DNA from: Bdellovibrionota bacterium
Lineage (GTDB): Bacteria > Bdellovibrionota > FAC87 > UBA2466
Assembly (NCBI GenBank): GCA_041736915.1
Contig: JBGSST010000241.1
Span: forward strand, 1-56,200
Length of the DNA stretch: 56,200 nucleotides
Direction: 5' to 3'
Part shown: in pieces, positions 1 to 56,200 of the stretch
Numbering within the stretch: the stretch's first letter is position 1
Layout: each line of letters opens with the position of its first letter
The notes under the pieces: model-generated
Seen by the model: the letters and a program-made list of their open reading frames with translations, nothing else
Told to the model about the DNA's origin: nothing
The model's database searches: none
Made by a program: the position numbers and the translations under genes

Positions 1-485
1 CCGTGAAGCGGAATGCCCGAACGAACGTGCTGTTCGAAAGACTGCCGGCCTTGCATCACGACGAGCGCACCAATGTTGTCCTTCGACATCGCGGCCAACG
101 CATCCACGAGAAGCTCGCTCAGTTTGCCGGGCTCCAGACCACGGGTTCGGTTCCACGGGCGCCAGGTGGCCATCGATTCGAAAGCGCGGCGAAAGTCGTC
201 TTGAAAGATCACCACGATGCTGACGAACATCGAAATCAAACCAAACTGAAACAGCTGCGACGTCAGGTACATCTTCAGGGACTGCGCCAGCGCGTAAGTC
301 ACCAGTAGGGGAACCAGGGCGAAAAGAATCGCGCGGGCGGTTCGCTTTTTCAGCCACACCGATCCGATCGCGAGCAGTACGCCGATGAACACGATGTCGA
401 GCACGTCGACCCAGTTCATCAGTAAACGGCACTCTTCCAGGTACTGAAGAATGCGTTGGGCTAATTGGGCTAAAGCGGGAGCCAT
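1..485 (-). CDS. cdaA: Diadenylate cyclase (CdaA/DacA type), runs off the left window edge
   Basis: Not in the ORF track; translated manually from ATG 485: MAPALAQ...WVDVLDIVFIGVLL...IVVIFQDDFRRAFE...IGALVVMQGRQSFEQHVRSGIPL. Three TM helices followed by the start of a DisA_N/DAC domain. Confidence 0.85.
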   Translation of the reverse strand, partial: MAPALAQLAQRILQYLEECRLLMNWVDVLDIVFIGVLLAIGSVWLKKRTARAILFALVPLLVTYALAQSLKMYLTSQLFQFGLISMFVSIVVIFQDDFRRAFESMATWRPWNRTRGLEPGKLSELLVDALAAMSKDNIGALVVMQGRQSFEQHVRSGIPLH

Positions 486-518
486 TCCCGTTCTTTTCGG
501 CTATTTGGCCGAGGGGGA

Positions 519-1166
519 TTATCGCGCTGCGCTAAGGATTTTCTTGAGGAATCGCTTAGTGGCGTAGAAGGCGCGGGCCGGGAACTTTTCGCCGGTTATG
601 GGGCAACGGCTAAGCCCCTTGCCGGTGCCGGTAGGGCGTAGCTGCAGAATGTCGGAAAAGCTGCCCACGTTGTGGTGAGCCATCATCTCGCCGGAGGCCA
701 CGAGGTGCCGCACGTCTTCCCAAAAGCCGCGAATCTCCGCGACAAGCTCGGGATCGGTTACGTCAAACGGACAAATCACGACGGCTTTAGCCTGATTCGG
801 CGACTCGTAAACGCAGCCCACTAGGATCAAACGCGAGAGCTTCGACCACAACGTAGAGGTCTCGAACTCTTCTTCCAGAATCTTTTGCGGATTGAGATTC
901 GTGACCTTAATCGTTTCCTGCGGGGCCCACGCCTCGTCGAGCCATTCCACCTTGGTGGACTTCAGCTCGAAGTCCCCGCCATCGGGTAGGGCCAAGTTGG
1001 ATACGCCGAGCAGCGAAGCGTGTTCCAGCGTTTGTCCGGCCCAGCCCTTGTTGATGCCCCGTGGAGTGTCGACGGTAACGCCGTAAGTTTTCGCCAGCAG
1101 CGAAAGCTCGCGTCCCACCACCTGCTCGCGCAGGCGGGCGACTACTTCATCACGGCTTGGGCTCAT
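519..1166 (-). CDS. MutH/Sau3AI-family endonuclease
   Basis: NKGWAGQTLE...PDGGDFELKST matches the MutH KGWxGxxxE...PD...ELK catalytic pattern; C-terminal LQLRP and RAFY motifs. Confidence 0.8.
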   Translation of the reverse strand: MSPSRDEVVARLREQVVGRELSLLAKTYGVTVDTPRGINKGWAGQTLEHASLLGVSNLALPDGGDFELKSTKVEWLDEAWAPQETIKVTNLNPQKILEEEFETSTLWSKLSRLILVGCVYESPNQAKAVVICPFDVTDPELVAEIRGFWEDVRHLVASGEMMAHHNVGSFSDILQLRPTGTGKGLSRCPITGEKFPARAFYATKRFLKKILSAAR

Positions 1167-2205
1167 CTTTCGCGGTGCCCTTTCTCAGCAAACCGTCGGC
1201 GAGGTTCACCTTCAGCGGGGCGACCTCCGTGATACCAACCTCTTCCATGAAGCCTAGTACCAGGATCAGGTTGGGGATCTGATTCTCAGCGTACTTGCCG
1301 CTAATCTTGTCGTCGGTGAGGTTCCAGCTCGCTTCGAGGGCTTTTTTGACCATGCCCTGATCGTAAGACTTGTCTTCGGGACCCATTGCCTGGTCCTTCA
1401 CGCTAATGAAGTGAACGCTGCCGATTCCGACGACCACGCCTTCTTCTTTAGTGACCCGATTTTTCACGTCGGCGGTGCCCTTCCGGGCTTCTTTATGTAC
1501 GGCCGCCAGCGCTTTGGTGGCGACGGATTTACCGACGGGGTTTACCCGCTTCTTCCCGCCACCTTTGAGCTGGCGAACTTTTTCTTTGAGGATGTCGGAG
1601 CCAAAGCTGTTGTTGGAGGAAACCACCTGGCCCTCTTTGCTCATCATCGAAAGCTGCTGCGATCCACCGCCGATGTCCCACACGACGGCCTTTAACGGGT
1701 CTACTTTCGAAATGCCGACCGCGGCCCAAAAGCCCAGCTCCGCTTCTTCGTTCTGCGAGATCACCTTGATGGCGATGCCGGTCTCGCCGGAAAGTTTCCC
1801 CGCTACGGCCTCACCGTTCTTGGCTTCACGAAACGCCGAAGTAGCCACGCCGACAAACTCGGTTGCTCCGAGCTGTTCCGCCGATGCCTTCAGCTTTTTC
1901 AGCTCGGTCACGCCAGTTTCGATGATCTCCGGAGAAAACTCCTTCTTCTTTCCGCTCGCCTTGAGGGCGTCCTGGTAGGCAACTTTCACTTCGCCATTAT
2001 CCTCGGCGGTCGGGAACAGAATCTCGACGTCCGTCATTCCTTTGTCGTCCGTCAGAACCCGGCCAACTTTCATCTTCGTGGCGCCCGAGCCCACGTCGAA
2101 GGCAGCCCGCACGACGGTTTTTACGATTTTTGGTTCGGCCTTTTCGGGCGACGAGGCACAACCGGTAAAACCGAGAAAGAGGAAGAGAACGATGGCGTGA
2201 CGCAT
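1150..2205 (-). CDS. Ppx/GppA-family (ASKHA) phosphatase, predicted lipoprotein
   Basis: FDVGSGATK, ATSAFREAKNG, ISQNEEAELG and WDIGGGSQQ motifs; N-terminal signal with lipobox FTGC. Confidence 0.85.
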   Translation of the reverse strand: MRHAIVLFLFLGFTGCASSPEKAEPKIVKTVVRAAFDVGSGATKMKVGRVLTDDKGMTDVEILFPTAEDNGEVKVAYQDALKASGKKKEFSPEIIETGVTELKKLKASAEQLGATEFVGVATSAFREAKNGEAVAGKLSGETGIAIKVISQNEEAELGFWAAVGISKVDPLKAVVWDIGGGSQQLSMMSKEGQVVSSNNSFGSDILKEKVRQLKGGGKKRVNPVGKSVATKALAAVHKEARKGTADVKNRVTKEEGVVVGIGSVHFISVKDQAMGPEDKSYDQGMVKKALEASWNLTDDKISGKYAENQIPNLILVLGFMEEVGITEVAPLKVNLADGLLRKGTAKDEPKP

Positions 2206-2288
2206 GGATGAGCTCCTAATAATCGACCATAAATATCACGGCGACTCTTCCTGTTGCAATGCACCTACGGTCACGTTTAGCCTTCGGC

Positions 2289-2774
2289 ATGCCCGAAATA
2301 GCCCCCATCGATAGCTGGATGCAGCTGGCCCTCGAGCTGGCCCGTGAAGCCGGTCAGAACGACGAGGCCCCCATTGGCGCCGTTCTCATCCACGAAGGTA
2401 AAGTTTTGGGGAGGGGAAGGAACCGCCGGGAAGAAACCCAACGGACTACCTCCCACGCCGAGCTCGAAGCGCTGGACGAGTACAGCCGGCAGTATAAGTC
2501 GTGGCGGTTGCCGCTAGGAACGGTGCTGGTCGCTACCTTAGAACCCTGCGTGATGTGCACGGGCGCCATGCTGTGGGCGCGGGTGGACAAGATCTACTAC
2601 GGCTGCAAGGACCCCAAAGACGCTGGCTTAAGCCACCTATTGCCCGCCGTCGATTCAGGCCGCTTCGATCACAAGTTCAGCATCGTGGAAGGCGGCTGGC
2701 GCGAGGCCGAATGCGCGACTCTGCTGAAGGATTTCTTCAAAAAGAAGCGAACCTCACGCGAGGAAGCGCTGTAG
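2289..2774 (+). CDS. tadA: tRNA adenosine(34) deaminase
   Basis: EAPIGAV, HAE and TLEPCVMCTGA Zn-deaminase motifs; C-terminal LLKDFFKKKR. Confidence 0.85.
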   Translation: MPEIAPIDSWMQLALELAREAGQNDEAPIGAVLIHEGKVLGRGRNRREETQRTTSHAELEALDEYSRQYKSWRLPLGTVLVATLEPCVMCTGAMLWARVDKIYYGCKDPKDAGLSHLLPAVDSGRFDHKFSIVEGGWREAECATLLKDFFKKKRTSREEAL

Positions 2775-3695
2775 CCCGAGCGACTTGGGGTACGGGTCCC
2801 AAAAAAGATTCTCCGCGAGGTAGGTAACGCCGACGCGCTGAGAGGTGTGGCGCAGCAGTGACACCATCGTTTGAAACGACACCTCGCCCGTTTGGTACCC
2901 CTGCAGATCTTCGTACAGTGATTTTTTCTCCGCCTCGGGTAGCCGGTCCTTCAGGAAACCGAACAGGTGCTGAAGCACGTTGAAACGCCGTCCGGGCGTC
3001 GACCGCTTGGAAAGTGCTTGGGCGAATACGGTCTCGTACTCGGCGCAGGCTTTGTCGGGAGCCCGCCGATCGGAGTTAGCGGCAATTTTTCCGAGGTCCT
3101 TGGCGAGCTTCTGGTTGTGAGCCATGAGCACGAACTTGTAGCGCTGATGAAAAAGCTGCATCGAAGCGACGGTCTTGGGCAGGTCGCGCCAGCGCCGCCG
3201 AGCAAACACCTGCATCACGAAGTGCTCCCGCTCTTCGACATCGGCCATGCGGCCCTCTTCGGTGCACGGTACGAGAGGGAAATTCGCGACGAAAGCCGCC
3301 GCAAACATTCCCTGACCCGTGCGGTCCATGTACCCATTCTTCTTTTCGACTTTCACCCGCTCGAGTCCGCACGAGGGAGAGTTCTTTTTGAAGACCATGC
3401 CGTCGGGCTCGGGAAACTTGGTCAGCATCTTGGCGGCGGTTTTTTTGGCCAGCGTAGTGAGCTTGCGGCCGGTGGTATTGCCGACCAACTCCACGCCATC
3501 TCCGTGGGCGATCTGTTTCACACTTTCGCGCGGCACTCCAAGCCCCATCTCCATCTCCGGGCAGACCGCGTAATACTCCACCTGTTTGGCTAACTCCTTG
3601 ATGAGCCATTCGTGCCCTTTGTGTCCGCCATCGAAGCGCACTTGGTTGCCCAGCAGGCAGGAGCTGATGCCAATGAGTGGTTTGGGCTCTTTCAC
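2754..3695 (-). CDS. DUF523 + DUF1722 (YbgA-like) protein
   Basis: IGISSCLLGNQVRFDGGH, VCPEMEMGLGVPR, KKNSPSCG, EEGR, FHQRYKFVLMAH and NVLQHLFGF motifs. Confidence 0.9.
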   Translation of the reverse strand: MKEPKPLIGISSCLLGNQVRFDGGHKGHEWLIKELAKQVEYYAVCPEMEMGLGVPRESVKQIAHGDGVELVGNTTGRKLTTLAKKTAAKMLTKFPEPDGMVFKKNSPSCGLERVKVEKKNGYMDRTGQGMFAAAFVANFPLVPCTEEGRMADVEEREHFVMQVFARRRWRDLPKTVASMQLFHQRYKFVLMAHNQKLAKDLGKIAANSDRRAPDKACAEYETVFAQALSKRSTPGRRFNVLQHLFGFLKDRLPEAEKKSLYEDLQGYQTGEVSFQTMVSLLRHTSQRVGVTYLAENLFWDPYPKSLGLQRFLA

Positions 3696-3696
3696 G

Positions 3697-4653
3697 TCAG
3701 GCCGACGGTGACGCCGGCGACGTTCGGCCTATAGGGCTCGCCGTTTTTTCGATGCCGGTCGTGAGCAATGACTCGTTCAACGCCGTGAACCGGAAACGAT
3801 AGCCCATTCGCTGCAACCGTTCGGGCCGCACGCGGTGGCTGTCGGAAATCGAGTCCACTTTTTCGCCGGAAAAGAACCGGGCCACCGGCGCTAGCGCCGA
3901 CAGTGAAAGGCGGCTTCCCGACTGCTTTTTCAGGAAATCGTTGAAATCGGAATGCGTGCTGGGCTCGGGGCTGCTCACGTTGATGACCCCTTCGACCGCC
4001 TGATTGACGAGGCAGGCGCGAATGGCCCCCACGGCGTCGTCGAGCGAAATCCACGAAACCCACTTGCCGGCCGAACTACCGCCGCTAAACGCCGGGGCGT
4101 GGGCGAAGACCGCGGCCTGGGGCCCGAGTAAAAATCCGAGCCGCAAGAGAACGAGTCGCCCCATGCCGTAAGGCAAAACCCGCGCCTCGCGTTCCATGTC
4201 GGCGTAAACCTTGGCCAGAAAATCGTCGCCGGCGGGGAAGGACTCGGTGATCCACTTTTCGCCCTGTTCGCCGTAAATCATTTCGGACGAGGCCACGATT
4301 AAGGTAACCGGACGTCCTTTGCGCTCTTTGAGGGCGGATACGAGCTGGCGGGTGCCGCTCACTCGGCTCTCGCGAATCTGCCTTTTCTTTTCTTCGTTCC
4401 AGCGGCCGTCGAGCCAGCACTCGCCCGCTAGGTGAAGGATCGCGTCCACGTTCTTCAGCGGCTCCGCGGGCGGGCTCTCTTTCGAGGCATCCCACGCAAC
4501 CCCCGCAATCTTCTTGCCCAGCCGCTTTTCCAGCGCCGCCGCAAAAGCGGGGGCCGTGCGCGACAGCAAGGTGATCTCGTGACCTTGTTCAAGGAGGGTT
4601 TCGGTCAGGCGTGAGCCCAAAAATCCGGTGCCACCGGTGATGACTATCTTCAT
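3697..4653 (-). CDS. TIGR01777/YfcH-family NAD-dependent epimerase
   Basis: MKIVITGGTGFLG, HLAGE, RWNEEKKRQIRESRV, WISLDD and PERL..MGYRF motifs. Confidence 0.85.
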   Translation of the reverse strand: MKIVITGGTGFLGSRLTETLLEQGHEITLLSRTAPAFAAALEKRLGKKIAGVAWDASKESPPAEPLKNVDAILHLAGECWLDGRWNEEKKRQIRESRVSGTRQLVSALKERKGRPVTLIVASSEMIYGEQGEKWITESFPAGDDFLAKVYADMEREARVLPYGMGRLVLLRLGFLLGPQAAVFAHAPAFSGGSSAGKWVSWISLDDAVGAIRACLVNQAVEGVINVSSPEPSTHSDFNDFLKKQSGSRLSLSALAPVARFFSGEKVDSISDSHRVRPERLQRMGYRFRFTALNESLLTTGIEKTASPIGRTSPASPSA

Positions 4654-4785
4654 AGGTTAGAGTGCGAGTGTAGCGGAACCCCCTCGAACAATTCAAGGCC
4701 GGTTCCCGTGGGAACGCGCTTTGGAAGCGGCGTGACGTCCACGGGCGGGGGAAATGTTGATATGGTAGCCGTGAACGAGGTCTCC

Positions 4786-6513
4786 ATGTCACGTTTCGAC
4801 GACTACATCCTTTGGAAGTCGAGTTCGACCAGCGGCGCGGATAGCTTGGGACCCGAACGGGGCCTACTCGTCTCTTCCGCCCCGTTGCCCAACAAGGGCA
4901 TGCGTTATGCGGTGGTGGGACGGCACCCGCAGGTTCCGGCCAGCACCTTCGCCCACACCGAGCTCGGGGGACGCCCGGCCTTGTTTCTGCTGAGCGATGC
5001 GGACGACGTGGTGGCCGAAGGCTGGCTACCGGCGCCGGAGTGCCTGTTTGCTCCGCGATCGCCCGAGCTGATGCTTAGGGCCTTGGTGTCGAGCTCGGCC
5101 GTGGTCAGCTTTTCGCTGCTGCCGGCGATTGTGGCGATTGGCCACCGCATTCCGGCCATCGTCGTATCCGAGGAGCCGCATACGATGTTGCTGGCCGAGC
5201 GGATGTCGATTCCCTGCGTGAAACCGGGTCCCGCCAAGCGGCTCATGGCGGCCATCGCGGAACGGCTCGAGTCGCACCGCTGGGAGATCACTTTTTTGGG
5301 CGCCGAGCTGATGCGCCAAAAGCTGCCCGCGTTATCCGCCGCCGACGAAAAAACGCCGTCCGCGCGGGAGCTAACCATTGCGCTCATCGCCGACGAAAAG
5401 TTTCTGCCGCATCTGAACGGCCTCGTGCACAACTTGAAAGAGGTCGCCCAGGCTGCGCTCCGATTTGAAATTCTGGCCCTCGACGATGCCACCGCCGATT
5501 TCGTGGCCGGCATCGACGCTCACGTGCGCTGCTACAAGTTCAGCGAGCTGTGGGATGGAAATGAGCCCCCGGGTTTCGATTCGTGGTCGATGGCCGATCG
5601 GGCGTTTCGCTCCAAGCCGAAGTTTCTTCTGCGGCTGGTGCGGGGTAATCAGGCCCCCGTGTTTTACTTCGATACCGACCTCCACTTCATGGGGTGTCCT
5701 TCCTACCTGCTCGACGAGTTTGCGGACCCGGAATCTTCGCTGCTTTTGTTTCCGAACTGGAACGACACTCCCGAGGAAACGAAACGTTGGGGCGTGTTCA
5801 ACGCCGGCATGATTGGCGTGCGGCCGGGTTGCGAGCGGTTCTTGGAAGTGTGGACCTCACTTTGCCAAACCACCTACCAAAGCGGCGCCGACGGATATGT
5901 AAACGATCAGGGCTTTCTCGATCTCATTCCGCTCTACCTCGATCGCTTCACCGTTTATCGCCGGGGCGACGAGAACGTAGCGCGGTGGAATCAGCTGACC
6001 CGTGAGGACGGCTTAACCGTGCGATCGTTTCATGCGTCTCAGCCCGACATATATGGTTTCTACGAGCAGAAGATGGCGTGGGATCAGGCGCTGTGGGCGT
6101 TTGCCGATCCATCCCGCCACTTTCGCCTGACCGATCGCTGGGCCAAGGTGCTTTCGCGGTCGTGGCGCGAGCACGTATTGCCGCTATCACGATTCATGGG
6201 TTTTGCGCGCGTGTTGCGACGGGCCTGGGCCGCCCGTTGGCTGGAATCCCCGCGCGCGATGCGCTTCTTCGTTTACGGTGCGGGGCAGGCGTTGCTTCGG
6301 CTGGGGGCGGTAGCGCGACGTTTCGTTTTGTCCGAGCACAAGATCGAGCTATCCGGAGCGCAAACTCCGTGGGTGTCGCAACAGCAGCTGGCGATTCGCG
6401 AAAGCACGTCCCGGCGCAAAAGCGCGTTGCCGTCGGTGGTGCCTTTCGAAATTTCCGAGCTCGCCGTGCGGGAGTCAAAACCGGTGATCGGACCCCGGGT
6501 GGAAATTCACTAG
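4786..6513 (+). CDS. Glycosyltransferase (GT-A, GT8/GT77-like) with an N-terminal pyruvyl-transferase-like region
   Basis: YFDTDLHF (DxD), FNAGMIG and NDQGFLD motifs. The N-terminal half resembles the polysaccharide pyruvyl transferase C-terminus. ATG 4786 follows GAGG. Confidence 0.6.
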   Translation: MSRFDDYILWKSSSTSGADSLGPERGLLVSSAPLPNKGMRYAVVGRHPQVPASTFAHTELGGRPALFLLSDADDVVAEGWLPAPECLFAPRSPELMLRALVSSSAVVSFSLLPAIVAIGHRIPAIVVSEEPHTMLLAERMSIPCVKPGPAKRLMAAIAERLESHRWEITFLGAELMRQKLPALSAADEKTPSARELTIALIADEKFLPHLNGLVHNLKEVAQAALRFEILALDDATADFVAGIDAHVRCYKFSELWDGNEPPGFDSWSMADRAFRSKPKFLLRLVRGNQAPVFYFDTDLHFMGCPSYLLDEFADPESSLLLFPNWNDTPEETKRWGVFNAGMIGVRPGCERFLEVWTSLCQTTYQSGADGYVNDQGFLDLIPLYLDRFTVYRRGDENVARWNQLTREDGLTVRSFHASQPDIYGFYEQKMAWDQALWAFADPSRHFRLTDRWAKVLSRSWREHVLPLSRFMGFARVLRRAWAARWLESPRAMRFFVYGAGQALLRLGAVARRFVLSEHKIELSGAQTPWVSQQQLAIRESTSRRKSALPSVVPFEISELAVRESKPVIGPRVEIH

Positions 6514-6522
6514 GGAGTAACT

Positions 6523-7665
6523 ATGAAGCTCGCCGTTCTCACTTCGGCCTTTCCCCCGTTCGCGGCTTCCGAATCCGACTACGTTTCTGAGCTGTGCGAG
6601 GCTCTGACCGAGCGCGGAGTGGCCGTGCACGCGTTCGTTCCGCGAGGGGGACCGGCCTCGGCGTTTAGCTTCCCGGTTAGCCGAAGCCGGGGTTGGGCCG
6701 GTGTGCTTTCCAATCTGCTGAGCCAACCGGTTGACACGCTACTCGTGCCTTACCAGCCGTGGTTATTTCAGGATACCCCCGGAGCCCTTCGCGCGGTTCG
6801 AATCCTGAAGTGGGCCCGGCCGCACATTGTTCGCACGGCGGTACTTTTCAATCCCGATCCGCTGACCGCTGACCAAGAACCATTTCTCTCGCAGTTCGAC
6901 CGCGTGATTGTGCTTAGTGAGCGGCACGCGTGCGTGTTCGGCCGTAAGTTTCCCCACCTAGCGAACCGCACGTCGGTCATTCCTCCGTTCTCCCTCGTGA
7001 AGTCGGAGAATTTGCGGAGCAGGAACCATACGGAGGGCGAAATATTTCAATGGCTCGCCCTGGGCTTCGTCTATCCCGGAAAAGGGATCGAAACGCTACT
7101 CAAGGCGTTTGCGCGTAGCGCGCCCGCTACGTCCCGATCGCACCTGACCATCGTTGGCGGCACGTTGGAGCCGGGCGCTAACCAGTGGAACGAGTTCGGC
7201 AGGTGGCTGCGCTTGAGCGCGGAGGCGCTGGGCATTGCGCCGTTCGTCGAGTGGGCCGGCGCCTACGCCACACCAGAAACTTTTCCTAGTGAGCTACTGA
7301 GGCGATCGCACGCGGCGGTGGTTCCCTACGACGTAGGGCTTGGGATCAATAATTCGGCGCTGGCCACACTCGCCCAGGCTTCTTTACCCATCCTTTCCAC
7401 GCGCGGCTCGTTTCTGGACTCGGACCTAAAGCACGGCGACAACTGCTGGCTCGTACGGCCCCGCAAACCTAAGGAGCTGGCCCAGGCGATGGCGCAGATT
7501 CAGCAAGATGCTGAGCTGCGCGGGCGGCTGCGGACTGGCTCGCACCACCTCTCATTGCGCGTTTACGATCGCGCGAGCCTCTTCGACGAGTGGAACACCA
7601 TTTTGCGCCGTGACATAGCGACGGCCGCGCGGAAGAACGGGCGGCTCATTCCTCGGCCAGCCTAG
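6523..7665 (+). CDS. Glycosyltransferase family 4
   Basis: GT-B motifs FPP, LGFVYPGKGIETLLKAF and ELAQAMAQI. Confidence 0.85.
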   Translation: MKLAVLTSAFPPFAASESDYVSELCEALTERGVAVHAFVPRGGPASAFSFPVSRSRGWAGVLSNLLSQPVDTLLVPYQPWLFQDTPGALRAVRILKWARPHIVRTAVLFNPDPLTADQEPFLSQFDRVIVLSERHACVFGRKFPHLANRTSVIPPFSLVKSENLRSRNHTEGEIFQWLALGFVYPGKGIETLLKAFARSAPATSRSHLTIVGGTLEPGANQWNEFGRWLRLSAEALGIAPFVEWAGAYATPETFPSELLRRSHAAVVPYDVGLGINNSALATLAQASLPILSTRGSFLDSDLKHGDNCWLVRPRKPKELAQAMAQIQQDAELRGRLRTGSHHLSLRVYDRASLFDEWNTILRRDIATAARKNGRLIPRPA

Positions 7666-7692
7666 AGGGGCCCGGCAAGGTATACTTAATTC

Positions 7693-9369
7693 ATGACGTC
7701 ATCCCGGCCCTTCACCCGGTTTTCCCCGCTCTGGCTCGCCCTGGTTCCTTGCGTGCTGCTGGCCGACGAGCGGCCCGTTCCGCGCATCAACGCGCAGGAT
7801 TTGGACAACTCCGACCAGATGGAGATCGTGGGCGATCCGTTGGTGAAGCCGCAGGAGCCACCGAAGGTGGTCGATGCCCGCGAGGCCGTTCCGCTCATCG
7901 ATGAGGGCAATCGGTTTTGTGACTTGGGAGAGTTCGAGCGGGGTCGCGACAACTTCTTGCGAGCGATTGAAATCGATCCCAAGAACTTTCGGGGATACGC
8001 CGGGCTAGGCCGTGCTTGGATCGGACTAAACGAGCTGGGCCGTGCCGCTGAGCCAACCCAAAAGGCATTGGAGCTCGACAAAAATTCCGTAGATGCTCTG
8101 CTGAATCAGGCCGAGATTTACTTCGCCTCGGGCCAGCCCAAGAACGGCGGCGACTTCATCAACAAGGCGGTCAACGCTAATGCCAACTTCGGCCGTCTGC
8201 ACGAGGTTCGTGGGGCGCAGGCCTACGCCGACGGAAAAACGGATGAAGCGGTTCAGTTTTTTGAGAGCGCGATCAAGCAGAACAGCGTGCTGGGCCGTTC
8301 GTACCTAATGTTGGGCGAAGCGTACCGGCAGAAAGAAAAATTCAAGGAAGCGATCGCCACTTACGAAAAGGCGCTGAAGATTCCGCTGTCGGCGGATTAC
8401 AAAGGCCGCCTGCACGAACGGCTAAGCCGTCTCTATACTTCGTTGCGCCAGCACGGTTTGGCGATCAAGGAAGCCAAGGCCGCGCTGTTTATCGAAAAGG
8501 ACAACGCCGACTACATGATGGCGCTGGCCGACGCGTACAATGCCGGCGAACAAAGCGACAAGGCGATAAACACCTTTCGCGAAGCCATCAATGCCAACCC
8601 CAAGCTTACCGCCGGTTACCTCGGCATGGGCAAAACGCTGCTGAAGGCCGGGCACACCCAAAGGGCGATCAATACCTACAAAATTCTCCTCGACCTCGAG
8701 CCGCAGAACGCCCAGGCGCACTACGAGCTGGCGAACGCTTACCAAAAGCGCGGCGACCCTTCACTGCAGAATGCGGTCGACCATTTTCAGCGTACGGTGG
8801 CGCTCGATCCCGATCACTTCGATGCCCACTTCAACCTTGGCCGCATCTACCGCCGGGACAAAAAGTACGACATCGCGAGAAAAAACCTGGAAAGCGCCAC
8901 CCGCATCAGCCCGAAGATTCCCGCCGCCTGGGAAGAGCTGGGCTACGTACTGACCGCGGTGGGCGAGAACAAGAAGGCCATCCTCGCGTTTCAGAAAGCG
9001 TTAGAGCTCGACCAGGCCAACCCAACCACGCGCACTAACCTCGGCAAGGTGCTGGTGGCCGACGGGGCCAACGATGCCGCGATCGGTCATTTTCAGATCG
9101 TGCTGGCGAAGTACCCCCGTTACCCCGAGGCCGCTTACGGGTTGGGGCTGGCCTTTTGCCAGAAGGGGGACGTGGATGAGGCCCAGCGTTACCTGAAGAA
9201 GGCCACCATTTACCGCGCCAAACGTGCTGGCTACTTGCTCAGCTTCATCAATAAAAACTGCCTCAAAGGGCGCCGGCCCGCGTCTCCTTCGCCGTACACG
9301 TCCGATCCCGACGAAAAGGAAGACAACGAAGTGATAAAGTCCGCACCGCCCCCTCTTTCCAATCAGTGA
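7693..9369 (+). CDS. Secreted tetratricopeptide-repeat protein
   Basis: Signal peptide followed by many consecutive ~34-aa TPR units (e.g. AHFNLGRIY, AWEELGYVL, AAYGLGLAF). Confidence 0.9.
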   Translation: MTSSRPFTRFSPLWLALVPCVLLADERPVPRINAQDLDNSDQMEIVGDPLVKPQEPPKVVDAREAVPLIDEGNRFCDLGEFERGRDNFLRAIEIDPKNFRGYAGLGRAWIGLNELGRAAEPTQKALELDKNSVDALLNQAEIYFASGQPKNGGDFINKAVNANANFGRLHEVRGAQAYADGKTDEAVQFFESAIKQNSVLGRSYLMLGEAYRQKEKFKEAIATYEKALKIPLSADYKGRLHERLSRLYTSLRQHGLAIKEAKAALFIEKDNADYMMALADAYNAGEQSDKAINTFREAINANPKLTAGYLGMGKTLLKAGHTQRAINTYKILLDLEPQNAQAHYELANAYQKRGDPSLQNAVDHFQRTVALDPDHFDAHFNLGRIYRRDKKYDIARKNLESATRISPKIPAAWEELGYVLTAVGENKKAILAFQKALELDQANPTTRTNLGKVLVADGANDAAIGHFQIVLAKYPRYPEAAYGLGLAFCQKGDVDEAQRYLKKATIYRAKRAGYLLSFINKNCLKGRRPASPSPYTSDPDEKEDNEVIKSAPPPLSNQ

Positions 9370-9389
9370 GTTCCGAATAGAATGGGCCG

Positions 9390-11672
9390 GTGTTCCCCAC
9401 TCAAACCGCCGTCGTAGCGTCCATTGGTTTAGCCCTGCTTTCCGCTTGCTCGGGGCCGCCACCCTCGGCCGAGAGTAAGGAAAAGAATCCTTACGCCGCG
9501 GAATGGGCGGGCACCCGGTGCGAGGTGGTCACGGACCAGCAAGACCTCGTGCACGTGCGCGCGGAGAAAGAGGAAAACGCCTACGCGTGCCTCGGCTACA
9601 CCCACGCCCAGCACCGGGCTTTTCAGATGGATTACCTGCGCCGGATTGCCTCGGGCCGTTTGGCCGAGATCACCGGCACGGACGCGCTGAAGGGGGATTT
9701 TTTTCTCCGACTAGTCGGCCTGCGCGAGAAGGCGCTAGCCCTATTCACGACGATGCCCGAGTCCGATCGCAAGTTTCTATGGGCTTACGCGCACGGGGTG
9801 AACAGTGCGTTCGCCACCGAAGCGGTGAAGCAAGCCTACGAATTTAAACACTGGGAGTATCAGCCCGAGCCATGGCACCCGGTGGACTCACTCGCGGTTC
9901 TACTGCTGGAATCCTTCAACGAAACCCAAGCCTCGTTTTGGCAGGGGCTGAAAGAAGAAAAAGCGCTCGAGCGGTTTGGGCCAAAGGCGCGGGAGCTGTT
10001 CCGGCCGTACGACCTGCCTTGGGACACGCCAATTCTTAAAACGGGCGAAACGTTGCGCGATCGTACGCGGCGTTCGGCCGTGCGTGAGCCAGGTTTCGAT
10101 ACCCGCGAAGGTCAAGCGCCGTGGGCTACGGATGTGAACGTGGCCGAATCGGGAAGCAATAGCTGGGTCATCGGCAAGAGCCGTTCAAAATCCGGGAACG
10201 CGTGGCTAGCCAACGATCCGCATTTGGAGATGACGCATCCGTCGTTCTGGTTCTGGGTTCACCTGGAGTCGGGAGATCTCAACGTGATCGGTTCCACCGT
10301 ACCCGGCGTGCCGGTCGTGGTCGCGGGTTATAACAAAAAGGTCGCCTGGGGACTTACCGATTCTTACGTGGCGGTGGGCGAAGTGCTGGCGGTGTCGAAG
10401 GAAGACACCCATTCGTTCACGACCATTTCGCCCACGGTTTACGTTCGGGTGCTGGGGATGAATTTGCCGATCGGCTTCAAGAAGTTCCAGCGCAGCCCCG
10501 AGGGCTGGCCGGTGTTGCCCATCGATGCGCCCAAAGGAAAAGTGCTCGTGCTTAGGTGGAGCGGCCTTAGCATCTCTTCGATGGGGCTTACCTCATTGCC
10601 CAAGATTCACAAAAGCGGATCGGCCAGTGAAACCGCCGACTGGTTTTCGGGAGTGGAGCTGCCGTCGTGGAACTACGTGTTCACCGATGTGCGCGGCAAT
10701 CTCGGGTACCGGGCGATTGGTCTGCTGCCGGCTTTCGAAGGCGAGCGACCCTTCGGCGTAGCGGACGGCAAAGCCGCCTCATTGGGTGAGTGGAAATTTT
10801 TGTCCAAAGAAGATGGGCCTTACGTCTTCAATCCGAAACGAGACTTCGTGGCTACCGCCAACAATCGGCAAGAGATCGATGCCTTGCCGCAGGACCGCGG
10901 TCGCGCGCACAAATTTTCTTTTCGCGCCTTTCGCATTGAAGAGCTGATTCAGAAACAATCCAAACACGACTTCGCGTCGATGGCGGAAACGCAATGTGAT
11001 TTTCAGGCAACCGACGGCCGCTTTCTCGCTCCCCGGCTCGTGGCCTACGCGGATCGAATCGATCGGCGGCATTTCGGCTGGCAAGAACGGGAAAACCAGG
11101 CCATCGATGTCATTCGCCAGTGGAACTTCGATGCGGGCCCCGGCTGCACCGCGTGCGCGGTTTACTTTCGCTGGCTCGAACGAATTGCCGAAAGTACCGG
11201 GTTGAACATCGTCGCGCTGTACCGCGTGCTCGAAGGACCCAGCGAGTTCGACTTTGCCCTATCGAAAGCACTTTCCAAGGCTTTGGACGATCTGCAGATT
11301 ATCGACTACCGCCCATTCGCCCTCTGGGGAGACATGCACCGGCTCTACTTCCTGCACCCGACGCATTCGCCCGATTTCGAAATGTTTGATTTCTTGAAGA
11401 CGGGTGGATGGGATCACACGGTGAACATGGCGTCGGGCGATTGGGTTGGCGATCACTACCGCCAACGTTCGGGCGCTTCGCACCGGCTGCTCGTAGAGAT
11501 GACCGATCCGCCCACCGGCTACTTCGCCTTGCCCGGCACGTCGATGGATACGGAGCTGAAAGCGATTCGCGACGACAACGGGCCGTGGAGAAAGTGGCAA
11601 GACTGTAAGTATCAAAAAGTGCAGTTCCCGTATGACTGGAACCAGTCCACGCCCAAGGTCGTGACGTTGTGA
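9390..11672 (+). CDS. Penicillin acylase / Ntn-hydrolase family lipoprotein
   Basis: Lipobox LSAC, LGYTHAQHRAFQMD, GSNSW (nucleophile Ser), LANDPHL and TANN motifs. Confidence 0.92.
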   Translation: MFPTQTAVVASIGLALLSACSGPPPSAESKEKNPYAAEWAGTRCEVVTDQQDLVHVRAEKEENAYACLGYTHAQHRAFQMDYLRRIASGRLAEITGTDALKGDFFLRLVGLREKALALFTTMPESDRKFLWAYAHGVNSAFATEAVKQAYEFKHWEYQPEPWHPVDSLAVLLLESFNETQASFWQGLKEEKALERFGPKARELFRPYDLPWDTPILKTGETLRDRTRRSAVREPGFDTREGQAPWATDVNVAESGSNSWVIGKSRSKSGNAWLANDPHLEMTHPSFWFWVHLESGDLNVIGSTVPGVPVVVAGYNKKVAWGLTDSYVAVGEVLAVSKEDTHSFTTISPTVYVRVLGMNLPIGFKKFQRSPEGWPVLPIDAPKGKVLVLRWSGLSISSMGLTSLPKIHKSGSASETADWFSGVELPSWNYVFTDVRGNLGYRAIGLLPAFEGERPFGVADGKAASLGEWKFLSKEDGPYVFNPKRDFVATANNRQEIDALPQDRGRAHKFSFRAFRIEELIQKQSKHDFASMAETQCDFQATDGRFLAPRLVAYADRIDRRHFGWQERENQAIDVIRQWNFDAGPGCTACAVYFRWLERIAESTGLNIVALYRVLEGPSEFDFALSKALSKALDDLQIIDYRPFALWGDMHRLYFLHPTHSPDFEMFDFLKTGGWDHTVNMASGDWVGDHYRQRSGASHRLLVEMTDPPTGYFALPGTSMDTELKAIRDDNGPWRKWQDCKYQKVQFPYDWNQSTPKVVTL

Positions 11673-13087
11673 CGAGCCAAGCGGTTTGGCTTTGGCCGCT
11701 CCTCATTTTTTCGCCGCCGGCCTTGGCCGTCGATTTGCGTTGTCTCGTCCACTTCGCCAACACGTCGGACGGCGAAGCGTTCGACAAGGAGAGTGCGGTG
11801 CGCACGACCCACGCGGAGCTGCTCGAAAGATTAGGCGGCCCCCAGCTGTCGAACGCCACGCTCGACAAGATGATCGCCGAAGAAAAGCCGTTCGACGTGC
11901 CTGAACAGGCGGGACTCGACACCGCCACCCTGCAAAGGAGTTTGAAAGAGCTCGAGCGGATGATGGAGCTCAAGAAGTGGAACACGCCCGAGGTTCGCGA
12001 GCTGTTACTGGCTGACCTTCGTACCTTACGAGCTAAGCGCGACGTGGCGAAGCAGGATCAAAGTAAAGCCGTCGAAGCGGTATGGTCGGACTTTGTCGTG
12101 CCGGGCCGCGTGGGGAGTTACGCGGTGTCGCCCGACTCACGGTATTTGGTTTGGCACGCGGGCGGTCACTCCGGCCGGCCGGCCGTCACCAAGGTTTACA
12201 ATCTGGTGGCTAGGACCGAGGCCGAGTTTCCCCGGCCCGATGTGCAGTTCGGAGACGCGAAGTTTACCGCCGACGGCAAGTTCTTGGTGCAAAGCCTGGC
12301 CAAGTCACAGTTGGCCGTTATTCCGTTCGAGAACGGTCAACCGAACTTTGGTGCGCTCGACATCATCGCCGGACCACCCGAAGCTACCGGCATTACGACC
12401 GAGCCCGTGCACGTGGGGACGGACTCACGCTACGTTTACTCACATTTCACGGCCAACCACATCGTGCGGTGGGACCTAGTCGACAAAACGCATGTAAAGC
12501 TTTTCTATAAAGCGATCCTCGTGAAGAACGAGTCAGTCCCGGGCTTTGGGCCGCTGCCCGGGAGCAGCGATCTGATGTATTTTCTCTTGGGCGAAAGAAG
12601 GGCCAACATCTTGTATATCGCCAAGGTCAGTCCGAAAGGAGAATTGAGTACCGTGGAATCGCGCGGATACTGGATTCGCGGCGAGTCGGGGGCCGACGCT
12701 GCGGCTACCAACATTAAATTCGCCGCCGACGGAAAAAAGATTTTTGCGTACGGAACGAATGGTGTGAGTCAGCTGACGGTGGTGCGACCCGGCAACTCCA
12801 ATCCGGAGACTATCTTCGCCGGAAAGCCGGACGCTTCGCCTGATTCGTTTCAGATTCGCGGGTTGGCTTTGAGCGCCGATGGTACGGCCGGGGCGTTTCT
12901 TTACCTCGCCGAGGCCGGGGAGATGCGGGTCAAGTTATTCGATCAGCAGACGCACGCCGAAAAAGCGGACCTGCCGGTTCACCGAGAAGCCACCGAAGTG
13001 AACCTTACGGCGGACGGCACGTTATTGGTGCGAACCTCGAAATCCGAATTGAAGGTCTACAACCCGGTCAAGTACACGGGCGAGTAG
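11669..13087 (+). CDS. Secreted protein with helical N-domain and beta-propeller; paralog of 20682..22064
   Basis: Signal peptide; SPDSRY, TADGKF, AADGKK and SADG blade motifs. Confidence 0.6.
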   Translation: MTSQAVWLWPLLIFSPPALAVDLRCLVHFANTSDGEAFDKESAVRTTHAELLERLGGPQLSNATLDKMIAEEKPFDVPEQAGLDTATLQRSLKELERMMELKKWNTPEVRELLLADLRTLRAKRDVAKQDQSKAVEAVWSDFVVPGRVGSYAVSPDSRYLVWHAGGHSGRPAVTKVYNLVARTEAEFPRPDVQFGDAKFTADGKFLVQSLAKSQLAVIPFENGQPNFGALDIIAGPPEATGITTEPVHVGTDSRYVYSHFTANHIVRWDLVDKTHVKLFYKAILVKNESVPGFGPLPGSSDLMYFLLGERRANILYIAKVSPKGELSTVESRGYWIRGESGADAAATNIKFAADGKKIFAYGTNGVSQLTVVRPGNSNPETIFAGKPDASPDSFQIRGLALSADGTAGAFLYLAEAGEMRVKLFDQQTHAEKADLPVHREATEVNLTADGTLLVRTSKSELKVYNPVKYTGE

Positions 13088-13579
13088 CTACTGCACCGAG
13101 ATGATATCGAGGTCGCGCATTTTTCCGCGCACGAACACGCTTATCTGATCGCCGGCCGTGGTGCCGAGCAGCGCCTCACCCAGCGGAGACTGCGGCGTAA
13201 TGCACTGAACAGTTACGCCATTGTGCTCGACGGTGATACCGCCGCCCGACGGCATGAGCATGCACCAGGTTTTATGACCGTCTTCGTCGTCCAGCTCCAC
13301 GAGCGCGGTGGACACAATCTTCGATTTCGCGTCGAAAGATTTGATATCCACGTGCTTGAACTGGTTGAGCGTGGCTTGCAGCTCCATCGCCCGCTTGGAT
13401 TGTGCGCCGGCGAGATAAGAGGCCTCTAGTCCACGGGTATCGTACTTATCCTCGGCCTTGCTCTCGGAGTTCACCGCGGCGTCGTGGGCCGCAAGTGAAG
13501 CCTGCACTAATACGGCGAGATCCGCCTCGAGCCGGGCGATGAACTTTTCCAGAATCTCTTTTTTGTGCAGGGGGGCCAT
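13088..13579 (-). CDS. GreA/GreB-family transcription elongation factor-like protein
   Basis: ESKAEDKYDTRGLEASYLAGAQ and ITPQSPLGEALLG motifs; start set at MAPLHKK. Confidence 0.85.
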   Translation of the reverse strand: MAPLHKKEILEKFIARLEADLAVLVQASLAAHDAAVNSESKAEDKYDTRGLEASYLAGAQSKRAMELQATLNQFKHVDIKSFDAKSKIVSTALVELDDEDGHKTWCMLMPSGGGITVEHNGVTVQCITPQSPLGEALLGTTAGDQISVFVRGKMRDLDIISVQ

Positions 13580-13744
13580 GGGATGGCCTTGTATACCAGA
13601 GATATCCCGGCGCGCCATACCGATGTTGGGATCACTCTGACACCTCTTCGCCGCTCGACCCGGTAGAACTTTCCCACGCGCGCCGTTTCATCTGGCGTTT
13701 TTTCGGGTCCCGATTTTGCACTAACAGGAGGCCTGGAGGACAAA

Positions 13745-14086
13745 GTGAAACCAATGTTGAAGTGGAATCGTCGTACGTTCCTGTCGTTAGCGGTAGTAGG
13801 GGGGCTCACCACACTCGCGGTGGTGCTTACCCAACAAAGTAAATCGGGAGTCGCTATTGAACAGCTAGTGTTGGTGCAGGACGAGTTGCGTACCGTCTCG
13901 GCCGCCAACAGCTCTAACGTTTACTTGGACGCTTACGGACAGGTGCATGCGGCGCCGGTCGACCTGGGAGGCAATGTCTACCTCGATAACCAAGGCCAGG
14001 TGCACGCCGCACCCGTTAACCTTGGCAACTCGCACACGTCGCTCTTTGGTGGCGCGCAGTTACCCAAACCTCAACGGCTGGAGTAA
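13745..14086 (+). CDS. Small Tat-signal precursor-like protein with two 18-aa repeats
   Basis: NRRTFL twin-arginine motif and hydrophobic stretch; repeats NVYLDAYGQVHAAPVDLG and NVYLDNQGQVHAAPVNLG; GGAGG RBS upstream. Confidence 0.75.
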   Translation: MKPMLKWNRRTFLSLAVVGGLTTLAVVLTQQSKSGVAIEQLVLVQDELRTVSAANSSNVYLDAYGQVHAAPVDLGGNVYLDNQGQVHAAPVNLGNSHTSLFGGAQLPKPQRLE

Positions 14087-14088
14087 CC

Positions 14089-14604
14089 GTGGGCCGCGCT
14101 AAAAAAGCGGCGGTAGGTCTACTGTTGGCCGGTCACGGAGCCATGGTCATCGCCGGGGTTTTCCAGGTGGTACCTTTCCGTGACCGGGCCTTCGGTCAGC
14201 TCTTCACCACGCTCAGCATCGTTACCGGAACCCAAACCAACTTCAGCTTCTTCGCTCCGGGCGTGGGCTCACAACTCAAAGTGACCTTTCGCGTGCATCT
14301 GCCCTTAGAGACCAAGGAAGAGGTGTTCGCCATTGGCACTCGCGAGGCGGAGCTGCGGATTGGGAACATGATCGACACCTTTTGGGGCCGTAGGGTGAAC
14401 GAAGAGGTGAAGCAGTCGGTCGCCGCCTCGTGGGCGGCCAAAGTTTTTGGCGATCACCCCGATGCCAAGGCGGTCGAGGTTTTCGTGGATGCCTTCGAGC
14501 TGCCGAGCATGGTGGAGTACAAGGACGGAAAGTTACCTCGCTGGGATCGGTTCTATACGGCGACTTTCAAGAAGGCGGGCGGCGATGTGGCGATCCCTTT
14601 ATAG
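14089..14604 (+). CDS. DUF5819/SdpA-like membrane-anchored protein
   Basis: N-terminal TM segment with His; NFSFFAP motif (cf. WxxFAP); lies directly before an HTTM gene. Confidence 0.6.
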   Translation: MGRAKKAAVGLLLAGHGAMVIAGVFQVVPFRDRAFGQLFTTLSIVTGTQTNFSFFAPGVGSQLKVTFRVHLPLETKEEVFAIGTREAELRIGNMIDTFWGRRVNEEVKQSVAASWAAKVFGDHPDAKAVEVFVDAFELPSMVEYKDGKLPRWDRFYTATFKKAGGDVAIPL

Positions 14605-15487
14605 TAAGGCGGATAGGTTTTTCTTGGCGCCGGCCTCCGCGGCGCCGCTAGCGGTGCTGCGAATCACGCTGAGTGGACTCTTGATCGTTCAGGCGTACTT
14701 GTTTGCGGCGCACCTGCACGACATTTACGGCGAGTTCGGCATCATTCAGGCTAAGCTCAATAGCTACTTCGTGGGGCCGCTCCACCTCATCGCCAACGCG
14801 CTGGGGCCCGAGGGGATCACGTACACGTTCTACCTGTACGTGGCGTCGCTGGGTTTTTTGCTGCTGGGCTGGCGCACGAGAATCGCCAGCGTGCTGGTGT
14901 GGGCCACCCACTTCGTCGTGTTCATGAGCCGCGGCCACGTATCGTCGTACGGCGTGGATACGTTTTCGCACATCGCACTCTTCTACCTGATGTTCTTCCC
15001 GTCGAACGGCATGTGGTCGATGGATCGCGCCCAAGGGCGGGCGGTGGATGTTTTCAGCGCGCGCAACCGTTTGGGCATCCGGGTGATGCAGCTGCACCTG
15101 GCCTTCTCGTACCTCGCCACCGGAATCGCCAAGGCGCAGGGGGCGCAGTGGTGGAACGGTGAGGTGATCTGGCGCGCCACGATGCTGCCGGAGTTTCGTC
15201 AGTTCGACTTCAGCTGGATAGTGAGCATGCCGTGGCTGGCGAAAGCGTTGGCGCTTTCCACGCTGGTGCTGGAGATTGGTTACGCGATTTTCATCTGGCC
15301 GCGGGCCACGCGTAAGGTGTGGGCCTGGAGCACCATCGCCTTGCACTTGGGAATTCTGGTGTGCCTCGGCCTCACGACGTTCTCGCTCGTGATGATGGCG
15401 CTAAACTTTTCGCTCTTCGTAATTTCGGCGGAGAAGGAACTAATCCTTCCCCGCCTTGCATTACCGAGAAAACCTAAACTGGCTTAG
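14585..15487 (+). CDS. HTTM-domain (SdpB / vitamin K-dependent carboxylase-like) membrane protein
   Basis: LAVLRI, LLLGWRTR, YGVD, WSMD, QLHLAFSYLATGIAK...WWNG, LEIG and LHLGI...FSLVM motifs; ATG 14585 overlaps the upstream gene. Confidence 0.85.
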   Translation: MWRSLYSKADRFFLAPASAAPLAVLRITLSGLLIVQAYLFAAHLHDIYGEFGIIQAKLNSYFVGPLHLIANALGPEGITYTFYLYVASLGFLLLGWRTRIASVLVWATHFVVFMSRGHVSSYGVDTFSHIALFYLMFFPSNGMWSMDRAQGRAVDVFSARNRLGIRVMQLHLAFSYLATGIAKAQGAQWWNGEVIWRATMLPEFRQFDFSWIVSMPWLAKALALSTLVLEIGYAIFIWPRATRKVWAWSTIALHLGILVCLGLTTFSLVMMALNFSLFVISAEKELILPRLALPRKPKLA

Positions 15488-15921
15488 AACATCGAGACGC
15501 CGGAGCCGAAGCTCAAGCTGAGCGCGAAGTTTCCGTAGCCCTGGTTCTGTCCGCCACAACCCTGTTGGCCGTGACCGCGACGATGCCGGCGAGAGCGACG
15601 GCCATTCTGTCCGCAAACCGGGCGCGGCTGGGGTTGCCCGCATCCGCCGCCGAACTGCTGTTGTCCGTGGTCGCCACCACCGTATCCCATGGGCTGGTAG
15701 CCCCCGCCCATCGGATAGCCTTGCGGCATTCCGTACTGTCCGCCCATCTGGGGCATCGAGTAGCCTTGCTGCGGCATCTGGCCGTAGCCAGCTTGCGGGT
15801 AGCCCTGCTGGATCGGCTGGCCGTAACCGCCGGCGCCGCCGTAGGGGTTAGGCATCTGAGAAAACTCCGCCATCGCGGGAACCGCACTCAACATCACAAA
15901 AGCGAATACAAATCGAATCAT
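15484..15921 (-). CDS. Secreted Gly/Gln/Pro/Tyr-rich low-complexity protein
   Basis: Signal peptide (AMA), PQ/GY-rich repeats, GGAGG RBS. Confidence 0.65.
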   Translation of the reverse strand: MIRFVFAFVMLSAVPAMAEFSQMPNPYGGAGGYGQPIQQGYPQAGYGQMPQQGYSMPQMGGQYGMPQGYPMGGGYQPMGYGGGDHGQQQFGGGCGQPQPRPVCGQNGRRSRRHRRGHGQQGCGGQNQGYGNFALSLSFGSGVSMF

Positions 15922-16115
15922 CGTAAAACCCTCCTAGGGGTCGTCTCCGCATTCGTTGCGGTCGACGCCACATCGGCGTCGCACTGACAGTGTGCGATTA
16001 GGGTGCCGTTACGTTTCGATACATTTGGGCGTGCGATCCCGCTACAAATCGCAATAAGTGCCGAAAAGACCGAGATTTGCGGAGCAGTGGCCAATGCTTG
16101 GTCGGTTTGCCGGAG

Positions 16116-16313
16116 TTAGCCCTTTTTCATCCACTGGTCGGTCGGCAGGCCCGCAAAGCCCCAATCGTGCAGCTCGATCTCTTGAATCACGATGTGCGTG
16201 TGCTCGGGTTTTTTACCCAAAACACGCACTAGCGACTCCGTGATGTCTTTGATTAGCTCGGCCTTTTGTTCTTTGGTGGCACCCTTGGTGATTTTCACGT
16301 CTACGAATGGCAT
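16116..16313 (-). CDS. 4-oxalocrotonate tautomerase family protein
   Basis: MPFVDVKIT (catalytic Pro1), EQKAELI and WGFAG motifs; 65 aa. Confidence 0.92.
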   Translation of the reverse strand: MPFVDVKITKGATKEQKAELIKDITESLVRVLGKKPEHTHIVIQEIELHDWGFAGLPTDQWMKKG

Positions 16314-16320
16314 TGGTGCG

Positions 16321-17091
16321 CTACTTTCCCTGGCTCGACGATGAGCTCGCGGCTTTGAGGACGAAGGTGACTTCCACGCCATTCTTGCCCGCGCCATTGG
16401 CTTCCGAGGCTTGCGCCATGAGGATCTGCCCCTTCAAAAACCCCTTCGATATTAGATAACTGACTACGTTGTCCAAACGTTCGTTCGAAAGCTCGAGCGT
16501 TTGCTCCGTGCCGTCTTGGTTTGCCGAGAGGGCAATGAGGCGAACGTAGAGCTGACTCGCCCTGTTCTGCTTGAGGGCCGCGTCGATCTGCGCGCGGGCC
16601 GCGGCAGTCAGCTTGTTGGAACTGGCATCGTAGGTGAGAAACAGCCGCGAGCTGATTCGCCATTCGTTTTCGCTCGCTAGGTCCAAAGGCGGGTGGGTAT
16701 CCGGATCGTCGTAGCCGTGAAACTCGATCTCGATATCGTGCTTGGCCGGCTCTTCGGAGCTGCTCTTTATCTGTTCCGCGGTCACCTTCCACCCGGGGTT
16801 CTTCTCCAGAAACGCTTCCAGGTAAGCCGTGAGGTTCGACGCGGCGACATTGAAGTATTCCGACGTGGCCGGCGTGCGCAGCTTAGCTTGGGAGAAGACG
16901 CCGTAAATGCGGATGCGCCCGATTTTGTCGGTGGAGCGCTCGATGACGGAGTCGATCGCCTTGAGCGTGGACTTGGTCATCTTAGTGGTGCCGGGCTCGA
17001 ACTCCACCGGGGCCCAGGGGCAGGCGGCGAAGCTTTGCGTGCCGGTGGCGAGCAGCATGACCGTCATCCAAAGCGTATTGATTCTGTTCAC
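16321..17091 (-). CDS. Secreted protein with degenerate OmpA-like domain(s)
   Basis: Signal peptide; LSNERLDNVVSYLISKG resembles the OmpA C-terminal LSxxRAxxVxxYL motif. Start uncertain. Confidence 0.55.
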   Translation of the reverse strand: MNRINTLWMTVMLLATGTQSFAACPWAPVEFEPGTTKMTKSTLKAIDSVIERSTDKIGRIRIYGVFSQAKLRTPATSEYFNVAASNLTAYLEAFLEKNPGWKVTAEQIKSSSEEPAKHDIEIEFHGYDDPDTHPPLDLASENEWRISSRLFLTYDASSNKLTAAARAQIDAALKQNRASQLYVRLIALSANQDGTEQTLELSNERLDNVVSYLISKGFLKGQILMAQASEANGAGKNGVEVTFVLKAASSSSSQGK

Positions 17092-17258
17092 GGGCAAACC
17101 TCGATCGGTTGGGGCCAAGAGTTGGTTTAAGGCGTACAAAGACGGAGTACCCACTATTTTACCACTATTCGCCGACTTTGCTCGCGCGCCATGACGCGAT
17201 GCCGTTTTTGACCATTCTCCCCCTGCGCACTAACGTTCAGCTTAACCAGGGGGACCTC

Positions 17259-17730
17259 ATGCGCAGCGCACTTATCACCATTTTTTTCGCCATCTCTTCA
17301 TTCGCTATCGCCGCCGGAAACCGGATCGACTGCCACGACATCGTGAAGGGGGAAGGGGTGACGGTAGAAACCAAAGTCACCTTCGACTCGAAGGGCCCGT
17401 CGCTGAAACACGTGATGAAGCTGGAGTTCAAGGGCAACCCCCCCCATCGGCACCGACACCGCTTTGCTTTCGCCGGGCAAGGTCTGTGGCCTGGAACTCG
17501 ACTTCGCCAAGAACTGTAAGGCGACGGAAAAGTTCGACCCTAAGTTCGGCTATTCCTACAATTTCACCTGCGGGGGTGATGTGAAAAGCGCCGAGCTTTA
17601 TTGCGACGAAGGCTGCCTTACCTCCGCCGGTAGCGGCGCCACGTTCCGCTGCGAAGGGCCGCAGGTCGACAAAAAGTTGAGCGGCGGTGGCTTGCCGTTC
17701 TCGGGGTGTAAGTTCACCAAGGCCGAGTAA
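17259..17730 (+). pseudogene. Secreted Cys-rich protein interrupted by a frameshift in a C8 tract
   Basis: MRSALITIFFAISSFAIA... joins the 17464..17730 frame if C8 (17438-17445) is read as C7. Confidence 0.7.
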
Positions 17731-17745
17731 TTCAAAGAGATTTCG

Positions 17746-17781
17746 GGGCCGGCCTCGTCACAGGGCCGGCCCTTTCCTTTT
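17746..17781 (+). terminator. Rho-independent terminator
   Basis: GGGCCGGCC/GGCCGGCCC stem followed by TTTCCTTTT. Confidence 0.7.
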
Positions 17782-17852
17782 CTCGTCGCGGTGCCCAATA
17801 TCGTCAGTAGAGATGGGCACCCTCTACGTGGTATGAGAGCCGCGGTAATCCT

Positions 17853-18986
17853 ATGAGCTTATTTTCAAAAATCGCCCTGTTGCCCTCTTTGAAGCACGTC
17901 CTCGCGGCGAAGCGCTTCACCACCCCCACCGAGATCCAGGAGTACGCCTTGCCGCTGCTTTTGGCCGGAAAATCCCTGGTCGGCGTTGCCGAAACCGGTA
18001 GCGGAAAAACGCTGGCCTACGCGTTGCCGATTCTTCATCAGCTGAAGATGATGGAAAACAGTGGTAGCCCCGTTGCCAATGACGGCCATCCCCGCGGGCT
18101 CGTGATGGTGCCTACGCGTGAATTGGGCGAACAGGTTTGTAAGGTTTTCAAAGAGTTTACCCACCACACGCGTCTGCGCGTGCGGTCGGCCCTCGGGGGT
18201 ACCGAGTTTCCGGTATCCCGTCGTAACGTTGCGGGCGCGTTCGAAGTCTTGGTCGCCACGCCGGGCCGCCTCGTGGCCTTGCTCGATCGCAACTTGGTGA
18301 ACCTCACCGACGTGCGTACGCTCGTGTTCGACGAAGTGGATCAGATGTTGGATGAAGGGTTTTTGCCCGCGGCCGAACGGATCGTGGCGGGTTGCCCGGC
18401 CGATCGCCAGCTGGCACTTTTTTCCGCTACGGTTTCGCCTTCGGTACAAAAGCTGATGGACGGTATTTTCTCGGGCGTGGAAGTGTTCCGCACCAAGGGA
18501 AGCCATCAGTTCGTACCGACGCTCAAGACCGAGAACAAAGCCGTTCCCGAGAATCGCCGCTTTCCGCTTTTGCAGCGTGAGCTGGCGCTGGAATCCAAAG
18601 GCAGCACGATTATTTTCACCAACACGCGTGAGCAATGTGACCGCGTGGCCCAGGCGCTGATCGACAACGGCTACGACTGTCGCGTGTACCGTGGCGAGAT
18701 GGAAAAATCGGTCCGCCGAGAAAACCTACGCTCGTTCCGCAAGGGCGAAGCGCCCATTTTGATTTCCACCGATCTCGCGGGACGTGGCCTCGACGTGGAG
18801 CACGTGGGCCGGGTCATCAACTACCATTTGCCGTCGACGTTAGATAACTACCTTCACCGCGTAGGCCGTACCGCCCGCGCCGGTCGGAAAGGCGTGGTCA
18901 TCAACTTCGTCACCGAACGCGACGAACCGCTCGTTAAAGAGATCAGCGGGCTGTTCAAGCTCAGCAAAGCGCGCGCGAACGGGTAG
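17853..18986 (+). CDS. DEAD-box RNA helicase
   Basis: PTEIQ, AETGSGKT, PTREL, TPGR, DEVD, SAT, GRGLD and HRVGRTARAG motifs. Confidence 0.95.
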   Translation: MSLFSKIALLPSLKHVLAAKRFTTPTEIQEYALPLLLAGKSLVGVAETGSGKTLAYALPILHQLKMMENSGSPVANDGHPRGLVMVPTRELGEQVCKVFKEFTHHTRLRVRSALGGTEFPVSRRNVAGAFEVLVATPGRLVALLDRNLVNLTDVRTLVFDEVDQMLDEGFLPAAERIVAGCPADRQLALFSATVSPSVQKLMDGIFSGVEVFRTKGSHQFVPTLKTENKAVPENRRFPLLQRELALESKGSTIIFTNTREQCDRVAQALIDNGYDCRVYRGEMEKSVRRENLRSFRKGEAPILISTDLAGRGLDVEHVGRVINYHLPSTLDNYLHRVGRTARAGRKGVVINFVTERDEPLVKEISGLFKLSKARANG

Positions 18987-19014
18987 AACTCTGCCTAAAA
19001 GCAGGGACGTTTCC

Positions 19015-20655
19015 TTGCCATCGCCGTGGGTCCAAGTACCAGCTAGACTCGTACGCGTGAGTTGGCGTTATTCATTCATCGCACTATTCGTTTTGGCGCC
19101 GCCGATCTGCGCGCGGCCTGAAATGAAGCTGCCCTTTTTGCCTTCTCCTCCCGAGAGCCAGCGCGAGTGGCTGCACCAGTTCTTCGAGGCCGATCGCGCG
19201 GAGCGGGCGTTTCGTCCGCACGCGGCCGCTAGATCACGCGCCGCCTTTTTGAGCCGCTGCCCAAGTGATACGAAAGCCTTCTCCGTTGAGGAGCGCTCCC
19301 GCTTCGCTTTTTTGTGTGCGATCGTGCTCAACGAAAGCAACGAACGGTCTTCCGTGCGCAGCCTTCCCATCGTGAGCTGGTTCTCTTCCGTTACGCCCCT
19401 CCCGTGGGACGCCTTGGCCGCGCTTCCGCAGGCTGAGCAAGTCGCTTGGCAGGCCCGGGCGGTGCTGACTAACTCGGGCTGGTCCATTCCGCGCGACCGG
19501 GGTTTCCTCGCGCTCGAGAATATTCGTCAGCTCTTCCCAAATTTTCAGGAGGCACGTTGGTGGCGCTACGAAGCCGCGCTGGCGCAGCGGCAGCCAACGC
19601 AGATTGCCTCCGCCTATGCGGAGCTTCTCGCTGGTTCCGGAGCGAAGAAGCCCTTTGCCGTTCCGGACCCGGAGTTTGCCGAGCGGCGTTTTTTAGACGG
19701 GCTGACTTACGGGATCGTGCCCGAGCTCGGCTTCCAATCCTTTCTGGGCTTCAACGCGGGCGCGCGATGGTGGAATGAGCGAATTGGTGACGAGCCGCGC
19801 GCAATTTCTCTCGTGGCGAATGCTTACTCCAATTCTTCGGTGGTGGGCGAAGCTAGGTACGAAGATCGTAAATGGTTTTCTTCGTCATTCCTTCCCGTGA
19901 TCGTGAAGCTCGCCGTTTCCGGAGGGTGGGACCGCAAACGTTACCTGCTGGGCGCCCGCGACGTGACGGCCGACTTTCACCAGAGCGGATTCACGTCCGA
20001 AGGCCGGCTGCAGTTTCCCGTGTGGGAAAGTCTTTCGGTCGAGGCGGGCTATCACTTTTTTTACCTAGGGGACGAAACCGTCAGCGGCGGAACGCTCGTG
20101 CCCCCGATTGGCGCCTACTCGGGGCGGGGACCTATCGTTAGTCTTTCGTGGGACTCTCGCGATAGTGCGATCGTTCCCCGCGACGGCTACCGCGTGCTGG
20201 TCGAGTGGATGCAACGTGCGTTCGACAAAGAGCCCACTTCAAACGAGATTCGGGGCCGGGCCGAAGCGTACCTCGTCTTGTCGAAACAACTCTCGTGGAG
20301 TGGCGCGCTGGTGACCAACCAGTTTTGGGGAAGCCGGCGGCGTGACCTCGTTCCGGTTTGGGGAAATGGGCATCTCTCTTTACCCGGACTCGTGCGTGAG
20401 CGTTACCGCGCTTTATCTGGGCTGGGGGGAACCACCGAGTTTCAGCGCGAGTTCAGTGATGGCTTTAGAATGCTGGCCTTCTTGACGGCCCTTGGCCTCA
20501 CTAACCCGTTGGTGCCGGGCGACACGGTGCTGCTCGGCGGCGGATTGGGCGCGGAGCTTTCTTTCTCGCAACGTACGCGACCGACTTTGCGCGCCGAGCT
20601 GGGGTGGCTTTCGTCGGAATGGAGCGTTCGCGCCTTCTGGTTGGCTCCGCTTTGA
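19015..20655 (+). CDS. Omp85/BamA-TamA-family outer membrane protein with helical N-terminus
   Basis: WDSRDSAIVPRDG, LPGLVRERY and GGGLG motifs with amphipathic beta strands. Start may be GTG 19057. Confidence 0.65.
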   Translation: MPSPWVQVPARLVRVSWRYSFIALFVLAPPICARPEMKLPFLPSPPESQREWLHQFFEADRAERAFRPHAAARSRAAFLSRCPSDTKAFSVEERSRFAFLCAIVLNESNERSSVRSLPIVSWFSSVTPLPWDALAALPQAEQVAWQARAVLTNSGWSIPRDRGFLALENIRQLFPNFQEARWWRYEAALAQRQPTQIASAYAELLAGSGAKKPFAVPDPEFAERRFLDGLTYGIVPELGFQSFLGFNAGARWWNERIGDEPRAISLVANAYSNSSVVGEARYEDRKWFSSSFLPVIVKLAVSGGWDRKRYLLGARDVTADFHQSGFTSEGRLQFPVWESLSVEAGYHFFYLGDETVSGGTLVPPIGAYSGRGPIVSLSWDSRDSAIVPRDGYRVLVEWMQRAFDKEPTSNEIRGRAEAYLVLSKQLSWSGALVTNQFWGSRRRDLVPVWGNGHLSLPGLVRERYRALSGLGGTTEFQREFSDGFRMLAFLTALGLTNPLVPGDTVLLGGGLGAELSFSQRTRPTLRAELGWLSSEWSVRAFWLAPL

Positions 20656-20681
20656 ACCTTTCGCCGTGCTAAGCTTTGTGA

Positions 20682-22064
20682 GTGCGAAGCCTTCGGTTAT
20701 TTCTGGCGTTCAGTTTGGTGGCGGCCCCCAGCTACGCCACGGAGTTCGGTACCTGTTTTCGTGCGTTGGCCTTCGCGGCCCCGAGCGGCGGGCCGCCCCC
20801 GCTTGAACTTATCGAGGGAACGTTACGTGAGCTACTTACCGAACTGGGCGGAAAGCTGGCTCCTGACCAAGCCGCGGAGATGGCCCGTTCGGAAAACCCT
20901 TTCGCGCTGCCCGAGAGATCGAATCAAGATCTGCTGAGCCTTCGCCGACGGCTGCTTCAATTCGAGGAGATGCTAAAAAACTCCGGATGGCGAACGCCCG
21001 AGGTGGCTCAGCGAGCGCGCCAGGTCTTGGGCGAGGTGGCGGGTGGTAAGGCCGCGGCGGGCCTTCGTTTGCAACGCGTCGTGGAGGGGCCGTTCCTGAA
21101 ACGGATTCCCCTGGTAGACGCGCCCGGCTTTCAGGTGACGCCGGAGGGGCGCTGGATCGTCACGGAAGAAACGATGAGCAACGGTCCGATCGGCCAAAAC
21201 CACCCTTTTCACAGCATCGACACGGGTAGCGGATTTACCATCCGGGCGGACCTTCCCCGCCTGGCCGGTTTGGCCGTGCTGTCGCGCGACGGAAAGTCGC
21301 TCCTGATTCCCCACCACGATCAAACCGTGATCGAAATCCCATTCGAGAATGGCCACATCCTGTGGAACAGGAAAAAACAGAACGGCACTCCGGTGTTGCC
21401 CCGCCTAGCGGAGGTGCCTAAGGCCGCCATCGGCGAGCAATCGGGCCGGGTCTACGCCAGTTTCGCGGCGGACAAAATGAACCTGCTAAGCCAATCGGGT
21501 GAACGCATACCACTCACGTTGGCCGATGGATCCCCCGCGCGGGCTCCCCACAGCTGGGGGGTGGTGTCGGGCACGGATGACCTCTACGTGAACGAGGCCC
21601 AAGGGGCCGAACTCGTGGTGAAGCGCATGACTTTTCAGCCGGACGGGGTCGGCACGCTGGTGGCCGAGTGGCGTCTGCCGTCATCGGCCACGAATAGTCA
21701 GATTTTAGTGGGGCCCGACAGTCAGCTGCTTTTGCACCACCGAACAAGGGGGGAGCTGGACTTGTATCCCACCCCTGGCGGGCCACCCCTCTCCATCCCC
21801 ATTCCACCCAAGGAACGGGGCTCGAGCGCCTTGCAGTCTTTTCAAATCTCCCCGAACGAAAAGCACGGAACGGCCTTAGTGGTCGATTCGACCCAGACGC
21901 CCGCACGGGTTCACCTGATTCGCTTTCACCTCGGCAACGGGGCGGTCACCGACGACGTCGAAGTTCCCGAGACCCACGGCAACAGCCTTCGCCTTTCCCC
22001 GGACGGTAAGGTCGCTTACTTCAGTTCCCACTACCACGAGGTCGTGCAGGTCCGGATAGACTAG
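20682..22064 (+). CDS. Secreted protein with helical N-domain and beta-propeller; paralog of 11669..13087
   Basis: Signal peptide; TPEGRW, SRDGKS and SPDGKV blade motifs; N-domain shared with the paralog. Confidence 0.6.
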   Translation: MRSLRLFLAFSLVAAPSYATEFGTCFRALAFAAPSGGPPPLELIEGTLRELLTELGGKLAPDQAAEMARSENPFALPERSNQDLLSLRRRLLQFEEMLKNSGWRTPEVAQRARQVLGEVAGGKAAAGLRLQRVVEGPFLKRIPLVDAPGFQVTPEGRWIVTEETMSNGPIGQNHPFHSIDTGSGFTIRADLPRLAGLAVLSRDGKSLLIPHHDQTVIEIPFENGHILWNRKKQNGTPVLPRLAEVPKAAIGEQSGRVYASFAADKMNLLSQSGERIPLTLADGSPARAPHSWGVVSGTDDLYVNEAQGAELVVKRMTFQPDGVGTLVAEWRLPSSATNSQILVGPDSQLLLHHRTRGELDLYPTPGGPPLSIPIPPKERGSSALQSFQISPNEKHGTALVVDSTQTPARVHLIRFHLGNGAVTDDVEVPETHGNSLRLSPDGKVAYFSSHYHEVVQVRID

Positions 22065-22103
22065 CCACTTCCCATACCGCCTTTCCGGGTAGAGAATTCG
22101 GGC

Positions 22104-22637
22104 ATGAAAACGTTAGCGCTGTTTTGTTTGCTTGTTCTGGTGTCCCCTTTCTCCCTGGCCGACGACAAGCCCGTCGAAGCGGTGAAGTACGTCGATCTAC
22201 AGCGCTACGCCGGAACCTGGTACGAGATCGCGCGGTTCCCCTTTACGCAGCAGAACGGCTGCCACAACACCACCGCCACTTACACGCTGAACGACGACGG
22301 CACGGTAAAGGTAACCAACCGCTGTCGCAAAGGGGGCTTCGACGGCCCCGAGTCAGTAGCGGTGGCGAAAGCCAAAGTGGCCGACCCCGTGTCCCAGGCG
22401 AAGCTCAAGGTGAAGTTTTTCTTCTTGGCCCCCTGGGCGGACTACTGGGTGATTCGGCTGGGCGACGACTACGAATACGCCGTAGTGAGCCAGCCGAGCC
22501 GCAAGTACCTTTGGATCTTGAGCCGCACTCCGCAGATGGAAGCCACGCGCTACGACGAGATCGTAAAGGGGCTGCAAGAAGACGGGTTCAACATGACCCG
22601 GCTCGAAAAAACTCCCCAAAAATGGGAGGGGCTTTAG
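22104..22637 (+). CDS. blc: Bacterial lipocalin (Blc family)
   Basis: VDLQRYAGTWYEIAR, YWVI and YLWILSRTP motifs; no lipobox Cys seen. Confidence 0.93.
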   Translation: MKTLALFCLLVLVSPFSLADDKPVEAVKYVDLQRYAGTWYEIARFPFTQQNGCHNTTATYTLNDDGTVKVTNRCRKGGFDGPESVAVAKAKVADPVSQAKLKVKFFFLAPWADYWVIRLGDDYEYAVVSQPSRKYLWILSRTPQMEATRYDEIVKGLQEDGFNMTRLEKTPQKWEGL

Positions 22638-22701
22638 CCCGGCTTCCGCACTAGTTCAGCTGGCTCCTTACCTAAAGCTACTCGGCCTAGCGCTCGGCCT
22701 C

Positions 22702-23427
22702 ATGCTGGCGCTGTGGGGCGTGAGTCTGCTGCGGAAAGACGCGAGCCTCGTCGATAGGTTTTGGGGGCTGGGGTTTTTAGTTCTCTACGCCTACCAGCTC
22801 GCCGACTGCCGCTTTCTGACCTTTCGCGCGGCCCTGGTTTTGGGGCTGGTGGCGGCGTGGGCCATTCGGCTGTCGCTTCACATTCACCTGCGAAATCGAA
22901 AACACGGGGAAGACGTTCGCTACCAAAAGATGCGGGCTACCATCGGAAAAAACTTTTGGTGGGTCAGCCTTTTCAGCGTGTTCTTCTTGCAGGGGACGTT
23001 GCTGTGGCTCATCTCGGCGCCGCTCGTATTCATTTTGCTGTTTCCCCAGTCTGACCAGGCCACGCTGCTCGACTATTTAGGCGTGGCGTTATGGACCATC
23101 GGATTTCTCTTCGAAGCCGTGGCCGATTACCAGCTGGCGCGTTTCAAACGTAAGCCGGAAAACGCCGGAAAAGTTTGCCGGGAAGGGTTGTGGAATTTGA
23201 GCCGGCATCCCAACTACTTTGGCGAAGCGGTGCTGTGGTGGGGTTACGCGGTCATTTGCCTGAACACCTCGGTGGGTTACCTGGCGCTATATAGCCCGGT
23301 GCTGATGACCTTTCTTTTGCTGCGCGTTTCGGGAGTGTCTTTACTCGAAAAGCAGCTGATCCAAACCAAGCCCGGTTACGCCGATTACGTGAAGAGCGTG
23401 CCCGCTTTTTTCCCAAGGATGATGTGA
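22702..23427 (+). CDS. DUF1295 membrane protein (steroid 5-alpha-reductase-like)
   Basis: VDRFWG, EDVRY, EAVADYQL and GLWNLSRHPNYFGE motifs. Confidence 0.9.
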   Translation: MLALWGVSLLRKDASLVDRFWGLGFLVLYAYQLADCRFLTFRAALVLGLVAAWAIRLSLHIHLRNRKHGEDVRYQKMRATIGKNFWWVSLFSVFFLQGTLLWLISAPLVFILLFPQSDQATLLDYLGVALWTIGFLFEAVADYQLARFKRKPENAGKVCREGLWNLSRHPNYFGEAVLWWGYAVICLNTSVGYLALYSPVLMTFLLLRVSGVSLLEKQLIQTKPGYADYVKSVPAFFPRMM

Positions 23428-23834
23428 TGTTTTTGAAACTGTACCTTACGGCGCTGCCGGTTTTCTTCGCGCTCGACATGCTTTGGCTGGGGCTAATCGC
23501 GCGAAAGTTCTACCGATCGCAAATTGGTTTTATGCTCAAAGACGACGTGAACTGGCCGGCCGCCATCGCGTTCTACCTCATCTTCATTGGCGGGCTCGTC
23601 CACTTCGTGATCTCCCCGGCCGTCGAGAAAGGGCAGTGGTCCGCAGCGCTGGTGAATGGCGTGCTCTTCGGCCTAGTGACCTACGCCGCCTACGATCTGA
23701 CTAACCTCGCCACCGCCAAAGACTGGCCGGTGCTCGTGACCGTCGTGGATCTCGTTTGGGGAATGGTCTTGGCGGGGTCCGTGTCGGTCATCACTTTTGT
23801 CATTGCCGAGAGGCTTGGTATTATCCGCTTATGA
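23424..23834 (+). CDS. DUF2177 membrane protein
   Basis: LDMLWLG, YAAYDLTNLAT and VDLVWG motifs. Confidence 0.9.
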   Translation: MMFLKLYLTALPVFFALDMLWLGLIARKFYRSQIGFMLKDDVNWPAAIAFYLIFIGGLVHFVISPAVEKGQWSAALVNGVLFGLVTYAAYDLTNLATAKDWPVLVTVVDLVWGMVLAGSVSVITFVIAERLGIIRL

Positions 23835-24424
23835 AGAGCTGGGTAGAGTGGGGGCTAGCGGTGGTGACCAGCGTGTTTGCCGGAACTTCGGGAACCGTTT
23901 GGTTTAGTTCTCCAGAAGTCGATTGGCGCGTGCGAACCGATAAAACCGAGCGCCCCGAAATTGGGTTATCCACGTTAGAGCTCGAAGTGGACGACGCGGT
24001 GAACGGCGAAGGCATGCTTTACGCCCTTCCCGGCAAGACGGGGAAGGTGGGGTTCGCGCTTATCGAAGCTCAGGCTCCCGTTGATGCCGCCGCCTACCGT
24101 GACGTGTGTTTCCGTTTTAGCGGAGAGCCGAAGGGGGCCCACTTACAGGCTCTGCTCAAAGATGATCAGGCGGAACAGCCGCGTGGCACGCTGACGTTCC
24201 AAACCGATTTCGTCGCGTCAGGAGAGGTCCAGGATATTTGCCTGCCGCTTTCCCGCTTTGTCGCGCACATTCGCGGCACGGCAGTTTCGGGGTTCGTCCT
24301 GAACGCGCATTCGCTTCGCAGTTTTTCCATTCAAATAAGCCGTAGTCGTTTGGAAGAGCCACTGTTGTCCCAAAGTCCTTTGGGGTTTCAGTTCGCGCTT
24401 CGGGGTGACGTGCGGTTGAGGTAG
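23831..24424 (+). CDS. CIA30-family carbohydrate-binding-like protein
   Basis: WRVRTD...GFA...YRDVCFRF...LPLSRF...RG pattern of CIA30 domains. Confidence 0.6.
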   Translation: MKSWVEWGLAVVTSVFAGTSGTVWFSSPEVDWRVRTDKTERPEIGLSTLELEVDDAVNGEGMLYALPGKTGKVGFALIEAQAPVDAAAYRDVCFRFSGEPKGAHLQALLKDDQAEQPRGTLTFQTDFVASGEVQDICLPLSRFVAHIRGTAVSGFVLNAHSLRSFSIQISRSRLEEPLLSQSPLGFQFALRGDVRLR

Positions 24425-24431
24425 GTAAACC

Positions 24432-25157
24432 ATGAAGACCCTATTTTTCTTTCTCACGACTCTTTCCGTACCGGCGATTGCGCAGGACTTTCGCTTCGAG
24501 CTCGAAGGCAATCTGGCCTGGCAAAGCCGCAACGCGGTTCGCATCCCGAGCCAGGGCGGAACCGATTTTTCACTCACGGATTACGCAAGCGGGGCGGCCC
24601 CCACGGGTCGGTTTTCGCTTTTTTGGAAGGTCGGCGAAAACCACGAGCTAAAGGCGCTGGTGTTTCCGTTTGCCGTTTCGGGCAACGGGGTGCCCGCGGC
24701 CCCCGTCAACTTTCAGGGGCAAACCTTCGCTGCGGGGGTGGCCACGGAGGGAAGCTACAAGTTTCATTCTTACCGCCTCACCTATCGCTACCAGCTGGTG
24801 AATGACGAAACCTGGGGCGTAAAGATCGGATTCACGGGAAAAATTCGCAACGCGCGCGTCGCGCTTCGGCAGGGGGCACTATCGGCGGAAAAGACCGACG
24901 TTGGGTTCGTGCCGTTGCTGCATTTGAATTTCCGCTATGCCTTTACACCCGAAACTCGCCTAGAGCTCGACGCCGACGCCCTGGCGGCCCCGCAGGGCCG
25001 CGCGGAAGACGTTTCACTTTTGCTGTGGCACAAGCTGGGCGAGCAGTTCGAAGTAGGCGGCGGTTACCGCTTGCTCGAGGGCGGCGCCTCGAACGACACG
25101 GTATACACGTTCGCCTTCTTACATTTCCTATCGCTAAACGCCGCGGTTAAGTTCTAG
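24432..25157 (+). CDS. Outer-membrane beta-barrel protein
   Basis: Signal peptide, alternating beta strands (YRLTYRY, GGGYRLLEGG), terminal Phe. Confidence 0.75.
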   Translation: MKTLFFFLTTLSVPAIAQDFRFELEGNLAWQSRNAVRIPSQGGTDFSLTDYASGAAPTGRFSLFWKVGENHELKALVFPFAVSGNGVPAAPVNFQGQTFAAGVATEGSYKFHSYRLTYRYQLVNDETWGVKIGFTGKIRNARVALRQGALSAEKTDVGFVPLLHLNFRYAFTPETRLELDADALAAPQGRAEDVSLLLWHKLGEQFEVGGGYRLLEGGASNDTVYTFAFLHFLSLNAAVKF

Positions 25158-25166
25158 CCCCGGCCC

Positions 25167-25706
25167 TTACTTCGCAACGCATTCGCCGAGGTAGGCGGTG
25201 TTACCGACACCGAACGTGTCGGTAGTCGTAGCGGTCAGCTCTACTCCCTGGTCAGAAAGACGAGTCGCCGTAATGGTAGCGCGCGTGCCTTCTTCTTCGG
25301 GCGCAAGAGTTATCGTGGCGTTCTTGAGCACGACGGTGCTCGCGGCCTGTCCATTCTGAGCAAGGCTCATGACGACGCGCGAGGAAGTACAGCGAAGGTG
25401 GATGTCATCCGCGGCGCGTTCGCACTGCGCGGCCCGCAACATCAGCTTCGCCGACGGTACGAAGTCTGCGGACGTGAGTCCCAAGGACTTCGTAAACTCG
25501 TTCATATCGATGGCGATTCCGCCCTTCACGTAAACTTCCACCGACGTACCAAGCTGCCTTACATTCACCGCCCCGTAGTACCCACTCGCGTTGGCGCACA
25601 TCACGTGGATTGGTTTCGGTGACCCCAGCGCGGCCATGCATTCCACCGGAGCCGCCATTGCGGCCCCACACAACATCATCGTAATTCCCGTCATCAGCTT
25701 TTTCAT
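25167..25706 (-). CDS. Secreted hypothetical protein
   Basis: MKKLMTGITMMLCGAAMA signal peptide; GGAG RBS. Confidence 0.65.
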   Translation of the reverse strand: MKKLMTGITMMLCGAAMAAPVECMAALGSPKPIHVMCANASGYYGAVNVRQLGTSVEVYVKGGIAIDMNEFTKSLGLTSADFVPSAKLMLRAAQCERAADDIHLRCTSSRVVMSLAQNGQAASTVVLKNATITLAPEEEGTRATITATRLSDQGVELTATTTDTFGVGNTAYLGECVAK

Positions 25707-25801
25707 TTGAACTCCCTTAAGCCCAATTAAAGAGCGAACGAGGAATAAGGGAAAATGATTAAGCGCCATTACTGCCATATGGCAAAGCTATGGCACCCCA
25801 A

Positions 25802-25823
25802 AGGTACCCGCTTCCTTTTGAAC
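25802..25823. repeat. REP-like dispersed repeat, copy 1
   Basis: AGGTACCCGCTTCCTTTTGAAC is identical to the core of the copies at 37115 and 45117. Confidence 0.85.
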
Positions 25824-25827
25824 GCCG

Positions 25828-27480
25828 CTATTGGGGCACCGGCACGGTGCCGGGCGCGATTGCCCGGAAAATGACCGAGCACTCGGCGGCTTTGAGAACT
25901 TGGCCAACCGTGCGTCCGCCGGCACGGCTTAGGTCGAGTGAATCCTTTAGCAGGGTAATCAGTAATTCCTCCGGGGCACCGGCTTTGCGTAGCTTTTCAA
26001 GGGCCGTGAGTAGCGAAGACTCTCTACCCAAGATTCCCTGATCGTCGGCACCAAGCAGAACCGGAATTCCGCGGCCCGAGAGCTGCATCAAATTTCGCAT
26101 GATATTTTGGTAAGTGGCGCCGTGCAGAATGTGATTCGACTCCGGGCTGCACTCCACGGCGATTTTCTTCTGCAGCCTTGGCTCCTTCGCGAGCTGCTCG
26201 AGAAAGTTGGCGTCCTCCACATTCATGGCGGCCACGTGGCCGATGCGGATCTTGGCCGGTTTAGGGCCGGGATTGAGCTTCCACTTTGTTAGCGCCTTGC
26301 GCATCGCCGTGTAGAAAGGACCGGTGCGGGCGGTTTCGTAGGCGTGAAGCCGAATTTCCCCGCCGACTTCGCTCATCGCCGTGAGCACGCGGGTCAACCG
26401 GGTCTCCAGCGCATCGGCCTTACTCGTTGCCAGCGAGAGAAGTTTCTTAGACTCGCTCACCTCGGCGCGCAAACGCTTGGCCGCATCCCGAAGCCTAGCG
26501 CCCTCTGCCCGCTTTTCGTTCGCCTCCGCCTCGCGGCCTTCCGCCGCATCGGTTTTCGCCTGGTTGAGTAGCCGGTCGGCTTGCGCATCGGCGGCCGTGC
26601 GCTGCGCCTCTAACGCTTCGACTTTCTTGGTCAGCCCCTCTACGTCCATGGCCGCGTCTTTGGCTTCCTGGATACTGCCGGTGACATCGATGCCGCGGGC
26701 CCAACGCTCTTTGATCCCTTTTTTGACCATTTCGAGCTCGGCTTCGAGTTCGTCGGGGCTCATCGACACGAGCTGCCCGCGGGGAAGGCTAAAGAGAAAC
26801 GAGACCCGGGCATTACTTCCTCTCACCGTGGCGTTGTAGGTGGTGGCATTGAAGAGCCGCTTGGGAACGCTTAAGTCCAGAATCGAGCGGGTGGAGTAGT
26901 CCGTGCCCTGGTAAGTTTTCCGCACGGCCTTTTCTAGGAACGTAGCGAACTCGGCCGGGTTCTCCTCCAGCATGGTAGACATCAACTCGCGGCGCACGTC
27001 TTCCAGGGTTTGGTACGAGGTCGGATTCTTTGCCGTTAGTTCAGTGAATTCGAACCACGATCGCGTAACGTCTTCCGGGCGGGTGAACTTCGCGTCCCGC
27101 GCGCGGTTGCCTTTCGACATGCGTTCGGTCAGTTCGGCGAAGGTAAAGTCTTTCACCGCCGCATCGAGCGCTTTACGCGACTCGGCGTTGTCGGGATTAA
27201 AACCCGCCATCCCCAGCTCGGCGGCAAGCCCAACGGCCGTCTCGTCCCCAAACACACTTCGAATGGCTTCGGTAGGCCGCCGAACCAGCGCACCGAACTT
27301 GCGTTCGGTCAGCGTTTGTTCCGTCGGCCGGTGCTGCTTGGTCGTTTCACGATAGGCTTCCACCATCGCATCGAAGGTAGGCAACGCATACAGATGCTCG
27401 TGCCGATTGCCCGCCTGCGCCACGGCCGTAATCAGCAGCAGTAGCCCGATGAGCCAAAAGCGGCCTGCGTGTTTACCCAT
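25828..27480 (-). CDS. Secreted adenosine-deaminase-like amidohydrolase with coiled-coil insertion
   Basis: HEHL, LHAYET, RIGH, VECSPESN and GADD correspond to the ADA motifs HxH, HAGE, RIGH, E.CP.SN and DD; signal peptide present. Confidence 0.7.
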   Translation of the reverse strand: MGKHAGRFWLIGLLLLITAVAQAGNRHEHLYALPTFDAMVEAYRETTKQHRPTEQTLTERKFGALVRRPTEAIRSVFGDETAVGLAAELGMAGFNPDNAESRKALDAAVKDFTFAELTERMSKGNRARDAKFTRPEDVTRSWFEFTELTAKNPTSYQTLEDVRRELMSTMLEENPAEFATFLEKAVRKTYQGTDYSTRSILDLSVPKRLFNATTYNATVRGSNARVSFLFSLPRGQLVSMSPDELEAELEMVKKGIKERWARGIDVTGSIQEAKDAAMDVEGLTKKVEALEAQRTAADAQADRLLNQAKTDAAEGREAEANEKRAEGARLRDAAKRLRAEVSESKKLLSLATSKADALETRLTRVLTAMSEVGGEIRLHAYETARTGPFYTAMRKALTKWKLNPGPKPAKIRIGHVAAMNVEDANFLEQLAKEPRLQKKIAVECSPESNHILHGATYQNIMRNLMQLSGRGIPVLLGADDQGILGRESSLLTALEKLRKAGAPEELLITLLKDSLDLSRAGGRTVGQVLKAAECSVIFRAIAPGTVPVPQ

Positions 27481-27508
27481 GCTGACAAGTTTACCCGAGT
27501 CTGGCGGT

Positions 27509-28012
27509 TTACGCGGAGGGCGACCGGCTGAGTTCATTCATAGTGATCATGGCTTCTAAGATATCCTTAGCCTGGTTCATCAGCTCGCCAATTCTGGCTA
27601 ACCTAGCTTCATCTAGCTCGAGACCATTTTTCTGACCCGAAGAGATCGACTCAAAGCTGGCGATTGCCTGGGATAAGAGCTGGGTTTCACGAATCTTCAG
27701 AACCCCCGTGATCACTTGGTTTAAATCTTCATTCGCAATAAGTGGCAAATTGCGTTGATTGGTTTCGTTCTCGGGGAGAAGCACCTCATATTCGACTAGC
27801 TGTTTCATGGCCAAACTTACTGACGCCTTTGAAACCTCTAACAGCTTTGCCACTTCGCTGGCGGTAAGTGGCTGGCGAGAGATAAAGACTAGCGCCCAGA
27901 TCTCCCCCTGCAACCGCATGAAACCCCAGTATTCAATAAACTGGCCCACCGTCTTAATGAATCGTTTCACCGAATGGGACAGCTTGGGCGCCGGCGTTTT
28001 CTTCTTTCGCAT
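27509..28012 (-). CDS. GbsR/MarR-family transcriptional regulator
   Basis: GQFIEYWGF..LQGEIWALVF...LTASEVAKLLEVSKASVSLAMKQL winged-HTH pattern. Confidence 0.85.
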   Translation of the reverse strand: MRKKKTPAPKLSHSVKRFIKTVGQFIEYWGFMRLQGEIWALVFISRQPLTASEVAKLLEVSKASVSLAMKQLVEYEVLLPENETNQRNLPLIANEDLNQVITGVLKIRETQLLSQAIASFESISSGQKNGLELDEARLARIGELMNQAKDILEAMITMNELSRSPSA

Positions 28013-28111
28013 GTTCAGGACTTACTATCATGCGGGCCGCCTGAACAACGGATTCTTAACCACGTACGTGAGGCATTTGGTCATTCCCTTTCCACGCAAA
28101 CTAATATGTAG

Positions 28112-28129
28112 GTTTAACTCGACTTAAAC
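28112..28129. promoter_or_regulatory. Palindromic operator candidate GTTTAA-N6-TTAAAC (copy 1)
   Basis: GTTTAActcgacTTAAAC lies between the divergent regulator and fasciclin genes; the same motif recurs at 31477. Confidence 0.7.
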
Positions 28130-28178
28130 TTAAATTGATGGGAAAAATAGGGCTGTAAAACAACGAGGAGTTTCAAAT

Positions 28179-28688
28179 ATGAAAAGCCGAATAGCGCTTA
28201 TCTGCTTAATCATGTCCACCGCACTCTTTGCCGGGCAGGCGAAGCCAACCAAAGGAAAAGCAATGGCCGAGAAAGATATCGTTGAGACCGCCGTGGGTGC
28301 GGGAATGTTTTCAACGCTCGCAACGGCGTTAACGGAAGCCGAATTGATCACGACCCTTAAAGGAGCCGGACCATTCACCGTGTTCGCTCCGACGGATGAG
28401 GCTTTTAAGCGTCTACCCGAGGGTACGGTCGAGAAGCTGCTGAGAAACAAGACGGCGCTTAAGCGGGTCCTGCTGTCTCACGTGGTGAGCGGCAAGGTAA
28501 TGGCGGCCGACGTCGTTAAATTGTCGGAGGCTATTACCGTCGACGGTGCCAAAGTTGGAATCAAGGTAGACAAGGGCTCGGTGCTCTTGGCCGGTACGGC
28601 TAAGGTTACCAACGCGGACGTGAAGGCCTCGAACGGTGTGATCCATGTGATCGATCACGTCATTCTGCCGCATGATCTGAACCTGTAA
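28179..28688 (+). CDS. Fasciclin (FAS1) domain protein
   Basis: GPFTVFAPTDEAF and SNGVIHVIDHVILP motifs; signal peptide. Confidence 0.95.
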   Translation: MKSRIALICLIMSTALFAGQAKPTKGKAMAEKDIVETAVGAGMFSTLATALTEAELITTLKGAGPFTVFAPTDEAFKRLPEGTVEKLLRNKTALKRVLLSHVVSGKVMAADVVKLSEAITVDGAKVGIKVDKGSVLLAGTAKVTNADVKASNGVIHVIDHVILPHDLNL

Positions 28689-28829
28689 TTGTTTCCCTGG
28701 ACCCCTGGGAAAGGCCGGACGTTCGCCTGCAATGGTGACGCCCGGCATCTTCCATTTTATTACCTCTCGTGACAGGGGGCCCTCTTAATGGAACATTAGC
28801 CTTCTCGGCTACAAAGACAGAGGTAGGGC

Positions 28830-29669
28830 TTGTTGAAGTTCTCATTGATGAATCGCTGGTCTCGGTACTGTTTGATCGTTCTCTTCCTGGTGAACGCGAT
28901 CTCAATCTTTGGGTTCGCCGTATTTTCACTTAACCCCGAGTTACTGTCCCGCTGGCCGTGGGCCCAGACGATATTTCAGATGTCTTACAGTTTCTTTTCA
29001 CGGCTGCAGATCTCGCTCGCCACCCTAACTTTGGTCTTGGTCTTAACTGCCCACGTGCGGATGGAATGGGTACCCTCCTTTTTCGCCATTGTGTTGATAA
29101 GCCTGGTAAGCGAGCTGGGCGGTACGACTTACGGCATTCCGTTTGGAAAGTATGAGTACACGGTCCTGCTGGGGCCGATGATTCTCGATCGCGTCCCTTA
29201 CTTAATTCCGCTCAGTTGGTTCTTTATGTCCGTGGCGGCTTTCTCGATTGCCTTGGCGGTTTTCGGAGCCAGGGCTAGTAAGTGGTTAATTATCCAGGGG
29301 GCCTCGGTTCTTTTACTTACTTGGGATCTCACACTGGATCCGGCGATGAGTCATCTATCGCCGTTTTGGGTATGGGCCGAGGTGGGAGCTTACTACGGCA
29401 CTCCAGTAATGAATTTGTTCGGGTGGTTTGTCACCGGCCTGATGAACATGGCCGCCTTAGATTGGTTGGGGGCGCGGCAGTGGCTTTCGCGCATACCAGT
29501 CAATACGCTCCTACTCTTCTACTTCGCCAACCTATCGCTGCCCCTGGGAATCGTGCTTTGCGCGCAGGTTTGGCAACCAGCCCTGCTCAGTCTTACCGTC
29601 TACGGTGGCTTTTACGCCGTTTGGTTCCGCCGGGTTTCCGCTCATGGCTACGCCTCTAGCCCAGCGTGA
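28830..29669 (+). CDS. cruF: Carotenoid 1,2-hydratase CruF family (DUF422)
   Basis: ELGGTTYGIPFGKYEY, VPYLIPLSWF, WDLTLDPAM and YYGTPVMNLFGWF motifs. Confidence 0.88.
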   Translation: MLKFSLMNRWSRYCLIVLFLVNAISIFGFAVFSLNPELLSRWPWAQTIFQMSYSFFSRLQISLATLTLVLVLTAHVRMEWVPSFFAIVLISLVSELGGTTYGIPFGKYEYTVLLGPMILDRVPYLIPLSWFFMSVAAFSIALAVFGARASKWLIIQGASVLLLTWDLTLDPAMSHLSPFWVWAEVGAYYGTPVMNLFGWFVTGLMNMAALDWLGARQWLSRIPVNTLLLFYFANLSLPLGIVLCAQVWQPALLSLTVYGGFYAVWFRRVSAHGYASSPA

Positions 29670-30337
29670 CTAGGCTGGATGAAATACGCTTCAGCCCTCT
29701 AGTGTGGAATCTCTTTGATCTATATCTGGGCATCATCACGTCGTTTCGTTTTCATGAGGTGATCCTCTCGGGTGCGTTCGACGTTAGCAAACTACAAGGC
29801 CCCATTATCCTAATCTCGAATCACTCAACGTGGTGGGACGGCTTCTTTATGAGGCGGGTTCAGAAGAGGCTTTTTCCGGGCCGCCCACTCTACACGGTAA
29901 CGTTGGGGTCCGAACAGGATAAGCTGCCTTTCTTCTTCAGACGGCTTGGGGTCTTGCCCCTATTTCCCGGTCCCGGGGAGACGCTGGGGCTGCTTCGAAA
30001 TCTGGTGTCGCGATCGAAAGAGGCGCACGGAGAAATTGTCGTAAGCTTTTTTCCCCAGGGGAAAATCTACCCGTCTGCAAAGCGCCCTTTAAAGTTCAAA
30101 CGCGGGATCGAAGTGCTTGTTCGAGCTTTGGGAGCCACGGTAATCCCCATCGGGATTCACATCGAACCGCTGCAGCATAAAAAACCGACGGCCCTGATCG
30201 TAGTGGGCGTCCCTCTGACTGGCGCCTCGATCTCCCAGCTTGAGAGCGCGGTCGAGGGCGAGCTAGATAATTTGATGAGGCAGCTCGTGGCGCGTGGCGA
30301 AGACTTCCGGCCGGAATTGGCGGATCCGCCATGGTAA
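29666..30337 (+). CDS. PlsC-like acyltransferase (carotenoid-glycoside acyltransferase, CruD-like)
   Basis: NHSTWWDG (HX4D) and FFPQG motifs; sits between cruF and a GT2 gene. Confidence 0.8.
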   Translation: MTRLDEIRFSPLVWNLFDLYLGIITSFRFHEVILSGAFDVSKLQGPIILISNHSTWWDGFFMRRVQKRLFPGRPLYTVTLGSEQDKLPFFFRRLGVLPLFPGPGETLGLLRNLVSRSKEAHGEIVVSFFPQGKIYPSAKRPLKFKRGIEVLVRALGATVIPIGIHIEPLQHKKPTALIVVGVPLTGASISQLESAVEGELDNLMRQLVARGEDFRPELADPPW

Positions 30338-31422
30338 TTGTTTGGTCTTGCCTCGTGTGGCTCAACTTGGTCGCGCTCTATAATCTATTGACCGCCATAC
30401 GCCTGGAGGATTCGTCATGGTGCGTGGACGATCAGCCGAGCGATCCCCGCAAAAAAGTCAGCCTACTCATTCCGGTTCGCAACGAGGCAAGGAACCTGCC
30501 GCGGCTCATTCATTGCCTGTCGAGACTCGCCTATGCTCCTTTGGAGATCATTTTTTTAGACGATGAGTCTACGGACGACACCGCAAGAATTTTGGCCGAC
30601 TCCGGATTCCGCACTTTGTCGGGCGTTCCCGCGCCAGCGGGTTGGGTGGGCAAGAATTGGGCGTGCCATCAACTGGCCAAAGCGGCCACCGGTGAGCTGC
30701 TACTTTTTTGTGACGCCGACGTAGCGATGGCGGACCGCTCGGTGGCCGATACCGTGCGCAGGCTGCACGAGCATGGTGCGCGGGCCCTTACGGCATTGCC
30801 CCGTCAAAGCATGCGGAGTTGGTCCGATTTGGCAGTGATTCCCTTAGTGATGCATCAGCCGATAGCGGGATTACTGCCGCTTAACCTGCTGCACTATTTT
30901 CATTCGCGATCCCTACTGGTTTGTAATGGCCAATGGCTTTGTTTTGATCGAACGGCCTACTTTTCGATCGGTGGGCACGAGCGGGTGCGTGGCTCGTTTG
31001 TCGAAGACATGGCTCTGGGCCGTGAGTTGAAGAGAAACGGTTACAGGTTGTTAACGGTGGTGGCCGCGGACTCATTGACGGTCAGGATGTATGAAGACTG
31101 GGGCAATTTAAAGGAGGGCTTTACCAAAAACCTCTATCCATTAATGGGAGGAAACGCGGCTATTTTTTGCCTGTGCCTTTTTCTATTCGTGGTGGCGAAT
31201 GGTTTGAGCTTTCTCACCGCACCGGGTCTTCTTCTGCTGACGATGAATCGCCTTTTGGTGGCGCGATTATTTAGGGGTTCGGTGCTGAGCGTGGTGACCC
31301 ATCCGGTGGGAGTGATTTTGGTCTTCTATCTCTCCGTTCGATCCTTTTTCAAATGCCGATGGGGAACCCTAACGTGGAAGGGTCGCAAAACCCATTTAGC
31401 GACCTCCAGCAGTCAAGCTTAA
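30331..31422 (+). CDS. GT2 glycosyltransferase (carotenoid glycosyltransferase, CruC/CrtQ-like)
   Basis: PVRNEA, DDESTD, GWVGKNWACHQL, FCDAD, NGQ, VEDM, RMY and WKGR motifs. Confidence 0.85.
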   Translation: MVIVWSCLVWLNLVALYNLLTAIRLEDSSWCVDDQPSDPRKKVSLLIPVRNEARNLPRLIHCLSRLAYAPLEIIFLDDESTDDTARILADSGFRTLSGVPAPAGWVGKNWACHQLAKAATGELLLFCDADVAMADRSVADTVRRLHEHGARALTALPRQSMRSWSDLAVIPLVMHQPIAGLLPLNLLHYFHSRSLLVCNGQWLCFDRTAYFSIGGHERVRGSFVEDMALGRELKRNGYRLLTVVAADSLTVRMYEDWGNLKEGFTKNLYPLMGGNAAIFCLCLFLFVVANGLSFLTAPGLLLLTMNRLLVARLFRGSVLSVVTHPVGVILVFYLSVRSFFKCRWGTLTWKGRKTHLATSSSQA

Positions 31423-31476
31423 AGCAAATCGCCCGAACCTTCGTCACGTTGCCGGCAGAAATGGCGCTAGACTTTG

Positions 31477-31494
31477 GTTTAATACAGATTAAAC
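31477..31494. promoter_or_regulatory. Palindromic operator candidate GTTTAA-N6-TTAAAC (copy 2)
   Basis: GTTTAAtacagaTTAAAC in the AT-rich leader, 34 bp upstream of the rhodopsin ATG. Confidence 0.7.
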
Positions 31495-31528
31495 TTAATT
31501 TATTGATGCAATTAATTAAGGAGCCTCT

Positions 31529-32293
31529 ATGACCGCGCTGTCGAGTCTTCAATATTCATTAGTAACGAATATGTTTTCTTTCACGATTGCAGCTATGGGG
31601 GCTGCGTTCATATTCTTTTTGGTGTCTCGGTCGCAGGTATTGCCGAAGTATCGCGGGGCCCTGCTTATTTCGGGTCTAGTGGTCGCCATCGCCTGTTATC
31701 ACTACGTTCGCATTCTCGAAAGCTTCACTGGTGCATTCACCTTCACCGGGGGCCTTTATCAGCCTTCGGGAGTGCCGTTCAATGATGCTTATCGCTATGT
31801 TGACTGGCTTCTGACGGTGCCGCTTCTGCTATTGGAGTTGGCGGCCGTTGTCCAACTAGGCGCCCGTGCACCGGGACAAGGATTAACGGCCAAGTTAATG
31901 TTGGCTGCGGTCTTGATGATCTTGACTGGGTATCCCGGTGAAATTTCTTCGTCGATGACGAGCCGGGCCGTCTGGGGCGCGATCAGTACGGTGCCCTTCG
32001 TCTACATTCTCTACATTCTGTGGGTAAAGCTCGGGGAAGTTCTGCATAAGGAGAACACCGAAGTGCAGGTTCTAATAAGGAATACTCGCTGGCTCTTATT
32101 GGCCACTTGGGGATTCTACCCGATAACCTACCTTCTCCCGCAGTTAGGAGTCGACCCCAGCGCGTCCGTCGTCGGGGTGCAAGTGGGCTACGCCATTGCC
32201 GACGTGCTGGCTAAGGCCGGTTACGGCGTAATGATTTACGCCATTGCTAGCGCCAAGACCGAAGCTGAGGGAGGCCTTAAGGCCGTTGCCTGA
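31529..32293 (+). CDS. Microbial rhodopsin, xanthorhodopsin/Gloeobacter-rhodopsin type proton pump
   Basis: FNDAYRYVDWLLTVPLLLLE (D-T-E), helix B YHY, GYPGE, WGAISTVPF, WGFYPITY and DVLAKAGYG (retinal Lys); AAGGAG RBS. Confidence 0.95.
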   Translation: MTALSSLQYSLVTNMFSFTIAAMGAAFIFFLVSRSQVLPKYRGALLISGLVVAIACYHYVRILESFTGAFTFTGGLYQPSGVPFNDAYRYVDWLLTVPLLLLELAAVVQLGARAPGQGLTAKLMLAAVLMILTGYPGEISSSMTSRAVWGAISTVPFVYILYILWVKLGEVLHKENTEVQVLIRNTRWLLLATWGFYPITYLLPQLGVDPSASVVGVQVGYAIADVLAKAGYGVMIYAIASAKTEAEGGLKAVA

Positions 32294-32514
32294 TGAGATT
32301 GCAACTTTCTTCGCCACGTCGGTTCGTTCTTGGAGGAATTACGGGACTCGTTGCGGGTTCAGCTTTTGGTGGTGCCTTCGGGCTCATCGCTAGCTGCTTC
32401 CGCGGCGGTCCCAGTTTTCCTCAGGGATGTTTCGAGAGCGCTCCCTTTTTCGCCGCAGCCTTCGCCGTCGCGGGCGGAATACTCGCTCTAGAACGAGACG
32501 CGAGTAAGCCATAG
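32293..32514 (+). CDS. Small Gly-rich two-TM membrane protein
   Basis: Overlaps both neighbours (TGATG and TAGTG); GxxxG-rich hydrophobic segments. Confidence 0.6.
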   Translation: MRLQLSSPRRFVLGGITGLVAGSAFGGAFGLIASCFRGGPSFPQGCFESAPFFAAAFAVAGGILALERDASKP

Positions 32515-33425
32515 TGCCCTCGCTAAGTCTCATTCTCGCCGCACTTCTTTGTATCGTTTCGATTGCCGGCGCGCGGGAAGGGCTGACGATAGCGCCGATG
32601 ATTGGGGGCATTTGGCTGACCTTCGGTGTAGGCCACGGACTCTTTGACGCCGTGCTAGCCGCACGTTCGTGGAACGTATCGTTTCGCGTTGCATTCGGTC
32701 TCTACGCCGCATTTAGCCTTGTGGCGGGCCTCGTGGCCTTTGTCTTTCCTTACCTTGCGCTTGTTCTGCACGCGGCTGTGTCGGCCTTTCACTTCGGGCA
32801 AGCAGAGTGGGGAGAGCCACGGCGAGAAAGGAAACTGGAGCGAGGCGTGATCCTAGTTTGGGGGCTGGCTTTGATCGTGGTTATGATTATGGGACCATGG
32901 ACCGAGTCACGCCAAGTGATCGACGTCCTTCTGCAGGGGGATACTGTTGGATTACTTCCTCTGCTGGGCCAAATAAGAGGTGCTCTGCTCGTGGGTTTCG
33001 GCGCCTTGGGATTTCTGGCGTCGATTTGGCTGGGTAGAAGGATGCCCGCGTCGGACAATCGTTGCACCCAGCGAGCCTTCGAAACCCTTTTGCTATACGC
33101 GCTATTTCTTACGTTACCGCTTTGGCTTTCGTTCGTGCTGTACTTGTCTCTTTGGCACGGACTTCGATCGCTCGAGGAAGACATTTCGCCCGAGATTCGG
33201 CGCGCTTGGCAGAACCGCTCAGGGCGCCCCGCCCTTATCGTGGCCGTAGTCGCTGCTTCTTTAACCACCGCCTTGATTGTGTACTTTGGTCGGCAGATTA
33301 CGCCAGCGACAATTCGTGATCATGCGTTTGCCGGCGCGACCGCATTCGCTTTTCTCATCGCCGTGACATTTCCCCATGCGGTAGTGATGGCGGGAGTGAC
33401 TAGAAGAAGAAGCTACGCTGCATAG
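32514..33425 (+). CDS. blh: Beta-carotene 15,15'-dioxygenase Brp/Blh
   Basis: Four conserved His motifs (GVGHGLFD, HFGQ, WHGLRS, TFPH); multi-TM; adjacent to the rhodopsin gene. Confidence 0.9.
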   Translation: MPSLSLILAALLCIVSIAGAREGLTIAPMIGGIWLTFGVGHGLFDAVLAARSWNVSFRVAFGLYAAFSLVAGLVAFVFPYLALVLHAAVSAFHFGQAEWGEPRRERKLERGVILVWGLALIVVMIMGPWTESRQVIDVLLQGDTVGLLPLLGQIRGALLVGFGALGFLASIWLGRRMPASDNRCTQRAFETLLLYALFLTLPLWLSFVLYLSLWHGLRSLEEDISPEIRRAWQNRSGRPALIVAVVAASLTTALIVYFGRQITPATIRDHAFAGATAFAFLIAVTFPHAVVMAGVTRRRSYAA

Positions 33426-33649
33426 CTTGGGATCTTTCGCTACTCGTCCCCGACCTACCGCTAAGATCGTAGACCCATCCAGCCCGGCAGATCCGAAACG
33501 TCAATTTCTGGCCGAATGCCAAGTGGCGAGTCGTATTCCCCCGCGGCGTCTACGTGCCGAATACGCCGACTTAGGTTCGTTACTCCGCCCGGCCCGATGG
33601 ACCCCGTCTTGCAACCGTAACGGGCACTCAGGGCTGTCCGGAGACTACG

Positions 33650-34891
33650 ATGGGCTTTTCACACATGACATTTCGTTACGCGCTCGTTCTGGCTCTTTTT
33701 TCTCTGCCGGCGTTTGCGGAGACGGGAAAGCCCAAAACGGGTACCGCTACGGGACCCAACGGCGAGCCCATCAACTACATTATCTTGAACCAGGAACAGG
33801 TTCAGTGTGCGGTGAGTTTATCGGGGCTAGGAAATGGCTTCATGTACGGCGCCGATCTGAAAGGTAAGAAAGAAGAAGTTCTGGCGGAGAACGGCCTGCC
33901 CTTAAAGACTCAGCTGCCCTTTTATTTCCATTGGCAGTGCACCAGCCCCGGCTGCAGTGAATTGGCCTCGTTCTTTCCCGATGCGCTGACCGGTCGCGTG
34001 CAATGCAAGAATTGCGGTACCTCGCCAAACGAACACACGAAAATTTTACAGCTGCATCACAAGGGAAAGCTCATCCTGCACGAGGGCGACCTAGCCCAAA
34101 CCAAAGAGCAGGCGGAAGATGTTTTTGCCGGTTCGAAGTGGCTTTGCGGCTCCGAGGGCTGCGGAATCCTGAACCACTCCGTGCCCGAACACGCCACTTG
34201 TGCGGGCTGTGGCAGCAGCGGAAAAGACGGAAAGAAAATCACGCTGAAATCGGCGAAGCACGAGATCGATCCGTCGCTTTTGAACCCGACCGAAGTCGTT
34301 CCGCCGGAGCCCGTCGCGCGCCGCCGAGAAGAACTTTCGGTAACCAACAACCACACCAAGGACACGTCGAAGGGTTACTCTCCGAAGGAGCCCGAGGGAA
34401 AGCTCGAACGCTTTAAAGAGAAGGCCAAAGACTGGTTAAGAAGCCATCCCCGCGAGACCGCCGGCGGGGGCGCCGTACTTACTGCCATGTTTGGGGCCGC
34501 GCTTACGGCGTGGTTACTCGCCACGGACGAAGTAGAAGGCATCGTCGAATCGGGCGAGTGGGAACACGCCTACGATATCGAAACTTTCACGCTCGTCTCC
34601 GATAGAGATTGGGAGTCCAATCTAACGCCATCTTCTCCGGTGATGCCGAGAAACGGTGCAGGGGGCGTGGGCGGAGTGATGAACATTCGTGATTGCCGGC
34701 CCGCCATTCATCACTACGACAGTGTTTTCTCCCACTACGAGACCGAAACTTATGAAGTCCCCGATGATCCGTCGCCCTCTAGCGATTGGAGTGGCGGAGG
34801 CGGCGGAGGTGGCTTCGGTGGTGGCGGAGGCGGCGGCGGTGGAGGAGGCGGCGGCGCATCCGACTACGGTAACGGGGGAGGTTCCTTATGA
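33650..34891 (+). CDS. Zinc-ribbon membrane protein with Gly-rich tail
   Basis: WQC..GC, CKNCG, WLC..GC and CAGCG motifs; one internal TM segment; poly-Gly near the C-terminus. Confidence 0.7.
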   Translation: MGFSHMTFRYALVLALFSLPAFAETGKPKTGTATGPNGEPINYIILNQEQVQCAVSLSGLGNGFMYGADLKGKKEEVLAENGLPLKTQLPFYFHWQCTSPGCSELASFFPDALTGRVQCKNCGTSPNEHTKILQLHHKGKLILHEGDLAQTKEQAEDVFAGSKWLCGSEGCGILNHSVPEHATCAGCGSSGKDGKKITLKSAKHEIDPSLLNPTEVVPPEPVARRREELSVTNNHTKDTSKGYSPKEPEGKLERFKEKAKDWLRSHPRETAGGGAVLTAMFGAALTAWLLATDEVEGIVESGEWEHAYDIETFTLVSDRDWESNLTPSSPVMPRNGAGGVGGVMNIRDCRPAIHHYDSVFSHYETETYEVPDDPSPSSDWSGGGGGGGFGGGGGGGGGGGGGASDYGNGGGSL

Positions 34892-35313
34892 AACGCGCAA
34901 CTTTCGTAGCCCTGGTGTTCTTTCAGTCATTGCTCTTGGCCAAAACGGAAACACGTCAGGTGGCTCGCTATAAAGACGTTCCGGTGTACGCCAACCAATG
35001 CACTTACGACACCTACAGGTGGACTCACACCTCCGTCCGCGCTAACCGCGGTACTTTGCAATCTTTGCCGCAGAATCCGATGAGCTGGCCTGACGTTGGA
35101 AACATCGGCAACCTGAGCCGCGCTACGAAACGGCCACCGGTTTACTCGCTGACGTTTGGCTACACCCGCAACGACAAGGCTTCGTCCCAATCCAAAGAAG
35201 TGGATCAGGAAACGTTCGCAAAGTGGAATGTCGGTGACAAGGCGAACCTACGCATTCGCAAGCGCACCGGAAACTTAGTCGACTTCAGCCCGCTGCCGCA
35301 GAAAGCCGAATGA
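34888..35313 (+). CDS. Secreted partner protein, apparently the C-terminal half of the upstream family
   Basis: GGAGG RBS, ATGA overlap, signal peptide; YKDVPVY..CTY..YRW and WP motifs. Confidence 0.65.
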   Translation: MKRATFVALVFFQSLLLAKTETRQVARYKDVPVYANQCTYDTYRWTHTSVRANRGTLQSLPQNPMSWPDVGNIGNLSRATKRPPVYSLTFGYTRNDKASSQSKEVDQETFAKWNVGDKANLRIRKRTGNLVDFSPLPQKAE

Positions 35314-35323
35314 GGCGCCGTAA

Positions 35324-37114
35324 GTGAAACGCTTATTCAAATGGATTTTCCTGTTTGCGCTCATCAGCGCGGGCGTAGTCATGGCCGAGCCGGCCACCGA
35401 AGCGAACGTGGATCCGGAGTCTAACGTTTTGGTACTCAGCATCCGCCCCCTCGACGCAAAAGTTTCCGAAGCGATCCAAACCACGGCCCAGTCACTAGGC
35501 GGGAAAATTTCCTTCTTAAGTATCTTGGAGAACGGTGGTCTAGACCTGCAGCGCGAGATCCGTTACGGAACGGCGGACACTCTGCTTAGACAATTCAAAG
35601 GCGGCACTTTGCTATTGGTGAACTCGGAGGAGAAGACCAAGTCGGGCGAGACCGTTCGCACGGAACATTTTTTGAGCCAGCCGGACCTAATCAAAGCGCT
35701 CGAGGCCTACGGCATCCGCGTCGCCGTGGTGAACCCTATCGGGAACGATGTTACCCGGCTGGTTCAGCAACGGATGATCCCCACCGACGGAACGGTGGAA
35801 AAGCGTTACGCCAGCCCAGCCTCCGCGATCGTAGGCCGGCCGGCCGATTCCACGGAGCTGGATGAAACGTTGGAGCTAGCCAAAGACTTCATCGCCAGGG
35901 GCAAAGACTCGCAGGACAAGTTCGATCCTACTCGGCAAACCGGCATGGTGTTCGTGAATGGGGAAAATCCGTACTCGGCGGATGCGCTAGCTGAAGACGC
36001 TCGAAAGCTTCAGAAGGACATCGAAGCCAACATCCCGGGCCGTCGCGTAGTTACGGTTCCCTTGGCTCCGATCGAGCGGCCGAAGCCAAAGGGGCTTGAA
36101 GACCTGGGAAAGACGGGCCACTTCATGCACGGCGAGCTGGCGAATATTTTTGCTAGGTTCGATAACGACGAAGCGAATCAAGATTGGCGCTTATCCAATA
36201 CGATTGAGGTGCTCGAGAAGAAGCAGCACCATCAGGGCACCATCATGGTGATGCCCGCGCCCAGTGACTCCAACATCAACATCGCGGTGGCCAACGCGGG
36301 CAAAGCCGAGATAGGCAACCCCGCTTTCTACGGGTCGGAGCGGTTTCAGCTGCTGCTAATCAACGGGATGAGTACCGAGCGAAAGTTGATCGAGTTGCGA
36401 AAGCTCGGCAACGCATTGGACGTGATGGAGCCCGGAGAAGACACGGCCGCCCTCAAGCTGGGCAACCACTTGGTGGACGCGATCTTGGCGGACCTATCGA
36501 TGGAACAGGCCTCGGCGCTCAAGGGAAAGTGGAAGTCGACATTCTCTAACGAGGCGTTCCTACGCTTGCTGCCCCAGCTTAGGGAGCTGCAACGCACGCA
36601 GTTCATGCTGGTGCTCAACGAAAAATCCACCGCCGCCAAAATTTACGCGCGCCTTTTGGCGGGAATTGAAGTTTTGGGCCGATCGCATTTGTCGCTAGCC
36701 GATAGGCTTTGGTTGAACCCTTTAAACCCGATGCGCTACCGCAGTCGTCCGGCGGCCATCGCTTCGATTACGGCAGACACGGTGGCCCACCTCAAAAAAG
36801 AGATGTTCGGTACCGTCGGTATCAGGAAGCCCGAGATTAAATCTTTGTTGAGCGAGAACCGGGCCGACTTCAGCTCCAAAGTGGCCGACTCTCTCGCCCA
36901 CTACGAAGCCACCTTCGGCCGCCCGCTAGCGGTGCAAAGAACTTTTCTCGAACCCTTGCGCCGCAACAACCTGATTGCCGACACCTACCACGACTTCCCC
37001 CGAGCGTTATCGGAAGCCGAATGGAACGCGGCCGTCACGGCCGAGGAAGAAATGGCCGCTAACCGCCCCCGCTGGCTCACCGGCTGCGCCGCCGCGTTAG
37101 CCGACCTACCGTAA
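35324..37114 (+). CDS. Secreted hypothetical protein
   Basis: 596-aa ORF with a signal peptide; no family recognised. Confidence 0.7.
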   Translation: MKRLFKWIFLFALISAGVVMAEPATEANVDPESNVLVLSIRPLDAKVSEAIQTTAQSLGGKISFLSILENGGLDLQREIRYGTADTLLRQFKGGTLLLVNSEEKTKSGETVRTEHFLSQPDLIKALEAYGIRVAVVNPIGNDVTRLVQQRMIPTDGTVEKRYASPASAIVGRPADSTELDETLELAKDFIARGKDSQDKFDPTRQTGMVFVNGENPYSADALAEDARKLQKDIEANIPGRRVVTVPLAPIERPKPKGLEDLGKTGHFMHGELANIFARFDNDEANQDWRLSNTIEVLEKKQHHQGTIMVMPAPSDSNINIAVANAGKAEIGNPAFYGSERFQLLLINGMSTERKLIELRKLGNALDVMEPGEDTAALKLGNHLVDAILADLSMEQASALKGKWKSTFSNEAFLRLLPQLRELQRTQFMLVLNEKSTAAKIYARLLAGIEVLGRSHLSLADRLWLNPLNPMRYRSRPAAIASITADTVAHLKKEMFGTVGIRKPEIKSLLSENRADFSSKVADSLAHYEATFGRPLAVQRTFLEPLRRNNLIADTYHDFPRALSEAEWNAAVTAEEEMAANRPRWLTGCAAALADLP

Positions 37115-37140
37115 CCGCAGGTACCCGCTTCCTTTTGAAC
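37115..37140. repeat. REP-like dispersed repeat, copy 2
   Basis: CCGCAGGTACCCGCTTCCTTTTGAAC starts immediately after a TAA stop and is identical to 45117..45142. Confidence 0.85.
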
Positions 37141-37183
37141 CATCGGCCTCGGGCGTGCTTGAACATTCGAGGGAAAAGTCTCG

Positions 37184-37831
37184 TTAGCCACGGCCACTAT
37201 TACGAATGATAGTAATGCCGTAACCCACAAGCCATACCGACCAGCTCAAAAACGCAATCATGGGCACGACGGCCAAGCCACCCGCCGGTAAGTTGAGCGC
37301 GACGGTCAGGGGCTCGAGGGTACCGATCACAAAAAGGGCCGCACTCGCCCAGCCCAGCCAGCGAAGTCCGGGGCGTGCCGCAAGAACCGTCCAGACCGCT
37401 AAGGTCAATTGGCCTACGTACTCACCGAGTCCCACTCCGAGGTATAGGTGCTGTGCTTGGAAAATGGCTTCGATCGTCAGTTTCAAGTCGGGCGAAGCCG
37501 AGGCGTGGGCCTGGGCGAGATAGGGTACGAGAAACGTCCAGCGTAACAGCGCGATGGCCTGCGCCGCGGCCGAGAAGAGTCCGATCCACTCCTCGCTGCC
37601 CCGGCGACGTGACAAAAGAATGGCGGCGACAAACATGGCGATTGAAAGCGCGTAAGCGTACCAGGCGAGAATCAAACCGGCCCCGCCCGCATGGAATGAT
37701 TCGAGCACTTTCGCGGCTGGTTCCCGCAGAATGTCGGGGTAGCGAAAATACATCGTTAGCAGCGTGAATGGGATCTGCACTGCAATGGGAAACGCCACGA
37801 ACAAGTAGCCGCTCATTTTCTGTCGGTTCAT
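37184..37831 (-). CDS. DUF4386-family membrane protein
   Basis: FRYPDILREP, LLRWTFLVP and GVGLGEYVG motifs. Confidence 0.75.
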   Translation of the reverse strand: MNRQKMSGYLFVAFPIAVQIPFTLLTMYFRYPDILREPAAKVLESFHAGGAGLILAWYAYALSIAMFVAAILLSRRRGSEEWIGLFSAAAQAIALLRWTFLVPYLAQAHASASPDLKLTIEAIFQAQHLYLGVGLGEYVGQLTLAVWTVLAARPGLRWLGWASAALFVIGTLEPLTVALNLPAGGLAVVPMIAFLSWSVWLVGYGITIIRNSGRG

Positions 37832-37847
37832 AAATTTCTCCGGCACT

Positions 37848-38270
37848 TTAGAAAGGAATTCTCACGCTCACACCCGGAGTAGGGTTGACCTGGGCGGATA
37901 TTTTGGAGAACGGAAGCACCGCAACACCTAGGCGCAGGGCCAAGTGTTCGAAGAGGATCAGCTGTCCGCCCGCCTCGAACAAAACGGCATGCTTATTTTT
38001 GAGGGCGCCGTCGATGCCGTATAGATGGGACACCGAAAGATAGGCGTAGTCAGTTGGCCAGAACGAAAGCCCGGTTCGCCAAAATTTCGACGTTTCGCCG
38101 GGCGCGAAGTTGGTTAGGTAGTAACCCGTATGGCTCGATAAATACTTTATCCGCCATTCCACCCCGATGGAGGGGTTGCGAAAACCGTTGAGGTAAAGCT
38201 CGTTCGAACGCGCTTGGGAACCGCCAAAAACCAACAAAATCACTACTAGAATCTTATGATTAGTCTTCAT
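37848..38270 (-). CDS. Small outer-membrane beta-barrel-like protein
   Basis: Signal peptide, beta strands (NGFRNPSIGVE), terminal Phe. Confidence 0.6.
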   Translation of the reverse strand: MKTNHKILVVILLVFGGSQARSNELYLNGFRNPSIGVEWRIKYLSSHTGYYLTNFAPGETSKFWRTGLSFWPTDYAYLSVSHLYGIDGALKNKHAVLFEAGGQLILFEHLALRLGVAVLPFSKISAQVNPTPGVSVRIPF

Positions 38271-38305
38271 GTATAGTAAGATAACCCTTTGAAAAAAATG
38301 ACTAA

Positions 38306-39295
38306 ATGGTTGAACCGGCAAAAATCGTGTCCCAACGCGCAGAAACGGTAACCGTTCGTCTCGTCCGCTCTCTTCTCCAGTTCACTTCGGCCACTTACGG
38401 GGTCGATGTTCCCGGGCCGAGTTTGGACGACCCGGATACCCGAGTGACTAGCTCGGTTTACGAGTCACTCATCGGGCAGTGCGCAACCAGCAGTGGCGAC
38501 CGCTTTTTTGGTTTGCACCTGGGCGAAGCTTTTCAAGTGAGCAGCTTGGGGGCGCTTGGCTTTCTCTTACTGAATAGTCGGGACCTGCATCACGCCCTGG
38601 AGCGCTACCAGACTTTTCAGAAGAATGTGGGCGATGGAATCGATTTTCAGCTACGTAACCTCTCTGGCCAAACCAGCATTCAGCTTAAGACCGGCGCCCA
38701 CTCTTCGGAGCAACGGCACCGGATCGAATCGTTTGCGAGTGCCGTATTGCAGGCCTGCCGCGGTTTGGTGGGATCGGAATTCACCTTCGCGCGCGTTTCG
38801 TTTGCGCACGGAGTTGAGCCTGGCTCGGCGTACCGTAAGTCTCTGGGTGTTCAACCTGAAGAGGGCAAGCAGAACCGACTTTTCTTCGACAGTAAGTGGC
38901 TTAAGTCGTCGATACGCGGGGCGGATGTCGAGCTGGCCGGGTTGGTCGAAGGCGAGCTGCGTCGCCGTAGCCGCGCGACAGAGTCGATGGCCTCCAAGGT
39001 CCGGGGAGTGCTGGCGGCCAAAAAAACCGACCGCTGGCCGTCGTCGCAAGAGGTAGCCGCTACCGTTGGGTTTTCCGTTAGATCGCTACAGGCCAAACTC
39101 GCCGAAGAAGGAAAAAGTTTTCGTAAGGTGCAGGACGAGCTGTTGCTCGATCTGGCGTTACATTTTCTCAAAGCCGGAGACAGTCTGGCTGAGATCTCTT
39201 TTGCGCTTCACTTCAACGAGCCCGCGGCCTTTTCACGCGCATTCAAACGCTGGACGGGGCTATCGCCGGGTCAGTTTCGTCGCAGCAAATTGTAA
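38306..39295 (+). CDS. AraC-family transcriptional regulator (OruR type)
   Basis: FGLHLG...LGALGF N-domain; RSLQAKL and AFSRAFKRWTGLSPGQFR HTH motifs. Confidence 0.92.
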   Translation: MVEPAKIVSQRAETVTVRLVRSLLQFTSATYGVDVPGPSLDDPDTRVTSSVYESLIGQCATSSGDRFFGLHLGEAFQVSSLGALGFLLLNSRDLHHALERYQTFQKNVGDGIDFQLRNLSGQTSIQLKTGAHSSEQRHRIESFASAVLQACRGLVGSEFTFARVSFAHGVEPGSAYRKSLGVQPEEGKQNRLFFDSKWLKSSIRGADVELAGLVEGELRRRSRATESMASKVRGVLAAKKTDRWPSSQEVAATVGFSVRSLQAKLAEEGKSFRKVQDELLLDLALHFLKAGDSLAEISFALHFNEPAAFSRAFKRWTGLSPGQFRRSKL

Positions 39296-39423
39296 AGTTC
39301 CCCGTTTGAAAAAGTATCCCGTAGCACCTGCGCCTCAACGGCCTTCGATGCCATCCTCGTTATTGCGTCATCCTGCTGTTCCTTTAATCCGCGAGCCGAT
39401 CCGGAATCGGCGAACGACGGCAT

Positions 39424-39510
39424 GCGAGCTACCAAGCTGATCGAGGAAGGCTAGCTCTTCTAACTCGAGCTGCTGGCGGAGAGGCCAGTGACCGTCGCGC
39501 TTCGTGGCCG
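39424..39510 (-). pseudogene. Remnant duplicate of gene 43897..44277
   Basis: Minus strand reads AATKRDGHWPLRQQLELEELAFLDQLGSS; the intact gene reads AATKRDGNWPLRQQLESEGLTFVDQLGSS. Confidence 0.8.
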
Positions 39511-39514
39511 CGAC

Positions 39515-39534
39515 CCCCGCAGGTACCTGCGGGG
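39515..39534. repeat. Perfect 20-bp palindrome made of REP ends
   Basis: CCCCGCAGGTACCTGCGGGG. Confidence 0.8.
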
Positions 39535-39567
39535 CAGGATGAACGTGGGCTGGACTACCCGAGTCGG

Positions 39568-40695
39568 CTAAACCCGGTCGCCGGAAGCGCTCTCTTGGCG
39601 CGATACCTTAGGGACACCACCTCCGCGCCAGCCGTGGGCGTAATACGCCATGGTTCCTTCGAGAGTCTGTCTCAGATCGATTTTGGGCGACCAGCCGAGA
39701 AGGGTGCGGGCTTTCGTGATGTTGGGAATTCTGCGATCGGAGTCGTCGTATCCGGCGCCATAAAACTCTTCGCCCGAGCACTCGACCACTTTCGGTAGCG
39801 AAACGCCGGCCCTTCTAAAGCGCTCGTTAAAGATATCGGTCATGAGGTAAGCGAGGCCCCGTATCGAAATTTCATTTTGGGGAGTACCGATATTGAAAAT
39901 CTGTCGATCGCAGACGCCGGCTTCATTGGCTACGATCCGGGCGATACAATCGACGGCATCGTCGATGTGAGTATAGCAGCGCTGCTGGTGCCCTCCGTTG
40001 ACCAGTTTCATTTCCGTCCCGTTCAGCAATGCATCCATGAACAAAGAGAAGACGCGAGGTATTCCCGCAGACTCACTGGGGAGAAAGTCGATTCGCGGGC
40101 CGATAAAGTTAAACGGACGAATTATCGTGTAGTTGAAGTCATGCTTTAGTCCGTAAGCGTGAAGCATGCGTTCGAGGAGTTGCTTGGAGCAGGCATATAT
40201 CCAACGATGCTTTTGAACGGGACCCATGATGAGTTCGCTATGATCTTCGGAGAACGTTGCGTACTTAGGGTCGGTGGGGTCGGGAAGATCACCGGGAACG
40301 ATGCTAGCGACGGTGCGTCCATACACCTCGCAGGTTGAAAACTGGATAAGCCGTTTACTCTGTCGCAGGCACGAGTCGGCAATCTTGAGGTTTTCGACGA
40401 AATTAAGCTGAAAAACTTCCGTGGGTATCTTTACGTACAGCGAGGGGTTGGCGTACGCGATGAGGTCTATCACCAGATCCGACGCGCCAATGCTACCGTC
40501 GAGCTTTTGGCCTAACTCCCGAATATCGGCGCCGATGAAGACAAAGTTTTTCTCGTGCAGACAGTGGTCGAGCTTTTCGTCAGACAGGTCGACCACCGTT
40601 ACTTCGTGCTCATCGTCGAGCAAGCGCCGGGTTAGATGGGAACCTATGAAACCGCCGCCGCCTAAACAAAGAATGCGCATCTTCTGACTCAGCAT
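39568..40695 (-). CDS. UDP-glucuronate decarboxylase-family SDR, UDP-apiose/UDP-xylose synthase-like
   Basis: GGGGFIG, FSTCEVYG, RWIYACSKQ, RPFNFIGPRIDFLP and FYGAGYDDSDRRIP motifs. Confidence 0.8.
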   Translation of the reverse strand: MLSQKMRILCLGGGGFIGSHLTRRLLDDEHEVTVVDLSDEKLDHCLHEKNFVFIGADIRELGQKLDGSIGASDLVIDLIAYANPSLYVKIPTEVFQLNFVENLKIADSCLRQSKRLIQFSTCEVYGRTVASIVPGDLPDPTDPKYATFSEDHSELIMGPVQKHRWIYACSKQLLERMLHAYGLKHDFNYTIIRPFNFIGPRIDFLPSESAGIPRVFSLFMDALLNGTEMKLVNGGHQQRCYTHIDDAVDCIARIVANEAGVCDRQIFNIGTPQNEISIRGLAYLMTDIFNERFRRAGVSLPKVVECSGEEFYGAGYDDSDRRIPNITKARTLLGWSPKIDLRQTLEGTMAYYAHGWRGGGVPKVSRQESASGDRV

Positions 40696-41582
40696 TTCCA
40701 GATTCCCTCCCGCACACCTACCGGACGATAACCAAGGTCTTCCCGCGCCGCGGAGATGTCGTAGTCGGCATTCTCCTCAATGCGTGAAATGGCATAACTG
40801 GTAAGCGGCGGGGTGTTCATTAAAGATTCCATACCGAACGCGATGAGGCGGCAAAGGGGGATCGGAATGGGTACAAAACTCTTTTTGTGATTCTCTTTGT
40901 CCAAAGCGAGCTTGGCGAAATCCCACATGCGGATTCTTTCGCCTCCGCAAAAATCGTACGTCTTCCCGTAAGCTTTGGGATTATTGGCCACCGCGATTAG
41001 CCCGCGAACGATGTCTTCAGCGTACACGGGATTCTTCCAGCTTTTGCCCCGTCCGACGAAAGGGACAATGGGAAAGCGCTTTAGGTAGTCGACAAACATC
41101 CGGTATTCCTGACCTCCCGCAGCATCGTAGATTAATGTGGGGCGAATGATGGTGTGCCGAAGCTGGGTCGCGGCTCGCACAACCTCCTCTCCCCGTAACT
41201 TGGATGCGGCATAGGCCGATCCCTCCGGATGATAAGCCGCCGCGGAGGAGACGAGCACAAAATGGCCCACGCCGGCCTGGCTGGCCCCATTCACCATGTT
41301 ACGCACACCACCGACGTTTACGCGTTCGAAAACCTCAGCGTCTTGCGCAATGATCACGGCGGCCAAATGATAAACCGTGTGAACTCCGTCGAATAATCCG
41401 GCGAGCGACGCGGGCCGGGTGACATCACCGTAACGAACTTCGCAGCGGTCCCCTAAGTCTTTTAGCTTAGCCACGCCGGGATCGCCGGGCAGAGTCAAAA
41501 CACGAACCTGGTTTCCGGTGGCGATCAAACCTCGACAAAGACGGGAGCCCAATGACCCTGTACCGCCCGACACAAGAATCAT
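40689..41582 (-). CDS. NAD-dependent epimerase/dehydratase (extended SDR)
   Basis: SGGTGSLG, HLAA and YAASK motifs. Confidence 0.85.
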   Translation of the reverse strand: MILVSGGTGSLGSRLCRGLIATGNQVRVLTLPGDPGVAKLKDLGDRCEVRYGDVTRPASLAGLFDGVHTVYHLAAVIIAQDAEVFERVNVGGVRNMVNGASQAGVGHFVLVSSAAAYHPEGSAYAASKLRGEEVVRAATQLRHTIIRPTLIYDAAGGQEYRMFVDYLKRFPIVPFVGRGKSWKNPVYAEDIVRGLIAVANNPKAYGKTYDFCGGERIRMWDFAKLALDKENHKKSFVPIPIPLCRLIAFGMESLMNTPPLTSYAISRIEENADYDISAAREDLGYRPVGVREGIWKC

Positions 41583-41658
41583 CCGTTATCCTTTGTATAG
41601 AATCCCGCTATAGTTTCGATCGAGCAGGCAAAGGAAAGTCTCGATACATTCGAAAAGA

Positions 41659-42429
41659 ATGTCAATTTGCGGGCCGATGGGCGAGCCGGGAGGCGAAGTG
41701 GAGAAAAAGAAGATCTGGATCGTGATACCCGCATACCAAGCCGAGAAGACTCTTGCCGCGGTGTTTTCACGTATCCCGCAGTCCCTGGGGTCAAAGTCGG
41801 TTACGGTTTTAGTCGTCAACGATGGCTCCACGGATGATACGCGCCAGGTCATCGAACAAATACGCCCGGGCTTCTTTCTGCCGGTGGAAGCCATCCATAA
41901 AGAAGCAAATGCGGGTTACGGCGCCGCCTTGAAAACCGGACTGAAGTGGGCCCTAGAGCGGGGGGCCGATATTACCGCGGTGGTTCACGCCGACGGCCAG
42001 TATGCGCCCGAATTGCTCCCCCAACTTCTGGCTCCCCTGGAGAACGGCGAAGCCGATCTCGTTATCGGATCACGGATGCATGGTCTTACGGCCCTTCGGG
42101 GCGGGATGCCCCTCTACAAATTCGTCGCAAACCGGGTGCTGACTTTTATCGAGAACACCGTTTTTGGCCTGAATGTATCCGAGTATCATTCCGGATATCT
42201 CGCGCACAGCGCCCGCTTTTTGGGGTCCTTCGATTTTGGGAGATTGAGTAACACATTTCATTTTGATGGTGAGCTCATCATGATGAGCGGAATCAAAAAA
42301 GCCAGGCTCAAGGATATTCCGATCCCTACCCATTACGGAGACGAGGTCTCCCACCTAAACCCCATCACTTACGGTTTCGATGTGCTCAGCACGGTTTCGC
42401 GCTACCTGATGGGCCGGTATCATTTTTGA
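41659..42429 (+). CDS. GT2 polyprenol-phosphate glycosyltransferase (DPM1/ArnC-like)
   Basis: IPAYQAE, NDGSTD, GYGAA, HADGQY, GSR and EYHSGY motifs. Confidence 0.88.
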   Translation: MSICGPMGEPGGEVEKKKIWIVIPAYQAEKTLAAVFSRIPQSLGSKSVTVLVVNDGSTDDTRQVIEQIRPGFFLPVEAIHKEANAGYGAALKTGLKWALERGADITAVVHADGQYAPELLPQLLAPLENGEADLVIGSRMHGLTALRGGMPLYKFVANRVLTFIENTVFGLNVSEYHSGYLAHSARFLGSFDFGRLSNTFHFDGELIMMSGIKKARLKDIPIPTHYGDEVSHLNPITYGFDVLSTVSRYLMGRYHF

Positions 42430-43815
42430 CCGCGCCCGAATAAGCGAAAACGCGGTAAGAAAAAAACAGGGCGGCAGCACCCACACGATGCGGCTGCCGA
42501 ACCGATCGAGAGGGCCGCTGAGCGCCCCGGTGACGGCGGCATTCACGATGACGGCGCCTAGGCACAAGGCAAACAGACGGCGAGCGGAGGCATCGATCCG
42601 CTCCCGAAAGTAGATGTGCAGGACCAGCGACAGAGCCAGGGTTAGCAAAACGACGATTTGGGAAATTCGGTCGAATTGCGCTACCGGCAAATTTCCTTTC
42701 GCCTGTTGTGAGGTGCGAAACCGGTTTCGTACGTCATTCTTAAGCGCGTATCCGGGTCGTTTACTGGGGCGATCCTTGAGGGGGCGATTTCCCACGAAGC
42801 CAATTCCCACTTCAAAAAGCTGGTCGTAGAAATGCTTCAGTGATGCCCGTAGTTGCATGAGGGGGGCTCGACCAATCGACTTCAGCAGAAAGGGGAACTG
42901 GATCTGGGCAAACTGCCTTCGCTCTTCGAGCGTCGATACCTTGACGACCCCGTGCCGGCCCCACAAGAGCTCACCCTTTTCACGGAAACCTGGTCCGCCG
43001 ATCCGGCCCGCGTAGCGACAAACGGGGTGATGGCGGGTGGAAGCTCCGGTAGCGCACATGGCGTCTAGTTGCAGTTTGCCGGGGCCATCGTAGATCGTGC
43101 GGGCCATCAAAATGGGCAGAGTGTGAGGGGAGTTAAAACGGATTTGGCCATACAGGCCAAAATTGATGAGCACGGTGAGCAAAACCGAAGCGGCCACGCC
43201 GGCTAAGTTTCTCGAAGCGGCGGCGGCTGCCGTTACCTCCGCCGCAGGAAGTAGCCACAGCCCCGCCCCCAGTAGCGCCGATAGGAAAACCGCAATCAGT
43301 AGGTGAGTGGGATGTGCCGAGATCGCCACGACGTAAAGCACGCCGTAAGTTATACGTATCCACCGGCTACGATCCGCCCAATCAAACGCGATAAGAAACG
43401 CTAATAGGGGGACCAGCGCGGTGAAGATGTCCGGCTGAAGCATGCATGCAAACCACGGCAGTGATGTAGCCAGAATAAGCCCGGCCGCCACGAACAGGTA
43501 AGGGCGCAGATAGTGGTGGGCAAGGGTCTTTCGGCAAACCGCGTGAAGTACGAAGGCGGTGGCAAAACAGTGCGCGAAGACTAAGCCCCAGATCGAGAAC
43601 GGCGCGCTTGTGAGATAGACCAGCAAAGCGTAGGTTTGCGAACGGCCACCGTAGGTGCCGGAGTGAATCCCGTGAACGAGCTTGTTGAACGCGGAAATTC
43701 CGGGACCTACGTAGGACAAAGAGTCGTAAAAATAAAGTGGCCCGCCATTGTACCCGGCTAGGATCATCAACGCGCCCGCTACCAGCAGTATCGATCCGAA
43801 ATGTCGCAAGCCCAC
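42355..43815 (-). CDS. Polytopic membrane protein, GT-C-like
   Basis: N-terminal YFYDSLSY acidic loop, QPDIFT, many TM segments, a large loop, and a late DRFGSR motif. Confidence 0.55.
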   Translation of the reverse strand: MGLRHFGSILLVAGALMILAGYNGGPLYFYDSLSYVGPGISAFNKLVHGIHSGTYGGRSQTYALLVYLTSAPFSIWGLVFAHCFATAFVLHAVCRKTLAHHYLRPYLFVAAGLILATSLPWFACMLQPDIFTALVPLLAFLIAFDWADRSRWIRITYGVLYVVAISAHPTHLLIAVFLSALLGAGLWLLPAAEVTAAAAASRNLAGVAASVLLTVLINFGLYGQIRFNSPHTLPILMARTIYDGPGKLQLDAMCATGASTRHHPVCRYAGRIGGPGFREKGELLWGRHGVVKVSTLEERRQFAQIQFPFLLKSIGRAPLMQLRASLKHFYDQLFEVGIGFVGNRPLKDRPSKRPGYALKNDVRNRFRTSQQAKGNLPVAQFDRISQIVVLLTLALSLVLHIYFRERIDASARRLFALCLGAVIVNAAVTGALSGPLDRFGSRIVWVLPPCFFLTAFSLIRARSKMIPAHQVARNRAEHIETVSDGV

Positions 43816-43896
43816 CCTCGACGCAGTAGGCCACCGGTTCCGTGGGGCCGAACCTCTATTTTAGCAGAGCGCGGCCGCTCTCCTTCTTTCTGGTGA

Positions 43897-44277
43897 TCAC
43901 GGCTGTGCCAGCTCGCCCACCATCATCGATCGGGTAAACATGCGTACCGTGTAGCGTACGGAACGACCTTCCACGTCTTTGAAGTGCAACGAGCTTCCGA
44001 GTTGATCCACAAAGGTCAGCCCTTCTGATTCGAGCTGCTGGCGCAGAGGCCAGTTTCCGTCGCGCTTCGTGGCCGCCAGCAGGAGACGAGGAAGCCCGTC
44101 GGGTGTTCTTTCCAAAACCCGCGCCGTCGGCCCAAACTGAATTCGGGCCGCGGCCACGGCCATTTGCCACGGACGCCCTTCCTGCTTAGCCCCCAGCAGC
44201 GCATACCGGCCAAACCAAACGATAGGAATCATCAGCAAAACGGCGAGGCCCGCATACACCCTGGGGATTTTATTCAT
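43897..44277 (-). CDS. Hypothetical membrane-anchored protein
   Basis: 126-aa ORF with an N-terminal TM segment; partial duplicate at about 39.4 kb. Confidence 0.6.
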   Translation of the reverse strand: MNKIPRVYAGLAVLLMIPIVWFGRYALLGAKQEGRPWQMAVAAARIQFGPTARVLERTPDGLPRLLLAATKRDGNWPLRQQLESEGLTFVDQLGSSLHFKDVEGRSVRYTVRMFTRSMMVGELAQP

Positions 44278-44370
44278 GGAGGAACTGACGATACCACCGC
44301 ACAGACCGTGACGGCACGTCGGAGCAACCTGCTCAGTAACCTCGATCTACGACCTCAGGTAAAAACTTGT

Positions 44371-45057
44371 TTATCTAGAAACGATCCCAAACCGGTTAGC
44401 CAATCCAGTCAAATCGATCTTCGCCGTGTTCTGCGGCGACAGTTCGGGAGCCGGGATATTTCCGAAAAACTTCGGCGATTCACCGTAGGTTTGTTGCTGA
44501 TATCTCCAGAAGAACTGGGGCTCTCCTACCGGATTCGCATCCTGATCAAACGTAATTTCTACAACCGGTAAAAACGTTTCCGGAATAAAAACGTCGCGAG
44601 CTTTTTGCTGGGCAGGTATTTCCACCGAGGTATTCCCTAGCAGATACGTGATAGTCGTCGTGTCGCCCGTCGGCTCTTTCTTGGTAGAAATCCGTTTTAT
44701 GGACCCCTTGTTGAACTGATTCGATACTTTTGCTTTCGTAAGGGGCTTAAGCGCGGCGGTAAGCTCTTTTACACGACCCTTAATGTTTTCGATGTTTACG
44801 GTCTTCTCCGCGACTTTATTGAAATCCTCGGGCGTTTTTGGTTTCGCCGAAGGAACCTTTAACTTGCGATCGGAAACGCCCAATTCAGTTTGAAGCTCGT
44901 TCAGATACTCAATGAGAGCTTCGGGGTTCTTCGGTAGTCGCTTAGCAACGATTCTACCGGGAAGGGGCCCCCACGTTGTAAAATCCTGAATCCTAGTGGT
45001 ATGCGCTTGAGGGCCGTGACCCGAGAGAGGTGTTTGGCGCAGGAAAAACCTGTGTTT
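44371..45057 (-). pseudogene. Hypothetical ORF, probably 5'-truncated
   Basis: The frame of 44371..44883 stays open upstream to about 45057 with no ATG or GTG; it lies next to the REPIN. Confidence 0.4.
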
Positions 45058-45116
45058 CTATATTCTTAGCGATGCCTACGGGCGGCGTGTCCATCCGCTT
45101 TTTGGCCGGAGTGGAG

Positions 45117-45239
45117 CCGCAGGTACCCGCTTCCTTTTGAACAGCCAGCTGAACCGGTTCTGTTGCCCAGGAATTAGGTCAACGCTTGAAAAAGCACTAG
45201 TTCCTGGTGAGGCTTCCAAAAGGAAGCGGGTACCTGCGG
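45117..45239. repeat. REPIN/MITE-like element (inverted pair of the REP-like repeat)
   Basis: 23-bp perfect terminal inverted repeats at 45117-45139 and 45217-45239; inner imperfect IR CCAGGAATTAG/CTAGTTCCTGG. Confidence 0.85.
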
Positions 45240-45295
45240 GCACATGGTTACGGGTCCGTGTTGAACTGATTTCGATCAAACCAATTGGGGGTTTT

Positions 45296-45763
45296 ATGAA
45301 GCGGCTATTGACTGTGTTTTTTCTTGCGCTGTGTACCAGCGCATTCGCGATCTCGGAATGCTACGTGGAGGCTCCGAATGGCAAAGTTGAGTTTACGGTA
45401 GACGAGGCCGGTTTGGTTCGTGATCTTTTCGTTCCGCCGAACTACAACTCCAACCAAGTGGGCTCGTACCAGTTCGCGACGAAGAAAGTTCGTAAGCAGT
45501 TTTATGTGGAGTATAGCGGCGAGTATTTCCCCCTAAAGGGGCACCGAGATTTCGGCCACGTCACTAGTGACCTAAAAATGAAGACGCTCTCGGGCCGGGT
45601 CGTGGGGATGGTGGACATCGCCACGAAGAAGGTCATTCACCTGATGGCTAATGGCCAGTCGCGCGTATTGGGAAGTGTTGCCGAAGGCCCCGGTTGTTCC
45701 TTCAGCGACCCGTTCAATGCGCAAAAAGTAACTGCCGCCGCGTTCCTCGTTTACTTTCGCTGA
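45296..45763 (+). CDS. Secreted hypothetical protein
   Basis: MKRLLTVFFLALCTSAFA signal peptide. Confidence 0.7.
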   Translation: MKRLLTVFFLALCTSAFAISECYVEAPNGKVEFTVDEAGLVRDLFVPPNYNSNQVGSYQFATKKVRKQFYVEYSGEYFPLKGHRDFGHVTSDLKMKTLSGRVVGMVDIATKKVIHLMANGQSRVLGSVAEGPGCSFSDPFNAQKVTAAAFLVYFR

Positions 45764-45815
45764 ATCAACGGCGTGTGGTGGGCCACGGTGGCGCGGCCAA
45801 CCTCACGCGGAGTCT

Positions 45816-46262
45816 CTAACGCCTGATGCAGGCCACGCGGCCTTCCAGCGTGCTGTACGATTCCTTGCAGATCTTTACGTCGCGCAGGCTGTAGGCGTGA
45901 CGGACACACGCGGCCCGGCCATCGACGTACTTCGAAAAGTCCCGGCACGCGTGGATGATATCCAGCGGGCGATCGGACTCGAAGCAGGCGACTCGTCCTT
46001 TCAGGTCGCTGGAGAAATCAGTGCAGGCATGAATCTGGGCGAGCGAAAGGCGGGCCGAGATGCAGGCGATCCGCCCCTCCGCGTATTTGCTGCCGGCGCG
46101 ACAGGCGCGTACATGGTCTACCGATGAGGCGCGTCGCATGCAGGCCTCGCGCACGTACGCGTAATCCGAGAACGAGCGGCAGGCATCCACGATGGGATCG
46201 GCGCTGGCCACTCCTCCCACCACGATCGACAGAACGAACAAACCAAAGAACGAATTTTTCAT
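45816..46262 (-). CDS. Secreted Cys-repeat protein (five ~26-aa repeats)
   Basis: Signal peptide; repeated AC..FS.Y..GR.AC units. Confidence 0.75.
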   Translation of the reverse strand: MKNSFFGLFVLSIVVGGVASADPIVDACRSFSDYAYVREACMRRASSVDHVRACRAGSKYAEGRIACISARLSLAQIHACTDFSSDLKGRVACFESDRPLDIIHACRDFSKYVDGRAACVRHAYSLRDVKICKESYSTLEGRVACIRR

Positions 46263-46620
46263 GAGTCTCTCCCTTTGACTCATTCCTAACTCGTTGCGAA
46301 ACAAAGCGAAAACTCGAGCCGTTGCCAGCCCAAATAGATCTGGCGCAGTCCGTGCCTAGCGGCGCTCCGCCAATGCTCGGTTAGAGAAAATTGATTACTT
46401 AAAAGAAGAATGGCGGAGAGAGAGAGGCTCTCTCTCGCTTCGCTAAGCGGTCGTAAGATATACGGAGAGTAGTAACACCAATAACTTGCCGGGCCGCGGC
46501 TTCCATCCAGATCCACGGGCTTCCTCAAGAAGCTGCTCTAACTGCTTGCAAGTGCTTGCAGCAGAAGGCGCCCGTGCGATCTTTGGCTCGTGAATTAAGC
46601 GATGATACTCTCTGGCCGTC

Positions 46621-47394
46621 ATGACGAAACGAAAGGCGGCTCGATCCAAGAAGATACCCCGACCAAAGTCCCGTAAGAAGGGGCGTCCGCTTTTTGGTCC
46701 TCTGCACCCCTGGCGGCTATGCCCGATTGGCGAACACCGAGTGCGTGCCCACGAGCGCCAGGGCACGAAGGGAGTAAGCACTCACTGCCGTAAGAATCCT
46801 TCCCATCGCGATCAGATCTACGATCATGAGATGCACCGCATTGCCGAGGATTTTTTTTCGACGCTTACGGGACCTCCTTCCTCAGATAACCTTGGGTTTA
46901 AGACGTATGAGAACGAGTTTGACCCATTTATCCGGGGCTGGACGAAATACTGGAATGAGATCTTGCAGCCCAAAGATCCACTCGACCCAAACCTAATCAA
47001 AGCCCTCATTGCAACTGAGTCGAGCTTTAATCCGAATGCGGATACCAAGATAAAGGGTTCAGGACGGGCCCGGGGTTTGATGCAGGTTACGGAAGGTACG
47101 CGCAAGATCCTTACGGATGAGGAAGGGGAGCTGGGTGAGCATCTGCTCACTCTGTCGGATAACGATGCCTACGATCCGAACTTAAACATTGCCGCCGGTG
47201 TTCGTTGGTTGTTTCACAAACGAAAATTAACTTCGGTAAAGCTCAAGCGCGAGGCCACGTGGATGGAAGCCGCATTCGAGTACAAAAGCGTCCTGCGGAA
47301 ACCGAGAAACGCACGTGAGAAGACTCAATTTCCAATAATTAAGGCGAATTTAGAAAATTACTATAAGCAGTTAAAGGATAGCGAAGCGCAATGA
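46621..47394 (+). CDS. SLT-domain lytic transglycosylase
   Basis: LIKALIATESSFNPNA, ARGLMQV and DPNLNIAAGVRWL motifs. Confidence 0.88.
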   Translation: MTKRKAARSKKIPRPKSRKKGRPLFGPLHPWRLCPIGEHRVRAHERQGTKGVSTHCRKNPSHRDQIYDHEMHRIAEDFFSTLTGPPSSDNLGFKTYENEFDPFIRGWTKYWNEILQPKDPLDPNLIKALIATESSFNPNADTKIKGSGRARGLMQVTEGTRKILTDEEGELGEHLLTLSDNDAYDPNLNIAAGVRWLFHKRKLTSVKLKREATWMEAAFEYKSVLRKPRNAREKTQFPIIKANLENYYKQLKDSEAQ

Positions 47395-47945
47395 GTAAAG
47401 TGCGAGTTGGTGTTCTGTTACTTACTTTAGCGTTAGCGGGAACGGCCGCTGAGAGGAAAACTGCTTTGGGGAACGCGCCCGAAGACAAAGGAGCCGCTCC
47501 GCTTCTCACTCCCGGTCTCGGTATTGTCATCAATGCCGATAGGAATAAGGATCTGAGATCGGGTATTCCGTTTCTACCAACGCCCGGTGAGCACTATTTC
47601 TACTGGCAATGTTTGAGACTGGACAAGGTGCGTTTCGGTTGCACCGGTGCGAAGCGCGCAGAGTCCGGCACGGGCTGTCGACGCGACAACTGCATTCCGG
47701 AACTGGAAGTCCATTCCGAGGGCGCCGCCTACCTGTTTATTGCTCATCAGGTCTGGTGTGTAGAAAATTACAGGGATCTCAGGGCTGAGATAAGACGTGT
47801 GCTACGTCATGAGAGAGTTGCCTGTTTCGGAGGCGAATACATCGGTGAGGATCCACCCCAGGAGAACAATGGCAAACGCTCCAGCGCTTGGTTCTTAAAG
47901 CGAATAAAAACGGCGCACGGGAAATGGGACTACTTTCCAGAGTGA
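47391..47945 (+). CDS. Secreted Cys-containing hypothetical protein
   Basis: ATGA overlap with the SLT gene; signal peptide. Confidence 0.6.
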   Translation: MSKVRVGVLLLTLALAGTAAERKTALGNAPEDKGAAPLLTPGLGIVINADRNKDLRSGIPFLPTPGEHYFYWQCLRLDKVRFGCTGAKRAESGTGCRRDNCIPELEVHSEGAAYLFIAHQVWCVENYRDLRAEIRRVLRHERVACFGGEYIGEDPPQENNGKRSSAWFLKRIKTAHGKWDYFPE

Positions 47946-48009
47946 CGGCTTCGGGTGACATCGGGCGTACCCGTCGACAAGCCCACCTTGGGTTGATACC
48001 TACTTGCAG

Positions 48010-48126
48010 ATGAAGAGGAAGGCGGGGCGTCGGGTAGAGGCTTACCAGATTAAAGTAACGCTTCTGGGCAGTAAGCCGCCGATCTAGCGCCGTCTTCTGG
48101 TGAATTCTAAAGTTACGCTGCCGCAG
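48010..48126 (+). pseudogene. Plasmid pRiA4b ORF-3 family fragment
   Basis: Manual translation MKRKAGRRVEAYQIKVTLLGSKPPI*RRLLV..VTL; the conserved Trp of PPIWRR has become TAG at 48085-48087. Confidence 0.75.
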
Positions 48127-48197
48127 CAATTTCAGCCACTGAAAGTGAACAAGGAACCGGCACGGCTGGGCCGATAAATTGTGGTCGCCCCACTTGC

Positions 48198-48482
48198 TTA
48201 GGCAGCTTTTCTCACGCGCACGTCCGCAACCAGTCCTACGGCTTCGACCATCTTGAGCACGCGGTCGATCGTTACCTTTTGAAGACTTCCAGAGAGAATC
48301 CCCGTAACCGCACTACGAGGAAGGCCGCAGCGTTGAGCAATTTCAGCGTGGGTAATCCCGTCCTTTTCAATTCGATTAAGAATGGCGGAAATCAACTGGG
48401 CCTTTATGACCGCTTCCATTCCGCGGGCAGGAGAAACCGAGAACATTTTTGCGAGTTTGGTACTGTTGGTCATTTTCTTCAT
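48198..48482 (-). CDS. higA: XRE-family HTH antitoxin (HigA-like)
   Basis: IKAQL...ITHAEIAQRCGLPRSAVTGILSG...TIDRV motif; downstream of a RelE-like fragment. Confidence 0.8.
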   Translation of the reverse strand: MKKMTNSTKLAKMFSVSPARGMEAVIKAQLISAILNRIEKDGITHAEIAQRCGLPRSAVTGILSGSLQKVTIDRVLKMVEAVGLVADVRVRKAA

Positions 48483-48620
48483 GTCACATCCCTCAGCCGC
48501 TTCTGGGCCATCTCAATATTGTGCTGTGGGGTCTGCTGAGTTTTTTTATGGAAGGCATGCAGGAACCAAATCGATCCCTGCCGCACAACCACGTAAATCA
48601 CCCGGTAGACACCAATTGAG
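48479..48620 (-). pseudogene. Truncated RelE/HigB (Gp49-like) toxin, C-terminal half only
   Basis: GVYRVIYV...FLHAFHKKTQQTP..IEMA.KR present; the N-terminal half is not recognisable. Confidence 0.7.
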
Positions 48621-48804
48621 CAATCTCTTTTTGGCATTGAGGAAGAACCCGAATCACGACGCATTATGTCTTGTTTATGAGACATTGGTCAACGGTGTTT
48701 TTAGCCGCGCGGTTGCTGGCGAAAGAAGCTCACATTGCTTGCAACTGCTTGCGGGGAGAAAATCGAAAATCGTAAGTAGAGGATTTTCTTGTGAAACAAG
48801 AAAA

Positions 48805-48894
48805 TGGCGGAGAGAGAGAGATTCGAACTCTCGAGACCCTTTCGAGTCTGCACGCGTTCCAGGCGTGTGCCTTCAACCACTCGGCCATCTCTCC
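48805..48894 (-). tRNA. tRNA-Ser(GGA)
   Basis: GGAGAGATGGCCGAGTGG...CACGC-CT-GGA-AC-GCGTG, long variable arm, GTTCGAATC and CCA end; 90 nt. Confidence 0.97.
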
Positions 48895-48930
48895 ACTAGA
48901 GGAAAACTTACGGAACAGCAGTAGTTACCA

Positions 48931-49854
48931 CTACAACCGGGACCTTCCAATCACGAAAATGTTGCCCATCGGCAGGGCCGGGGCGGCGTCTCCTAAGCCC
49001 GTGGCGTTGAAAACCCCCTGAACCGCCGACTTCAACGGCTTCGGCAACGGGGCCATCTTCGACCAGTAATTCAAAGGATAACTGTTCTTTAGGTTACCCA
49101 CGTCCACCACGTCGAACCCGTGCCGCTCCAACAGGGCCGCCAGATGGTCCTTATTGAACAGGTAGATGTGCTCGATATCGAAAATCGGCGACTTTTCGCC
49201 CAAAAGCTTGGCCTGTAGGGCGTCTACGTCGTGGGTTACGAAGTAAACCATGCCGTTCGGGGCCAGCACCTGCCGCACGTTGCCCATGAACTTCATCGGG
49301 TCGGTGATGTGGTCCAGCGTGTGGAACGAGCAAACCAGGTCGAACTTCTTGTCCGGAAACGACTTGGTCCCCTCGAAAAAGCCCGAGTAAATGCCATCGC
49401 GTACCGACGGGTGTGCCTTCTCCTTGGCCTCGCGGCTAGGCTCGGCGCCATAAACCGCGTCGAACCCGTGGGCCTTCAGCTCTTCCAGGAAAAATCCGCT
49501 GCTGCAGCCAATTTCTAAAGCCGTTCCGCCCTTACGATTCCAATGCGGGGCCAGCGGCCGCCAGTAATCACGGCGCAACACTTGGGTGTACTCGCTAAAC
49601 GTGACCGCACTGTCGGCGTAAAGCGGCTCAATCACCTCGTCGGGCAAGATCGGGTTCGAATAAACCAGCCGGCAGCCCCGGCAACGAACCAGGTTGTAAT
49701 GAAAGTGCTCGGTCATCCGGCGGGCCGAAAAGACCTGCGGCGTGAGGTCGCCATCCCCAAAAGTTTGGGGGTAAAGGGGCTTGGCCCCCGTGCCCTTTTC
49801 ACAAAAAAGGCAGTCTTTGGACTCGTACTTTAGCTCAGTCTGCATTCCGGTCAT
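48931..49854 (-). CDS. Class I SAM-dependent methyltransferase with Zn-binding N-terminus
   Basis: CLFC and CRGC; LEIGCSSG, FHTLDHITDP and EHIYLF motifs. Confidence 0.85.
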   Translation of the reverse strand: MTGMQTELKYESKDCLFCEKGTGAKPLYPQTFGDGDLTPQVFSARRMTEHFHYNLVRCRGCRLVYSNPILPDEVIEPLYADSAVTFSEYTQVLRRDYWRPLAPHWNRKGGTALEIGCSSGFFLEELKAHGFDAVYGAEPSREAKEKAHPSVRDGIYSGFFEGTKSFPDKKFDLVCSFHTLDHITDPMKFMGNVRQVLAPNGMVYFVTHDVDALQAKLLGEKSPIFDIEHIYLFNKDHLAALLERHGFDVVDVGNLKNSYPLNYWSKMAPLPKPLKSAVQGVFNATGLGDAAPALPMGNIFVIGRSRL

Positions 49855-49989
49855 CGGGCTACCTTATTCGCCCAAAGGTCCGGGATTCAAGAGGAAACGC
49901 CCTCTCGGGGCGCCCTAACCGGATTTGAATTTGACACGATGCGCAATATGCGGGAAACGGGGGCCAACACCCTAACTCTGGAGTCACTT

Positions 49990-50436
49990 ATGCGCTTGTT
50001 TCTCTTAGGTTTGATCGCCCTTACCGGGGCCGTGTCTTTGGCCAACGACGTCGAAGATGTCCTGGTCGCTCCGGTGCAGTTCGGCCCGTTAGACATCGAC
50101 GAAAACTCGGTTCGCGTCGTGGCTTCGCGCCGCATTCCCGGCACCCCGACGTACGACATCGTGCTCGAGTTCAAGATCCTGCCGAAGAACACCCGCGAAG
50201 AGAACTTCGCCGGTCTTCAGCCAGTGGTCGGTCCGGTGCCCAAGCTGCAAGCGATCTACTCGCACCAGGGTCAACCGTTCAAAGTTCCGGGCAAGGCCCG
50301 CTTCGTGAATCACCGCCTTACCGTCACGATCGGTAAAGGTGGCATGCCCTTGAACATCAACGGCGCGACTTACGGATTCATCCTGGGGCCGAACGAAGGA
50401 ACCGTTCAGATCCATAAGCTGACCGGTAAGAAGTAA
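49990..50436 (+). CDS. Secreted hypothetical protein
   Basis: GGAG RBS; MRLFLLGLIALTGAVSLA signal peptide. Confidence 0.7.
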   Translation: MRLFLLGLIALTGAVSLANDVEDVLVAPVQFGPLDIDENSVRVVASRRIPGTPTYDIVLEFKILPKNTREENFAGLQPVVGPVPKLQAIYSHQGQPFKVPGKARFVNHRLTVTIGKGGMPLNINGATYGFILGPNEGTVQIHKLTGKK

Positions 50437-50459
50437 GCCCTGAACAATTTTGTAGTGGT

Positions 50460-50498
50460 AAACGCCGGTTCCGCCATTGCGTGGGCCGGCGTTTTTTT
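50460..50498. terminator. Intrinsic terminator between convergent genes
   Basis: AAACGCCGG...CCGGCGTTTTTTT. Confidence 0.75.
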
Positions 50499-51738
50499 AT
50501 GGCGTCAACGCCGTCACACTCAGCTCGCGTAGCTGCTCGCAGCTCTTGTCGCCCAGCTCCCCTTTGAGCTGCTCGTGAAACCCACGCAAGAGCGCCGAGG
50601 GCATGGCGTTGGGGGTGGCGAAATCGTACTGTCCGTCCGACACCGCGAGCGTCCACCGGTTGGTCGAAAGCCGCATGCGGTCCGCCAAGATCCGTATCTG
50701 CGCCACTTCGAAACGGTGGCTGAACTGGCCGCCGAGCGCATCGTCCGGATCGTGAAAGTTGATCGGCTGACGAATGGATTGGTGCGCCGACCCTTTGTTG
50801 TTCCGCAAAAAGCTGGCGAGCCGCTGGGCAAAATCGGTACGTCCGGTGTTGATGACATCGTTCAACGCCGCTTCGTAACTCATGGCGCCTTCGGCTTCGG
50901 CGTACCCCGGCGGGAAGAACGACTCGAGGCTACCCCTACTCACGCAACCCTTGGCCTGCGCCATGATGAAGGGGCGAAACTTCGCAAAGCGCGACGAGCT
51001 AGTGATGATCCGCCGCAGGCGCTGGTGGTTCAGCGCGGTCAGCTGCTCCGTGACCACGGCATTGGCATCTTTGTGGCCGCCGTTGCGAAAAGTAACTTCT
51101 TTCTCCGGATCGTCGGGGCAACTTCCTCCCGCGGGAATCTCCGCGGGCAAATGCTTGTAGCGATCCCCGTGCCGGTTACCGCTCATGAACTCTTGGTACT
51201 TTCTTAGCTCCTCGGTGCCCGGCTGCATCGTATCGCAGCCAAGCCGCGACAGGCTGCCGTAGGATCCGGCCCACGTGTTGTAGGGATCCCAATTAGGCCG
51301 CGGATCTTTCCCGTGGCAGGCCTGGCACTTGATGGGATTGACCACGATGGGATTCTCCAGCGGATCTTTGCCCTCCCCAAACACCAGCTCGCGGAACTCG
51401 AACTTCTTGGTAACGGCGTTCCACTGCATCGTCTCCACGTTGTCGGCCACGTCGACCGCGGGGGGAGCCTTCGGGTCCTTCGTGAACGTCATCATGAAGG
51501 TCGAGTCTTTGCCGTACAAAATCACGCGCGGTGAAGAGGGGAACGTGTTCCCCGCCTGCGCACTTCGGCTCTCGTACATTAAAAGGTAAAAGCGGCGGTA
51601 CTCTTCGGGAATCAGGGGAAGCAGATCGTCGACGGTACGCACGTCGTTATCGCGAATGATCTTTTCCAGCGCCTGGTAGTTAAACGACTCCGCCGAGGCG
51701 ATTCCCGCCCACAAGAAAACAACCGCCAAAAAGCGCAT
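50497..51738 (-). CDS. Secreted monoheme c-type cytochrome-like protein
   Basis: Signal peptide; single CQACH motif followed by PRPNWDPYNTWAGSYG. Confidence 0.65.
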   Translation of the reverse strand: MRFLAVVFLWAGIASAESFNYQALEKIIRDNDVRTVDDLLPLIPEEYRRFYLLMYESRSAQAGNTFPSSPRVILYGKDSTFMMTFTKDPKAPPAVDVADNVETMQWNAVTKKFEFRELVFGEGKDPLENPIVVNPIKCQACHGKDPRPNWDPYNTWAGSYGSLSRLGCDTMQPGTEELRKYQEFMSGNRHGDRYKHLPAEIPAGGSCPDDPEKEVTFRNGGHKDANAVVTEQLTALNHQRLRRIITSSSRFAKFRPFIMAQAKGCVSRGSLESFFPPGYAEAEGAMSYEAALNDVINTGRTDFAQRLASFLRNNKGSAHQSIRQPINFHDPDDALGGQFSHRFEVAQIRILADRMRLSTNRWTLAVSDGQYDFATPNAMPSALLRGFHEQLKGELGDKSCEQLRELSVTALTP

Positions 51739-51848
51739 GAAGATCCCCCAACGATGGACAGCGACAGCTCCATATTGAGAGGATTCTCGTCCGAAGCAAT
51801 GAACGCCGCGCCGTAGCTGCAGTAAGTGGGATCAGGCGTCACCAGCGC

Positions 51849-52223
51849 TCACGACTCCAGCAGGTGCTTCTCGATCAGGGGCCCGATCTTGGTGGGATGG
51901 AACGGCTTGAGCAGATAGTCGTTCACCCCCATCTTGAGTGCCCGGTCGCGATCGCGCTCTTCACCGTTCGAGGTCAGCATGACGATCGGCAGCTTCTCGT
52001 AGCCGGGTGTGCGCTTCAAGAAAGCCACGAGCTCCAGCCCGTTCATCGGTCGCATGAAGAGATCGGTAATCAGCAGCTGAAATTTTTCCGTCAGCAAGCA
52101 CTTTACCGCCTGCAGGCCGTGCTCAGCCTCCACGATGTCGCACTGGTGCATGGTCTCTAGGTACAAACGCACTAGCCGGCGGATATCGGAATCGTCATCC
52201 ACTATGAGAACTTTGGGATTCAT
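51849..52223 (-). CDS. cheY: CheY-like response regulator
   Basis: VLIVDD, ITDLFMRPMNG, MLT and YLLKPF motifs. Confidence 0.85.
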   Translation of the reverse strand: MNPKVLIVDDDSDIRRLVRLYLETMHQCDIVEAEHGLQAVKCLLTEKFQLLITDLFMRPMNGLELVAFLKRTPGYEKLPIVMLTSNGEERDRDRALKMGVNDYLLKPFHPTKIGPLIEKHLLES

Positions 52224-52683
52224 GGGGCTCCTGGGTTCCCGGGGGCTGAATACTCTGGGCATCGAACAGGTGACGTAAGTCGAGCACGGCGTAGGCCACG
52301 CCCTCAACCTTCACCACTTTGGCTACCGCCACGTCGGTCGTGCCGGCCCACTCGCTCAAGTCGAAAGATTTTTCCTCGCTGGGTATTTCAACCACGTTGA
52401 GCACATCGTCCACGATTAGTCCCAGCGGCTTGCCGCCATAGCCGATGATCAAAATCCGCGTGCGCACTTCGTACGGTGGGTCCTCGGCGCCAAAACGTTT
52501 GCGTAGGTCCACCACGGGCACCATGCGGCCGCGCAGGTTAATCGTGCCTTCTAGATCTTCGCGTGTTCCGGGAAGGGGGGCGATGCCGACCATGCGAATA
52601 ATCTCCTGCACGTTGGGCACGGGCAGGGCGCAAAAGAACGGGTCCACGGAAAAGAGAATGAGGTGGTTCTCTCCGCTGATCAT
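52195..52683 (-). CDS. cheW: CheW adaptor
   Basis: VQEII, GTINLRGRMVPVVDLR and GLIVD motifs. Confidence 0.93.
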   Translation of the reverse strand: MISGENHLILFSVDPFFCALPVPNVQEIIRMVGIAPLPGTREDLEGTINLRGRMVPVVDLRKRFGAEDPPYEVRTRILIIGYGGKPLGLIVDDVLNVVEIPSEEKSFDLSEWAGTTDVAVAKVVKVEGVAYAVLDLRHLFDAQSIQPPGTQEPHESQSSHSG

Positions 52684-53717
52684 GCGGCCTCCTGCTTACG
52701 GGTGCGAAGTGCCGCGGCCATCACCGCCAGCGGATGCACCTGCTCGACGGCCCCCAGCTCGTAAGCCACTTTCGGCATGCCGAAGATCACCGACGAAGGC
52801 TCGTCCTGCGCCATCGTTTGGCCGCCGGCTTTCTTGATGGAGAGTAATCCCTTGGCGCCGTCGCGGCCCATGCCGGTCAGCAGAATCCCTACCGAATCGC
52901 GCGCCACGTACTTTGCGACAGACTCGAAAAGCACGTCGGCCGAAGGACAGCACTCGTTAACCGGAGGACCTTCTATGGAAAGAAACCGGCGGTCGGGCGC
53001 CAGCCCCACGTGGTGCGAGCCCGAGGCCACGTATATCGATCCGGCTTCCAGCAAAGCGCCCGGCCGCGCTTCGAGCACGGGCACGCTCAACGATTCGCCC
53101 AGCCACTCGATAAAGCCCGGCACGAACTCCTGCGCCATGTGCTGCACGATAATTACGCCGTAGGGCGCAGTGGGCTCCATTCCCTGCAGCAAAGTCGCGA
53201 TGGCCTTCGGCCCACCGGTCGAGGCGCCAATCGCCACCACTCGGGGCATGGGGTTCAACGCTAGGGGCTGCTCGTTGATCGTCGCCACGCCGGTGCGGCG
53301 AATGACGACCACGTTGGCCAGGATGCGCAGCTTCTTGCGAAGCATATCGGCGATGGTTTGGTTCTTACCGTCGAGAACCGATTTTGGTTTCAACATCACG
53401 TCGAGCGCACCCGCGGACAACGATCGAAACGGCACTCGTCGGCTACGGTACACGGCGGTCGACGTAAAAATCAGGATGGGCACGGGGGTCTGCCGCATGA
53501 TCGATTCGGTGGCGTGAAACCCATCGGCATTGGGCATTTCCACGTCCATCAGCACGATGTCGGGCTTCAACCTGGCGCAGGCCTCTACGGCCTGCAAACC
53601 ATCGCGGGCTTCGCCTACGATCGTAAAGCCGTGCTCAGGCGTGAGCACGGTCTGAACCCAGTTACGTACCGTCGCCGAATCATCGGTGACGAGTACCCGA
53701 ATTTGCTTTTGCGCCAT
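52680..53717 (-). CDS. cheB: Chemotaxis methylesterase CheB
   Basis: REC domain plus GASTGGP, VQHM and LTGMGRDGA motifs. Confidence 0.95.
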   Translation of the reverse strand: MAQKQIRVLVTDDSATVRNWVQTVLTPEHGFTIVGEARDGLQAVEACARLKPDIVLMDVEMPNADGFHATESIMRQTPVPILIFTSTAVYRSRRVPFRSLSAGALDVMLKPKSVLDGKNQTIADMLRKKLRILANVVVIRRTGVATINEQPLALNPMPRVVAIGASTGGPKAIATLLQGMEPTAPYGVIIVQHMAQEFVPGFIEWLGESLSVPVLEARPGALLEAGSIYVASGSHHVGLAPDRRFLSIEGPPVNECCPSADVLFESVAKYVARDSVGILLTGMGRDGAKGLLSIKKAGGQTMAQDEPSSVIFGMPKVAYELGAVEQVHPLAVMAAALRTRKQEAA

Positions 53718-53720
53718 GAT

Positions 53721-56200
53721 TTACCCCAGCAAAGTTTCGACGGTGCTTATCAGGTTGTTCTGATCGAACGATCCCTTGACGATATAAGCATTGGCGCCAG
53801 CCTGCAGGCCGCGCAGTTTTTCTTCTTCTTTCGAAAGCGAACTGACGAGCACTACGGGAGTGTTCTTGAACCGCGCCGTGCCCTTTACCTTGGCCACCAG
53901 CTCGTACCCATCCATCTCGGGCATCTGAATGTCCGACACCACGAGATCAATCCCGCCCTTTTCCACGATAGCAAAACCCTCTTTACCATTCTTGGCCATC
54001 ACCACGTCGTGGCCCGCCGCTTCGAGCAAAGTTCGGAATAGCTCGCGGCTGGTGTGGGTGTCGTCGCAAACCAAAAGCTTGTGCCGTTTTTGGGGCGCCG
54101 CCGCCGGCGTGGGCGACCACGGGGTAGAGTCCCGGTGTAAGGCGTGGGCGATGAGGCTCGTCGTGTCCACCACCAGAGTAACCGAACCATCGGGGCGAAT
54201 AGTTACGCCGGCCATGTGGGGAATGCCTTTAAAGTGCCGGTTGGGCTCTTTCAGTACAATCGAATGTTCTTCCAGGGCCTCGTCGATGAAGAAGCCGAAT
54301 ACCTCGCGGCGTCCGCGCACGATTCCCTGCACGAAGATGACCACGCGGTTGGCTCCGCGAGCGCGATTTTCCGGCGCGCCAAATACTTTGGCCAACGAGT
54401 CGACGGGCACATTGATGTTGCGGCGATTTATCGTCGGCTTGCCATCGATGGGTTGAAACTCCGATTCGGGAAGTTCGGCGATCTCGACCACCGAGTCCGT
54501 AGCAAAGTAGATGTCGTGGCCGCCCGCGGTGATTAATACCGCCTGAATCACGGCGAGGCTCACGGGAAGAAAGATCTGAAACGTGGTCCCCTTGCCCAGC
54601 TCACTGTGGATGGAGATCTCGCCCTTTAGCCCATCGATATTCCGCTTCACCACGTCCATCCCCACCCCGCGGCCCGAGATCTCGGTTACGGTCTCCTTCG
54701 TGGAGAAGCCGGGCAGGAATATGAGGGGAAACGTATCCTCGGGGGTCATCTCCGACTCGCGCTTGGGCAGGGCAATTCCCATCTTGGCGGCTTTTTGCAG
54801 CACCCGCCGATGATCGATGCCGTGACCATCGTCGCGGATGGAGATCAAAATCTGGCTGCCGCGTTGCTCGGCGGCTAGTTCGATGGTGCCGCGTGCGGGC
54901 TTTCCGGCAAGAATGCGGTCGTGCGACGATTCAATGCCGTGATCCACCGCATTGCGTACGAGATGGATCAGCGGATCGCTCATCTGTTCGAGCAGCCGCT
55001 TGTCCAGCTCGGTATTGGCGCCCTTGATCTGCAGCCCCACCTGCTTTTTCCCATCGCGGGTAAGGTCGCGCACCAGGCGAGGAGCATTGTCGAAAAGAAG
55101 GGAAATGGGGACCATGCGGATACGCAGCACTTCGTTTTGAAGCGCGTGCACGGTAAGCGACGAGCGCTCGGCGTGATTTCCCAAATTCGCGGTGCAGCCG
55201 CCGAGATCCTGGTCGAAAGACTTTAGCGTTTCGCGCCACTCGTCGGTTAGCGGGGCAAATTTTTCACTGACCTCCGGATCGTTCGAAGTGTCGACCGAGA
55301 AGCGATCCATCATCTCAATCCAACGCCAGTGGAGCCGCTGAAAACGGCTGTAGACGCGAACGAGCTCTTTAGTCAGATTCTCCCGCGCATTCTTATCCAG
55401 CGTTAATTCGCTCGCCAGGTTCACCATGCGGTCGAGCTTTTCCAGCTTCACCCGGATCGATTCACGCGCCGAAACGTTCTCGACGGCGGCCACCGGTCGC
55501 TCGGCTTCCGCGGCGGCAGGCTTGGTAGAGGCAACCTTTACGGGGCTTACGCCGGTCGCCAAGGCCGTTAGCTCGGCCATTAGCTCGGAGGAGATCTGGG
55601 GACTCTTGTTCCCCTTCTTCGCTTGATTAAATAGACCGCGCAGCTCGTCGGACGCACGGAGTAAGCAGTCGATGATCACCGGAGATGTCGTAAATGTTTC
55701 GGAACGCAGCCCGTCGAGCACGGTCTCCAGCTTATGGCTTAGCTCCGATACCGCGGGCAGACCGAATGTGGTGCCCGTGCCCTTTAGGCTGTGCGCCCGA
55801 CGGAATAAACCATGCACCAGCTCGTGGTTGTGGGGCTCCTTGTCGAGTCGCAGGATGTCCTTTGAGAACTCATCGAACTCGTCAAGATGCTCGGCGATGT
55901 ACTGTTCCAGTAGCAGCGCCATCTCGCGGTTGAACTCGTTCTCGGCATCGGGAACTACCCGCAGGTCGGGGCGGGCTTCTGCGTCTTGGCTGGCGGTTGC
56001 GGGGTTCGCCTCTTTTTCGAGCACGTCGGTAACTGCGACCGTGAACGGCGCAAAGCTGTCTGGGCCAAGCGACTTTACGCCCGGCACTAGGTACAAAACT
56101 TCAAACGTCAGCTGGCTCGTTCCGCCCCGGGGAACGAACCCCACTACGTTGCCCGCCTCGGCGAACAGTTTTACGGCGTTGTCGAACTCCGCCAGGAACG
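53721..56200 (-). CDS. cheA: Hybrid CheA histidine kinase with C-terminal receiver; 5' end lies beyond the window
   Basis: Hpt AHSLKG, HLVRNAVDHGIE, GFST..SGRGVGMDVV, CheW domain and REC domain; the frame stays open to the window edge. Confidence 0.95.
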   Translation of the reverse strand, partial: FLAEFDNAVKLFAEAGNVVGFVPRGGTSQLTFEVLYLVPGVKSLGPDSFAPFTVAVTDVLEKEANPATASQDAEARPDLRVVPDAENEFNREMALLLEQYIAEHLDEFDEFSKDILRLDKEPHNHELVHGLFRRAHSLKGTGTTFGLPAVSELSHKLETVLDGLRSETFTTSPVIIDCLLRASDELRGLFNQAKKGNKSPQISSELMAELTALATGVSPVKVASTKPAAAEAERPVAAVENVSARESIRVKLEKLDRMVNLASELTLDKNARENLTKELVRVYSRFQRLHWRWIEMMDRFSVDTSNDPEVSEKFAPLTDEWRETLKSFDQDLGGCTANLGNHAERSSLTVHALQNEVLRIRMVPISLLFDNAPRLVRDLTRDGKKQVGLQIKGANTELDKRLLEQMSDPLIHLVRNAVDHGIESSHDRILAGKPARGTIELAAEQRGSQILISIRDDGHGIDHRRVLQKAAKMGIALPKRESEMTPEDTFPLIFLPGFSTKETVTEISGRGVGMDVVKRNIDGLKGEISIHSELGKGTTFQIFLPVSLAVIQAVLITAGGHDIYFATDSVVEIAELPESEFQPIDGKPTINRRNINVPVDSLAKVFGAPENRARGANRVVIFVQGIVRGRREVFGFFIDEALEEHSIVLKEPNRHFKGIPHMAGVTIRPDGSVTLVVDTTSLIAHALHRDSTPWSPTPAAAPQKRHKLLVCDDTHTSRELFRTLLEAAGHDVVMAKNGKEGFAIVEKGGIDLVVSDIQMPEMDGYELVAKVKGTARFKNTPVVLVSSLSKEEEKLRGLQAGANAYIVKGSFDQNNLISTVETLLG

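Follow-up and report, generated by a model that had tools for sequence, protein, structure and literature searches.

A translationally coupled cassette of an exported repeat protein, an unnamed membrane protein and an HTTM protein with a predicted GGCX-like core

The three-gene locus and its exported repeat protein

Analysis of the window, the whole 56,200-nt stretch of Bdellovibrionota DNA under study, revealed a unit of three translationally coupled genes, A, B, and C, all on the forward strand. The gap between the stop codon of A and the start of B is 2 nt, and B overlaps C by 20 nt, in agreement with the tight coupling described in the first-pass annotation. The features of the unit are as follows:

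13735..13739, +: GGAGG ribosome-binding site, 5 nt 5' of the GTG start of gene A, read from the sequence
13745..14086, +: gene A, exported repeat protein of 113 aa, presumed substrate (ORF)
13766..13783, +: NRRTFL, twin-arginine-like motif in the signal n-region, residues 8–13, read from the sequence
13856..13885, +: IEQLVLVQDE, conserved N-terminal motif of gene A (alignment of partners)
13916..13969, +: repeat 1, NVYLDAYGQVHAAPVDLG (sequence comparison)
13973..14026, +: repeat 2, NVYLDNQGQVHAAPVNLG (sequence comparison and selection test)
14060..14083, +: LPKPQRLE, C-terminal motif of gene A (alignments of partners)
14089..14604, +: gene B, single-pass membrane protein of an unnamed family, 171 aa (model and homologue context)
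14585..15487, +: gene C, membrane protein with an HTTM/GGCX core, 300 aa, ATG start (model and profile comparison)
15131..15133, +: Lys183 codon of gene C, counterpart of GGCX Lys218 (HMM alignment; codon checked)

Gene A has a GC3 of 0.66, compared with a GC content of 0.577 for the window. Pfam and NCBIfam searches assigned it to no family, and a search of atlas clusters gave no usable match. The NRRTFL motif is followed by a hydrophobic stretch without a clear AxA cleavage site, the cleavage position of the signal is not evident, and TatC is encoded in the same genome. The twin-arginine signal, from which Tat export had been proposed, is not a family trait, with RR present in one of the 21 aligned partners.

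The N-terminal motif of gene A follows the family pattern hydrophobic-x-x-L-x-L-V-x-acidic. Among the 21 partners, the only columns conserved at 90% or above are Leu41 and the acidic position, which is Asp46 in the window protein and Glu elsewhere. The two 18-residue repeats, linked by a single Gly, are identical at 15 of 18 residues, and 12 of these 15 residues are encoded by different codons. At the nucleotide level, 35 of 54 positions are identical, with the 19 differences distributed 4/1/14 over codon positions 1/2/3. None of 200,000 simulations with 19 random substitutions kept at least 15 of the 18 residues. The repeat is under purifying selection at the peptide level, as had first been read from the codon differences, and the earlier observation that the repeats contain Asp and lack Glu and Cys is also correct. 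The C-terminal motif corresponds to the pattern hydrophobic-P-x-P-x-hydrophobic-x-L, which is found near the C-terminus of many, though not all, type-1 partners. Gene A encodes an exported protein in which a strand-like N-motif with its acidic residue is followed by the repeat region and, at the C-terminal end, by a short Pro-x-Pro motif.

The GGCX-like membrane core and its accessory protein

The model of gene C (pLDDT 91.9) was compared with known structures by Foldseek and VIA. The best 16 Foldseek matches were all human GGCX, the vitamin K-dependent carboxylase; 15 had E ≤ 2.2e-4, with TMq of 0.59–0.71. In VIA, gene C superposed on GGCX residues 41–321, and up to 327 in other entries, with a Z score of 21.9 over 270 residues (rmsd 3.6 Å); the best 15 GGCX entries scored 19.3–21.9 (GGCX 40–327), and the best unrelated chain scored 8.7. 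Profile comparison of gene C with GGCX gave an E value of 2.5e-4. Gene C itself has no PF05090 match at E ≤ 1; its 74%-identical relative P0005 scores 33.3 bits against a cut-off of 27.7, spanning profile positions 2–251 of 259, and a precomputed PF05090 match is present in most of 120 homologues among the matches listed for gene C. As modelled, gene C is a true HTTM protein, predicted to be the quinol-binding membrane core of a GGCX-type enzyme, and its original HTTM assignment is upheld. A weak DoxD-like signal (E 0.022) was also observed in this protein.

In GGCX, the quinol-deprotonation site is described as Lys218 with Trp223 and Asp263, Phe299 is the CO2-stacking residue, and Asn159, His160, and Tyr395 bind the glutamate carboxylate (PMC12647623). 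HMM alignment placed Lys183, Trp189, Glu230, and Phe266 of gene C opposite GGCX Lys218, Trp223, Asp263, and Phe299, so that three of these residues are kept and Asp263 appears as Glu; none of the four varies among 78 aligned homologues. Lys183 is the lysine of the YLATGIAK motif, and the alignment agrees with its earlier placement in the catalytic-Lys region. By this alignment, gene C keeps counterparts of the base-generating site of GGCX.

Comparison of gene C and GGCX also revealed clear differences. Gene C has 300 residues, whereas GGCX has 758; it ends near the equivalent of GGCX residue 327, and the lumenal clamp, the cap, and the C-terminal domains are missing. GGCX Asn159/His160 align with gene C Gly123/Val124, in an alignment (E 2.5e-4) that may be off by one or two columns, and Tyr395 and Met401 have no counterparts because they lie outside the part covered by gene C. 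True gamma-carboxylation by C is doubtful because Asn159/His160 are not kept and the Tyr395/Met401 region is missing. Furthermore, unlike in GGCX, a separate 171-aa protein, B, always accompanies C, and the presumed A substrates are low-complexity repeat proteins without the Gla-domain pattern. The hydrophobic motif of A with its acidic residue loosely recalls the propeptide and the 'Eup-Glu' dipeptide described for GGCX (PMC12647623). Taken together, the membrane proteins B and C resemble a reduced bacterial form of the human vitamin K carboxylase.

Gene B has a positively charged N-terminus followed by one transmembrane helix, an FFAP motif, and a confidently modelled periplasmic domain with a beta-beta-alpha-alpha-beta-beta arrangement (model pLDDT 87.0). 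The first-pass annotation had assigned gene B to DUF5819 and described it as SdpA-like, and the searches did not bear this out. Pfam and NCBIfam were blank for gene B at E ≤ 1. A genome-wide search with PF19136 recovered none of the six B paralogs, its best match (E 0.113) falling on an unrelated contig. Comparison with true DUF5819 proteins by hhalign gave probabilities of 0.3% (one protein) and 6.3% (eight proteins). By the sequence and profile tests run, gene B appears to be neither DUF5819 nor SdpA and belongs to a family without a name or a Pfam/NCBIfam model. This family comprises 750 cluster representatives at E ≤ 1e-3, none of the 36 sampled has a relevant Pfam match, and the atlas clusters nearest to gene B are unnamed hypothetical proteins. 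A word-index search recovers gene B homologues poorly (3 and 14 matches). No Foldseek match to the gene B fold was found at E ≤ 1e-3; the best VIA Z score of 4.4, to a T-fold-like arrangement (urate oxidase, dihydroneopterin aldolase), is below the meaningful level, and the gene B profile found nothing below E 0.1 among PDB sequences. The gene B sequence did not match GGCX, and no GGCX chain occurs among its weak fold matches.

The cassette family and related systems

Related loci were gathered with an alignment of C. This genome contains six paralogous A-B-C cassettes, with C proteins 43–48% identical and an upstream A counterpart by position at all six. Across genomes, 79 of 80 loci have B immediately upstream of C, the sole exception being a locus whose sequence is cut 167 nt upstream of C. 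Gene B is an obligatory single-pass partner of gene C with a periplasmic domain. The B-C loci occur in at least five phyla (Myxococcota, Planctomycetota, Bdellovibrionota, Bacteroidota, and Acidobacteriota), and culturable carriers include Sorangium cellulosum So ce56, Nannocystis exedens DSM 71, Aquimarina pacifica, and Pedobacter petrophilus. A candidate B-C fusion (L089) was rejected: the join deletes ~25 residues of the C N-terminus, and the topology does not fit.

An exported protein is encoded upstream in 69 of 79 loci, 40 of these 69 with tandem repeats, which supports the earlier expectation of a conserved small partner next to homologous pairs. The repeat units are head-to-tail, low-complexity, and rich in Gly/His/Pro/Tyr/Arg, from as short as 3 residues (HHG) and in up to dozens of copies; the types include HHG, GYRPY, HGHW, GGFRGGYRGG, and others. 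Many A proteins across the loci share the N-motif hydrophobic-x-x-L-x-L-V-x-E and a C-terminal P-x-P. Of 12 partners picked solely by their position in this genome and its relatives, 11 have the N-motif, and the motif is conserved regardless of repeat type. No residue is common to the repeats of the 21 aligned partners: 8 contain at least 19% His, and the other 13 fall below this and are Tyr/Arg/Pro-, Gly/Arg-, Phe/Pro-, or Asn-rich. One partner type has its low-complexity part as a poly-Gly insert within a larger conserved protein. At cassette L012, a 450-aa protein with two CxxCH motifs is found instead of a small A; we counted this locus against the substrate-enzyme reading proposed below.

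The NVYLDxxGQVHAAP repeat, which had been expected upstream of other such pairs, was seen only in the window. A metagenome scan with C gave nine loci, the best 46% identical, and the absence of the repeat from them is explained by the lack of a close orthologue of the window cassette. In a quick tree of C, each repeat type stays within a single supported clade, a pattern that is no proof of co-evolution because kin share labels. Three or four C lineages occur side by side in single Sorangium genomes. All-against-all clustering of the ORFs of 88 loci revealed no conserved family beyond A, B, and C, and the cassette is accompanied by no conserved protease or transporter; in the HHG/HYSG cassette, a trypsin-like protease gene lies 3' of C.

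A similar known arrangement is that of the DUF5819 (PF19136)+HTTM pairs, which share the gene order of small exported protein, single-pass accessory, and HTTM protein. The HTTM partner of one true DUF5819 protein and gene C share 27% identity (E 7e-15), and the Lys189/Trp195/Phe273 reported for such a pair (10.64898/2026.08.19.745780) are spaced as Lys183/Trp189/Phe266 of gene C. Like DUF5819/SdpA-type accessories, gene B has an N-terminal transmembrane helix and an extracytoplasmic domain of ~140 aa and is encoded directly upstream of the HTTM gene, and the accessory motifs are collinear by eye (FFAP in gene B, LFAP in DUF5819). In contrast to DUF5819, gene B is shorter, lacks the long charged helical insert, and is not detectably homologous; the partners there are Gly/Ala-rich proteins of ~100 aa ending in ..FD, whereas those here are repeat proteins with L-x-L-V-x-E. 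Both systems are present at separate loci of one Sorangium genome. The DUF5819+HTTM pairs have been predicted to form a split GGCX-like complex in which the accessory takes the place of the clamp (bioRxiv 10.64898/2026.08.19.745780); this structure prediction, in a 2026 preprint, is the only functional proposal that we found for them.

In Bacillus subtilis sdpABC/yitPOM, which produce the SDP and YIT toxins, an HTTM-type SdpB and the small SdpA are described as necessary for the extracytoplasmic maturation of an exported precursor that bears a signal peptide (PMC6818787), and the combination of HTTM-type protein, small accessory, and exported precursor is alike. The suggestion of an SdpA/SdpB-like pair held for the HTTM nature of gene C, but gene C reaches 38.8 bits on TIGR04033 (SdpB) against a cut-off of 178.4, and gene B has no SdpA-family match. 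In addition, the precursor gene is first in A-B-C and last in sdpABC, and A lacks a hydrophobic toxin domain, a Cys pair, and an adjacent immunity gene. Linaridin clusters, which encode ribosomal peptides, have the alpha/beta-hydrolase LinE and also an HTTM-domain protein, LinG/CrdG, whose mechanism is described as unclear (PMC9927463). By the clustering of 88 loci, no hydrolase, decarboxylase, or methyltransferase is conserved with A-B-C, and, unlike in linaridin clusters, A is exported by a signal peptide and is not Thr-rich. TMcin (PMC13712780) was also considered and proved unrelated.

A proposed substrate-enzyme cassette and its alternatives

We propose, with a probability of roughly 0.55, that A-B-C is a cognate substrate-enzyme cassette for periplasmic, quinol-driven modification, acting outside the cytoplasm. 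The proposal is supported by the translational coupling, the six paralogous cassettes, the B-C pairing (79/80), the exported A (69/79), the N-motif (11/12), and the match between repeat types and C clades. It is also supported by the GGCX core fold with its retained active-site residues, by the charged N-terminus, transmembrane helix, and confident domain of B, by the finding of no further conserved gene, and by the split complex predicted for the DUF5819+HTTM pairs. In the proposed mechanism, B would replace the lumenal clamp by which GGCX holds its substrate, and the N-motif of A would dock on B-C at the periplasmic face. C would generate a strong base via Lys183 from a membrane quinol, probably with O2, and this base would take a proton off A. 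Models for MenB, MqnC, MenA, and UbiA gave no match above their cut-offs in this genome, which is 94.9% complete. A possible outcome is carboxylation of the acidic residue in the N-motif; the conserved acidic residue is Asp in gene A of the window, which speaks against the proposal. Alternatively, other C-H deprotonation chemistry, such as epimerisation or elimination, may act on the repeats, but a residue-specific enzyme acting there is hard to picture because the repeats share no common residue. The modified repeat protein may then act in the envelope or outside the cell, in matrix, adhesion, metal binding, or antagonism.

The first-pass annotation regarded A as a multi-core precursor. In this reading, A is a RiPP precursor whose repeats are modified, excised (at GG, for instance), and set free as small active peptides, like SDP from SdpC. 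The purifying selection on the repeats suits this idea, the conserved flanks of A could serve as leader and follower, and a protease gene does follow C in the HHG/HYSG cassette. HTTM proteins are moreover involved in SDP maturation (PMC6818787) and are found in linaridin clusters (PMC9927463). However, the conservation lies in the flanks of A rather than in the cores, and across the family the repeats are low-complexity units of as few as 3 residues in dozens of copies, not spaced cores with cleavage sites. Only the window protein shows the GG|N joint, the poly-Gly insert sits inside a larger conserved protein, and the clustering found no conserved protease or transporter. These observations weaken the multi-core claim, and we regard it as unlikely, and less likely than a cognate substrate-enzyme cassette. 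Equally unlikely in our estimate is that B-C is a maturation or escort machine without redox chemistry, which reads the terminal motifs of A and promotes its trimming, sorting, or release to the outer membrane or surface. Conserved motifs at both ends of A would fit such a role, as would the conserved C-terminal ..FD tail of the partners in DUF5819-HTTM cassettes, but the invariant quinol-site residues Lys183, Trp189, Glu230, and Phe266 are hard to explain without catalysis, and HTTM proteins are not known as proteases or transporters.

The least probable alternative is that A is no substrate but a low-complexity protein of the periplasm, such as a His-rich metal binder. It would then be merely co-expressed with B-C or regulate it, and B-C would have another target, for instance a lipid or quinone. 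The His-rich partners (8/21) are consistent with this, as are weak NCBIfam noise matches to Ni/Co and Zn proteins, the DoxD-like signal, and the missing small A at L012. Yet 13 of the 21 partners are not so rich in His, the N-motif is kept whatever the repeat type, repeat types map one-to-one on C clades, and A, B, and C are tightly coupled in translation. A cognate substrate-enzyme cassette remains the reading that we prefer.

A literature search found no paper on the A-B-C cassette. The unit is widespread yet undescribed, and its occurrence as six paralogs in this genome is newly recognised here. The analysis hereby defines the accessory family B and a class of bacterial low-complexity proteins that are exported and are similar in composition to eukaryotic RGG/YG domains. 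The family offers a putative minimal two-protein enzyme with diverse, genetically linked candidate substrates, which the SDP, linaridin, and DUF5819+HTTM cases lack, and several cognate pairs per genome together with culturable carriers make specificity-swap work feasible. The cassettes point to natural substrates for bacterial HTTM/GGCX homologues. As a long shot, they may be protein carboxylases of bacteria, or a different C-H activating system driven by quinol/O2, with natural substrates encoded adjacent. The N-motif acid would then become a Gla-like or beta-carboxy-Asp metal or mineral site, anchoring matrix, adhesive, or metal-sequestering low-complexity extracellular proteins (His/Gly, Tyr/Arg/Pro, Arg/Gly/Phe). 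If the carboxylase reading is true, vitamin K-type protein modification would be described in bacteria for the first time.

The three-gene operon and the repeat protein A

Analysis of the window identified three closely spaced genes, encoding an exported repeat protein (A), a single-pass membrane protein (B), and a protein with a membrane core like that of human vitamin K-dependent carboxylase, GGCX (C):

13745–14086, +, gene A, ORF of 113 aa
14089–14604, +, gene B, ORF of 171 aa
14585–15487, +, gene C, 300 aa from the ATG at 14585, in frame with a longer ORF beginning at 14447

Gene A begins with GTG, 5 nt downstream of a GGAGG; 2 nt separate its stop from the start of B, and B and C overlap by 20 nt. 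The GC3 values of A, B, and C (0.66, 0.73, and 0.81) are raised relative to the window GC of 0.577. A hairpin followed by a T-run lies at 13680–13698 (+), just upstream of the operon, whose preceding gene is encoded on the opposite strand; such sites are no more numerous in the region than in shuffles.

The first-pass annotation had described three tightly coupled genes, the NRRTFL of A (residues 8–13), and two 18-residue repeats, and these observations are real: the repeats share 15 of 18 residues and 35 of 54 nucleotides, with different codons at 12 of the 15 identical residues. The 19 nucleotide differences are distributed 4/1/14 over codon positions 1/2/3, and of 200,000 simulations that each placed 19 substitutions at random, not one kept at least 15 residues; the repeat is selected as a peptide, as had been proposed. 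The suggested Tat export fared less well. RRTFL agrees with the twin-arginine consensus and TatC is encoded in the genome, making Tat export of the window's A possible. However, Arg-Arg is present in only one of 21 aligned partners (the exported proteins encoded upstream of B–C) and in one metagenomic partner (L102, 1425–1820), which carries the pair in its signal n-region like the window's A, together with IEDLALVEEH, a His run, and LPSPQVELKEAK; judging from these sequences, Tat export is not a property of the cassette system. No signal-peptidase site is evident in A, which may stay membrane-anchored.

The membrane core C and the accessory protein B

The predicted model of C (pLDDT 91.9, built on 78 sequences) retrieved human GGCX as all of its best 16 Foldseek matches. 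VIA-align superposed it on GGCX 41–321 with Z 21.9 (270 residues, rmsd 3.6 Å), while the top unrelated chain reached only Z 8.7, and the C family profile matches GGCX by sequence (E 2.5e-4). In this profile alignment, Lys183, which had rightly been assigned to the catalytic-lysine position, falls on GGCX Lys218, Trp189 on Trp223, Glu230 on Asp263, and Phe266 on Phe299, and all four residues of C are invariant in the 78 sequences. Lys218 is reported as the general base, Phe299 as stacking CO2, and Asn159/His160 as holding the substrate glutamate (PMC12647623). Asn159/His160 fall on Gly123/Val124 of C, and Tyr395, Met401, and the lumenal clamp are within 430 residues absent from C. Because the four residues are kept and these elements are missing, C corresponds to the half of a GGCX-type enzyme that handles the quinol and lacks the substrate site of GGCX. 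The positive-inside rule, applied to the predicted model, places both termini in the cytoplasm and the GGCX-type quinol site, with Lys183, on the periplasmic side. The original HTTM label stands with respect to the fold. PF05090 is carried by most of the 120 homologues listed, and a relative 74% identical to C passes its Pfam threshold (33.3 vs 27.7 bits). The window's C itself gave no HTTM row at E≤1 (the sole Pfam row being DoxD, E 0.022) and scored 38.8 bits against NCBIfam SdpB (TIGR04033), far under the cut-off of 178.4.

B had been labelled a DUF5819/SdpA protein, an assignment not supported by the family scans and profile comparisons. B gave no Pfam or NCBIfam match at E≤1, and a PF19136 search of the whole genome found none of its six B paralogs. 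With hhalign, a 96-sequence B profile reached 0.3% probability against one true DUF5819 protein (Sorangium) and 6.3% against eight (the same protein together with seven encoded on plasmids of Bacillus, Streptomyces, and Virgibacillus), the latter match covering 31 columns at the C-terminal hairpin. A search with an eight-member profile collected 750 cluster representatives at E≤1e-3, 498 of them also at E≤1e-10, and a relevant Pfam match was found in none of 36 sampled. A Sorangium member is named "hypothetical protein" by NCBI, and the Atlas neighbours are unnamed clusters from Myxococcota and Bdellovibrionota. The predicted model (pLDDT 87.0) consists of a transmembrane helix (residues 3–24) after a positively charged N-terminus, a second helix, a near-invariant FFAP motif, and a beta-beta-alpha-alpha-beta-beta domain, for which structural comparison gave no significant match. 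By architecture, position, and collinear small motifs (FFAP where DUF5819 has LFAP, compared by eye), B may work like DUF5819, although it is not assignable as a member.

Distribution of the cassette and its exported partners

The same genome carries five further cassettes, with C proteins 43–48% identical, each with a B homologue directly upstream of C and an exported repeat protein before B; their repeats are NVGHTSNGSVVHTF, GRGTGRG, HHG (twice), and YYRPxFRP (at the end of a longer protein). A search of 40 relatives found B in 5 of the 24 genomes belonging to the same family and in none of the 16 from outside it. Six of the seven same-family loci have an exported repeat partner; in the exception (L012), B–C is preceded by a 450-aa protein (106–1458) that belongs to no Pfam family and carries two CxxCH haem-binding motifs, in place of a small repeat protein. 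A wider scan with one genome per species found 132 C relatives. The 80 loci retained from it represent Sorangium (several per genome), Nannocystis, Minicystis, Planctomycetota, Oligoflexales/Bdellovibrionales, Thermoanaerobaculia and other Acidobacteriota, and Bacteroidota. In 79 of them the gene immediately upstream of C is B; in the exception the sequence is cut 167 nt upstream of C. An upstream exported partner was detected in 69 of 79 loci, 40 of them with tandem repeats, by a heuristic (same-strand ORF, signal-like N-terminus, ending ≤400 nt from B) that missed true cases (L021, L082) and chose the wrong frame in a few loci. The B–C pair is obligatory, and its partner is exported, linked, and has conserved ends. 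A one-frame B–C in L089 (1859–3424, Riflebacteria MAG) was not counted as a fusion: about 25 residues of the C N-terminus are lost and the topology does not fit, and either a deletion or an error of assembly may account for it.

In the window's partner type, the signal peptide is followed within about 5–12 residues by a motif, hydrophobic-x-x-L-x-L-V-x-acidic (IEQLVLVQDE in the window's A, IQDLVIVEET in Sorangium). Of the 12 partners identified solely by their position, in this genome and its relatives, 11 have it. In the wider scan, a regular expression with a hydrophobicity filter found it in 39 of 79 loci, and 30 were accepted after wrong-frame cases (L038, L066, L079) and other partner types (L074, L091, L095, L096, L097, L100) were dropped. 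In a MAFFT alignment of 21 partners, just the motif Leu and acidic residue reach 90% conservation, a value that is not independent because the partners were chosen partly by motif; the acidic residue is Glu in all but the window's A (Asp46). Their pooled low-complexity regions contain Gly 15.7%, His 12.5%, Pro 9.2%, Tyr 7.4%, Arg 6.4%, Lys 0.8%, and Cys 0.1%, and many partners end in hydrophobic-P-x-P-x-hydrophobic-x-L (LPKPQRLE in the window's A). Repeat units span 3–18 residues, those of the window's A being the longest and least low-complexity. Other partner types also have repeats between conserved ends: those of Acidobacteriota/Chitinophagaceae (TVNTxNxF), a Saprospiraceae type, and a poly-Gly-GSH type of Myxococcota and Flavobacteriia. 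No Pfam or NCBIfam family was found in 12 sampled partners or in the window's A.

In a quick maximum-likelihood tree of 86 C proteins, each repeat type is restricted to one supported clade (HHHHG 99, YYRPAAG 100, HGHW 99, GYRPY/FRPYG 100, DDDGWGRRRR 99, GGFRGGYRGG 100, GRG 100), and three such lineages are present within single Sorangium genomes. The window's C groups with that of the NVGHTS cassette from its own genome (support 88, not starred). The clade pattern shows cognate pairing to be stable but is no proof of co-evolution, because relatives share labels.

All-against-all ORF clustering of 88 loci found no conserved gene beyond A, B, and C. In the HHG/HYSG lineage, and only there, the end of C is overlapped by the gene of a trypsin-like serine protease (PF00089, E 6e-14), which may be a lineage-specific processing enzyme. 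The list gives these protease genes and the neighbours of the window's cassette, of which the penicillin amidase and GreA/GreB-like genes are ordinary and conserved beside no other cassettes, and the third encodes an exported low-complexity protein outside the operon:

L004, 1999–2853, trypsin-like protease
L009, 2–592, −, trypsin-like protease
Window, 9390–11672, penicillin amidase family gene (PF01804, E 3.5e-116)
Window, 13088–13618, −, GreA/GreB-C-terminal-like gene, 176 aa
Window, 15484–15921, −, signal-peptide protein of 145 aa, rich in Gln/Gly/Tyr/Met/Pro, tail-to-tail with C; no Pfam/NCBIfam family; its end (...SLSFGSGVSMF) resembles an outer-membrane C-terminal signature

Candidate chemistry and alternative readings

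We favour, at a probability of roughly 0.55, the reading of A–B–C as a cognate periplasmic modification cassette. B would take the place of the missing clamp and hold the N-terminal motif of A, and C would make a strong base from membrane quinol and O2 via Lys183. This base would deprotonate A, either at the motif acidic residue or at backbone or side-chain C–H positions in the repeats; the motif Val-Glu recalls the hydrophobic "Eup"-Glu dipeptide that GGCX is reported to anchor (PMC12647623). Carboxylation itself seems improbable, given the loss of Asn159/His160, the Asp in place of Glu in the motif of the window's A, and, for the quinone, matches to the MenB, MqnC, MenA, and UbiA models that all stay below cut-off in this 94.9%-complete genome.

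The repeats of A could instead be the cores of a multi-core RiPP, as the selected repeats and the participation of HTTM proteins in SDP and linaridins would allow; units as short as 3 residues, the absence of any conserved protease or exporter gene beside the cassette, and a GG joint that is not conserved make this unlikely and speak against the GG-cleaved cores originally envisaged. An escort or processing role of B–C without redox chemistry, which we hold to be equally unlikely, leaves the invariant quinol-site residues of C unexplained. That A is merely a co-expressed metal binder is the least probable reading, accounting neither for a motif shared between repeat types nor for the one-to-one clade pattern.

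The general theme, in which an HTTM protein and a single-pass accessory accompany a small exported protein, is already known or predicted. Examples are sdpABC/yitPOM (PMC6818787), linaridin CrdG (PMC9927463), and DUF5819 plus HTTM as a predicted split GGCX (bioRxiv 10.64898/2026.08.19.745780). True DUF5819–HTTM pairs are found in Sorangium and on plasmids of Bacillus, Streptomyces, and Virgibacillus (L120–L126, L111), some of them with an HTTM that is fused to a DCC1-like oxidoreductase or has one encoded after it. Exported Gly/Ala-rich proteins of about 100–130 aa precede seven of these eight loci (duplicated in two; L124 has an IS5 transposase upstream), and all those examined have ..FD(Q/L/K/N) at the C-terminus. 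Our literature search found no report of the B accessory family, the repeat-protein partners, or their motif. The value of the cassette is that, for an enzyme class without a known bacterial function, it provides candidate natural substrates together with hosts that can be cultured.

Follow-up and report, generated by a model that had tools for sequence, protein, structure and literature searches.

A xanthorhodopsin-type proton pump linked to putative carotenoid-tailoring genes and a conserved two-helix membrane protein in a Bdellovibrionota genome

The module at positions 27509 to 33425 of the window (the entire stretch of 56,200 nucleotides of contig JBGSST010000241.1 analyzed here) is, as a whole, best explained as a light-energy operon of two translationally coupled blocks, cruF-AT-GT2 and XR-73-aa-blh, a reading that is considered reasonably probable. 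Three genes encoding a hydratase, an acyltransferase (AT), and a glycosyltransferase (GT2), together termed the trio, precede a xanthorhodopsin (XR)-type pump. The linkage of the trio to XR in one Bdellovibrionota clade, the tracking of XR by cruF and GT2, and a family of two-helix proteins encoded behind XR all appear to be new. Eight open reading frames make up the locus, and all eight were found where the earlier note on this DNA had placed them:

27509..28012, minus strand: winged-helix regulator candidate, divergent, MarR/GbsR-like by sub-threshold matches
28179..28688, plus strand: single-domain fasciclin (FAS1) (PF02469, E = 7e-37)
28830..29669, plus strand: CruF-type carotenoid 1',2'-hydratase homologue (PF04240 Caroten_synth, E = 7.7e-46)
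29666..30337, plus strand: PlsC/lysophospholipid-type acyltransferase, AT (PF01553, E = 6.6e-10)
30331..31422, plus strand: GT2 glycosyltransferase (PF00535, E = 5.8e-18)
31529..32293, plus strand: XR-type proton pump (PF01036, E = 6e-39)
32293..32514, plus strand: 73-aa two-helix membrane protein, without a Pfam or NCBIfam family
32514..33425, plus strand: Blh beta-carotene 15,15'-dioxygenase for retinal synthesis (PF15461, E = 7.9e-30)

Within the first block, cruF overlaps AT by 4 nt and AT overlaps GT2 by 7 nt. Within the second, XR and the small ORF share 1 nt (TGATG), as do the small ORF and blh (TAGTG). Gaps of 141 bp and 106 bp lie between fas and cruF and between GT2 and XR, respectively.

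The best matches of the opsin among PDB structures are Kin4B8 (4.4e-82), psXR (2.3e-80), XR 3DDL (3.4e-80), and GR 6NWD (3.8e-80), such that structures of the XR clade fall between 4e-82 and 4e-80 and the next rhodopsin classes at 6e-30 or weaker. By sequence, the opsin is closest to XR, GR, and Kin4B8 and not to PR, NaR, or ClR. The translation shows residues H58, D92, T96, E103, W149-G150, D225, and K229, and the PDB alignments bear out the claim that this is an XR-type opsin with a D-T-E motif (D92-T96-E103) and a helix-B His (H58), both aligned with XR residues. They likewise bear out its fenestration Gly, in that G150 aligns with XR G156 and Kin4B8 G153, positions that were hand-counted from printed chain numbers. 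In a 34-row alignment the Schiff-base lysine K229 and the Asp counter-ion D225 are invariant and the G150 position is at least 90% conserved. The opsin is accordingly a predicted XR-family proton pump with the fenestration glycine, and it is the only rhodopsin encoded in the genome. The pocket residues Gln205-Leu206 of the window's XR stand in place of Ser208-Tyr209 in Kin4B8 and Met211-Ala212 in Salinibacter ruber XR.

Retinal supply is indicated by gene content, which includes a predicted Brp/Blh dioxygenase and predicted beta-carotene synthesis. The presence of blh in the operon is supported by matches to both PF15461 and TIGR03753 (109 bits, above the cut-off of 95.25), and among 34 genomes of the host family blh occurs in seven, adjoining XR in every case. 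That no crtB, crtI, or crtY lies near the opsin was already seen, and none was matched anywhere on the window's contig. The suggestion that the backbone is made elsewhere also holds, with crtY, crtE, crtI, and crtB residing on three other contigs of the genome (C290, C200, and C127) and the order crtY-crtE-crtI::crtB intact on a single contig in genome G022. The description of the module as self-contained was thus dropped, since crtE, crtB, crtI, and crtY are unlinked to it. CrtY scored 376.6 bits against TIGR01789 (cut-off 215), and CrtI 672 bits against TIGR02734 (cut-off 238) and 332.8 bits against the bifunctional CrtID model (cut-off 640); a separate CrtD was not found in the genome. For CrtB, the NCBIfam equivalog fell short of its cut-off (286.7 bits against 480), and Pfam SQS_PSY gave 252 bits (cut-off 26).

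Profile matches and comparison with a carotenoid cluster of Thermus uphold the reading of the trio as homologues of genes for a carotenoid 1',2'-hydratase, a glycosyltransferase, and an acyltransferase. The best NCBIfam model for the window's cruF is CruF NF045693, at 133.5 bits and below the cut-off of 400, and the hydratase assignment therefore holds at the level of the family only. GT2 falls far under the cut-offs of both CruG NF045692 (79 bits, cut-off 600) and HpnB (98 bits), and shares 41% identity (E = 2e-50) with the GT2 encoded in the carotenoid cluster of Thermus; no protein of the genome matches that enzyme better. In the megaplasmid carotenoid cluster of Thermus brockianus, GT2 is preceded by an acyltransferase with which AT shares 28% identity (E = 4e-8). 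It should be noted that CruF, GT2, and AT all fall under equivalog cut-offs. Roles of CruF/CrtC, CruC, and CruD in the formation of salinixanthin-type pigments have been described (PMC5822342); by analogy, AT may act like CruD and GT2 like CruC or CruG, and the substrates assigned to the trio below are inferred from these likenesses.

Linkage of the trio to the opsin in related genomes, the absence of which the earlier note had named as refuting, was confirmed. All three genes lie within 5 kb of XR in eight of the 80 nearest XR loci, and iterated HMMs recovered the same eight. These loci display at least three gene arrangements and all contain blh. In an XR tree (a quick search, drawn with midpoint rooting only), the eight trio-linked XRs form one Bdellovibrionota clade (support 94) inside an 18-row starred set that holds the window's XR. 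In a sample of 401 genomes from the phylum, the membership of the host in which was confirmed, 19 encode XR-type opsins, 27 encode CruF, and 11 encode both where approximately 1.3 would be expected by chance, counts that overstate the case because related genomes are not independent. In six of the 11 the two genes share a contig and lie within approximately 3.5 kb of each other, and in five they are on different contigs. Eight of the 19 XR genomes lack CruF, including all five in family f10. Among the 34 genomes of the host family, 26 encode crtB, nine encode XR, eight encode cruF (seven of them XR genomes), and eight encode GT2 (again seven of them XR genomes); cruF and GT2 therefore track XR, not crtB, in this family. 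The same split of presence and absence recurs inside three genera (g1, g11, and g12). In genomes G189 and G162, neither AT nor GT2 is found beside cruF.

Taken together, the locus may operate as follows. The second block would provide an outward proton pump of the XR family, a mini-protein docked on it, and Blh, which would cleave beta-carotene to retinal. The C40 backbone would come from the unlinked crtY-crtE-crtI::crtB operon. CruF would hydrate a monocyclic carotenoid at its open psi-end, GT2 would glycosylate the new 1'-hydroxyl, and AT would acylate the sugar to yield a carotenoid acyl-glycoside. This tailored carotenoid would be made for the pump and most likely serve as a second chromophore at the Gly150 fenestration, an inferred antenna role.

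The antenna role meets a real obstacle, in that the genome yielded no convincing ketolase or hydroxylase for the ring and the related Kin4B8 is reported not to bind beta-carotene. A CrtO-like gene on contig C111 (314 bits, cut-off 1000) was considered as a carotenoid ketolase and rejected, its distribution not following that of carotenoid genes. It is encoded in 23 of the 34 family genomes, among them five without crtB, and is missing from the six genomes of genus g11, every one of which encodes crtB and two of which encode XR; because of this distribution relative to crtB, the gene is not regarded as carotenoid-specific. Models for CrtZ, CrtW, and CrtR had no match among five of six FA_hydroxylase and five of six FA_desaturase hits (C169 and the sub-cut-off C137 were left out). 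Three P450s are 25-38% identical to the P450 of the Thermus carotenoid cluster, and a desaturase-like gene on C345 is missing from the congener in which the module recurs. A His-rich protein, P0062, adjoins crtB and is a possible candidate for ring modification. As judged from its genes, the cell is not predicted to supply carotenoids bearing a 4-keto or 3-hydroxy group on the ring, nor was the pairing of CrtD with CrtO found that would indicate a salinixanthin-type pigment.

These observations bear on a different explanation, in which the acyl-glycoside is a general photoprotective or membrane-stabilizing pigment that is co-induced with the pump for life in the light but is not bound by XR, the pump operating on retinal alone. 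This is a possibility to be taken seriously, if an unlikely one. The lack of a recognized ring ketolase or hydroxylase is consistent with it, as is the report that Kin4B8 does not bind beta-carotene, the rings of which are unsubstituted (available text of PMC12308411). Moreover, no rhodopsin is present in 14 of the 27 genomes of the phylum sample that encode CruF; pigments of this class are produced by Rhodothermus marinus, reportedly without a rhodopsin (available text of PMC5822342); and the carotenoid cluster around the AT-GT2 pair of Thermus shows no opsin over the 18.8 kb covered. Against a purely general role stand the near confinement of cruF and GT2 to XR genomes of the host family despite the far wider occurrence of crtB, an adjacency to XR that has been kept through at least three rearrangements, and the retention of the fenestration glycine.

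It is improbable that the antenna is instead imported, in the form of hydroxylated xanthophylls derived from algae, cyanobacteria, or prey, with the fasciclin acting as a periplasmic carotenoid carrier and the trio serving another purpose. Kin4B8 does bind lutein and zeaxanthin from lake extract when loaded in vitro (bioRxiv 10.1101/2022.08.24.505090), and the window's fasciclin, the N-terminus of which resembles a signal peptide and which looks like a secreted protein, matches the carotenoid-binding AstaP fasciclins at 1e-11. Its best PDB matches, however, are generic FAS1 domains (1w7d, 6.6e-34). Genus g7, of the Kin4B8 type, has fasciclin homologues in all five of its genomes, and XR-bearing members of g1 have them as well, but they also occur in G016 and G199, in neither of which an XR was recognized, and they lie near XR in only two of 80 loci (L026 and L035). 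The pocket also differs, with Gln205-Leu206 replacing the Ser208-Tyr209 that binds the hydroxyl in Kin4B8 (PMC12308411). Least probable, and disfavored, is a chance juxtaposition in a variable stretch of the genome, the trio and the pump being functionally unrelated. The GC content of the module (0.546 versus a genome mean of 0.580, the 4th percentile) and the failure of the genes flanking it to match in three congeners would fit such an accident, but the adjacency is repeated in one congener and, with other gene orders, in eight distant loci, and the co-occurrence of the genes extends to genomes in which they are not linked.

The preferred reading, that of an operon coupling pigment tailoring to the pump, can be compared with known systems. 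Such antenna-bearing rhodopsins are nowadays regarded as widespread. The S. ruber XR (3DDL; E = 3.4e-80) shares with the window's opsin the DTE motif, the helix-B His, and the Gly at XR position 156, and crtO presumably adjoins the opsin in S. ruber. The pigment of S. ruber, salinixanthin, is a monocyclic carotenoid acyl-glycoside, the class expected from cruF, GT2, and AT (PMC5822342), yet it has a 4-keto ring for which the window's genome has no credible ketolase. In Thermus, a megaplasmid cluster for thermozeaxanthin-type glycoside esters has the same overlapping acyltransferase-then-GT2 pair; in contrast to the window, it encodes a P450 and, within 18.8 kb, neither cruF nor an opsin. The sugar of the Thermus glycoside esters is attached to a ring hydroxyl of zeaxanthin. 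Marine and freshwater rhodopsin-blh(-crt) operons resemble the window in that the opsin adjoins blh, with carotenoid genes being optional (PMC13043013, PMC7701988), whereas the window adds tailoring rather than backbone genes and has a conserved mini-protein between opsin and blh.

Kin4B8 (PDB 7YTB/8I2Z) is the best PDB match, is a proton pump with the fenestration glycine, and comes from the same phylum. Its source is an uncultured Bdellovibrionota bacterium (bioRxiv 10.1101/2022.08.24.505090), and the XR of genome G009, whose genus belongs to the same family as the window's genome, is near-identical to it (504 bits). Light harvesting in Bdellovibrionota is therefore already known, and its proposed novelty in a mostly predatory lineage does not stand. 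Kin4B8 nonetheless represents another XR lineage, 55-57% identical to the window's XR and placed elsewhere in the tree. It uses 3-hydroxy xanthophylls held by Ser208-Tyr209 (PMC12308411) and is reported to bind salinixanthin without energy transfer (available text of PMC12308411 and PMC13093654). In its genus the cruF-AT-GT2 operon is on a contig separate from XR, and no small ORF follows XR; G009 itself encodes the Kin4B8-like XR without CruF or GT2. For freshwater Bdellovibrionota pumps, the pigments tested came from lake extracts or other organisms, and the host's own pigment is apparently not addressed in the available text of this literature. Three candidate genes for that pigment are put forward by the window's locus together with the eight rearranged loci and the Kin4B8 genus, in which the copy is unlinked, and the question of the native pigment can therefore be reduced to a simple co-expression.

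The small ORF is the least expected part of the locus. Its 73-aa product matched no Pfam or NCBIfam family and is a member of a conserved two-helix family with invariant Gly, Phe, and Pro positions, comprising 61 representatives among 1.84 billion proteins, all of 42-144 aa. The family is present in 15 of 83 XR loci, and a reciprocal scan starting from the small protein found XR directly upstream in eight of eight loci from several phyla. A model of the complex between XR and the 73-aa protein reached 0.74 over three runs (0.71-0.79), as compared to 0.01 for the best control, with at least 84% of contacts in common among runs and a partner pLDDT of at least 78. Of 80 solved complexes, 58 attained this mark, as did two of 110 mismatched pairs, counts that hold only roughly here because custom alignments were used. 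The 73-aa protein is thus a candidate XR partner, and the complex model supports binding, with the protein predicted to dock on pump helices A-C. We know of no earlier dedicated small partner of a proton-pumping rhodopsin; if a true partner, this would be the first such mini-protein. A broader reading, held tentatively and with some doubt, joins two proposals: that the 73-aa protein is an undescribed subunit of the XR complex in at least six phyla, docked on helices A-C, and that the native second chromophore of the Bdellovibrionota pump is a self-made, non-keto carotenoid acyl-glycoside from cruF-AT-GT2. If true, it would also have consequences for the pigment native to the genus hosting Kin4B8, in which the cruF-AT-GT2 operon is likewise present. 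If the antenna and mini-protein ideas both fail, the locus would be an ordinary XR-blh operon beside pigment genes. In ten loci without a visible blh, the small ORF occupies the usual place of blh and therefore may bear on the assembly or loading of those pumps.

The divergent regulator scored 26.2 bits against MarR_2 (cut-off 27) and 29 bits against the GbsR-type CudC (cut-off 218); both being sub-threshold, the MarR/GbsR-like assignment is only a lead. A homologue in G189 (locus L118; 30% identity) immediately precedes XR-blh in the same orientation, and another in G022 (24% identity) lies 3.7 kb from XR.

The locus in the window is a xanthorhodopsin (XR)-blh operon that has acquired an operon for putative carotenoid acyl-glycoside tailoring and a gene for a conserved mini-protein. 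The parts list of the opsin module drawn up in the earlier note held, and Pfam and NCBIfam agree with the gene names within the limits given below.

Features of the opsin module (window positions)
27509-28012, - strand, divergent winged-helix (MarR-like) regulator candidate; Pfam/NCBIfam matches under curated thresholds
28179-28688, + strand, fasciclin; Pfam/NCBIfam agree with the name
28830-29669, + strand, CruF-family gene; CruF equivalog matched far under its cut-off
29666-30337, + strand, PlsC-type acyltransferase (AT); acyltransferase equivalog matched far under its cut-off
30331-31422, + strand, GT2 glycosyltransferase; CruG equivalog matched far under its cut-off
31529-32293, + strand, opsin (XR); Pfam/NCBIfam agree with the name
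32293-32514, + strand, 73-aa small ORF; zero Pfam or NCBIfam matches
32514-33425, + strand, blh; Pfam/NCBIfam agree with the name

These genes form two translationally coupled blocks. In the first, cruF and AT overlap by 4 nt and AT and GT2 by 7 nt; in the second, an overlap of 1 nt joins XR to the small ORF and another of 1 nt joins the small ORF to blh. Between the blocks is a gap of 106 bp, and the fasciclin gene lies 141 bp upstream of cruF. A scan for consensus promoters and terminators returned sites no more frequently than in shuffled sequences. At 33650-34891 (+) lies a 413-aa ORF without a Pfam family, in which Cys-rich repeats are accompanied by a long run of glycines at the C-terminus.

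The proposed linkage of cruF, the glycosyltransferase and the acyltransferase (hereafter, the trio) to the opsin was borne out in related genomes, in several gene orders. Among the 80 nearest XR loci, with one genome per species, the trio was found within 5 kb of XR in 8 (L022, L025, L026, L027, L030, L036, L044, and L048), and iterated HMMs recovered the same 8 loci; seven carry titles of Bdellovibrionota taxa and one is titled 'bacterium'. In L022, L025, L027, L030, and L044, XR faces blh-crtY'-GT2-AT-cruF, in L036 and L048 it faces blh-GT2-AT-cruF, and L026 has the order cruF-AT-GT2-XR with blh and fasciclin convergent. The window and G002, a congener with the same module, share the order fas-cruF-AT-GT2-XR(-small-blh). 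Genes crtE-crtI-crtB are also nearby in four of the eight loci (L022, L025, L027, and L030), while the 8.6-kb contig of L044 carries only crtB of these three. The remaining 72 loci (Chloroflexota, Cyanobacteriota, Deinococcota, Myxococcota, and others) lacked the trio by the same criteria. In a quick tree, the eight trio-linked XRs formed one clade (support 94) within an 18-row starred set that also holds the window XR. XRs of the type of Kin4B8, the published antenna XR from an uncultured Bdellovibrionota bacterium, that belong to the same bacterial family were placed elsewhere in this tree, indicating that the host family contains two XR lineages. In the genus with the Kin4B8-type XR, XR and the trio lie on different contigs, the trio as an operon, and in the genomes G189 and G162 neither AT nor GT2 lies beside cruF. 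The literature located on xanthorhodopsin with cruF held nothing on this phylum, and that on xanthorhodopsin with a glycosyltransferase, an acyltransferase, and a carotenoid held only an actinobacterium case; the trio may already be visible on the Kin4B8 fosmid map.

Across a phylum sample of 401 Bdellovibrionota genomes, 19 encoded an XR-type opsin, 27 encoded CruF, and 11 encoded both. Within the host family (34 genomes, which are related so that the counts are non-independent), crtB was present in 26 genomes, XR in 9, blh in 7 (all in XR genomes and all adjacent to XR), and cruF and GT2 in 8 each, of which 7 were XR genomes in either case. The one genome with cruF and GT2 that lacks XR is the same for both genes (G199, 77% complete). 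The presence pattern of XR, cruF, and GT2 recurs within three genera.

By analogy, the expected product of the trio would be a 1'-O-glycoside fatty-acid ester of a monocyclic carotenoid, because the CruF-type hydratase precedes an AT-GT2 pair, in keeping with the scheme of hydratase, glycosylation, and acylation outlined for salinixanthin-type pigments (PMC5822342). The window GT2 is 41% identical (E = 2e-50) to the GT2 of the Thermus brockianus megaplasmid carotenoid cluster and is the best match to it in G000, the genome that holds the window; the window AT is 28% identical (E = 4e-8) to the AT of that cluster, where the AT and GT2 genes likewise overlap as a pair. No CrtD was found, which leaves salinixanthin's 3',4' double bond out of the predicted product.

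The module had been described as self-contained, which did not stand, because the carotenoid backbone is encoded in G000 by genes unlinked from the window, with crtY, crtE, crtI, and crtB on contigs C290, C200, and C127. In this assembly (476 contigs, 94.9% complete), the end of C290 holds crtY and the N-terminal half of a polyprenyl synthase, C200 is filled by the C-terminal half of that synthase and crtI (crtI region C200:2-1498), and crtB begins at the end of C127 (C127:10233-11132). The relative G022 carries crtY-crtE-crtI-crtB followed by a gene for a 198-aa membrane protein on one contig, with crtI and crtB as a single 834-aa open frame (L133:4494-6998), and in most relatives the open frame around crtB is about 810-850 aa. 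Both crtI and crtB of G000 run off contig ends, a layout that is consistent with a fusion of the G022 type.

The antenna reading, a putative role, is weakest on ring modification. A CrtO-like protein encoded on C111 was rejected as a dedicated ketolase given its low score (314 bits versus a cut-off of 1000), its biotin-type gene neighbors, and a distribution independent of crtB: the gene is present in 23 of the 34 host-family genomes, 5 of those without crtB, and was not found in genus g11, where all 6 genomes carry crtB and 2 carry XR. G000 has 12 matches to the fatty acid hydroxylase and desaturase families (6 FA_hydroxylase; 6 FA_desaturase, one under the cut-off), and no CrtZ, CrtW, or CrtR name appeared among the 5 of each that were scanned; the remaining two are a 553-aa FA_hydroxylase ORF on C169 and a weak match on C137. 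The P450s of G000 were likewise set aside as CYP175-type hydroxylases, being only 25-38% identical, over partial lengths, to the P450 of the Thermus carotenoid cluster. A 265-aa desaturase-like protein on C345 with three His boxes, an unassigned candidate, occurs in only 2 of the 34 host-family genomes and was not found in G002. The candidate retained, P0062, is a 198-aa His-rich membrane protein (C127:9640-10233, - strand) whose gene overlaps the crtB stop and whose homologs adjoin crtB in exactly the 26 host-family genomes that have crtB. A Pfam search returned no family for P0062 and a protein atlas placed it in an unnamed cluster only; it is a candidate for a carotenoid-modifying enzyme of a new kind. 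In two Gemmatimonadota MAGs (L072 and L096), a CrtO-like gene lies ~3 kb downstream of XR, beside XR and blh; its product is 32% identical to the C111 protein, and the XRs of both fall in the 18-row starred set.

Matches to solved structures place the window opsin with the XR clade, far above other pump classes: E = 4.4e-82 to Kin4B8, 2.3e-80 to psXR, 3.4e-80 to Salinibacter ruber XR, and 3.8e-80 to Gloeobacter rhodopsin (GR), versus about 1e-30 to chloride and sodium pumps. It is the sole rhodopsin of G000. Alignment and translation identify H58, D92, T96, E103, D225, and K229, and a hand count from printed numbering aligns G150 with G156 of XR and G153 of Kin4B8. The floor of the carotenoid pocket is reported as Ser208-Tyr209 in Kin4B8 and Met-Ala in XR (PMC12308411). 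Since the aligned residues are Gln205-Leu206 in the window opsin, and Met-Phe or Met-Met in the cruF-linked XRs of other genomes, the window pocket would, by alignment, resemble the keto-binding XR/GR type more closely than Kin4B8. Kin4B8 itself has Gly at the fenestration position, whereas the Kin4B8-type XRs of the relatives G009 (L019:8985-9740) and G022 (L020:5526-6284) have Ala (MWAVLS).

The small ORF encodes a protein with two hydrophobic segments, and its family is invariant in nine aligned rows at G22, F25, G26, F29, G30, A33, F36, G39, P40, G45, S49, and F53. It was present in 15 of 83 XR loci. In ten of these (L021, L041, L045, L049, L053, L065, L077, L088, L094, and L099) the small gene lies directly behind XR; these loci belong to Ignavibacteriota, Bacteroidota, Rhodothermota, Sericytochromatia/Tanganyikabacteria, Chloroflexota, and one MAG titled Deltaproteobacteria that is listed under Myxococcota in the tree rows. 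No blh was seen in the flanks of the ten, where the small gene occupies the position behind XR that is usual for blh. Roseiflexus-type XR holders are described as lacking a known carotenoid oxygenase (PMC5459899). In the other five loci, all from Bdellovibrionota, the small gene adjoins crtB. Searched with a profile, a set of 1.84 billion proteins yielded 61 representatives, all of 42-144 aa and none fused, and a protein atlas placed the small protein in an unnamed cluster only. In a metagenome-contig scan started from the small protein, all 8 loci (3 of them near-copies of one XR locus already in the set) placed the small gene just downstream of an XR in the same orientation. The protein was detected in 3 of the 401 phylum-sample genomes, with a first-look filter that scored part of the candidates.

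Structure prediction supports possible binding of the small protein to XR: the modeled complex scored 0.74 against 0.01 for the best control. In a benchmark that is approximate here because the alignments were made for this analysis, 58 of 80 solved complexes reached that mark, as did 2 of 110 mismatched pairs. Runs shared at least 84% of contacts, with a partner pLDDT of at least 78. The predicted contacts fall on XR residues 27-35, 46-61, 85-95, 135, and 139, which by our reading would be the helix A-C side, away from the carotenoid site at helices E/F. To our knowledge, no rhodopsin complex with a small partner of this kind has been solved. The portions of the literature covered on XR operons with blh and a hypothetical protein name no small partner; the Kin4B8 fosmid map could show the small ORF.

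The host belongs to the phylum Bdellovibrionota. RpoB gave no placement of its own, because its identity to five named MAGs was 62-66% throughout, a Polyangiales MAG among them. Rhodopsin phototrophy in this phylum is already published, as Kin4B8 reportedly derives from an uncultured member (10.1101/2022.08.24.505090; PMC12621250) and two MAGs of the XR locus set appear in a published table of MAGs with rhodopsins (PMC7701988); within the host's own family, the XR of G009 matches Kin4B8 at 504 bits. At 0.546, the GC content of the module (28179-33425) is at the 4th percentile of 5.2-kb windows, the genome mean being 0.580 (sd 0.018). Of the flanking proteins, the upstream one (569 aa) was found in none of three congeners and the downstream one (596 aa) weakly in one, and flank synteny in the three allowed no clean insertion site to be drawn. 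The low GC and missing flanks are consistent with a mobile or variable region.

The window fasciclin is a generic FAS1 domain by its PDB matches and its linkage to XR is weak. Its likeness to an AstaP-like carotenoid carrier is at the domain level only, and that role is kept as a minor rival. A homolog of the window's MarR-like regulator (L118:4844-5374) immediately precedes XR-blh in the same orientation in G189, and in G022 another (L020:9520-10017) is 3.7 kb away from XR. G000 also encodes two further fasciclin paralogs, at C385:22013-22408 (52% identity) and at C465:7813-8349 (47% identity), the latter with an in-frame TGA.
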